In this document: one piece after another, positions 1-38,201 of the stretch
How the letters are laid out: each line of letters starts with the position of its first letter
Position numbering within the stretch: the first letter of the stretch is position 1
NCBI GenBank assembly: GCA_937897575.1
Contig: CALCQG010000091.1
Location: forward strand, 1 to 38,201
Reading direction: 5' to 3'
Source of the DNA: an uncultured Synergistales bacterium
GTDB lineage: Bacteria > Synergistota > Synergistia > Synergistales > Aminobacteriaceae
Length of the DNA stretch: 38,201 nucleotides
The notes under the pieces: generated by a model
Told to the model about the DNA's origin: nothing
The model's input: only the letters and a program-made list of their open reading frames with translations
Database searches by the model: none
Translations under genes and position numbers: made by a program

Positions 1-2
1 GG

Positions 3-584
3 GGGCGGGGGAGCCGGGTCACGGCGAGCCACACCACGGCCATGCACAACTACGGCAACGACTACGCCCTCAAGCTCATGGGCATCTTCAAGCGGGCGGG
101 GATGAACTTCATCACGAACCCCTTCGACAACTCGGTGCTCCAGAACCGGACCGACGGCTACCCCAGACGGCGGGGGCACACGAGGGTGGACGAGCTCGAC
201 GCGGCGGGGCTCACCGTGTCCATTGGGCACGACTCCATCATGGACCCGTGGTACCCAATGGGGACGGGGTCCATGCTCTCAGCGGCGAATCTGCTGCTCC
301 ACACGGCCCACATGAGCTCCCAGCACCAGATGCGCCGCCTCTTCGACATGATCACGGACAACTCCGCCCGCGTCATGAATATGGAGGACCGGTACGGCAT
401 CGAGGCGGGCAAGCCCGCCAGCTTCGTCGTCCTCGACGCCGCCGACGAGGTGGACGCCATCCGCCTCCGAAGCGAGTGCCTCTTCGTCGTCCGCCACGGG
501 CGGGTGATCTGCGAGACCGTGCCGGCGGCGCGGACCGTCGAGTGGGACGGAAAAAGGCGGGCCGTGGACTACAAGCGGAGGTAG
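3..584 (+). CDS. codA: Cytosine deaminase / amidohydrolase family, C-terminal part (gene starts upstream of the window)
   Basis: The frame is open from position 3 and reads RVTASHTTAMHNY...NP.DN..LQ.R.D.YPRRRG.TRV.EL...GHDSIMDPWYPMG...GIEAGKPASFVVLDA. This matches the E. coli CodA-type C-terminal motifs. Confidence 0.85.
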   Translation, partial: GRGSRVTASHTTAMHNYGNDYALKLMGIFKRAGMNFITNPFDNSVLQNRTDGYPRRRGHTRVDELDAAGLTVSIGHDSIMDPWYPMGTGSMLSAANLLLHTAHMSSQHQMRRLFDMITDNSARVMNMEDRYGIEAGKPASFVVLDAADEVDAIRLRSECLFVVRHGRVICETVPAARTVEWDGKRRAVDYKRR

Positions 585-655
585 AGCCACCGGAAATACC
601 GGCGCGAAGACCACGGGCCGAAGCAACCTCCGACGATCACCTCCGGGCCCATTGC

Positions 656-704
656 TCTGCACGACAACGCGCTCTCCGGACAGGAGAGCGCGTTGTCGTG
701 CAGA
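656..704. terminator. 22-bp perfect inverted repeat between convergent genes (bidirectional terminator or REP-like hairpin)
   Basis: TCTGCACGACAACGCGCTCTCC-GGACA-GGAGAGCGCGTTGTCGTGCAGA lies between the codA stop (584) and the acetamidase stop (740). Confidence 0.65.
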
Positions 705-739
705 TTGCAGCCCATGAAGCGGGCGAACGCCGGGGCAAT

Positions 740-1747
740 CTATTTGAAGATGTCCTTCGGGATCATGCCGTGAATGCCCTTGTTTCCGTCCACCACCTGG
801 GTGACCCGGAAGTCCATGGCGAGGCTGCACAGCATGTAGGCCTCCTCGCGGGACAGTCCCTTTGTCCTCGAGATGAACTCGATGGCGTCCCGTATGGCGA
901 TCTTCATCGCCTCGTTCAGATCCTTGTGGAACCCCATGACGATCCAGTGCGTCGGGGTTTCGGCCATGGGGCGCTCCAGCTTCATGTCCTTCCGGACGAC
1001 GAACTCGAGCTCCACCTCGTCGAAGGAGGTCTCGCAGGCCGTGATGCACACCTCTCCGTCCCCCTGAAGGCCGTGGGCGTCGGCGGCCATGAAGAGTCCC
1101 CCGGGCGCGTTGACGGGGACGAAGAGCGTCGTGCCCTCCACGAGCTCCTTGTTGTCCATGTTGCCCGCGAAATAGTTGGGCACTGCCGGCGGATGCACCT
1201 CACCGGGCTTCGGCGCGAGGGCCATGGTCCCCAGGAAGGGGCGGAGCGGAAGCGTTATTCCCGGCGCGAACTCCGTGGTCTTTCTGTCGGCGGAGTACCG
1301 GAGGGTTTTGAAATACCCCTTGGGGCTCGCCTCGGGGAGCCCGCCCAGCCCCATCTCGTCGGGGTAGATGTAGGCCACTCCGTACGCTCCGGGGACGATG
1401 CGCTTGATCCGGATCTCCAGGACGTCGCCCGGCTCGGCGCCGTTGACGTAGAAGGGCCCGGTGAAGGCGTAGATGCCAGCCTTCCGCTCCTGGAAGTCCT
1501 TCCTGAGGGCGAGGACATCCTCTATGGTCATGTCGGCCGACAGCTTGCCTTCGAGCAGCATCACGGTGTTGAAGATCACGGTGTCCCCGCTGTCGATCGT
1601 CAGGGCGGGCGGGATGTCGCTGCGGATGGTGCCGTTGTAGGCCTGTTCCTTCTGGATCATGAAGGTGTGCGTTTTTGCCTGGGACGGAGAGATCGCAAGA
1701 CAGAGAAGGAGAACGGTCAAGACCACCACGACGACGGATCTTTTCAT
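740..1747 (-). CDS. Acetamidase/formamidase family protein with a predicted N-terminal signal peptide
   Basis: Motifs TGPFYVNGAEPGDVLEIRI, PFLGTM, GNMDNKEL, DAHGLQGDGEVCITACE and VTQVVDGNKGIH. RBS AAGGAGG precedes the ATG at 1747. Confidence 0.88.
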   Translation of the reverse strand: MKRSVVVVVLTVLLLCLAISPSQAKTHTFMIQKEQAYNGTIRSDIPPALTIDSGDTVIFNTVMLLEGKLSADMTIEDVLALRKDFQERKAGIYAFTGPFYVNGAEPGDVLEIRIKRIVPGAYGVAYIYPDEMGLGGLPEASPKGYFKTLRYSADRKTTEFAPGITLPLRPFLGTMALAPKPGEVHPPAVPNYFAGNMDNKELVEGTTLFVPVNAPGGLFMAADAHGLQGDGEVCITACETSFDEVELEFVVRKDMKLERPMAETPTHWIVMGFHKDLNEAMKIAIRDAIEFISRTKGLSREEAYMLCSLAMDFRVTQVVDGNKGIHGMIPKDIFK

Positions 1748-1906
1748 AGCGCATTCCTCCTTAGGCAAAGAATATAGCATGCAATCTGCACGAAATCACA
1801 ATAGCACGGGCGTTATTGTCGGTCAAGTCAAAAAACGAAGGGTTCCAGATAAGGGCGGCAGGGTGGTATCATCAAAAAAAGGACGAATCGCCGAAGGAGG
1901 AGGTTC

Positions 1907-2755
1907 ATGAGAATGCGCTTTCTCGGATATCTGGCGGCGGGGTACGCTCTGCTCGTGGTATTCGCGTTCCTCTTCACCGACCGGCTGACCTTCTTCCCGT
2001 CGCGGACGCTCCGCGCATGTCCCCTCGACAGGGGGCTCGAGTACGAGGACGTCTTCTTCCGCGCCGAGGACGGCACGGCGCTCCACGGGTGGTTTGTCCC
2101 CGGAGAGGCGGACGGAACGATCCTCATGTGCCACGGCAACGCGGGGAACGTCTCTCACCGGCTCGACTGGCTGGAGATCTTCCACGGCCTCGGGCTGTCC
2201 GTCTTCGTCTTCGACTACCGGGGGTACGGGCGGAGCGAAGGGCGCCCCACCAGGGAGGGCGTCCTCAGCGATGCTGCGGGAGCCTGGCGGTATGTCACCG
2301 AAGAGCGGGGAGTGGCAGCGGACCGGATTGTGCTCCACGGGCACTCCCTCGGCGGGGCGGTGGCGGCGTGGGCCGGGGAGCGGTTCACCCCGGCGGGGCT
2401 GATCCTCGAGGGGGCATTCACGACCCTCGCCGACGCGGGGAGAAAGTTCTTCTTCTATCTGCCCGTCCGACTCATCGTGGGCGACGCCTTCGACACCCTC
2501 GGCCACCTGGCTCGCCTGTCGTGCCCCGTGCTTGTGGCCTCGAGCCCCGACGACGAGATCATTCCGGGGGAGCAGGGGAAGATCCTCTTCGAAGCCGCCC
2601 GGGAGCCCAAGCGGTTTCTCCCGATGACGGGGGACCACAACCTGGCATTCCTGCACACCGGACAGGCCTATGTGGACGGAGTGAGGGCCTTCTTCGCCCG
2701 CGTCCTTCCATCGAATGGGCAGGACATGTTTCCCGTGAAACGACGGGAGGAGTAA
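1907..2755 (+). CDS. Alpha/beta hydrolase (ABHD13/YfhR-like) with N-terminal membrane anchor
   Basis: Motifs HGNAGN, FDYRGYGRSEG, nucleophile elbow GHSLGGA, DEIIP and GDHN. RBS AGGAGG. Confidence 0.88.
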   Translation: MRMRFLGYLAAGYALLVVFAFLFTDRLTFFPSRTLRACPLDRGLEYEDVFFRAEDGTALHGWFVPGEADGTILMCHGNAGNVSHRLDWLEIFHGLGLSVFVFDYRGYGRSEGRPTREGVLSDAAGAWRYVTEERGVAADRIVLHGHSLGGAVAAWAGERFTPAGLILEGAFTTLADAGRKFFFYLPVRLIVGDAFDTLGHLARLSCPVLVASSPDDEIIPGEQGKILFEAAREPKRFLPMTGDHNLAFLHTGQAYVDGVRAFFARVLPSNGQDMFPVKRREE

Positions 2756-2951
2756 TCCCAGAGCGGGCTGACGCAGCGGTTGTCCGACGATCGGAAGGCC
2801 GACGACGACAGGAGGTGCGGTGCTCCGGGAGCGGGCCTCGTCCCGTCCAATCGGGGCATGTTTTGTATACGGTTGTATCGTGCAGGGTATATTCTTTCCC
2901 CTCCTTTGGAGTATGATAGAGGCGAGAGAGCGGAGGAGGCGACGTGCGGCG

Positions 2952-3737
2952 ATGGAATTTCTGGAGTCCTTCACGGGGCTGACGTTGCCTTGGTGGGGTT
3001 GGGCGATCGTTCTGCTGTCCGGGGCGGGGGTGGGCATCGCGAAGGCGGCGCTGCCGGGGAGCGGCATCCTCGTGACGGCCCTCATGGTCATGGCGCTTCC
3101 GGCTCGGATGGGCGTGGCCGCCATGCTCCCCATGATGCTTGTCGGGAGCGTGGTTTCAGTGAAGAAGTACTGGCGGTTCACCGACAGGAAGCAGCTGACG
3201 GTGCTTGTCTCCTCGGCGCTTCTCGGGCTGGGAGCCGGCTATCTCATCCTTCGCAACACCAGCAACGAACAGCTGAAACCCGTCATCGGCGTCATGATCC
3301 TCCTGATGCTCGCCTTTCAGCAGGGGAACGAATACCTCAGGAGAAGACGGGGCGCCGGATCCGCCGGAGAGTCGGGACAGTCCGTTGCTCCGGCGCTCAC
3401 CATGGTCTTCGGAGCCCTGGCGGGCATGGGCACGGGCATGGCCAACGCGGGAAGCCCCATCATCAGCCTGTATCTTCTCATGGCGGGCCTGCCGAAGCTC
3501 CCCTTCCTGGGGACGTCCACCGCGTTCTTCTTCGTCATGGACTTCCTGAAGATCCCCATGTACCTGAGCCTGGGAATGCTCACCGGACAGGTCCTGAGAG
3601 TGAGCCTGCTGACCCTGCCCTCCCTGATTCCCGGGATGTGGCTTGCCTTCTGGATGGCGGGGAGGATCCCCCAGGGGGTCTTCGTGCGCCTGATCCAGGT
3701 GTTGACGGCCGTCGCGGCGATCAAGCTGCTGATGTGA
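2952..3737 (+). CDS. TauE/SafE (TSUP) family membrane exporter, paralog 1
   Basis: Highly hydrophobic, with G..K...PG.G and G..TGMANAGSP motifs and F.GT...FFF....KIP. RBS GGAGG precedes the ATG at 2952. Confidence 0.8.
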   Translation: MEFLESFTGLTLPWWGWAIVLLSGAGVGIAKAALPGSGILVTALMVMALPARMGVAAMLPMMLVGSVVSVKKYWRFTDRKQLTVLVSSALLGLGAGYLILRNTSNEQLKPVIGVMILLMLAFQQGNEYLRRRRGAGSAGESGQSVAPALTMVFGALAGMGTGMANAGSPIISLYLLMAGLPKLPFLGTSTAFFFVMDFLKIPMYLSLGMLTGQVLRVSLLTLPSLIPGMWLAFWMAGRIPQGVFVRLIQVLTAVAAIKLLM

Positions 3738-3788
3738 CGGAGGAAAGCACGCAGAACCCGTACTGTTCGAAAGGGTGTCGATCTTCTG

Positions 3789-4571
3789 ATGGAGTTCCTG
3801 GAGTCCTTCACGGGGCTCCACCTGCCTTGGTGGGGCTGGAGCGTTGTGTTGCTGTCGGGCGCGGGGGTGGCCTTCGGGAAGGCCGCGGTGCCTGGCAGCG
3901 GCATTCTGATCGTGACGCTTCTCGCCACGGTCCTGCCGTCGCGCATGTCCACGGCGGTCATGGTTCCTCTCGTGATCGCGGGCGATTTTTTCGCCGCAAA
4001 GGAGTACTGGCGGTACGCCGACAGGAGGGAGCTCGCCGTGCTCGTCCCGTCGGGGCTGCTCGGCCTCGGCGTAGGGTACCTCATTCTCCGGTGTACGACG
4101 GACGCGCAGCTCAAGCCGATGATCGGATGGCTCGTCCTCGTCATGCTCGCTATCCAGCAGATCACGGCTTTCCTGGCAAAACGGGGCGGACGGAATAAGA
4201 GAACGGAGGGGCCGAGGGAAAATCCCTGGATCATATCGGCCTTCGGAGTTCTCGCCGGGACGGCCACGGGGATGGCCAACGCGTCGGGCCCCATATTGGG
4301 GATGTATCTTCTCTGGTCTCGCAGGGAGAAATTACCGTACCTCGGGGTGACGGCCTGCCTGTACGTTCTGCTGGACCTCCTGAAGATCCCCATGCACCTG
4401 AGCCTCGGGACCCTGACGGTCCAGAGCCTCAAGGTCGGCCTCGTGGCGCTGCCGTCGCTCTTTCCTGGCCTGCTGCTCTCCTTCTGGGTTGTGCGGCGGT
4501 TCTCCCAGGACTCGTTCAGAAAGGCCGTTCTGTTCTTCACACTCTTGGCGACGATGAACCTGCTGCTGTGA
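3789..4571 (+). CDS. TauE/SafE family membrane exporter, paralog 2
   Basis: Same motifs as paralog 1, and an almost identical N-terminus (MEFLESFTGL.LPWWGW). Confidence 0.8.
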   Translation: MEFLESFTGLHLPWWGWSVVLLSGAGVAFGKAAVPGSGILIVTLLATVLPSRMSTAVMVPLVIAGDFFAAKEYWRYADRRELAVLVPSGLLGLGVGYLILRCTTDAQLKPMIGWLVLVMLAIQQITAFLAKRGGRNKRTEGPRENPWIISAFGVLAGTATGMANASGPILGMYLLWSRREKLPYLGVTACLYVLLDLLKIPMHLSLGTLTVQSLKVGLVALPSLFPGLLLSFWVVRRFSQDSFRKAVLFFTLLATMNLLL

Positions 4572-4646
4572 CGGTGAGAACCCGAGTGCAGGGTGGATTG
4601 GCGGCAGTCCGCGGAAAAACAATAGGTAAGGAGGGCGAGCGGCGGA

Positions 4647-5420
4647 ATGGACTTTCTTCAGACCTTCACCGGAGTTGACCTCTCTCTCGCGGCGTGGGGG
4701 CTGCTCTTCCTCGTCGGACTGAACGTTGGCATCATGAAGACGGCCATTCCGGGCGTAGGAATCCTCAACGTGACCGTCCTGGCTCTGGTCCTGCCATCCA
4801 GGCTCTCCGTGGGCGTTCTGCTCCCCATCGTGATGATCGGCGACCTCTTCGCCATGGGGAAGTTCCGCGGCAACGCGAACAGGAAGGTGCTGTTCGCCCT
4901 CATGCCCTCGGCGCTCCTCGGCCTGGGCGCAGGGTACCTGATCCTGAAGCATGCGAGCGACGACCATCTCAAACTGCTTATCGGCTGGGTCGTGCTGGTC
5001 CTGCTCCTGTTCTACGTCGTCGTGGAGGTCCTCGAGAGGCGAAAGACCGTCCGGACGGAGCGGAGGGACTCCATCGTCCTGGCCGCCGTCTTCGGCTTCC
5101 TGGTCGGCGCGGCCTCGGGGATGGCCAACGCCGCCGGGCCGGTGATGAGCGTCTATCTCCTGCTCATCGGCGTGCCCAAGCTCGAGTTCATCGGGACGAA
5201 CGCCTGGTTCTTCTTCGTGGTGAACCTGCTCAAGCTCCCCATGTACCTGAGCCTGGGGCTGATCAACGGCGGGACACTCCGGCTCAGCGCGGCGGCAATC
5301 CCCGGCATCGTGATCGGCGCCCTGCTGGGGTACAGGATCGTCCGCCATATCCCGCAGAAGACCTTCAACCGGATCATCCTGGCGGTGACGTTTTTCACGG
5401 CCCTTCGGCTCGTGCTGTAG
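4647..5420 (+). CDS. TauE/SafE family membrane exporter, paralog 3
   Basis: Motifs KTAIPGVG, GD.FA, GMANAAGPVMSVYLL and EFIGTNAWFFFVVNLLKLP. RBS AAGGAGG. Confidence 0.82.
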   Translation: MDFLQTFTGVDLSLAAWGLLFLVGLNVGIMKTAIPGVGILNVTVLALVLPSRLSVGVLLPIVMIGDLFAMGKFRGNANRKVLFALMPSALLGLGAGYLILKHASDDHLKLLIGWVVLVLLLFYVVVEVLERRKTVRTERRDSIVLAAVFGFLVGAASGMANAAGPVMSVYLLLIGVPKLEFIGTNAWFFFVVNLLKLPMYLSLGLINGGTLRLSAAAIPGIVIGALLGYRIVRHIPQKTFNRIILAVTFFTALRLVL

Positions 5421-5633
5421 CTCCGGCCGCCGCTTCCGGGGAGGCGGCCGCGAGGTCCACCCCGGGCCGGTCATTGTTGTGCATGCTGTTCGAGGTCGAC
5501 ACACGGTCCGCTCAACCGGGGGGCGGGACGAAATATAATGCAGAAAATATTATGGGGCGGAAAGGAGGGCCGTAGCTTATAATACGGAGCGGACGGGGGA
5601 ACAGTATCTTACTATTCTCTGGAGGTGGCACGC

Positions 5634-6869
5634 ATGACGGAAATGGGCAAAGAACAGATGCGCAGCAAGAAGGAGACGTGGAGCGTCCTCATGGGGGCGG
5701 CGTTTCTCATGGCGACATCGGCCATAGGACCCGGGTTCCTGACCCAGACGGTGACCTTCACGAACCAGCTGAAGGCGGCGTTCTCTTTTGCTATCATCCT
5801 CTCCATACTCATCGACATTGTGGTGCAGCTGAACATCTGGCGGATCCTCGGCGTCTCCGGCATGAGGGGGCAGGACGTGGCCAACAAAGTCCTTCCCGGT
5901 CTCGGGTATCTGCTTGCCTTCGCCGTGGCCCTGGGAGGCCTGGCCTTCAACGTGGGGAACGTGGGCGGCGCGGCCCTGGGCTTCCAGGTCCTCTTCGGAA
6001 TGAGCCAGACGACGGGGGCGATCATCAGTGCGGCCATCGCCATCGTCATCTTCCTGAGCAAGGACCTCGGCAAGGCCATGGACAAGTTCACCCAGGTCCT
6101 CGGATTCCTCATGCTCGCCCTGGTGTTCTACATCGTGTTCGTCACGAAGCCGCCCTTCGGCGAGACGGTGAAGGAGATGGTCCGGCCTCTGGGGAACTTT
6201 GAGGTGCTCAAGGCCTATCCCTGGCTTGTGGTGCTCACCCTCGTGGGCGGCACGGTGGGCGGCTACATCACCTTCTCCGGCGCGCACCGGATCATCGACG
6301 CCGGGATCACCGGGCAGGAGAACATCGGTCAGATCAGCAAGGGTGCCGTGAACGGCATCTCCATCACCGGCGTCATGCGCTATCTGCTCTTCCTCGCCTT
6401 CCTCGGCGTGGTCCTCATGGGCCAGCAGATCGACATGGGGAACCCTGTGGCGTCGGCCTTCAAGATCGCCGCAGGACAGATCGGGTACATCTTCGCGGGG
6501 GTCGTCCTCTGGGCGGCGGCCATCACGTCGGTGGTGGGAGCGTCCTACACCTCCGTCTCGTTCCTCAAGACGCTCTTCGGCGTGGTGGGGAGAAACGAAC
6601 GGTACTGGATCATCGGGTTCATCATCGCCTCCACGGCCATCCTCACCTTCATCGGCCGGCCGGTCCGGCTGCTCATCGTGGCTGGGTCCCTGAACGGGCT
6701 CATCCTGCCCCTCTCGTTGACCTGCGTGCTGCTGGCGGCCTACCGGAAGGACATCGTGAAGGAGTACCGGCACCCCATGTGGATGACGCTCCTCGGATGG
6801 GTCATCGTGGTCTTCACGGCGTGGATGGGCTTCAACTCCTTCAAGGGCATTCTGGCGCTCTTCAAATAG
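5634..6869 (+). CDS. ycsG: NRAMP-like transporter YcsG (putative 5-oxoproline transporter)
   Basis: Motifs GAAFLMATSAIGPGFLTQT, GGLAFNVGNVGG and GGTVGGYITFSGAHR. First gene of the pxp cluster. RBS GGAGGT lies 7 nt before the ATG at 5634. Confidence 0.85.
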   Translation: MTEMGKEQMRSKKETWSVLMGAAFLMATSAIGPGFLTQTVTFTNQLKAAFSFAIILSILIDIVVQLNIWRILGVSGMRGQDVANKVLPGLGYLLAFAVALGGLAFNVGNVGGAALGFQVLFGMSQTTGAIISAAIAIVIFLSKDLGKAMDKFTQVLGFLMLALVFYIVFVTKPPFGETVKEMVRPLGNFEVLKAYPWLVVLTLVGGTVGGYITFSGAHRIIDAGITGQENIGQISKGAVNGISITGVMRYLLFLAFLGVVLMGQQIDMGNPVASAFKIAAGQIGYIFAGVVLWAAAITSVVGASYTSVSFLKTLFGVVGRNERYWIIGFIIASTAILTFIGRPVRLLIVAGSLNGLILPLSLTCVLLAAYRKDIVKEYRHPMWMTLLGWVIVVFTAWMGFNSFKGILALFK

Positions 6870-6908
6870 GCGTTCGGCTCCTCAAAAATGGCAGGAGGTG
6901 ATCGCGGC

Positions 6909-7655
6909 GTGAGCGACACGACATATCCGCGCATCCTGACCGCGGGGGACGGCTGCGTGGTGGTGGAGTTCGGCGACACCATCGACATGGCCGTGAACGG
7001 CCGGGTGGCGTCCCTTGCGGCGGCGATTCGGAAAACCCCCTTTGTCGGTCTGCGGGATTTGGTCCCCACGTACCGGTCTTTGGCGGTGTACTTCGACCCG
7101 GAGACGACAAACGTGGAAAAGACATACGCCAGACTCGAGGCGCTGAGCCGCGACGCCGGCGAGGGTCAGGCGGGCGGGGCGAAGCGGACCATCGTGGTCC
7201 CGACGCTGTACGGCGGGGAGTTCGGCCCCGATATGGGGGACGTGGCGGAGCACACGAAGCTCTCCGAGGACGAGGTGATCCGCCGTCATACGGAAAGAGA
7301 CTGCTACTGCTACATGCTGGGCTTCACCCCCGGGTATTCCTACCTTGGCGGGATGGACCCGGCCCTGGAGGTCCCGAGGCTGAAGAACCCAAGGGAGATC
7401 ATCCCGGCGGGGTCCGTGGCCATCGGCGGCAAGCAGACTGGGATCTACTCCATAGCGAGTCCGGGGGGGTGGCGCCTTATCGGGCGGACCCCCATGCGCA
7501 TGTTCGACCCCGGGAGGGACCCCGCCATCATCCTCGAGGCGGGCATGTGGGTGCGGTTCCGGCCCATCGGGCAGGCGGAGTTCGACGAGATAGAGGCCGA
7601 AGGGGCGAAGGGCGCCTATCGCCCGGAGATTCTGGAAGAGGAGGTGACGGCATGA
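6909..7655 (+). CDS. pxpB: 5-oxoprolinase subunit B (KipI family)
   Basis: Motifs VPTYRSL, YGGEFGPD, MLGFTPGYSYLGG, GSVAIGGKQTGIY and SPGGWRLIGRTP. GTG start after AGGAGGT. Confidence 0.9.
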   Translation: MSDTTYPRILTAGDGCVVVEFGDTIDMAVNGRVASLAAAIRKTPFVGLRDLVPTYRSLAVYFDPETTNVEKTYARLEALSRDAGEGQAGGAKRTIVVPTLYGGEFGPDMGDVAEHTKLSEDEVIRRHTERDCYCYMLGFTPGYSYLGGMDPALEVPRLKNPREIIPAGSVAIGGKQTGIYSIASPGGWRLIGRTPMRMFDPGRDPAIILEAGMWVRFRPIGQAEFDEIEAEGAKGAYRPEILEEEVTA

Positions 7656-8734
7656 GCGCCCTCGTATTTTCCGTGTCGTCGCCGGGGATGCTCACCACGG
7701 TCCAGGACGGTGGGCGGTGGGGGTTCCAGGGCAAGGGGATGCCCGTGGCGGGCGCCATGGACATGCAGTCCCTGAAGTTGGGGAACATCCTCGTGGGGAA
7801 CGCCCAGGAGGATGCGGCCCTGGAGGTGACGATCCTGGGGCCGACCCTTCGGGGCGAAGGGGAGGGCGTGGTGGCCGTCACGGGCGCGGAACTCTCCTTC
7901 ACGGTGAACGGGGCGGCTGTTCCGAACTGGACGGTGGTCCGCGTCGGAGTGGGAGACGTCCTCGCCTTCGGCGCGCCCCTGACGGGGTGCAGGGCGTACC
8001 TCTGCGCCTCGGGCGGCATCGACGTCCCCGTGGTCATGGGCAGCCGGTCCACCTACACGCGGGCGAAGGTCGGAGGCCTCGAGGGCCGGGCGCTGAAAAA
8101 AGGCGACACGGTGCGCTGCGGCGCGCCCGGGGCGCTCTGGAGGCAGTGCGAGGGATTTGCCTGTCCCGGAGAGCTTCGGTCGGTCTACGACCCCGAGGCT
8201 CCTCTCCGGGTGATCCCGGGGCCTCAGGACGACTGTTTTACGGAGGCGGGCAAGGAGACCTTCTACGGTTCAGAGTATGTCGTGTCCAACAGTGCGGACC
8301 GGATGGGGTACCGCCTCGACGGTCCCGTCATCGAACATGTCGGCGCCGCGGATATCATCTCCGACGCCATCCCCCTCGGGGCCGTGCAGGTCCCGGGACA
8401 CGGACAGCCCATCGTCATGCTGGCCGACCGTCAGACCACGGGGGGCTACACGAAGATCGGCACCGTCTGTTCGGTGGACATTGCGGCCCTCTCCCAGCGG
8501 CTTCCGGGGCAGAAGGTGCGCTTCGAGACGATCGACCTCGATGGCGCCGTCGCGCTCGTCCGGAATGAGGGCAAGAAGCGGGAGGAACTCCTTCGGCTCA
8601 GGGCGCGGTGGCGGTCCGTCCGCGATGACGGGCTCTGCCGTTCCGTCCGGGGCGGTACGCCGACGAAGGGGGAATTCCTTCTCGGGGTGGATGGCGCGAA
8701 CCATCGGATCTCCTGGGAAGAGGTGCACGAATAA
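7652..8734 (+). CDS. pxpC: 5-oxoprolinase subunit C (KipA family)
   Basis: Motifs TTVQDGGR.G, GAMD, GSRST, DRMGYRL, GAVQVPGHGQPIVMLADRQTTGGYTKI. ATGA overlap with pxpB. Confidence 0.9.
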   Translation: MSALVFSVSSPGMLTTVQDGGRWGFQGKGMPVAGAMDMQSLKLGNILVGNAQEDAALEVTILGPTLRGEGEGVVAVTGAELSFTVNGAAVPNWTVVRVGVGDVLAFGAPLTGCRAYLCASGGIDVPVVMGSRSTYTRAKVGGLEGRALKKGDTVRCGAPGALWRQCEGFACPGELRSVYDPEAPLRVIPGPQDDCFTEAGKETFYGSEYVVSNSADRMGYRLDGPVIEHVGAADIISDAIPLGAVQVPGHGQPIVMLADRQTTGGYTKIGTVCSVDIAALSQRLPGQKVRFETIDLDGAVALVRNEGKKREELLRLRARWRSVRDDGLCRSVRGGTPTKGEFLLGVDGANHRISWEEVHE

Positions 8735-8750
8735 GGAGGCGATAGGTACG

Positions 8751-9530
8751 ATGGGTAAACATCTGATCGACCTGAACAGCGATCTCGGCGAAAGTTTCGG
8801 CGCGTGGAAGATGGGCATGGACAGCGACGTCATGAAGAGCGTCTGTTCGGCGAACGTGGCCTGCGGCTTTCACGCCGGGGACGCGCTGGTGATGGTGGAG
8901 ACCGTGAAGGCGGCCAAGCAGAACGGGGTCGCCGTGGGAGCCCACCCGGGGCACCCCGACCTTCAGGGTTTCGGCCGCCGAACCATGGCCTGCACGCCGG
9001 ACGAGGTCTACGCCTATACGCTCTACCAGATAGGGGCCCTTCAGGCGGTCTGCGCCGCCCAGGGGGTCCGGATGGAGCACGTGAAGGCCCATGGGGCCCT
9101 GTACAACCAGGCCGCCAAGGACCTCGCCATGGCGAAAGCCATCGCCCAGGCGACGAAGGACGCCGGAGGCGACCTGATCCTCCTCGGGCTGGCCAACTCG
9201 CTCTTCGAGCAGGCGGCCGCCGAGGTGGGCGTCCCCTACGCCGCCGAGGCCTTTGCCGACCGGGGGTACATGAACGACGGTTCCCTGGTCCCGAGGAGCA
9301 AGCCGGGGGCCTTCATCCACGACCTCGCCGAGGCGGGGCGGCGGATGGTCCGCCTTGTCAAGGAGGGCGTCGTCGAGTCCGCCGAGGGGAAGGAGATCCA
9401 TCTGAAGGTGCACTCCATCTGCATGCACGGGGACAATCCGGCGGCGGTGGAGATGGCCCGGTCCATCCGCAAGACGCTCGAGGAGAACGGCGTCATGATC
9501 GCGACCATGAGGGAGGTGCTGAAGGGATGA
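8751..9530 (+). CDS. pxpA: 5-oxoprolinase subunit A (LamB/YcsF family)
   Basis: Motifs IDLNSDLGESFG, ANVACGFHAGD, GAHPG.PDLQGFGRR, HVKAHGALYN, EAFADRGY and SICMHGD. Confidence 0.92.
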   Translation: MGKHLIDLNSDLGESFGAWKMGMDSDVMKSVCSANVACGFHAGDALVMVETVKAAKQNGVAVGAHPGHPDLQGFGRRTMACTPDEVYAYTLYQIGALQAVCAAQGVRMEHVKAHGALYNQAAKDLAMAKAIAQATKDAGGDLILLGLANSLFEQAAAEVGVPYAAEAFADRGYMNDGSLVPRSKPGAFIHDLAEAGRRMVRLVKEGVVESAEGKEIHLKVHSICMHGDNPAAVEMARSIRKTLEENGVMIATMREVLKG

Positions 9531-10324
9531 AGGCATCGGACTACGGGAACGCGTCGCCGAAGGAGGTCCGGCAGCTTATCCGGGAGGGGAAGTGGACCCT
9601 GCCCACACCGGGCATGTGCAAGGGGCACGTCCAGGGCAACCTGGTGATCCTGCCCAAGGACCTCGCCTACGACTTCCTGGTGTTCGCCCAGAGAAACCCG
9701 AAGCCCTGCCCGATCCTGGACGTCACCGAACCGGGGAACCCCGAGCCGAAGATCGTGGCGCCGGGCGCGGACATCACCACCGACATCCCGCGGTACCGCG
9801 TCTGGAAGGACGGGGAGTGCGTCGAAGAGCCGACGGACGTGAAGAAGTACTGGCGGGACCCCCTCGTGGGCTTCCTGCTGGGATGCTCCTTCTCCTTCGA
9901 GGGGGCGCTGCTGGAGGCCAACATCCCCGTGCGGCACATCGAGCAGAACCGGAACGTCCCCATGTACATCACGAATATCCAGTGCACCCCCGCCGGGGCC
10001 CTGAGCGGCCCGGTGGTGGTGAGCATGCGCCCCATCCCGGCCCGTCAGGTGCCCAAGGCGGTGCTCTGCACGGGACGGTTCCCCGCCGTGCACGGCGCGC
10101 CGATCCACATCGGCAACCCAGCCGACATAGGGATAGCGGACATCAACAAACCCGACATGGGCGACGCCGTGGACATCCACCCGGGGGAGGTCCCCGTCTT
10201 CTGGGCCTGCGGCTGCACGCCCCAAGCGGCGATCATGGCGGTGAAGCCCCCCTTCTGCATCACCCACGCGCCGGGGCACATGTTCGTGGCTGACCCGAGG
10301 GACTCGGACTACGCGGTGTTCTAG
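9527..10324 (+). CDS. ycsI: YcsI/DUF1445 putative hydro-lyase (D-glutamate cyclase family)
   Basis: Motifs QGNLVILP, RNPKPCP, GCSFSFE, NVPMYIT, VVSMRP, HGAPIHIG, PVFWACG.TPQ and ITHAPGHM. ATGA overlap with pxpA. Confidence 0.88.
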   Translation: MKASDYGNASPKEVRQLIREGKWTLPTPGMCKGHVQGNLVILPKDLAYDFLVFAQRNPKPCPILDVTEPGNPEPKIVAPGADITTDIPRYRVWKDGECVEEPTDVKKYWRDPLVGFLLGCSFSFEGALLEANIPVRHIEQNRNVPMYITNIQCTPAGALSGPVVVSMRPIPARQVPKAVLCTGRFPAVHGAPIHIGNPADIGIADINKPDMGDAVDIHPGEVPVFWACGCTPQAAIMAVKPPFCITHAPGHMFVADPRDSDYAVF

Positions 10325-10339
10325 ATTTTCAGGAAACAG

Positions 10340-10381
10340 GGGAGCGGAGGACGGCCGAGGGCCGTTCTCCGCTCCCTTTTT
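10340..10381 (+). terminator. Rho-independent terminator of the pxp operon
   Basis: GGGAGCGGAGGACGGCC-GAG-GGCCGTTCTCCGCTCCC followed by TTTTT. Confidence 0.8.
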
Positions 10382-10491
10382 GAACCCGTCCTGAGCGGGC
10401 GGAGGCGGCGGTTATCGCCCGAATTGCCGATACGTCACCCGGCCCCCGTGGGGTAAGATGGTGGCAAGAGTGTTCTCGAGGAGGAATCGCA

Positions 10492-10932
10492 ATGAAGAAA
10501 AGGAAGAACATCGCAGCTCTTGTCGTCGCTCTGTCGCTGTTCGCCGCGACGCCCGTGGCTTTCGCCGGTCTTGGCGACATTCTGAAGGACGGGGCGATCA
10601 TCTTCGGGGGCGGGGCGCTGGTGAAGACCTTCGCGACCCAGATCAACGACTTCATCAACACGCTGACCTTCAACAAGGGGGTCGGGTACGAGGGGTACAC
10701 GAAGGTGGTCCCCATCGTCTCCATCGGCAGCGGAACGAGGATCGGGGCCGCCCAGGTGGGCGGCGTCACCAAGGCCGCCGTGGACAGGACGAAGGCTGTG
10801 GGGCAGCTTGAGGGGACCTTCAGCCGTGTTCGGGCGAAGGCCCTGATCCCCATCGATTCCGAGAATCCGCTGAAGCAGTTCAAGCGGGTGCAGGGCGTCG
10901 GGGTGACGGCGATCATCGACGTGAAGCTGTAA
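10492..10932 (+). CDS. Hypothetical exported protein
   Basis: RBS GAGGAGG, host-like codon usage and a signal peptide (MKKRKNIAALVVALSLFAATPVAFA). No catalytic motif recognised. Confidence 0.75.
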   Translation: MKKRKNIAALVVALSLFAATPVAFAGLGDILKDGAIIFGGGALVKTFATQINDFINTLTFNKGVGYEGYTKVVPIVSIGSGTRIGAAQVGGVTKAAVDRTKAVGQLEGTFSRVRAKALIPIDSENPLKQFKRVQGVGVTAIIDVKL

Positions 10933-11123
10933 GGCTTGAAGAAATCCTCTCCTCCAGACGGGGAGAGGGGCTCGCTGCGGAGTGGGGCATGAAACCGGAC
11001 GAGTAACACGCCCTGCGTTGTCGCAGGAGGAGAGCTTCGGGGTGAAAAGCAGCGTGCCGGGAGCGGGGGTCGACCTTGACCCCCGCTCCCTCTGTGCTCT
11101 GCCCTCGGAAGGTGGAACTCAGC

Positions 11124-11161
11124 GCAACTATGTTGCAAAATGATGCCCTTCCGGCTATACT
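11124..11161 (+). promoter_or_regulatory. Putative sigma70 promoter of modABC with an overlapping short palindrome
   Basis: TTGCAA (11133-11138), 17 bp, TATACT (11156-11161). The palindrome GCAAC-TAT-GTTGC (11124-11136) overlaps the -35 box. Confidence 0.5.
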
Positions 11162-11231
11162 CGCCTGGTACAGGCCGAAGCCCGCTTTTGTCCGAGGGCT
11201 TGGCACATCGTCCCGAAGGAGAGGATCGGTC

Positions 11232-12053
11232 ATGAAACGTTGTGCAGGCACTCGTCGTTCCTTTGCGCTGCTCTTGATCGTGGGCTTCCTCGCCCTCAGC
11301 CCCGCGTCGGCGTATGCCGTCGAGCTGTCCGTCTTCGCCGCGGCCTCCATGACGGAGTCCATGAACAGGGTCGCCGAGGCGTACCGGGCGATCGTCCCCG
11401 AGGTGACCATCGTCTACAACTTCGATTCCAGCGGGACGCTGAAGACCCAGATCGAGCAGGGGGCGGACTGCGACCTCTTCATCTCCGCCGGCCAGAAGCA
11501 GATGAACGAGCTGGACATCACGGCCGACCCCGCCGTGAACAAGGGGGGCCTGAACTTCGTCCGGGAGGGAACGCGGTTCAACATCGTGTCCAACCAGGTG
11601 GTCCTCATCGTCCCCAAGGGGCAGAACAAGAGGGGCATCGCGGACTTCAGGGACGTGACGACGGACAAGGTCGCCCTCGTGGCCCTGGGCAACTCCGACG
11701 TCCCCGTGGGGCAGTACTCCGAGGAGATCTACCGAAATCTCGGCCTCTGGGATCAGTTGAAGGAGATGAACCGAATCACCTACTGCAGCAACGTGAAGGA
11801 GGTCCTCTCCCAGGTCGCGGCGGGCGCAGTGGATTGCGGCATCGTCTACGGCACGGACGCCGCATCGGCGGCGGATAAGGTCGACGTCGTGGCCCAGGCG
11901 CCGAAAGGGTCCCACAGGCCCATCGTCTACCCGGCGGGCGTCATGCGCGCCACGCAGAAGCCCGTCGAGGCCATCGCCTTCGCCAAGTACCTTCAGAGCC
12001 CGGAGTGCGTCGCCATCTTCGAACGCCACGGTTTTTCGAAGCCCGGCGAATAG
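11232..12053 (+). CDS. modA: Molybdate ABC transporter substrate-binding protein
   Basis: Signal peptide, VFAAASMT, NFDSSGTLKTQIEQGA.DLFISA, VPVGQY and GIVYGTDA. Confidence 0.92.
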   Translation: MKRCAGTRRSFALLLIVGFLALSPASAYAVELSVFAAASMTESMNRVAEAYRAIVPEVTIVYNFDSSGTLKTQIEQGADCDLFISAGQKQMNELDITADPAVNKGGLNFVREGTRFNIVSNQVVLIVPKGQNKRGIADFRDVTTDKVALVALGNSDVPVGQYSEEIYRNLGLWDQLKEMNRITYCSNVKEVLSQVAAGAVDCGIVYGTDAASAADKVDVVAQAPKGSHRPIVYPAGVMRATQKPVEAIAFAKYLQSPECVAIFERHGFSKPGE

Positions 12054-12094
12054 ACCGCATCGGCGCCCGCTCGTGACGGGGGCGCCGCTTCGCC

Positions 12095-12808
12095 ATGGAT
12101 CTCTTCCCACTCTACAACTCGTTGCGGGTGGCGGCGATTTCGACGGTCATCACCTTCTTCACCGGCATCGCCGCCGCCTACTATATAGCCAAGACGCCCA
12201 GGGTCGTGAAGGGCGTCCTGGACTGCGTTCTGACCCTTCCCATGGTGCTGCCGCCCACGGTGGTGGGCTTCTTTCTGCTCAAGACCATCGGCCCTCTGGG
12301 CCCCGTGGGCTCCCGCGTGCTGGAGCTCTTCGGGGCCAAACTGGTCATGGTCTGGTACTCTGCCATCTTCGCCACGACGATCGTGACCTTCCCCCTGATG
12401 TATCGCACGGTCCGGGGGGCCTTCGAGGCCTTCGACGAAACGCTGCTGTACTCAGGACAGACGCTGGGGCTCTCCAACACCTATCTCTTCTGGCGGGTCA
12501 TGATGCCGAACTGCAAGCAGGGCATCCTCGCCGGGACGGTCCTCGCCTTCGCCCGGGCGTTGGGAGAGTACGGCGCGACCACCATGGTGACGGGCTACAT
12601 CCCGGGACGGACGGCCACGATCTCCACGACGGTCTATCAGCTCTGGCGTGAGGGCAACGACATCCTGGCCTACAAGTGGGTGGCCATCAACCTGATCATC
12701 TCCGCCGCGGTGCTTGTCGCCGTGAATATGCTCGAAAACCGCTATCGCCAGCCCAGGAGCGCGGCGAAGGACATTCTTTCGGACGAGGAGGGCGTGGGCG
12801 TGCCATGA
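12095..12808 (+). CDS. modB: Molybdate ABC transporter permease
   Basis: Motifs LPMVLPPTVVGFFLL, FPLMYRT and LAFARALGEYGAT. Confidence 0.92.
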   Translation: MDLFPLYNSLRVAAISTVITFFTGIAAAYYIAKTPRVVKGVLDCVLTLPMVLPPTVVGFFLLKTIGPLGPVGSRVLELFGAKLVMVWYSAIFATTIVTFPLMYRTVRGAFEAFDETLLYSGQTLGLSNTYLFWRVMMPNCKQGILAGTVLAFARALGEYGATTMVTGYIPGRTATISTTVYQLWREGNDILAYKWVAINLIISAAVLVAVNMLENRYRQPRSAAKDILSDEEGVGVP

Positions 12809-13866
12809 CCCTCTCCGTGGATATCCGGAAGAGGATGGGCGAGTTTCTCCTGGACGTGCGCTTCGAGGCGGAGAACGAGGTGCTGGCTCTGCTCGGCTCC
12901 TCGGGGTGCGGCAAGAGCGTGACCCTCAAGTGCGTCGCGGGGGTCATGGCGCCCGACGAGGGGCGGATCGTCCTGGACGGCCGGGTCCTCTTCGACTCGC
13001 GGGAGGGGATCGACCTCGCGCCCCAGGAGCGGGGCGTGGGCCTTCTGTTCCAGAACTACGCCCTCTTCCCCAACATGACCGTTGCGGGGAACATCCTCTC
13101 GGTCTTGAGGAGGGAGCGGCGGGACCGTCGGCGGGAGAAGCTGGCCGCTCTGTTGGAGACGTTCTACCTTCAGGGGCTTGAGTCCCACTACCCCTCCCAG
13201 CTCTCGGGCGGACAGCAGCAACGGGTGGCCCTGGCCCGCATCCTCGCGAGCGAACCGGGGCTCATCATGCTCGATGAACCACTCTCCGCCCTGGACAGCT
13301 ACCTCCGGTGGCAGCTCGAGACGGAGCTGGTCCGCCTGCTGGAGCGGTTCGAGGGGACGACGCTCTACGTCTCCCACAACCGGAGCGAAGTCTACCGGAT
13401 CTGCCGGAGGGTCTGCGTCATGCACCAGGGGCTCTCCGAGCCCGTGTGCGACGTGGCCGCCCTCTTCGAGCGGCCGGGCACCCTCGCGGCCGCGCTGCTC
13501 TCGGGGTGCAAGAACTACTCCCGCACGGAGCGGATCGATACGCACACCGTCCTGGCGATGGACTGGGGAATTCCGCTGACCTGCGGCGCGGCCGTTCCGG
13601 AGGACGCCCGGTACATCGGCGTTCGGGCCCACTACTTCAGCCTCTGCGACGGGCCCGGCGAGAACGCCTTTGTCTGCGCGGTGCAGCGGGTGGCGGAGGA
13701 TGTGTTCGAGACCATCCTGACCGTCCGGCCGAAGACGGCGGAGCCGGGACGCACGACTGCGAACATCCGGATCGAGCGGCCGAAGGAGGCGGTGCGGGGC
13801 ATCAGGGAGGGCGACGAGGTCTGGGTCGCCGTCCGCCCCAAGGACGTCATGCCCCTGCGCCATTGA
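12805..13866 (+). CDS. modC: Molybdate ABC transporter ATP-binding protein with TOBE domain
   Basis: Walker [30 protein letters not shown] and LDEPLSALD. ATGA overlap with modB. Confidence 0.9.
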   Translation: MTLSVDIRKRMGEFLLDVRFEAENEVLALLGSSGCGKSVTLKCVAGVMAPDEGRIVLDGRVLFDSREGIDLAPQERGVGLLFQNYALFPNMTVAGNILSVLRRERRDRRREKLAALLETFYLQGLESHYPSQLSGGQQQRVALARILASEPGLIMLDEPLSALDSYLRWQLETELVRLLERFEGTTLYVSHNRSEVYRICRRVCVMHQGLSEPVCDVAALFERPGTLAAALLSGCKNYSRTERIDTHTVLAMDWGIPLTCGAAVPEDARYIGVRAHYFSLCDGPGENAFVCAVQRVAEDVFETILTVRPKTAEPGRTTANIRIERPKEAVRGIREGDEVWVAVRPKDVMPLRH

Positions 13867-13889
13867 GCGCAGAAGTAGCCTTAGCGCAA

Positions 13890-14460
13890 GAAAAACGGAT
13901 ATGCGATCTCCGCCAATCCAGAGAAGGGATTATACATTCGACACCGCAATGAACACATCAAGGTCAGTGACTTGACCGATCTGTATCTCGGCTCCCATTC
14001 TACGGTCTACAAGATGCTTGCCCGCGGGAGACAAAGAGACTTCACGATCCACACGAGCATAAATGCACGCTTTTACACCCTTCAGTGGGGCTTTGCCGCC
14101 TTGCGAAGATAGAAAGAGGCCCTGAGAAGCGATTGAAAAAGGAGAAACGGTATAAGCAGATGCCCGACGATAGGGAGTGAGCCGAATCAGTCGCTTATGC
14201 CGAACGAAGCAAAGGCGAACAAAGACTACCTAGTCAGATGGTCCACGGTGATACGAAACGCCTTCCGCTGCTCAAGGGTCAGAAGACGACAGACCCGAGA
14301 GAGTATCTCTTTGTAGCGGTGGATGACTTCAGCAGAGAGCTCTATACAGCCAGACTCCCCGACAAGACATCCACCTCGACTCGTCACTTTCTGGAACAAA
14401 TCCTGAAAGAAGTGCCCTACACCATAGAGATGTACTATGCGAGCAACGGCTGAGAGTACA
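13890..14460 (+). pseudogene. Degenerate IS481-family transposase (frameshifts and stops)
   Basis: Fragments in several frames: KVSDL..LY..S.STVYKMLARGRQRDFTIHTSINARF..L.WG, then RLAKIE, then VHGDTKRLPLLKGQ...REYLFVAVDDFSRELY...PDKT...FL.....PYTIE...SNG* (rve integrase core). The C-terminal catalytic part is absent. Confidence 0.75.
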
Positions 14461-14835
14461 CTGGTTCTCCTTAATTTAAGAAACCACCTTGCACAAGGTA
14501 ACGGCAGATATGACTTTATGAAAGATCTGGGGAGCACTGAATCGCAAGTCCTAAATCAGCAATATAGGTTTGGTTATGTACTCCTGTTGACAAATGATCT
14601 CTCCTACTGCTTCCCTCCTAGGAATAACAACGTAGAGTATGCTGCTTTCAGCATTCACGGTGGAGCAGGAACACAGAGAACCATGGCTTAGGATCAACAG
14701 ATGGAGCAAGGTAGCATTCAAGTCAGAGTGAAGCGATCGTTTTAAGATCTAGATACACAATCAGGTGATAAGATTACAGTAATTTTGCAGAGGCAGATAG
14801 CAACGCTAAAAAGTTTCGGTATCTTTTCCTCATCG
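14455..14835 (+). pseudogene. Decayed 3' part of a conserved hypothetical (possibly PD-(D/E)XK-like) gene
   Basis: Segments LRNH.AQ..GRYDF.KD, GYVLLLTND.SY, AAFSIH.G, MA*(W?), IVLRSRYTIR**DYS and KFRYL follow in order across stops and a frameshift. I recall this pattern from a widespread uncharacterised family but cannot name the family. Confidence 0.4.
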
Positions 14836-14858
14836 CGACACGCACGCCTTCATGTCTT

Positions 14859-15062
14859 GTGGTGAGGACTGAAAAACAGGGTACCGGTCAGATAGTTTCC
14901 GGGAAGAATGAGTCTAAGAAGGTTCGAGAACTAGTACAACTGATAAAATCCTATAAAGATACAGAGAACTTGCCCCTGGAGAGAAAGCACTCCGACACTT
15001 CTGCTCATGCGATTGAGGAGATTATTAAAAATAATAATGTAATAGGTTGGTGGAAGAGATGA
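14859..15062 (+). CDS. Short ORF or gene remnant whose stop overlaps the methyltransferase start
   Basis: 67-aa ORF. Its TGA overlaps the MTase ATG (ATGA, 15059-15062). No good RBS and no recognised motif. Confidence 0.3.
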   Translation: MVRTEKQGTGQIVSGKNESKKVRELVQLIKSYKDTENLPLERKHSDTSAHAIEEIIKNNNVIGWWKR

Positions 15063-16039
15063 GCGACCTGCTTTACAAGACTGAATTCGGTAAGTATTAT
15101 ATCGGGAAGTGCGAAGAAAATTTAAAACATCTTAAGCTGAAACAAAAAGTACAGCTTATCCTTACTTCACCACCATTTCCTCTAAACAATAAAAAACGGT
15201 ATGGAAATCTTGTAGGAGAAGATTATTTAAAATGGTTCACCAGCCTCGCTCCCCTGTTTTCCAGTTTATTGACGCCAAATGGCTCTATCGTGATAGAGGT
15301 GGGTAACGCATGGGAAAGGAACAGGCCGGTGCAGTCTTTACTGCATCTGAAATCCCTAATGAATTTTGTGGAAAACAAAGATGCTGGCTTAAGATTATGT
15401 CAGGAATTTGTTTGCTACAATCCTTCACGGTTGCCTTCCCCGGCTCAATGGGTAACAGTACAAAGGATTCGGGTGACGGACAGCTTCACTCATATCTGGT
15501 GGATGTCCAATTCAGATTATCCTAAAGCGGATAACAGAAAGGCCCTCAGACCATATAGTCAAAGCATGAAAGACCTAATAAGAAACGGGAAATACAACGC
15601 AGGAAAAAGGCCGTCGGAGCATAATATTAATGAAAAGAGTTTTTTGAAAGATAATGGCGGTAGCATATCTCATAATGTCTTTGAATTGGAGATGGTTGAT
15701 GAAAAACGGGAACTCCGCCCACCTCATTCCATGTTCAGCATTGCAAACACTAGGTCAACAGATTTCTATACACGTACATGCTCGGACAGGGGTATAGTAC
15801 CTCATCCAGCTAGGATGCCTCTTGAACTGGCAAGTTTTTTCATCTCGTTTCTCACCGATGCGGGAGATATTGTGCTTGACCCATTTGCAGGAAGCAACAC
15901 CACGGGTTTTTGCGCAGAAAAACTAAAACGAAAATGGATAAGCATAGAAGTCGATGGTGATTACGGCATCCAGTCCCTCATACGTTTTGAGGAACCGATT
16001 TTAAAAGCGCAAATTAGAAAGGGAGCTGTATGTAAATGA
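15059..16039 (+). CDS. Site-specific DNA methyltransferase, beta class, M.PvuII-like (probably N4-cytosine)
   Basis: Catalytic motif IV TSPPF precedes SAM-binding motif I DPFAGSNTTG. Segments KK.YGN, NPSRLPSP..WV, KDNGGSI and HPARMP are colinear with M.PvuII as I recall it. Confidence 0.9.
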   Translation: MSDLLYKTEFGKYYIGKCEENLKHLKLKQKVQLILTSPPFPLNNKKRYGNLVGEDYLKWFTSLAPLFSSLLTPNGSIVIEVGNAWERNRPVQSLLHLKSLMNFVENKDAGLRLCQEFVCYNPSRLPSPAQWVTVQRIRVTDSFTHIWWMSNSDYPKADNRKALRPYSQSMKDLIRNGKYNAGKRPSEHNINEKSFLKDNGGSISHNVFELEMVDEKRELRPPHSMFSIANTRSTDFYTRTCSDRGIVPHPARMPLELASFFISFLTDAGDIVLDPFAGSNTTGFCAEKLKRKWISIEVDGDYGIQSLIRFEEPILKAQIRKGAVCK

Positions 16040-18038
16040 CAATATCTGATGAACTAAGAAGCATAGTTTCCATCGACATCTTTAAAAAAGGGAAGAAACC
16101 CGAGATGTTTGCTGGTCGTCCCTATTATCTCGACTATGAAAAAACATATCTGCTTGTCGCAGATGCCTGGAAAGAAAAAATAGGAGGTATTCCTCAAAGT
16201 TCATTTCTTCTAGCTTTTTATGAAAATCAACACGACAGTGTTAAAGAGGCCCTTCTTCTTAGAGCGATCAGACCCGCTAAACTTCCTACAGACAACGATG
16301 TAATAGCATCAATGGTAGAGTATTACAAAGACAATCTCAAGACCTCGGGTAAAGAAAATCAGCTTGATGATTACACAAAATACACCTTCGGTTTTTCAGG
16401 TCTAGAGTGCAAGGTCATAGGGACTTTTTATAAGGATACAAATGAAATAGTCCAATTCGGAGGTGATGTGGAAAACTTTTATAGCGCTCATAACTATGTA
16501 GTTTATAAACCAACCTCCGAAGTACTTGAACAAATTGTCAATTTCAGAGACGGCGCTGTGGTAGGTAACGGAAGCGACGTAAAAATAGGGAAGGTAAGAT
16601 ACAGTTCCAGTAGAAGATTCCAAGAAAACCAGCCTGATGTGAATGTTTACGTGAATTCTCAGGACTTTCTCGGCAAAAGGACGGCTCTTTTCGGAATGAC
16701 ACGTACTGGTAAGTCAAACACAGTAAAGAAAATAATAGAAGCGACCACTGATTCAAGTTTTCAATCTATAAAACTAGACGATGGAACAAGTGATATGATT
16801 TCTGATGCAGCTGAGAATCTGGAACAATTCAAAGAAGACGGAACTCCGAAATACAAAGTAGGGCAGATAATTTTTGACATAAATGGAGAATATGCAAATG
16901 CTAATCTTCAGGACGAAGGAACGGCTATTTTCGAAAAATACAGAATATTAACGACCCGCTATAGTGTTCTTGAAAAAAAGATTTTAAAGTTCTAAAGGTC
17001 AATTTCTATAAAGAAATAGAAACGAGCTTTGAACTTTTTACCTCACTTCTTGCAGACGAGAACGTAGACTATGTCAGGAGTTTCTTGTCTATCGACTTTT
17101 CTGAACCTGATACTGATAAGAGTCAGCAAGTTCGGTGGGATAGAAAGATAGCAGCATATCAGTGCTGTTTGCGTGCAGCGGGATTCGAAATTCCAAAAGG
17201 ATTTTCTGTTAAGTTCGTCGGTAATAAGGAAATAAACGACAAAATAATGAAAGGAAAAGAGCTTGAACCTTCAAAGGGAATTTCAATTGATGAGGCCGTA
17301 GCATGGTTCACATGGGTTGCTGAGAACTGCCAGACCGACGATTTTTTTGTTAACTATAAGAAAGAAAAAGGCAACGACTGGGTTGACGAGGACTTGAAAG
17401 CTTTGCTTGTCATGTTGACCAGAAAAAGAAACCTAAGTGGTAGCGCGAATCTTTCAGGGTTTCGCAAATTGGCACCTTTAAAAAAATATCATACAGTATC
17501 TGTGGGAAAATCTTTTGAGATTGAAATAGTAGAAGATCTTCGTAAGGGTAGCATCGTCATAATAGACTTGTCGCAGGGAGATCCTGTAATACAAAAGACA
17601 TACTCTGAGAGAATCTGTAGAAAACTCTTTAACGATGCAATGAATAAGTTTATTAGTAATTCACCCAATAACTTTATCCAGTTCTACTTCGAGGAAGCTC
17701 ACAATCTCTTTCCTAAAAAAGATGACAGGGATTTAAGCCAAATATATAACAGGATCGCGAAAGAAGGTGCGAAACTCAACCTCGGGATGGTGTACGCTAC
17801 CCAGGAGGTAAGCTCAATAAGCTCCAACATCCTGAAAAACACACAGAACTGGTTTATTGCTCACCTGAACAACGAGGATGAATTAAAGGAAGTAAAAAAA
17901 TTTTATGATTTCGGAGATTTTTGCGAAGGCCTAATTCGATTCAGTGCAAGCAGCGACAAGGGGTTTGTTCGGATGAAAGTTTATTCCAACACCTTTGCTG
18001 TGCCGGTACAAATTGACCGTTTCATGGATAACAAATAA
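16036..18038 (+). CDS. herA: HerA/DUF87 FtsK-like ATPase split by a -1 frameshift at 16974-16980 (about 667 aa if joined)
   Basis: 5' ORF (16036-16995): N-terminal HAS-barrel-like region, Walker A GMTRTGKS, IIFDINGEY. The -1 frame is open from 16974 to 18038: IVIIDLS, Walker B FYFEEAHNLF, RIAKEGAK (arginine-finger position) and YATQ. ATGA overlap with the MTase. Confidence 0.85.
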
Positions 18039-18051
18039 CAGGGGGTTAACC

Positions 18052-19395
18052 ATGGGATACGGCAATGTATACTCGAACAAGCCGTTTGAACGCGCGAGCA
18101 AAACATCTCATACTGGGATCATAAATGATGCAGCAGTTAGAGACTTTCTTTGCACCTGCACGTTTCCTCTGCTTCAGAACGAAATAAATGATCATGATAG
18201 CATTTTGGAGGAAATGCAACCAGTTTCCGAAAACCCGATCAAGACTATAATTACCATTGATGGAGGATATACAAATGTTGTTGTCGAAGAAGCATTTCCT
18301 TCCTCTACAATAGCATTCTTCCAGTTCGGTGTTTTATTCTTTAAGTACGAAGATTTATTAGAGTTGGAGCGAAAACCATTTATTGACCCGGATGACTTTG
18401 CTAAAATACAGAATATACAGAGGTTAAAACTTGTTATTCCCACGAAAGGCGTTTCCATAAAAGGTCAAAAAGATTTAATTTCTTCAGTCCGAAAGGCTCT
18501 TTACGACTTTTTTATGAGTGCTCCCGATAAAAAAGAGGACAAGACCTACATGCAGTCTTTGAAATGGTTCCTCTTTGAAGAGTACAGTTTGAATGCACCG
18601 AAGCCCTGGCATTTAGCAACCTGCCCGTATTGCAGTAAGGGCCTTGATATAGAATGCAGCAAGATAAGCCGAAGCTTCACGACACCCTGTCCTTTCTGCG
18701 GTGGTGAGATCTATCTCACCGATGTTTTTCGTCTGCATGAAGCAATAGATAATGAACTTGGGGCTGGCGGAATCTTGGGTTACATAACAACCACCGTGGA
18801 ACAGATGACCATTGTGTTTCTTATCCATCAGATACTCAATTTGCAACCCTCACTCCTAAAAAGCTGTTTGATAATAAAAGATGGACCACTTGCTTTTTTT
18901 GGGCAAACCGCAAATATGTACAAGCCGATGAGAAGTCTAGTTCGTTTTCTTCACAAAAAACATGCAATCTATTTGGTTGGTTTGGAAAAGAGCGGAGCAT
19001 TTGTGGAGCATGCGGCGCAGATATCGGAAAGGATGAAGCCAAAACAATTTCTCATGCTTGGAAACAAGCATATTTATAAGTATATTATCCCAGGAACAGT
19101 AGAGGAGCACCGTCCTTATGCGGATACATCTTACTATAGCAGCAAGCTAATTTTCAAATCTGTATTCGAAAATGTTTATGTGGCGACTATACCAAACATA
19201 TATGCCAAAGTGGAACCGACTCGGGATGACTATCTGAACCTTGATGTCATATTGCATAACATTACTGCACTTAAGTGCGATCTTTATTATAATTCTCTGG
19301 TCCCGGTCGTTATGGTGAACAAACTTGTTTCCCTTGCAGATCATCCAAGTTCTGATGTACTTCGCAGTTTTGCACAGGAGAACATACAGCACTAA
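18052..19395 (+). CDS. nurA: NurA-family nuclease (RNase H-like fold) with an inserted CxxC...CxxC zinc ribbon
   Basis: Motifs ITIDGG, IIKDGPL, VGLEKSG and C-terminal L.P....NKLVSL, plus CPYC...CPFC. Starts 13 nt after herA. Confidence 0.75.
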   Translation: MGYGNVYSNKPFERASKTSHTGIINDAAVRDFLCTCTFPLLQNEINDHDSILEEMQPVSENPIKTIITIDGGYTNVVVEEAFPSSTIAFFQFGVLFFKYEDLLELERKPFIDPDDFAKIQNIQRLKLVIPTKGVSIKGQKDLISSVRKALYDFFMSAPDKKEDKTYMQSLKWFLFEEYSLNAPKPWHLATCPYCSKGLDIECSKISRSFTTPCPFCGGEIYLTDVFRLHEAIDNELGAGGILGYITTTVEQMTIVFLIHQILNLQPSLLKSCLIIKDGPLAFFGQTANMYKPMRSLVRFLHKKHAIYLVGLEKSGAFVEHAAQISERMKPKQFLMLGNKHIYKYIIPGTVEEHRPYADTSYYSSKLIFKSVFENVYVATIPNIYAKVEPTRDDYLNLDVILHNITALKCDLYYNSLVPVVMVNKLVSLADHPSSDVLRSFAQENIQH

Positions 19396-19468
19396 AAAAT
19401 TTATAAGTGATAAAAATTATTCATCGCCCGATTTAAACACTCAAACTACATTTTAGGAAGGAAAAACC

Positions 19469-20122
19469 ATGGTCACGAAAAAGATAACGAATCTTTGGCA
19501 ATCGAAAAGCGAAAAAGAATGGGAGGAATGTCTTTCTTCTTACTGGGGTTATGTGCGCAATCAACTTCCAAAAAACTTTGAGCTCGAACGCGAAATGGAT
19601 GTACTCCACCTTGAGATGGTTAAAGCTCTTAATCCTGAAGAGTGGTACAGTTTTCTTCGCGAAAAATACTTCCGCTGGAAATACACCCAACCCAATAGAT
19701 ATGTGACTACCACAAACTCGTTGAATAGATATCTTAAAGAGGGAAAACTTGATGAACTTTTCGAGATCAAGCAAAAACTGCTTGATTTTGACACATCGGA
19801 TATAAAATGCGGTCTTTCAGCAGCAAAGAGGATTCACGGCCTTGGAATACCTGGTTCATCCGGTCTTCTCGCTCTCCTTTATCCTCATGCTTTTGGCACA
19901 GTTGATCAATTTGTGGTCAAATCGCTTCTTGAGATTCCAGATCTTCCTGAAAAAGAAGCAATAAAAAAAATGAATCCAATGAAACTTTCACTTAGGAATG
20001 GTGTACTCCTTATAGAGCTGATGCGGCGAAAAGCGGCTAAAAATAACAGGATATTCGGGGGCAACCGTTGGACTCCTCGAAAGATTGACATGATTTTATG
20101 GGTTTGTCGAACGGACTTATAG
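19469..20122 (+). CDS. Hypothetical protein resembling HhH-GPD DNA glycosylases
   Basis: HhH-like IHGLGIPGSSGLL, then GTVDQFV (GPD-type Asp position) and C-terminal PRKIDMILW. RBS-like AGGAAGG. Confidence 0.6.
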   Translation: MVTKKITNLWQSKSEKEWEECLSSYWGYVRNQLPKNFELEREMDVLHLEMVKALNPEEWYSFLREKYFRWKYTQPNRYVTTTNSLNRYLKEGKLDELFEIKQKLLDFDTSDIKCGLSAAKRIHGLGIPGSSGLLALLYPHAFGTVDQFVVKSLLEIPDLPEKEAIKKMNPMKLSLRNGVLLIELMRRKAAKNNRIFGGNRWTPRKIDMILWVCRTDL

Positions 20123-20206
20123 CTGTCGAATGCCTCTATGTGGAAGTTTTTCAGCAAAGGCAAGGTATTTCAATTGTAAGAATCTGAAGTGTTATTTACA
20201 ATTTCT

Positions 20207-20229
20207 AGGGGACGGACCGACCGTCCCCT
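20207..20229 (-). terminator. Hairpin at the island/backbone junction, probably the terminator of the riboswitch-controlled gene
   Basis: AGGGGACGG-ACCGA-CCGTCCCCT. Confidence 0.45.
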
Positions 20230-20282
20230 TCAACCGGAAGGCGAGCACAGCGACCGCTGCAGCCTCTTCCTTCCCCGATGGG

Positions 20283-20744
20283 TTAGAGATCGTCTCCCGA
20301 CCCCATGTAGATCAGCACGACCTCCCGCTCCTGGATATCTCCCAGAGAAAGGGGAGCGCGCAGCGAGCGAGTCCTCGCCGGGATGACCGGCCCCCCCGAT
20401 TCGTCCAGGGCGATGGCGAAGTCCTCCCTGGCATCCATGGCCTCGTCCACGCACCGCCACAGAGCGGAGGCGATGCGATCCTCCACGTCCCGCCGCCTGG
20501 CCCGGGCCCGCTCCCTCTCCAGCCGCTCTTCGGCGGCACACAGCGGCTTCAGGATGACCCCGTCGAAGACGCCCCCACATACAGTCCTATCGAAGGGGGT
20601 CTCTTTGAGAGCGGCGACGTTCGTCTTACGCTGGTCCTGTTCCGACCGCTCGAACTCGGCGAAATGGATCGCCCCATCGAAGAGCTCCGCCCCGCTGCGC
20701 TCCGCCGAGCCCTGACCTACCCGGCATCCGTTCTGATCCGACAT
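20283..20744 (-). CDS. Hypothetical protein downstream of the cobalamin riboswitch
   Basis: RBS GGAGGG lies 5 nt before the ATG at 20744, directly after the riboswitch attenuator. 153 aa, no recognised motif. Confidence 0.55.
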   Translation of the reverse strand: MSDQNGCRVGQGSAERSGAELFDGAIHFAEFERSEQDQRKTNVAALKETPFDRTVCGGVFDGVILKPLCAAEERLERERARARRRDVEDRIASALWRCVDEAMDAREDFAIALDESGGPVIPARTRSLRAPLSLGDIQEREVVLIYMGSGDDL

Positions 20745-20771
20745 GATATCCCTCCATGGCCCATTGAGATA

Positions 20772-20803
20772 GAAAAAGGAGAAGCCCATATGCGGGCTTC
20801 TCC
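20772..20803 (-). terminator. Intrinsic terminator (expression platform of the cobalamin riboswitch)
   Basis: The minus strand reads GGAGAAGCCC-GCATAT-GGGCTTCTCC-TTTTTC, between the aptamer and the start codon. Confidence 0.75.
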
Positions 20804-20860
20804 CAGGATAGGTACAGACCATCCGACAGAGTCCATTGCGCCCGCGCGCGAACTGAATCC

Positions 20861-20999
20861 GTTCCGGCCGGTCTCCTGGCTCTCGGTCATTCTACTCCCG
20901 CGTCTTCCCGTCTCATCGACAGTGACATAGTGCGGTTTCGTCCCGACTACAGTGGCGGGGCCGCTCCAGATTCGCACTGGATTCCCGACGCACCGGAAC
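20861..20999 (-). ncRNA. Cobalamin (AdoCbl) riboswitch
   Basis: Minus strand: P1 GTTCCGGT...GCCGGAAC, GGGAATCCAGTGCGAATCTGGAGCGGCCCCGCCACTGTA, CACTG...GGGAAG and B12 box AGCCAGGAGACCGGCC. TATAAT -10 at 21023-21028. Confidence 0.92.
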
Positions 21000-21201
21000 T
21001 CGCTCCTATTCGGTTCGGGTCGATTATACCGCCACATAGTCCCTTTGAGAAGAGGGAGGACACCTTTCATGGTGTTTGTTTCACGTGACACACCATATAT
21101 ATGGCAGTCTGCCGGTGGTATGATGGAGACGAAAAAACCGGGAAGACAGCGTTTCATAGAGGAGCTCCTTCGCCCGGAGACAGAACACAGGGGGGACGGC
21201 A

Positions 21202-22233
21202 ATGCCAAAGACTTCGGAGCGCGCCGCGAAACTGCATGAACGGGGCCTCGTTCTCGACGCCCACTATGACCTTCTGCCCCTCGTCCTGGAGAAGAGGCGG
21301 AAGGGGCGAAACAGGGTCATGGAGCAGGACTATCTGCCGGCCTTCAGGGCGGGACGGGTGGACGGCGTGGTCTCGTCCCTCTTCGTCTCGAACGATCATC
21401 TGCCCGAGATGGGGCTCCGGCGAACCCTGGACATGATCGCCGCCCTTCACGCCGAGATGGAGGAGAGCCCGGGGCTCCTCACCCTGTGCCGCTCCGTCGC
21501 CGACATCGAGGCGGCGAAGGAGCGAGGCGAGTTTGCCGTCCTGTTGTCCCTTGAGGGCGTGGACGCCATAGGGAACGATCTCGCCCTTCTGCGCATCCTG
21601 TACGAGCTCGGCGTCCGGGGCGTCGGGCTTGTCTGGAGCCGGCGCAACTACGCGGGCGACGGCTGCTTCTTCAACCCCGTCCGGGAGGGGCGCAAGGGCG
21701 GGCTCACGGACTTCGGGGTCCGGGTGGTCGAGGAGGCGGCGCGCCTCGGCATGTACGTGGACGTGAGCCATCTGAACGACGAGGGGGTGGAGGATCTGCT
21801 GTCCTTCACGGATGTCCCGGTCATGGCGTCCCACTCGAACTGCCGGGCCATCGCACCGTCCATGAGAAACCTCACTGACGAGCAGATCGTCCGTCTCGCG
21901 GAACGGGGCGGCGTGTTGGGCATGAACAGCTGCAGCACCTTCGTCCGGGAGGATCCGAAAAAGAACCCTGTCGGCCCCGGCGAGCTGGCGGACCACGCCC
22001 TGCACATCAAGAACCTCGTCGGGGCGAAGCACGTGATGCTCGGCTTCGACTTCTGCGACGAGATGCGTGATCCTTCGGAGCTTGCGGAGGGGCGGTACTA
22101 CGACTGCGTGAAGGGCTACGAGGGGAGTGCGGCGTTCACGACGGCGCTGCTCGAGCGCGGGTTCACCGACGACGAGATCGCCGGAGTCCTGGGCGGAAAT
22201 CTCCTGGACTTTCTGCGGCGGACCATAGGGTAG
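21202..22233 (+). CDS. Membrane dipeptidase family (peptidase M19)
   Basis: Motifs DAHYD, LSLEG, GLTDFG, VDVSHLN, ASHSN.R, RNLTDEQI and GFDF. Confidence 0.9.
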   Translation: MPKTSERAAKLHERGLVLDAHYDLLPLVLEKRRKGRNRVMEQDYLPAFRAGRVDGVVSSLFVSNDHLPEMGLRRTLDMIAALHAEMEESPGLLTLCRSVADIEAAKERGEFAVLLSLEGVDAIGNDLALLRILYELGVRGVGLVWSRRNYAGDGCFFNPVREGRKGGLTDFGVRVVEEAARLGMYVDVSHLNDEGVEDLLSFTDVPVMASHSNCRAIAPSMRNLTDEQIVRLAERGGVLGMNSCSTFVREDPKKNPVGPGELADHALHIKNLVGAKHVMLGFDFCDEMRDPSELAEGRYYDCVKGYEGSAAFTTALLERGFTDDEIAGVLGGNLLDFLRRTIG

Positions 22234-22608
22234 GGTGGCCTGAGCCGTTGGGAACCCGTACCTACCAGTAGAGGGAGCCCTTGTGACGGCACTGCCCGAA
22301 GGCGATGCTCGGCATCATGAAGGGGAAACTCGCCCGCAGAGGGGACCCGGGTGATGGTCCTGCCTCTCGTCTGGAGCAACGCTTCCCCTTTTCCCCGAAC
22401 GCTCCGCTCCCTCGGCCGTCACCTACCGAATCGAGTGGGCGTGCTCTTTTCATCGCATTCCTCTGCAAGGGGGCCCTGGTGATGGACACCATGCTCTTGC
22501 TATTCCATCTGGAAGATGCTCTCCGCGCTTCCCGCGAGCCCGCTACGCCTGGCGTCACCCTGCCGAACCGAGCGGGCATCCCTTTTCATCACATTTCCCG
22601 GACAGCTC

Positions 22609-22668
22609 TTGACAGACCGTCCTCCGCGCCATAAGATAGCAATCAATTACTATCTTATGGCGCGGAGG
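22609..22668 (+). promoter_or_regulatory. sigma70 promoter with TetR operator inside a 19-bp perfect inverted repeat
   Basis: TTGACA (22609-22614), 17 bp, TAAGAT (22632-22637). The IR CCTCCGCGCCATAAGATAG-N10-CTATCTTATGGCGCGGAGG spans 22621-22668 and ends in the RBS. Confidence 0.75.
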
Positions 22669-22675
22669 TGTTCTC

Positions 22676-23296
22676 ATGGCGGGTACACGACGCGGGCTTC
22701 CCGCGGATGAACGTCGATCAGTCATCATCGAGACGGTCCTCCGTCTTGCGGCGGAGCGAAACCCGTCGGAGATCACGACGGCCGCCATCGCCGAGGGTAT
22801 GGGGCTGACTCAGGGGGCCCTGTTCCGCCACTTTCCGAACAAGGAGGCCGTCTTCGCCGCCGTGGTTCAGTGGGTGGGGGAGAACCTCTCGGAACGGCTG
22901 AAGGCCGCCTCTCGGTCGACAGAGGCGCCTCTGGACGCGCTGAAGGCGATGTTCGAGGCCCACGTCCGGTTTGTCGCCGAGCACCCCGGCATTCCGAAGT
23001 TCGTCTTCAGTGAGTTGCAGAAGGGGGAGCACTCGGTCCCGAAGAGGGAGGTGCGTGCTCTGATGGCGGAGTACGTCGCCAAGATCGTCCTTCTTCTCGA
23101 CAAGGGGAAGCTGTCGGGGGATGTGGACCTGAACGTGGACTCTGCGGCCGCCGGCTCCCTCTTTCTGGGTACTCTCCAAGGTCTGACGCTGCAGTCCATG
23201 GTGTCGGGCACCAGTCGGGACATGCTCCCCAGGGCCGACGGCCTGTTCGCGATCTTCCGAAGGGCCGTGGAGAAGAGGGAGCGTGATGGGCGATGA
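22676..23296 (+). CDS. TetR/AcrR family transcriptional regulator
   Basis: N-terminal HTH: ITTAAIAEGMGLTQGALFRHFPNKEA. Confidence 0.9.
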   Translation: MAGTRRGLPADERRSVIIETVLRLAAERNPSEITTAAIAEGMGLTQGALFRHFPNKEAVFAAVVQWVGENLSERLKAASRSTEAPLDALKAMFEAHVRFVAEHPGIPKFVFSELQKGEHSVPKREVRALMAEYVAKIVLLLDKGKLSGDVDLNVDSAAAGSLFLGTLQGLTLQSMVSGTSRDMLPRADGLFAIFRRAVEKRERDGR

Positions 23297-24393
23297 CCGG
23301 GCGCACAAGACGTCTCGTCCTGCTGACGGTGGGATTTCTCCTTCTGGCGGGGACGTTCTTCTACGTTATGATGCGGTCGGGCCCCCTCGCGCCCGTTGCG
23401 GTGGTGGCGCAGGAGGTTCAAGTGCGGTCCCTGACGCCGTCCCTCTTCGGGATCGGGACAGTGGAGCCCCGGTACACCTATCGGATAGGCCCCGTCGCCC
23501 CGGGGCGGCTCAAGAGCGTGGAGGTCCAGGTGGGCGACCGGGTGAGCGCCGGCATGGTCCTGGGTGAGATGGACCCAGTGGACCTGGAGGAACGGATCAA
23601 GGCTCAGCGCGCCGTCATCGAGCGTATCGATGCGGCGGTGCGGTCGGCGGGGGCCGCAGTCTCCGAGAAGGCGGCGCGGAAGGCATACGCCGAGGCGCAG
23701 TCGAAGCGATACGACAGCCTGCTGGCGTCGGGTGCCGTCAGCGTCGAGGCGGCGGAGTCCAAGCGTCAGGAGCGGCAGGTCACGGCCGCCCTGTGGTCCT
23801 CGGCGCGGTCGGAGCACGGAGCCGTGGCGGCCGACAGAAACCGCGCCCAGGCCGACCTCGAGGCCCTTCTGTCCCAGAAGGAGACGCTCACGCTGACGGC
23901 GACGTCCGACGGCATCGTGGCGAGCCGGAACGCGGAACCCGGGAGCACGGTGGTGGCGGGGCTTCCTCTGCACATCACCCTCCGGTCGCGGCCGGACGAG
24001 ACATGGCCGGGCGAAATCCTGCGCGTCGAGCCCTTGGCCGATGCCGTGACGGAGGAGCTCCTGGCCAAAGCGGTCTTCACCCGCCGACCGGACCCCGCGC
24101 ACCCCATCGGCGAGCTCGCCGAGGTCACGGTGGACCTTCCGCCCCTGGCGCCGTCGGCCGTCGTGCCGGACGGCGCCCTGCACCGGGTGAACGGAACGGT
24201 CGGCGTCTGGCTCCTCGAGGGAGGGGGCATCCGTTTTCAGCCCGTCGTCATGGGGCGAAGAGACCCCGAGGGCTTCGTCCAGATCCTCGAGGGCGTGGCG
24301 GAGGGGGACAGGGTCGTCGTGTACAGCGAGAAGGCGCTGACGGGACGGTCCCGAGTGAAGGTCGTGGAGCGCGTCGGAGGTGCTGAGGGATGA
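23293..24393 (+). CDS. Efflux periplasmic adaptor (MFP) subunit, apparently with an internal in-frame deletion
   Basis: TM anchor, LFGIGTVEPR, lipoyl-like V.VGDRV.AG..LGEMDPVDL, coiled-coil hairpin and RVEPLADAVTEE. GSTVVAG runs directly into LPLHITLRSR. Confidence 0.8.
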   Translation: MTGRTRRLVLLTVGFLLLAGTFFYVMMRSGPLAPVAVVAQEVQVRSLTPSLFGIGTVEPRYTYRIGPVAPGRLKSVEVQVGDRVSAGMVLGEMDPVDLEERIKAQRAVIERIDAAVRSAGAAVSEKAARKAYAEAQSKRYDSLLASGAVSVEAAESKRQERQVTAALWSSARSEHGAVAADRNRAQADLEALLSQKETLTLTATSDGIVASRNAEPGSTVVAGLPLHITLRSRPDETWPGEILRVEPLADAVTEELLAKAVFTRRPDPAHPIGELAEVTVDLPPLAPSAVVPDGALHRVNGTVGVWLLEGGGIRFQPVVMGRRDPEGFVQILEGVAEGDRVVVYSEKALTGRSRVKVVERVGGAEG

Positions 24394-25588
24394 TCAATCT
24401 GGCCGGGCGGGACATTCTCCACGGGTGGGGCAAGTTCGTCCTCACGGGGGTGGGGCTCGGCCTTCTCATCGGCGTCACCCTGACCATGGGCGGCGTCTAC
24501 AGGGGGATGACGGATGACGCCATGGTCCTCCTCGACGGCAGGCGGACCTGTGGGTCGTCCAGAAGAACACCATCGGCCCCTATGCCGAGTCGTCGAGCAT
24601 CTACGACGACGTCTACCGGAGCGTGGCGGCCATGCCGGGCGTGGCGAGGGCGGCCAACGTCGCGTACTTCACCACCCAGGTGTTGAGGGGGGAGGAGGAC
24701 GTCCGGGCCATGGTCGTGGGCGTCACCCAGGGCGACATCCTCGCGCCGGGGCAGCCCACATACCTCACGGCGGGGCGGAAGATCGCCAGGAACCACTACG
24801 AGGCGGTGGCGGACGCGGCCACGGGCTTTCGGATCGGCGACGAGATCCGGATACGGAGGAACTCCTATGAAGTGGTCGGCCTGACGCGGCGCATGGTCTC
24901 GTCGGGCGGGGACCCCATGGTGTTCATCCCACTGAAGGACGCCCAGGAGGCTCAGTTCCTGAAGGACAACGACGCGATCCTCCGGCAGAGGCGGCGGACG
25001 GAGGAGAATCCGTCGCTCAACAGGCCGGGCGCGCCGGGCGTTCTGGACGCCGTCCTCGCGTCCCAGAGCGTGAACCCCTACGTCAATGCCGTGCTCGTCC
25101 GCCTCCAGCCCGGCTCGGACCCGTCCGAGGCGGCGGAGGAGATCGGGCGGTGGAGCCGGCTCGAGGTCTACACCAGAGGGGAGATGGAGGAGATCCTCAT
25201 CGGCAAGCTCATCGCCACATCCTCCCGCCAGATAGGGCTCTTCCTCGTCATCCTCACCGTGGTGAGCGCCGCCATCGTGGCCTTCATCATCTACACGCTG
25301 ACCCTCGGCAAGATCCGGGAGATCGCCGTGCTGAAGCTCATCGGGACCAAGAACAGGACCATCGTCGCCATGATCCTCCAGCAGTCCGTGGCGCTCGGCG
25401 TCCTTGGATTCATGATCGGGAAGATTGCCGCCACATTCTGGGCGCCCTTCTTCCCGAAGTACGTCCTCCTCCAGTCGAGGGACGCCGCCACGGGGTTCGT
25501 GGCCGTGATGGTGATGTGTGTCCTGGCCAGCTTCATCGCCATCCGCGTCGCGCTGAAGGTCGACCCGGCGGACGCCATAGGGGGGTGA
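24390..25588 (+). pseudogene. ABC transporter permease (FtsX/MacB-like), frameshifted at ~24540
   Basis: MINLAGRDILHGWGKFVLTG...LLDG is in one frame. ADLWVVQKNTIGPYAESS...REIAVLKLIG...VDPADAIGG continues in another frame from 24542. Confidence 0.8.
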
Positions 25589-25592
25589 CGGC

Positions 25593-26336
25593 GTGACGGA
25601 CGAGATGGGCATACGGGTGGAGAATCTGCGGAAACGCTACGGATCGGGCGACAAGGCCGTGGACGCCCTCAAGGGCGTCGATATGGCCGTGGCGCCGGGG
25701 GAGGTCGTCGGGCTCATCGGGCCCTCGGGGTCCGGGAAGAGCACGCTGCTCAAGTGCCTCGGCGCCGTCATCGAACCCACGGGCGGCCTGATCTCCATAG
25801 GGGGCGAGGTGCTCTACGACGAAGGATGGAAGGTCCGGGACCTCCGGACCCTCAGGAGAGACAGGATCGGATTCATCTTCCAGGCACCCTATCTGATCCC
25901 CTTCCTCGACGTGACGGACAACGTGGCCCTGCTTCCCATGCTCGCGGGCCGTCCCGACAGGGAGGCCAGAGAGCGGGCCCTGGAGCTGCTCACGGCTCTG
26001 GATGTGGCGCACAGGGCCGAGGCCATGCCGTCGCAGATCTCGGGCGGAGAGCAGCAGCGGGTGGCCATCGCGCGAGCCCTCGCGAACCGTCCGCCGGTCA
26101 TCCTCGCCGACGAACCCACGGCGCCTCTGGACAGCGAGCGGGCCCTCACGGTCATGGCGATCCTCGAGTCCATGGCGAAACAGTACAGAACGGCCATCAT
26201 CGTGGTCACCCACGACGAGAAGATCATCCCGACGTTCAGAAGGCTCTACTCCATACGGGACGGGAAGACGGAGGAGCGGATAGGGCAGGCGGGACAGACG
26301 AACGCGCAATCGAATGACGAACGGACATCACAATAA
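25593..26336 (+). CDS. ABC transporter ATP-binding protein (LolD/MacB type)
   Basis: Motifs GPSGSGKS, IGFIFQ, ISGGEQQRVAIARAL, LADEPT and VTHD. Confidence 0.9.
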   Translation: MTDEMGIRVENLRKRYGSGDKAVDALKGVDMAVAPGEVVGLIGPSGSGKSTLLKCLGAVIEPTGGLISIGGEVLYDEGWKVRDLRTLRRDRIGFIFQAPYLIPFLDVTDNVALLPMLAGRPDREARERALELLTALDVAHRAEAMPSQISGGEQQRVAIARALANRPPVILADEPTAPLDSERALTVMAILESMAKQYRTAIIVVTHDEKIIPTFRRLYSIRDGKTEERIGQAGQTNAQSNDERTSQ

Positions 26337-26349
26337 GGAGGCGATATTG

Positions 26350-26694
26350 ATGAAGACGAGACGGTACGACGAAACAGCGGCGATGAAGAACCCCCACGGC
26401 GTGGACGCCCGGGCCCTCTACGACGCCCCGGAGGCCACGATCAACATCATCGCCCTTCAGCCGGGACAGGCCCTGAAAAAACACGTCACCCCCGTGGACG
26501 TGGTCTTCTATGTCCTGGAGGGAAGGGGCACCGTGGAGATCGGGGAGGAGAAGCAGGAGGTGGGCAGGGACACCCTCGTGGAGAGCCCGAAGATGATCGC
26601 CCACTGCTGGTACAACACGGGGGACGCCCTCCTTCGGGTCATGGTGATCAAGACGCCCCGCCAGGCGGAGAAGCCCGTTCTCACGGGGAAATAG
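26350..26694 (+). CDS. Cupin domain protein
   Basis: Motifs LQPGQ..KKHVTP...FYVLEG.G and P...H...N.G. RBS AAGGAGG. Confidence 0.85.
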   Translation: MKTRRYDETAAMKNPHGVDARALYDAPEATINIIALQPGQALKKHVTPVDVVFYVLEGRGTVEIGEEKQEVGRDTLVESPKMIAHCWYNTGDALLRVMVIKTPRQAEKPVLTGK

Positions 26695-26707
26695 CGGATC
26701 GGTCCCT

Positions 26708-26744
26708 CCGTCGGGCAGCCATCTGAAGGCTGCCCGACGGTTTT
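26708..26744 (+). terminator. Rho-independent terminator
   Basis: CCGTCGGGCAGCC-ATCTGAA-GGCTGCCCGACGG-TTTT. Confidence 0.8.
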
Positions 26745-27225
26745 ATCCCGATGGTGCGCGATGTCCGGCGCCGTTTTGTCTAATGCCGCTGCTGCTTCGC
26801 GTCCGAAAGGGCGAAGAGGCTCGAGTTCTGTGAACACATCAAGAAAATAACAGGGGAGAACTTTCGACGAAATCGCCACGACGATCGGTGCTGATGTGAC
26901 TGATGCTCTCGTGGCCGCCCTTCAGATCAGCAGATAAATACCCATTCGTCTCGACACGGTCGATGAACTCCTGAACGCCCTCGTGCCAAGCATCTCAAAG
27001 GGGCGTTCTTTTATAAATACACAAACACATGCGTTCCGACTCGTGCAACGCTTCCACCAAGGAAAGAATCAAATAGAGTGGTTGTCATCGACGTGTCACG
27101 GTTATTGCGCTTCCGGAAGTTTCAAGTATTCCTCCAGAGCTGTCCGTGGCGAACTCTTCCCTCGCAAAGGAAAAGGGACAGGCCGGGCCTTCTGTGATAG
27201 TATCCTGGCAAAAGGAGGCGCTTTG

Positions 27226-27873
27226 ATGTCGCTGGCATGGAACGCGGAACGGGAACAGGTGGCTTCTTTCATGCGACGGCTCTACGCCCGGGGGCTTACG
27301 ACCTCCACGGGAGGAAACGTGAGCCTGCGAACCTCTGATGTGGTGGCCATCACGCCCTCGGGGACGGACAAGGAGAGCATCCGCTCCGAGGACGTGGCCA
27401 TTCTAACCCTGGAGGGGGAGAATCTGACGCCCCAGATCCGGGTGAGCATGGAGGCGGGCATGCATCTCGCCGTGTACCGGGCCAGAGAGGACGTGCGCGC
27501 CGTGGTGCACGCCCACCCGACGACGGCGTCGGCCTTCGCCGCCCTGGACTGTCCGATCGACACGACGCTGACGGCGGAGTGCTGGCTTCTTCTCGGCCGT
27601 CCGGTGAAGGCGCCCTATGCCCTCATGGGCACCGCCGCTCTGGCGGAGGAGGTCGCCCGGGCCGTGCGGTCCGGCGACGCCGTCCTCATGGAGAATCATG
27701 GGGCCCTCACCGTGGGGCGGTCCCTGCTCGAGGCCTTCGACCGCCTGGAGGTGCTCGAGGCGGCGGCAAAGATGACCTGGGTCGCCGCCACCCTCGGGGG
27801 GAGTTGCCCTCTGTCCGCGGAACGGTTGGACGAGATAGGACGGGTCTTCCCAAAAAAGGGGCCGCGTTCGTGA
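27226..27873 (+). CDS. Class II aldolase/adducin family protein (FucA-like)
   Basis: Motifs GGNVS.R, ITPSG, S.E..MH..VY, AVVHAHP and LMENHGALTVG. RBS AAGGAGG. Confidence 0.88.
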   Translation: MSLAWNAEREQVASFMRRLYARGLTTSTGGNVSLRTSDVVAITPSGTDKESIRSEDVAILTLEGENLTPQIRVSMEAGMHLAVYRAREDVRAVVHAHPTTASAFAALDCPIDTTLTAECWLLLGRPVKAPYALMGTAALAEEVARAVRSGDAVLMENHGALTVGRSLLEAFDRLEVLEAAAKMTWVAATLGGSCPLSAERLDEIGRVFPKKGPRS

Positions 27874-27914
27874 TGCCCTCGAAGAACTTCGCCCGTCGGG
27901 ACGGTGCCTGAGTC

Positions 27915-29294
27915 ATGTTCATGCTGTCGGCCGGGGCGGTCCTCGCCCTCTTCATCGTCTTCACCGTCGGTGCGTCGCGGGGCGTGTCGTCGTCATCGGA
28001 CTACGCCGTCGCCGGGCGGAGGGCCACAGGCCGCTCCGTGGCTGGGACCATCATGGGCGCCCTCGTGGGTGGTGGGGCGACGGTGGGGACGGTCCAGATG
28101 GCCTACCAGTGGGGCGTCTCGGGCATCTGGTTCACTCTGGGCAGCAGCGTCGCCTGTCTCGTTCTGGGGCTTTGGTTCGTGGGGCCCCTTCGCTCCGTGG
28201 AACTCGTCACTCTGCCCCAGTTCCTGGGAAAGGAGTTCGGGCGGACGACGGCCTTCCTTGTGGCCCTCTCCACGTCCCTGGGGTCCTTCCTTTCAGTCGT
28301 AGCCCAGTTCCTCTCGGGCGTGGCCCTCATGCGGTCCGTGTTCCCCGTCTCGGCGAACGTGGGCGCTCTGCTCGTCGGAGTCCTGATCGTGACCTTCGTC
28401 TTTCTCGGCGGCATCAAGAGCTTCAGCAGACTCGGCATGTGGAAGATCGCCTTCCTCTACGCCGTCATGATCCTCTGCATCGTGATGGTGGTCGCAAAGG
28501 GCTGGACGCCGTGGAAGATCGCCTCGGCCCTCCCCGCGGAGCCCTATTTCAACCCCCTCGCGAGGGGGCCGGCGAAGGACCTCGGAGCCCTGGGGTCCCT
28601 CGTTCTGGGCGTCCTCTGCGGGCAGATCTACATCCAGGCCGTCTACACCGCCGCGAATGACCGCGAGGCCCGGAAGGGGTGCCTGTGGGCGTCCCTGCTC
28701 ATCCCTCCCATGGGGTTTTTGGGCGTGTGGCTGGGGCTCTTCATGCGGGCGTCGGGCGTCGTCGTCCAGGCCGATCAGGCCCTGCCCCATTTCATACGAT
28801 CCACCTTCCACCCCCTTGTCGGCGGCGTGCTGTGGTCGGGCATCCTCATCGCCGTCCTCGGGACGGCCGTGGGGTTATCCCTCGGCGTGGCCACGAACAT
28901 GACGAGGGATATCGTCCTTCCGCTGCGACGGGACGCCGCGACCATGACGGACAGAAAGATTCTCTCCATCAGCCGTCTGGCCGTGGTCCTCGTCGTCCTC
29001 GGTGCGGGGCTCGCCGCCAGGGCGGCGGGGAGCTCCATGATCCTCCAGTGGGCCTATCTTGCCATGGGCATCAAGGCCTCGGGCATCTTCGTAATCCTGC
29101 TCGCGGCCGTGACATGGCCCGGCCGGCTCCCGGGACTTTGGAGCGCCCTCTCCGTCCTGGGCGGTTTGGTCGGCGTTCTCCTGGGAGCGCTCTTTCTGAA
29201 GGGCGTGGACCCTCTCTTCCCAGGTGTTCTGCTCTCCGCAGCCGTTGCCGCGGCAGGAGGAGCGATGGGCATGAGAAAGAACGGGTTGCAGTGA
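27915..29294 (+). CDS. Sodium:solute symporter family protein
   Basis: Multiple TM helices, DYAVAGR, GALVGG..TVGT.Q.AY..G.SG.WF and TLPQFL...FG. Confidence 0.85.
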   Translation: MFMLSAGAVLALFIVFTVGASRGVSSSSDYAVAGRRATGRSVAGTIMGALVGGGATVGTVQMAYQWGVSGIWFTLGSSVACLVLGLWFVGPLRSVELVTLPQFLGKEFGRTTAFLVALSTSLGSFLSVVAQFLSGVALMRSVFPVSANVGALLVGVLIVTFVFLGGIKSFSRLGMWKIAFLYAVMILCIVMVVAKGWTPWKIASALPAEPYFNPLARGPAKDLGALGSLVLGVLCGQIYIQAVYTAANDREARKGCLWASLLIPPMGFLGVWLGLFMRASGVVVQADQALPHFIRSTFHPLVGGVLWSGILIAVLGTAVGLSLGVATNMTRDIVLPLRRDAATMTDRKILSISRLAVVLVVLGAGLAARAAGSSMILQWAYLAMGIKASGIFVILLAAVTWPGRLPGLWSALSVLGGLVGVLLGALFLKGVDPLFPGVLLSAAVAAAGGAMGMRKNGLQ

Positions 29295-29778
29295 CCTGGA
29301 GGCATAGGATGACGAACTTGGTCGTCTCTGACAACGAAGACTGTCATCGAGGCTGTCGCACTTGTACGGACAATGTCCGGAGTCTTCGCAAGCGACTTCG
29401 GGACAGTGGAGAGCCCGAGCGATCTTGACACTGTCCCGGCGGAGCGGGATAAAGACGGCTTGACCATGAGTTGAAATCGGTGACCCCCGCTCAGTATGAA
29501 GTGTCTCGCGATCTCACGACGATGGTGGAGTGAAGGGGAGAGTTCCGGAATATATCGAGCTGCGGGAAGGCGTCGTCTGGATTGATAAATTCGGGCGACG
29601 TCGAACCGTGTATGGATACGAAGAGCGCCGAACATGCCGGCACCCTCTGCGCATAGTTCAGCAAAATACCCTATTTGACAGAGAGGGTCTCATGATATAA
29701 AAGGAGGGCACCCAAAATCTCGAGCCCTCTCTGGCGTCCATGGAACCGCGAGTCGGCGGGCTCTGCAAAGGAAACCAC

Positions 29779-30942
29779 ATGATCTCACGTATTTTTCTCC
29801 TGTTCTCCTCGGTCTTCGCCCTCGCGTATATGGGCATGCACCTCTACGTCTACCTGAAGGTCCGGAGGGCCTTCGGGCTTCGGTGGCCTTGGGCCGTCCT
29901 GTTCGCCCTCTTCTCCGCCGCAATGATGGCCGGGGCGCGGATGCTCTGGCTCGTGGACTTCGGGGACGCCGTGGTGCTCCGGAAGGTTCTCTCCTACATC
30001 TGTTACCTCTGGATGGCCTACCTTCTCATCCTCTGCACGCTCTTCCTCGCCTTGGACATCCTGCGCCTCGTCCTGGCAATAGCGGACCGTCTTTTTTCGG
30101 TCCGCGCGGCGCGCCTTCTCGCCTCTTCGCGTCTCAGGGTCCTGGTTGCCCTTAGCGGAGCCTTCGCCCTGTGCCTCTACGGGGCCTTCGAGGCCCAGTG
30201 GTACAGGACATCCCGCGTCGAGCTCCGGACGGCCCTGCTGCCCGCCGGGGTGGAGCACCTCCGGATCGCCCATCTGTCGGACGTGCACCTCGGGTGGCTC
30301 ATCCAGGAGCGGCAGCTCGACGCCATGCTGGACGCAGTCCGGGCTGCGGAGCCCCATATGCTCGTGATCACGGGCGATCTTGTGGACGGGGAGATGGAGG
30401 CGAGGGAGGCCGAGGTCGAGCTCTTCCGGAGCCTGAACCTGCCCTATGGGGTCTATGCCGTGACGGGCAATCACGAGTACCATGCCGGCATCGGGCAGGC
30501 CCTTGCCTTTTTCGAGCGCTCGGGCATCCGGGTGCTTCGGAATGAGGCCCTGGAGGTGGGCGGCATTACCCTCGCCGGGGTGGACGACCGGTCCGCCCGG
30601 CGGTACGGAGGCGCCGCCGCAGGGGGCGAGGAGCAGCTGCTCGCCTCTCTTTCTCCCCACCGGTTCGCCGTCCTGCTGAAACACCAGCCGACGGTGGAGC
30701 CCTCCTCCGTCGGGCAGTTCGACCTTCAGCTTTCGGGGCACACCCACCGGGGGCAGATCTGGCCCTTCTACTGGGCGACACGCCTTGTCTACGACTACCG
30801 GCCCGGCCTTCGGACCGTCGGGGCCCCGAACCAGGGGAGAACAAGCAGGGTCTACGTGAGCAACGGGACGGGGACCTGGGGCCCCCCCGTTCGATTCCTG
30901 GCCCGGCCCGAGGTGGTCCTGGTCGATATCGTCCGGGAGTGA
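29779..30942 (+). CDS. Membrane-anchored metallophosphoesterase (YkuE-like)
   Basis: N-terminal TM helices, SDVHLG, TGDLVD, GNHE, LKHQP, SGHTH.GQ and GTGTWGPP.R. Confidence 0.9.
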   Translation: MISRIFLLFSSVFALAYMGMHLYVYLKVRRAFGLRWPWAVLFALFSAAMMAGARMLWLVDFGDAVVLRKVLSYICYLWMAYLLILCTLFLALDILRLVLAIADRLFSVRAARLLASSRLRVLVALSGAFALCLYGAFEAQWYRTSRVELRTALLPAGVEHLRIAHLSDVHLGWLIQERQLDAMLDAVRAAEPHMLVITGDLVDGEMEAREAEVELFRSLNLPYGVYAVTGNHEYHAGIGQALAFFERSGIRVLRNEALEVGGITLAGVDDRSARRYGGAAAGGEEQLLASLSPHRFAVLLKHQPTVEPSSVGQFDLQLSGHTHRGQIWPFYWATRLVYDYRPGLRTVGAPNQGRTSRVYVSNGTGTWGPPVRFLARPEVVLVDIVRE

Positions 30943-30948
30943 CGGCCT

Positions 30949-31659
30949 TTACGGGTACAGAATCGCGAGGCAGGCGTCGCAGAGGGCCGACAGGCTCGAC
31001 ACCGTCCGATCCTGAGGCAGCCCCGAGGCGTCGTAGGCGAGGGGCAGCTCGGTGCACGCCGCGCAGATCGGGATGTCCCGGACGGTCCAAAGCCGCTCTA
31101 CAAGGGGCCTGAGCAGTACCCCTCCGTCGTCGCTCCGCCCCGCCTTGACGAGCTCGATGCTCTCCTGCACGGTCCTCTGGTCCTCCGGCGAGGGGGTGAA
31201 GAGGGGGTACCCCCTCTTTTCGGCATACTTCTGGTAGAGGCCGCTCTCCATGGTCCCCCTGGTGGCGAGGAGCCAGGCGCCCTTTGGTTCGATGGCCACG
31301 GCTGCAGCCACGGTCTCCTCGATGATGTGCACCAGCGGGACGGGCAGGCGGTCCCGAAAGCGATCGATGAAGAAGTGCGCCGTGTTGCAGGGGACGGCGA
31401 GAAGCTCGGCCCCCCATCGGACGAGGGTGAGCAGGCGTTCCTCGAGGACGACCGTCGGATCCTCGCCGACGCCGAGTATCGCCCGCGATCGGTCGGGGAC
31501 CGTGGGGTCGGAGAGCAGATAGGTCACGGGGTGTTCCTGATCCGTTGCGGCGGGCGCCCGAAGGGCGAGCAGCCGGAGGAACTCCGCCGCCGCCGCCGGC
31601 CCCATGCCGCCGAGGACGCCGAGGATTTTCGCCGGTCTTTTGTGTGAAGAGGACTTCAT
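30949..31659 (-). CDS. Aspartate/glutamate racemase family protein
   Basis: Motifs LGVLGGMGP.A, PDRS, and the two catalytic cysteines in PCNTAH and ACTELP. Confidence 0.9.
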   Translation of the reverse strand: MKSSSHKRPAKILGVLGGMGPAAAAEFLRLLALRAPAATDQEHPVTYLLSDPTVPDRSRAILGVGEDPTVVLEERLLTLVRWGAELLAVPCNTAHFFIDRFRDRLPVPLVHIIEETVAAAVAIEPKGAWLLATRGTMESGLYQKYAEKRGYPLFTPSPEDQRTVQESIELVKAGRSDDGGVLLRPLVERLWTVRDIPICAACTELPLAYDASGLPQDRTVSSLSALCDACLAILYP

Positions 31660-31733
31660 GGTCGATGGCACCTCCTGGATGTACTGTCGTAGCGCCATTA
31701 TATCCCTTCCGGGAGAAGCGTACCGAATCTTCT

Positions 31734-31799
31734 CGTAATATATCTGTTACATTCCTTTTACCTTGATTTGTAACAGCTGTTACATAGACCTTCTATACT
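31734..31799 (+). promoter_or_regulatory. Putative Pho-box array and -10 element of the pst promoter
   Basis: TGTTACA at 31745 and 31778 (33 bp apart), TTTTACC at 31756, palindrome TGTAACAGCTGTTACA at 31769-31784 and TATACT at 31794-31799 with no canonical -35. Confidence 0.55.
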
Positions 31800-31848
31800 C
31801 ACGGTGTATCCCCAATAAAGAGGATAACACCCAAGGAGGTTGTGCGGA

Positions 31849-32667
31849 ATGAAAAAATTTGCGGTGGTTCTTGCGGCAGCGAGTGTACTGGCTTTCTCCG
31901 GCATGGCGTTTGCCGCGGAGATCGTCATGAACGGGTCCACCACGGTTCTTCCCATCGCCCAGTCGGCGGCGGAGAAGTACATGGCGGCGAACCCCGAGGC
32001 GAAGATCAGCGTGTCGGGCGGCGGCAGCGGCAACGGGATCAAGGCCATCATCGACGGGACGACGGACATCGCCAACGCCTCCCGGTTCATCAAGACGGAC
32101 GAAGTGAAGGCGGCCGTCGAAAAGGGCGTGTACCCCGTGCCCTTCGCAGTGGCCATGGATGCCCTCCTTCCCATCGTGCACCCCGAGAACCCCGTGAGCG
32201 ACCTCTCCATCGAGCAGCTTCAGGGCATCTACACAGGCAAGATCGCCAACTGGAAAGAGGTTGGCGGTGAGGACAAACCCATCGCGGTCGTGGGACGGGA
32301 TACGAGCTCCGGCACCTACGAGACGTGGAACGAGTTCATCCTGAAGAAGGAGCGCGTGACCCCGAAGGCCCTCATCGTCGCCTCCTCGGGCGCCATGCTC
32401 ACCACCGTCGCCCAGAACAAGAACGCCATCGGCTACGACGGCATCGGCTACGTGAACAAGACCGTGAAGGCCCTCAAGGTCGGCGGCAAGACCGGCTCCG
32501 CGGAGACGGCGATCGACGGCACGTACCCCCTGTCCCGCTCGCTCTACATGTTCACGAAGGGCTGGCCGACGGGCGAAGTGATGAAGTTCCTCAACTACCT
32601 GCTCAGCGATGACGGACAGAAGATCGTGGCCGAGACGGGGTTCGTTCCCCTTCGGATTCTGAAGTAA
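31849..32667 (+). CDS. pstS: Phosphate ABC transporter substrate-binding protein
   Basis: Signal peptide, GSTTVLP, GGGSGNG, ANASR, GRDTSSGT and YPLSRSLY. Confidence 0.93.
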   Translation: MKKFAVVLAAASVLAFSGMAFAAEIVMNGSTTVLPIAQSAAEKYMAANPEAKISVSGGGSGNGIKAIIDGTTDIANASRFIKTDEVKAAVEKGVYPVPFAVAMDALLPIVHPENPVSDLSIEQLQGIYTGKIANWKEVGGEDKPIAVVGRDTSSGTYETWNEFILKKERVTPKALIVASSGAMLTTVAQNKNAIGYDGIGYVNKTVKALKVGGKTGSAETAIDGTYPLSRSLYMFTKGWPTGEVMKFLNYLLSDDGQKIVAETGFVPLRILK

Positions 32668-32709
32668 GAGCGTATAATCGAGAGATTGAGAACTTCGGGC
32701 ACGACGACT

Positions 32710-32740
32710 TTTCCCCCTCTCCCGTACGGGGAGGGGGAAA
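32710..32740 (+). other. pstS-pstC intercistronic hairpin (mRNA stabiliser or partial terminator)
   Basis: TTTCCCCCTC-T-CCCG-TA-CGGG-GAGGGGGAAA. Confidence 0.45.
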
Positions 32741-32799
32741 GGTCATTCGCACAGGATAACAATAAAGAACCGACAGGACCGAAGGGGAGAGGACTCCGC

Positions 32800-33663
32800 A
32801 TGAAGGACGCCCTGCCAGGGATCATAATCAAGGCCATTTCCAGCCTCGGTATTCTTATCATGGTGTTCATCCTGTACTTTCTCTTCCGGGAGGGGCTGCC
32901 CGTGCTTCGGACGGTGACGCTGAAGGATATCTTCCTGGGCCAGTTCTGGTACCCCGTCGAGGAACCGCCCACGCTCGGAATGTTCCCCCTGATCATGGGA
33001 ACGCTGGCCGTCACGGCCCTCTCGTCGGCCATCGCCCTTCCCTTCAGCCTCCTCATCGCGCTGTTCGTGGCGGAGGTGGCCCCCCGTCGCGTGCGGGAGT
33101 TCATGAAGCCGGTGCTTGAAATCATGGGGTTCTTCCCCTCCATCGTCCTGGGGTTCATCGGCATGGTGGTCCTGGCCCCCTGGCTCCAGAACCGCTTCGA
33201 CATGCTGTCGGGCCTGAACATGCTGAACGCGTCGGTGCTGCTCGCCGTGCTCATCGTCCCGACAGTGAGCTCCCTGACCGAGGAGGCCCTGAGCTCGGTG
33301 CCCCGCGACATTCGGGACGCCTCCTACGCCCTGGGCGCCACGCGGTGGGAGACCACGAGCAAGGTGGTCATCCCCTCGGCGCTGCCCGGTATTCTGAGCG
33401 CGTCGCTTCTCGGCGTCATGCGGGGCATGGGCGAGACCATGGTCGTGCTCATGGCCGCGGGCGGAGCGGCCATCATCCCCATGTCCATCTTCGACCCCGT
33501 CCGCCCGCTCACGTCCACCATCGCCGCCGAGATGGGGGAGACGCCCGTGGGCTCGGCCCACTACGCGGCCCTCTTCTTCGGGGGCGTCATCCTGCTCGTG
33601 CTGACCCTGGGGATCAACCTCCTCTCGGCCTGGATCGAGAAGAAGGGGGCGTTCCGGAAATGA
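32800..33663 (+). CDS. pstC: Phosphate ABC transporter permease PstC
   Basis: Motifs PLIMGTL, PSIVLG, ASYALGATRWET, RGMGETM.V and TSTIAAEMGE. Confidence 0.92.
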   Translation: MKDALPGIIIKAISSLGILIMVFILYFLFREGLPVLRTVTLKDIFLGQFWYPVEEPPTLGMFPLIMGTLAVTALSSAIALPFSLLIALFVAEVAPRRVREFMKPVLEIMGFFPSIVLGFIGMVVLAPWLQNRFDMLSGLNMLNASVLLAVLIVPTVSSLTEEALSSVPRDIRDASYALGATRWETTSKVVIPSALPGILSASLLGVMRGMGETMVVLMAAGGAAIIPMSIFDPVRPLTSTIAAEMGETPVGSAHYAALFFGGVILLVLTLGINLLSAWIEKKGAFRK

Positions 33664-34517
33664 TCGATCGCAGACGGATTCTGGACCACACGATGACGCT
33701 CCTCGCGTGGCTGTCGGCGGCGGCGATGCTTCTGCTCGTGGCCTCCATGATAGGGTACGTGGTGGCACGGGGGTACAGCGCCCTCTCCATCGACTTCCTG
33801 ATCGAGCCGCCCCGGGACAGCATGACGAAGGGCGGCATCATGACGCCCCTCATCGGGACGATCCAGCTCGTCTTCTTCGCCATGCTCTTCGCCATCCCCG
33901 TGGGCGTCGCGACGGGGCTCTACTTCGCCGAGTACGCCCGGAACGACGGCTTCACGGCCGTCCTCCGCCTGGCCATCCGGTGCCTTGCGGGCGTGCCCTC
34001 CGTCGTCTTCGGCCTCTTCGGACTCTCGCTCTTCGTCATCCTGCTGCGGCTCGGATCGTCCCTGCTGTCGGCCTCCCTGACCCTGGCGTGCCTCACCCTG
34101 CCCCTCATCGTCACGGCCTCGGAGCAGGCCTTCCTCGCCGTGCCCGAGGACTACCGGTTCGCCTCCTACGCCCTCGGGGCGTCGAAGTGGCAGACCATCT
34201 GGAAGGTGATCCTTCCGACGGCGTCCCCCACGGTCATCACGGGCATCATCCTGAGCGTCGGGCGGGTGGCGGGCGAGACGGCTCCGATCATGTTCACCGG
34301 CGCGGCGTTCTTCACGCCGGGGATCGCCAGGAGCATCTTCTCCGAGGTCATGGCGCTGCCGTACCACATCTATGTCCTGGCCACGGCCGGGACCGCCATC
34401 GAGGAGACGAGGCACATCCAGTACGGGACCGTGCTCGTCCTGCTTTTGATGGTTCTGGGCATCTGTTCCGTGGGCATCTACATGCGGTCGAGGCTGCGCC
34501 GCCGGCTTCGCGCGTAA
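33660..34517 (+). CDS. pstA: Phosphate ABC transporter permease PstA
   Basis: Motifs GGI...[26 protein letters not shown] and [13 protein letters not shown] overlap with pstC. Confidence 0.92.
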
Positions 34518-34527
34518 TGGGGAGGGC

Positions 34528-35289
34528 ATGATGGAAAGAGTGCAGATCAGCACGAAGAAGTTGGATCTCTATTACGGCAGCGCCCATGTGCTCAAGGACG
34601 TGACCTTCGACATCTACGAGAAGACGGTCACGGCCTTCATCGGCCCGTCGGGCTGCGGGAAGAGCAGCTACATCCGATGCATCAACAGGATGAACGACTT
34701 CATCCCCAGCGCCAGGGTCGAGGGCGAGATCGTCATCGACGGCCAGAATATCTACGGGCCGAACGTGGACGTCATCGACCTTCGCCGCAATGTGGGCATG
34801 GTGTTCCAGAAGCCGAACCCCTTCCCCATGTCGGTGTACGACAACGTGGCCTACGGACCGAGGCTCCACGGCGTTCGCGGCAAGGAGGAGCTGGACGGGA
34901 TCGTGAAGCGCAGCCTCATGGGGGCGGCCCTGTGGGACGAGGTGAAGGACAAGCTCTCCTCCCCCGGAACGGGGCTCTCGGGTGGGCAGCAGCAGCGGCT
35001 CTGCATCGCGCGGGCCATCGCCACGGAGCCGGAGATTCTCCTGATGGACGAGCCGACGAGCGCTCTGGACCCCATGTCCACGGCGCGAATCGAGGAACTG
35101 ATCCGTGATCTCAAGCAAAGCTACACGGTGGTCATCGTGACGCACAACATGCAGCAGGCGGCGCGCATCTCGGACCGCACGGCCTTTTTTCTTCTCGGCG
35201 ATCTAGTAGAATATGACAGTACACCGAAGATGTTCACGTCGCCGGAGGATAAACGCACCGAGGACTACATCACGGGACGATTCGGCTAG
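34528..35289 (+). CDS. pstB: Phosphate ABC transporter ATP-binding protein
   Basis: Motifs [47 protein letters not shown] and YITGRFG. Confidence 0.95.
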
Positions 35290-35311
35290 AGCCGGTCAGG
35301 AGGCAGCGACC

Positions 35312-36001
35312 ATGGAGGGAATCAACACGAGAAAGCGGCTAGAAGCGGACCTCGCCGAACTGAAGCGGATGGTCCTCCGGCTCGGCAAGATGTCGGAGGA
35401 GGCCGTGGTCAAGGCTGTGTGGGCTCTGAAGCATCAGGACGCGAAGGTCGCCCAGATCGTCCTGGACAAGGACGACGATATCGATGCGCTGACGGGCGCC
35501 TTGGACAGCGCCTGCATGCACTTCACGGCGCGCTACCAGCCTCTGGGCGAGGATCTCCGGACCGTGACGTCCGTCATGCACATGGCCGTCGACCTGGAGC
35601 GGATCGGCGACTACGGCGGAAATATCGCCAAGGTGGCCATCGCCCTCGCCGATACGGAGCTCATAAAGCCCCTCATCGACATCCCGCGGATGGTGGAGGT
35701 CCTCTCGGTGATGATGGACAGGACGCTCTTCGCCTTCGACATAGGGGACGAGGACGCCGCGCGGGAGATCTTCGCGAAGGACGACGAGCTGGACGACCTC
35801 GAAAAGCAGATCATGAGGGAGCTGCTGATCCTCATGATGGAGGACCCGAAGCGGATCGAGCAGGCGAGCCAGCTCCTCAACGTGGCGAGGACCCTCGAGC
35901 GCGCCGGGGACCATATGACGAACGTGGCGGATCGGGTGCTCTACATCCTGACGGGCAAGACGGTGAAGGCGTCCGAGTTCCGCAGGCCGAAGGAGCGGTG
36001 A
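35312..36001 (+). CDS. phoU: Phosphate signalling protein PhoU
   Basis: Motifs QP...DLR, DLERIGD and ERAGDHMTNVA. Confidence 0.93.
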   Translation: MEGINTRKRLEADLAELKRMVLRLGKMSEEAVVKAVWALKHQDAKVAQIVLDKDDDIDALTGALDSACMHFTARYQPLGEDLRTVTSVMHMAVDLERIGDYGGNIAKVAIALADTELIKPLIDIPRMVEVLSVMMDRTLFAFDIGDEDAAREIFAKDDELDDLEKQIMRELLILMMEDPKRIEQASQLLNVARTLERAGDHMTNVADRVLYILTGKTVKASEFRRPKER

Positions 36002-36699
36002 GCGGCGTGGCGGGCCAGAGAATTCTCGTCGTGGAGGACGAAGAGGCTATTCTCGAGATCGTCTCCCAGGCCCTCCGCCGGAACGGATACGAGATCACCT
36101 CCGCCTCCGACGGGGACTCGGCCCTCGAGAAGGCCTTCGCCCTCCGGCCGGATCTGGTCATCCTGGACCTCATGCTGCCCAAGATGGACGGCTGGGAGGT
36201 CTGCCGGCGTCTTCGGGCCGACAAGGAGACGGCGGCCATCCCCATCCTCATGCTCACGGCGCGCCGGGACGAGAAGGACGTGGTGGAGGGGCTCGACATC
36301 GGAGCCGACGACTACATGAAGAAGCCCTTTTCCCTTGCCGAACTCACGGCCAGGGTCCGCGCCCTTCTGCGCCGGTCCTCGCCGACGGAGATCGGCATGG
36401 TGGTGGAGGAGGGGGATCTTCGAATCGAGATGGACGGCGAGACGGCCTTCCTGCGCGGCACGCCGCTGGACCTGAGCCCCACGGAGTTCCGCATCCTGGA
36501 CGCCCTGGCCAGGAAGATGGGGCGCACCGTCTCCCGGGAGGTCCTGCTCTCGAAGATATGGAGCTTTTACGGCGGGGACACGAGGACGGTGGACGTCCAC
36601 ATCTCCCGCCTCCGCAAGAAGCTGATCGACGGCAAGCGGCCGGAGCTGGCCATCAACTCGCTTCGGGGCAGGGGCTACCGTCTCGTCTGGGAAGAGTGA
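35998..36699 (+). CDS. phoB: OmpR/PhoB-family response regulator (PhoB/PhoP)
   Basis: Motifs ILVVEDE, ILDLMLP, MLTA, GADDY..KPF and RTVDVHISRLRKK. GTGA overlap with phoU. Confidence 0.88.
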   Translation: MSGVAGQRILVVEDEEAILEIVSQALRRNGYEITSASDGDSALEKAFALRPDLVILDLMLPKMDGWEVCRRLRADKETAAIPILMLTARRDEKDVVEGLDIGADDYMKKPFSLAELTARVRALLRRSSPTEIGMVVEEGDLRIEMDGETAFLRGTPLDLSPTEFRILDALARKMGRTVSREVLLSKIWSFYGGDTRTVDVHISRLRKKLIDGKRPELAINSLRGRGYRLVWEE

Positions 36700-36702
36700 G
36701 AC

Positions 36703-38201
36703 ATGCTGACCCTGAAGAAAAAGATCCTCCTCATCGTCGCCGTCGCCGTTCTTCTGGCCTTCGGGTTCAGCTGGTTCCTGCTCTACGGCGTCGTCCGGGA
36801 GGGCTTGGTCCGGCAGACGGAACAGGACCTCTCCCGCCAGACGGCCTTCTTCGCCTCGACCCTCGAGCGCGGCGGCATACAGTCCTTCGAGCAGGAGCTC
36901 GAGCGTTGGAAGGGGCTTCTGCGGGGGCGCGTGACCCTCGTAGGCTCCGACGGACGGGTCCTGTCGGACACGGAGAGCGACCCCGCCCGCATGGAGAACC
37001 ACCTCTCCCGTCCGGAGGTCCTCTCCGCCCTTCGGGACGGCGAGGGCTCCATGCTGCGCTACAGCGGCACCACGAAGGTGCACTACCTCTACTTTGCCCG
37101 GAGGGCCACGGCGAACGGCGAACGGGTGGTCATCCGTTCGGCCTATCCCCTCGAGTCCCTCACCTCCGCCTTTGCCGAGATGAAGAACAAGTTCATCCTC
37201 TACCTCCTCGCGGGCGTGCTGATCGTGCTGCTCTTCGGAAGCGGCATGGTCCGCCTCTTCTTCCGGCCTCTGGAGCGGATCGTCGAGTCCGCCGGCCGGA
37301 TTGCCCGCGGCGAGGACATCCGGTTCCCCCTCATGAACGACCCCGAGCTCCAGCGTCTTTCGAGCGCCCTGGACGACATGTCCAGCCGGACGAAGAACGC
37401 CCTGGAGGAGCTCAAGACCGAGCGGGAGGACCTCGCCCGGATCGTCGTCGCCCTGCCCGTGGGGGTGCTGCTTCTCGACGAACAGCGCAAACTCCGGTAC
37501 ATCAACGCCGTGGCCGAGAAGCTGCTCGGCATCAAGCTGGATGCCGTGCCGGGCATCCCCGTGGAGCGGCTGCTCCCGTCGGGCGACATGTACCCCCTCG
37601 TCCTGTCCGCCATGCGCGGGGAGGAGCAGTGCGCCTTCTTCGACCTGCCGGAGCTCGGCAACCGCTATCTCCGGATCTGCTCCCGCAAGACGGCCACGGG
37701 CGTACTCCTCATCCTCACGGACCTCACGGAGGAGCGGCGTCTGGAGCAGGCGCGGCGGGACTTCATCGCCGACGCGGGGCACGAACTCCAGACCCCCCTC
37801 GCCTCCATCCGCCTCACGGCGGAGTATCTCCTCGGCGCCGAGGAGGAGGACAGGGAGCAGCAGCGCAGATATCTTGGGACCATCATCGCCCAACAGGAGC
37901 GCATGAGCAGCCTCGTGGACGACATGCTCCTCCTCTCCAGAATGGAGTCGGAACCAGCGTCGAAGGATGCCGAACAGGTCAATCTGGCCCATCTCCTCTC
38001 GGCCGTTGTGGACGAAAAACGGAACCTCCCCTTCGCGGCCAGGATCGAGTTCGCTTCCGACATCCCCGACAGGGCCTACACCTTCGTCCGGCGCGACGAC
38101 GTGGTCCGGGCGCTGGGCAACGTGGTGGAGAACGGGGTGAAGTATGTCCGGGAGAAGTTCGGCGACGAGCAGGGGGGTGAGAGAATTACAAAAAGGATGC
38201 A
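36703..38201 (+). CDS. phoR: Sensor histidine kinase PhoR (runs off the window end)
   Basis: ATG at 36703 with no stop to the window end. TM, MENH..RPEV, RYS.T, TM, HAMP, PAS-like region, H-box DAGHELQTPL and N-box NVVENGVKY. Confidence 0.88.
   Translation, partial: MLTLKKKILLIVAVAVLLAFGFSWFLLYGVVREGLVRQTEQDLSRQTAFFASTLERGGIQSFEQELERWKGLLRGRVTLVGSDGRVLSDTESDPARMENHLSRPEVLSALRDGEGSMLRYSGTTKVHYLYFARRATANGERVVIRSAYPLESLTSAFAEMKNKFILYLLAGVLIVLLFGSGMVRLFFRPLERIVESAGRIARGEDIRFPLMNDPELQRLSSALDDMSSRTKNALEELKTEREDLARIVVALPVGVLLLDEQRKLRYINAVAEKLLGIKLDAVPGIPVERLLPSGDMYPLVLSAMRGEEQCAFFDLPELGNRYLRICSRKTATGVLLILTDLTEERRLEQARRDFIADAGHELQTPLASIRLTAEYLLGAEEEDREQQRRYLGTIIAQQERMSSLVDDMLLLSRMESEPASKDAEQVNLAHLLSAVVDEKRNLPFAARIEFASDIPDRAYTFVRRDDVVRALGNVVENGVKYVREKFGDEQGGERITKRM

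Follow-up and report, generated by a model that had tools for sequence, protein, structure and literature searches.

The genes described here lie in an AT-rich island within a 38,201-nt stretch of DNA from an uncultured Synergistales bacterium (contig CALCQG010000091.1), the whole of which was analysed and is called the window below. The following features were located in or at the edge of the island.

13940..14470, + strand: decayed insertion-sequence remnant at the left island edge (rve integrase core, E 1.6e-6)
15059..16039, + strand: methylase, module gene 1, intact; beta-class N4-cytosine DNA methyltransferase of the M.PvuII family (326 aa)
16036..16995, + strand: herA 5' piece (PF01935, E 6e-10) with a presumed HAS-barrel region, leaving the frame at about codon 315
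16973..17040, + strand: frameshift site; an A7 run (about 16973-16979), A AAA AAG in the 0 frame, with a predicted hairpin 5 nt on
16980..18038, + strand: herA 3' piece in the -1 frame, with Walker B FYFEEAH, AKEGAK and ATQE
18052..19395, + strand: nurA, module gene 3, intact; putative RNase H-like nuclease of the NurA/TdpB fold (447 aa)
19469..20122, + strand: gene 4; helix-hairpin-helix (HhH) glycosylase-like protein of an unnamed family (217 aa)

The open reading frames of the methylase, herA, nurA and gene 4 are all present on the same strand, with GC fractions of 0.42, 0.39, 0.41 and 0.41, respectively, against 0.62 genome-wide. The methylase and herA overlap by ATGA (16036-16039), 13 nt separate herA from nurA (18039-18051), and 73 nt separate nurA from gene 4. 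Reading frames, spacings and GC content (39-42%) all agree with the original prediction of four co-oriented genes in an AT-rich island, and so do the family scans of the island, which detected no Type II restriction endonuclease or C protein near the methylase and no Mre11 or Rad50. The sole metallophosphoesterase of the window is 10 kb off and scores as LpxG/YaeI-like. Pieces 73-87% identical to the insertion-sequence remnant are found on three other contigs of the same genome, and the window flanks of the module consist of transport and metabolic genes. The window contained neither att-like repeats nor a tRNA, and no clear promoter was found in it.

The proposed M.PvuII-like identity of the first gene is confirmed by matches to the M.PvuII structure (PDB 1boo, E 7e-68, about 40% identity), to the PADLOC profile MTase_II (PDLC03323, E 2.6e-83) and to Pfam PF01555. 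The protein carries the motifs TSPPF (residues 36-40) and, near the C-terminus, DPFAGS. The module methylases represent a separate subfamily, 59-77% identical and tied to herA-nurA, with a mean column identity of 68% in 27 module-linked copies; an apparent break in the copy of genome G653 is an N gap and not real. Usage of the word AGCT in module genes is 1.17-fold over codon shuffles, compared to 0.95 in neighbouring genes, and exceeds that of the neighbours in 15 of 19 loci. An excess of 1.05-1.12 is also seen in modules without a PvuII-type methylase, the compared genes being homologous. As a pointer to the target site, the signal is weak.

The NurA assignment of the third gene rests on fold, since neither Pfam, NCBIfam nor PADLOC profiles (PF09376 included) detected the protein, and sequence searches against the PDB found nothing. 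Its AlphaFold model (pLDDT 79) matches TdpB in Foldseek (8wfd_G, E 2.9e-6), and a VIA-align superposition on TdpB gives Z 16.3 and an rmsd of 4.5 over 300 aligned residues with 12% identity, compared to Z 9.8 or less with other NurA structures. The Atlas likewise clusters the protein with PF09376. The modelled fold thus supports the predicted NurA-type nuclease. Conserved residues are D70, E230, D277, E312, K313 and H431, and a CxxC...CxxC insert is present at residues 191-216.

The herA gene is split by the loss of one base in the A7 run, where homologues carry one more. The 5' piece has a Walker A motif (FGMTRTGKS, at about 219-227), is 53-72% identical to single-frame homologues and keeps 70 of 72 conserved columns; the 3' piece keeps 94 of 96 and has TdpA as its best PDB match (8wet, E 2e-13). 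An assembly error was rejected: contigs from four runs of four studies carry the same allele and span the site without gaps, and two metagenome loci (L040 and L042) carry this allele as well, a check made on contigs, which hide rare variants, with each run flagged as a possible source. The A AAA AAG run and the hairpin could conceivably direct a -1 ribosomal shift, giving a trickle of full-length motor in this genome, but we consider this improbable and a programmed shift is not established. The hairpin (-16.5 kcal/mol) ranks in the top 2.6% of 1001 island windows, but its skeleton is common to in-frame herA homologues and hence stems from the coding sequence. In addition, the host has a tRNA-Lys(CUU), the shift is absent from all 29 non-identical herA homologues whose sequence was read here, and in a sister strain herA is cut 10 nt farther on. 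Because of the one-base frameshift, the window copy of the module is most likely disarmed. The original prediction, which had hinted at the split gene in the words "herA repaired", is in this respect not supported for this genome. A broken herA beside an intact methylase is found in four loci (the window copy, L011, L042 and L045), which is the usual direction of decay in restriction-modification systems.

The order methylase-herA-nurA occurs in 22 of 28 genome loci, two more being remnants with herA deleted, and in all four further non-identical metagenome loci. In the reverse direction, in a sample of about 1000 genomes, 11 of the 12 methylases with at least 59% identity have herA directly downstream and 10 have all three genes, whereas herA lies within 1.5 kb of none of nine inspected distant PvuII-like methylases (37-52% identity). 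Distance matrices of methylase, HerA and NurA correlate (r 0.74, 0.84 and 0.90 in 19 dereplicated loci), with mean distances of 0.37, 0.40 and 0.51, respectively. Among 268 genomes from the host phylum Synergistota, two carry the module, while the hosts of homologues span many phyla; neither nurA nor gene 4 had a relative in the viral contigs scanned. Linkage is thus conserved in both directions, with correlated divergence and patchy spread, and the methylase, herA and nurA form one mobile three-gene module that has spread jointly. The expected defence setting is also seen: 20 of 102 module neighbours, hand-picked and from loci many of which are kin, have PADLOC matches at E 1e-50 or better, against none of 23 window flank proteins, and Type III, Type IV-like and Type II restriction-modification genes often adjoin the module.

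Gene 4 was originally included as a module component, and this does not hold, as it adjoins the module in none of the 28 loci. The gene, of which there are 864 homologues, is separate island cargo and a bystander. Its model (pLDDT 96) has an Ogg-type glycosylase as best fold match (3n0u, Z 10.1, rmsd 4.1, 172 aligned), and of the 19 top-ranking folds 18 belong to HhH-type or related helical enzymes, the best Z being below the bar for helical proteins. GLG (124-126) and D146 are invariant, and no Lys is present at the lyase position of the motif. The family scan gave no HMM match.

Intact herA-nurA pairs without an adjacent methylase occur in a Nostocales clade (L002, L024, L048 and L049) and, separately, in genome G467, and all scored catalytic residues are kept in these two cyanobacterial lineages. 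The place of the methylase is taken by a small HTH gene in four Nostocales loci whose nurA is intact. These pairs count against a strict toxin-antidote link, and the linkage to this methylase, on which the original prediction depended, is accordingly imperfect, even if most loci keep the gene order. The genomes of four methylase-less loci (L002, L024, L026 and L027) encode a distant PvuII-like protein at another site, which may cross-protect such cyanobacterial pairs, but such a gene is also present in 61 of the 201 genomes sampled from this order; no PvuII-like gene was found in the G467 genome at E 1e-40. The methylase-less lineages and the HTH gene would fit a motor-nuclease pair that degrades whatever DNA offers it free double-stranded ends, such as injected linear genomes or restriction cuts, blind to methylation, with the methylase as a long-term passenger serving in operon regulation or in protection from other nucleases. 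The frequent restriction-modification genes next door point the same way, as does HerA-NurA of T. kodakarensis, which cuts both strands of dsDNA in an end-dependent manner (PMC12977600). We nevertheless regard this as unlikely, since the methylase subfamily retains 59-77% identity between phyla and is almost never found without herA (11 of 12), and since three unrelated methylase classes have been recruited by relatives of the pair.

These relatives are more distant herA-nurA pairs beside non-orthologous methylases, of the SPPY alpha-type in six loci and of the D12-type in two. In a Vibrio prophage, the D12 methylase beside herA-nurA is on the opposite strand and matches PD-Lambda-5_B (E 5.5e-120), and it may therefore belong to a separate system. 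A tentative generalization, to which we assign a low probability, is that the HerA-NurA lineage could be a general shredder of unmarked DNA that uses no sequence-specific endonuclease, reads modification while translocating and has a motor held back by chemically different marks, with methylase-less copies relying on host methylases. The marks would be set by beta-class m4C, alpha-class SPPY and D12-type methylases and, in Tdp, by the phosphorothioation enzyme.

We propose, with a probability of roughly 0.55, that genes 1-3 constitute a mobile, methylation-guarded cassette resembling a restriction-modification system, judging from their sequences and from analogy. By family resemblance, the methylase would place N4-methylcytosine on one short host palindrome, for which the PvuII-like AGCT or CAGCTG are candidates, and a hexameric HerA ring would pump double-stranded DNA into a NurA dimer that cuts both strands, in line with the two-strand cutting by T. 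kodakarensis HerA-NurA. TdpAB is said to degrade unmodified DNA. By analogy with TdpABC, marked DNA may stall or escape the motor, so that unmarked phage or plasmid DNA would be destroyed and host DNA spared. The sensing mode of TdpA may not carry over, as a base methyl group is not backbone sulfur. In the present genome, with herA lacking one base, an orphan methylase and an idle nuclease would remain. Alternatively, the methylase might also be the specificity or sensor subunit, finding unmethylated sites and loading or releasing the motor (as in Type I/III systems or BREX), or phage inhibition of it might unleash degradation of host DNA. The translational coupling of methylase and herA, the smaller divergence of the methylase compared to HerA and NurA, and an arginine missing from the EGRK motif, which suggests activation by a partner, are consistent with such a role. 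It is quite unlikely in our view, given that methylase-less pairs persist and that different methylase classes would require different interfaces.

If the restriction-like reading is right, the module would represent a widespread unnamed class of restriction-modification systems that tell self from non-self by means of a processive ring motor with its nuclease rather than a site-specific endonuclease, and it would account for some of the PvuII-like methylases regarded as "orphans". In E. coli, the three genes would make it testable whether a TdpAB-type machine reads methylated bases in addition to backbone sulfur, and defence versus DNA donation would become a testable question for mobile NurA-HerA-methylase operons. 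Because its herA is broken, the window copy is a poor test object, and the intact relatives L009, L012 and G186 are better suited.

Among known systems, PvuII Type II restriction-modification shares the beta-class SPPF methylase homologous to M.PvuII, but a PvuII-type endonuclease and C protein are missing here, with no restriction endonuclease family match for any island protein. Sir2-HerA and DUF4297-HerA have a HerA ATPase in a defence setting as well, but the effector here is NurA, and HerA reaches 13-45 bits where the cut-offs are 800-850. The HerA-NurA repair complexes of archaea and Deinococcus (4d2i, 7f6d, 9x1l-n) have the same two folds, and the pair could on that ground be a housekeeping system for double-strand-break repair that happens to adjoin a methylase. 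This is very improbable: structure and sequence match less well than with TdpAB, an intact HerA homologue scores 28-30 bits against repair cut-offs of 800-970 (NF040819, NF040937), mre11 and rad50 do not adjoin, a frameshift is tolerated, and the module is mobile, patchy within its phylum and located in a low-GC island with an insertion-sequence remnant.

By its published description, the ICETh1 tdtA operon of Thermus thermophilus HB27 also joins a NurA-like nuclease, a HerA-family ATPase and a PF01555 methylase in one mobile operon, in the order Tth111II/TthHB27I, NurA-like TTC1878, TdtA and methylase TTC1880 (PMC5365140, PMC7767461). The operon has been studied for DNA donation, which requires NurA and TdtA; the genes are co-transcribed, and the best homologues of TdtA include a protein from T. 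antranikianii (PMC5365140). A methylase knockout has been obtained there and changes transfer only slightly (PMC5365140, PMC7767461), which counts against the methylation-guarded reading of the present cassette. A comparable role of the present cassette in donation or genome mobilisation is doubtful at best. The order here is methylase-herA-nurA, without a Type IIG restriction enzyme in first position, and HerA and NurA measure 667 and 447 aa compared to 568 and 377 aa, as the methylase does 326 aa compared to 410 aa. ICETh1 is an integrase-flanked element at a tRNA, whereas the window has no such features, and neither a Type IIG enzyme nor an integrase or a tRNA site was found in it; moreover, the neighbours of the module are defence genes and not transfer genes, and its hosts span many phyla.

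The closest solved relatives are TdpA and TdpB (PDB 8wet, 8wfd and 8y1k). TdpABC is described as a phosphorothioate-based restriction-modification system (An et al. 2025, as cited in PMC12914056 and PMC13223576), and it resembles the module in having a HerA ring ATPase and a NurA-fold nuclease beside one DNA-modifying gene. The HerA family profile matches TdpA at E 1.3e-26, the next PDB match being at 1.8e-13. The modifier here is a PF01555 N4-cytosine methylase rather than the phosphorothioation gene tdpC, which is not among the four island genes. Nuclease identity is low (12-14%), the module proteins are larger, and the module NurA has the Cys4 insert. Module HerA has an invariant Arg in the P-loop and EGAK in place of EGRK, the TdpA arginine being alanine in all 35 HerA family members. 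The pair is much closer to this restriction module than to repair HerA/NurA, and the notion of a repair machine being reused is therefore not supported: such reuse dates far back and has been described before. The claim of novelty stands in part, as PADLOC found no named system beyond the generic MTase_II and weak HerA matches; the ICETh1 operon and TdpAB already join like parts. The module is therefore less new than first claimed, as in TdpAB a motor and nuclease of this kind already work together with a mark on DNA.

The GC content drops to 38–50% at roughly positions 13900–20200 of the window, which is otherwise about 61% GC in a genome of 62% GC. This island carries four co-oriented genes, and their order and spacings, read directly from the sequence, agree with the original prediction:

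15059–16039, forward strand: gene 1, methylase
16036–18038, forward strand: gene 2, herA (frameshifted)
18052–19395, forward strand: gene 3, nurA
19469–20122, forward strand: gene 4, HhH glycosylase-like ORF

Transport and metabolic genes lie on both flanks, and the left end of the island is a decayed IS remnant (rve match) with further copies elsewhere in the same genome. An ORF of 179 residues at the island border (20283–20822, reverse strand) has no Pfam match, and the DNA at about 20840–21000 occurs in several copies in many relatives, perhaps as a conserved leader or riboswitch-like element.

Gene 1 encodes a beta-class methylase that is nearest to M.PvuII (E 7e-68, PDB search) and matches PADLOC MTase_II (E 2.6e-83); the product of the M.PvuII family is N4-methylcytosine, as stated in the PDB title. 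In several cyanobacteria (genomes G383, G346, G333, G441, G368, G410, G318 and G455) PvuII-like methylase domains lie within open frames of 870–900 residues, which suggests a fused form. Gene 2 encodes a HerA/DUF87 ATPase (Pfam). A family profile built from 35 intact homologues and run against the PDB placed TdpA, the HerA-type ATPase of the phosphorothioate-based Tdp system, on top (E 1.3e-26; next match E 1.8e-13; Sulfolobus HerA E 4.7e-10). All 35 homologues contain FGMTRTGKS and AKEGAK (window positions 16690–16720 and 17755–17775), whereas TdpA has FGKTGFGKS and AKEGRK. The EGRK arginine of TdpA is presumably an arginine finger, and the arginine inside the P-loop of the module HerAs may compensate for its replacement by alanine. 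Gene 3 had no match in HMM scans or PDB sequence searches, nor is there a model for the nuclease in PADLOC 2.0 or NCBIfam. Its predicted structure (pLDDT 79) best matches TdpB, the nuclease of the Tdp system (Foldseek E 2.9e-6), with Z 16.3, whereas no other NurA chain exceeded 9.8. The zinc ribbon is not a constant feature and is dispensable, since all four insert cysteines are present in only 19 of the 33 nuclease rows.

With the nuclease as query, 28 genome loci were retrieved, and methylase, herA and nurA occurred in this order at 22 of them; the others comprised two remnants with herA deleted, three herA-nurA pairs lacking the methylase and one lone nurA fragment. By record titles the hosts are Bacillota, Bacteroidota, Chloroflexota, Cyanobacteriota and Melainabacteria. 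All three genes were also present in four more non-identical metagenome loci. In one cyanobacterial order (201 genomes sampled) a nurA relative was found in 14 genomes, close in 8 of these, and a close methylase lay directly upstream in 6 of the 8. For the reverse test, four samples of 201, 268, 330 and 201 genomes were searched with the methylase, and centre genomes were not counted. Twelve methylases reached 59% identity or more: 11 are followed immediately by herA, 10 belong to a complete set of three genes, and the sole one without herA is a truncated fragment. The predicted conserved linkage is thus borne out in both directions. Among nine distant PvuII-like genes inspected, none had herA within 1.5 kb. 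Distances between the module proteins correlate in the set of 19 loci that remained after dereplication at 90% HerA identity (r 0.74, 0.84 and 0.90), to which host kinship contributes, and their trees have just 5–10 of 16 splits in common. Within the host phylum, the module was found in 2 of 268 genomes.

Gene 4 had been considered a possible fourth member, a suggestion that had to be abandoned: it adjoins the module in 0 of 28 genome loci, and no module gene was found near it in the fetched stretches of three other genomes, two of which stop at a contig edge. One gene 4 genome (G451) carries a distant module on a separate contig. Gene 4, found in 3 genomes of a 268-genome sample and in 1 of a 201-genome sample, is unrelated to the three-gene module. 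Its predicted structure (pLDDT 96) resembles an HhH DNA glycosylase, with Ogg-type 3n0u at Z 10.1, a score that counts as moderate among helical proteins. The unnamed family comprises at least 864 HhH-fold proteins with invariant W10, W18, Y67-F68-W70-K71, GLG, D146-Q147-F148 and W201-T202-R204-D207; its Atlas structural neighbours include eukaryotic zgc:112496-like proteins, as well as groups in which PF21790 is carried by 15–18% of the members.

Five plasmids carry relatives, as do two Vibrio prophages that are nearly identical to each other; scans of viral contigs found none. In the prophage Vibrio phage 10N.286.55.C4_PE001 (locus L047, 1309–5750), herA-nurA and an opposite-strand PD-Lambda-5_B-like methylase occupy the cargo position, with integrase on one side and excisionase on the other. 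A PADLOC scan of 102 hand-picked neighbour proteins from 30 loci (E 1e-50 or better) gave matches for 20 proteins in 13 loci, namely AbiE, Septu, Type II/III methylases, Type IV-like enzymes, PDC-S01, PDC-M01 and one UvrD-like protein, and none for the 23 flank proteins of the window. In this hand-picked set, proximity to defence genes is suggestive. Nine Bacillota loci (L003 3501–5023 and eight more) have an AbiE pair immediately upstream of the module, and four (L012 333–4921 and three more) have a Type III Mod-Res-like pair in that position. In a Sporanaerobacter genome (L018, 1679–4328) a 488-residue gene and a PAPS-reductase/BrxP-like gene lie immediately upstream, possibly a phosphorothioation gene next to a TdpAB-like pair.

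The methylase partner varies among more distant herA-nurA pairs. Six loci (L045, L046, L063, L064, L065 and L067) have an SPPY methylase sharing with gene 1 only the SAM-binding motif, placed at the opposite end, and D12-class methylases occur co-oriented in L062 and on the opposite strand in L047. That the methylase is a specificity or sensor subunit appears doubtful. Intact pairs lacking it occur in one Nostocales clade (L002, L024, L048 and L049), with an HTH gene upstream, and separately in genome G467; they keep the scored catalytic residues, save E230 in G467. Linkage to this methylase, predicted to be consistent, holds for most loci but not for these, and such pairs speak against a strict antidote role. 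End-dependent DNA degradation by HerA-NurA, with the methylase as a passenger, is somewhat less doubtful than a sensor role, though still unlikely. In methylase-less cyanobacterial modules an XRE HTH gene lies 5' of herA, and three cyanobacterial modules (L072 2465–2890, L073 and L074) have a MerR-type HTH gene 5' of the methylase.

The herA gene of the window is split over two frames, its homologues having one extra base at the A7 run near 16973–16979. Contigs from four of four runs (four studies, dated 2014–2025) bridge the frameshift without a gap, although all four runs are flagged as possible sources and contigs lose rare variants, and the identical allele recurs in two metagenome contigs, L040 and L042. 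An assembly slip is thereby ruled out and the break is real. It is also recent, because very few conserved columns are lost in either piece (70 of 72 kept in the 5' piece, 94 of 96 in the 3' piece) and relatives match the two to a similar degree (64–70% and 61–70% identity). The break creates A AAA AAG with a predicted hairpin (-16.5 kcal/mol) starting 5 nt downstream, an arrangement known from -1 frameshift signals. However, the hairpin falls only within the strongest 2.6% of island windows, its arms derive from conserved codons, and the host encodes tRNA-Lys(CUU). Loss of function is the likeliest outcome, and the window probably holds a disarmed copy of the module. A broken herA beside an intact methylase is also found in L042, L011 (stop at codon 76) and L045 (IS200/IS605 insertion). 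The sister strain L042 shows no difference in the methylase and in 5' herA up to 10 nt past the frameshift (window position 16990); beyond this (reverse strand, last 203 bases, where the contig ends) it has AT-rich DNA absent from the genome. A perfect TTGACA-type promoter is present in this DNA, as is the beginning of an ORF (MDNPFTVVFYET...).

Composition, linkage, mobility and structural kinship of the module are directly supported. We propose that the methylase would mark self DNA and that HerA6-NurA2 would pump and cut double-stranded DNA, with marked DNA being spared by analogy with TdpABC, in which modification of the DNA reportedly blocks degradation; we put this at a little over even (about 0.55). 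HerA-NurA of T. kodakarensis cleaves both strands (PMC12977600). In the Thermus thermophilus element ICETh1 the operon Tth111II-nurA-tdtA-methylase is required for DNA donation, and loss of its methylase has minor effects only (PMC5365140 and PMC7767461); a donation role for the module seems a slim prospect, slightly less probable than a sensor role, and a repair function is very improbable. HerA capture systems are described in PMC10853773 and PMC12839542, in whose available portions the word NurA does not occur. No named or tested PvuII-type MTase-HerA-NurA system was found in the main texts of the openly accessible literature. The module is a real and widespread three-gene unit, and by their defining features it is not a Tdp, ICETh1 or PvuII system. 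Reviews class TdpABC as a phosphorothioate R-M system with a single modifying gene (PMC12914056 and PMC13223576). Whereas TdpABC uses sulfur as its mark, methylation is proposed to work likewise in its place here, and if this mechanism is true, the module would be the methylation counterpart of the phosphorothioate-based TdpABC.
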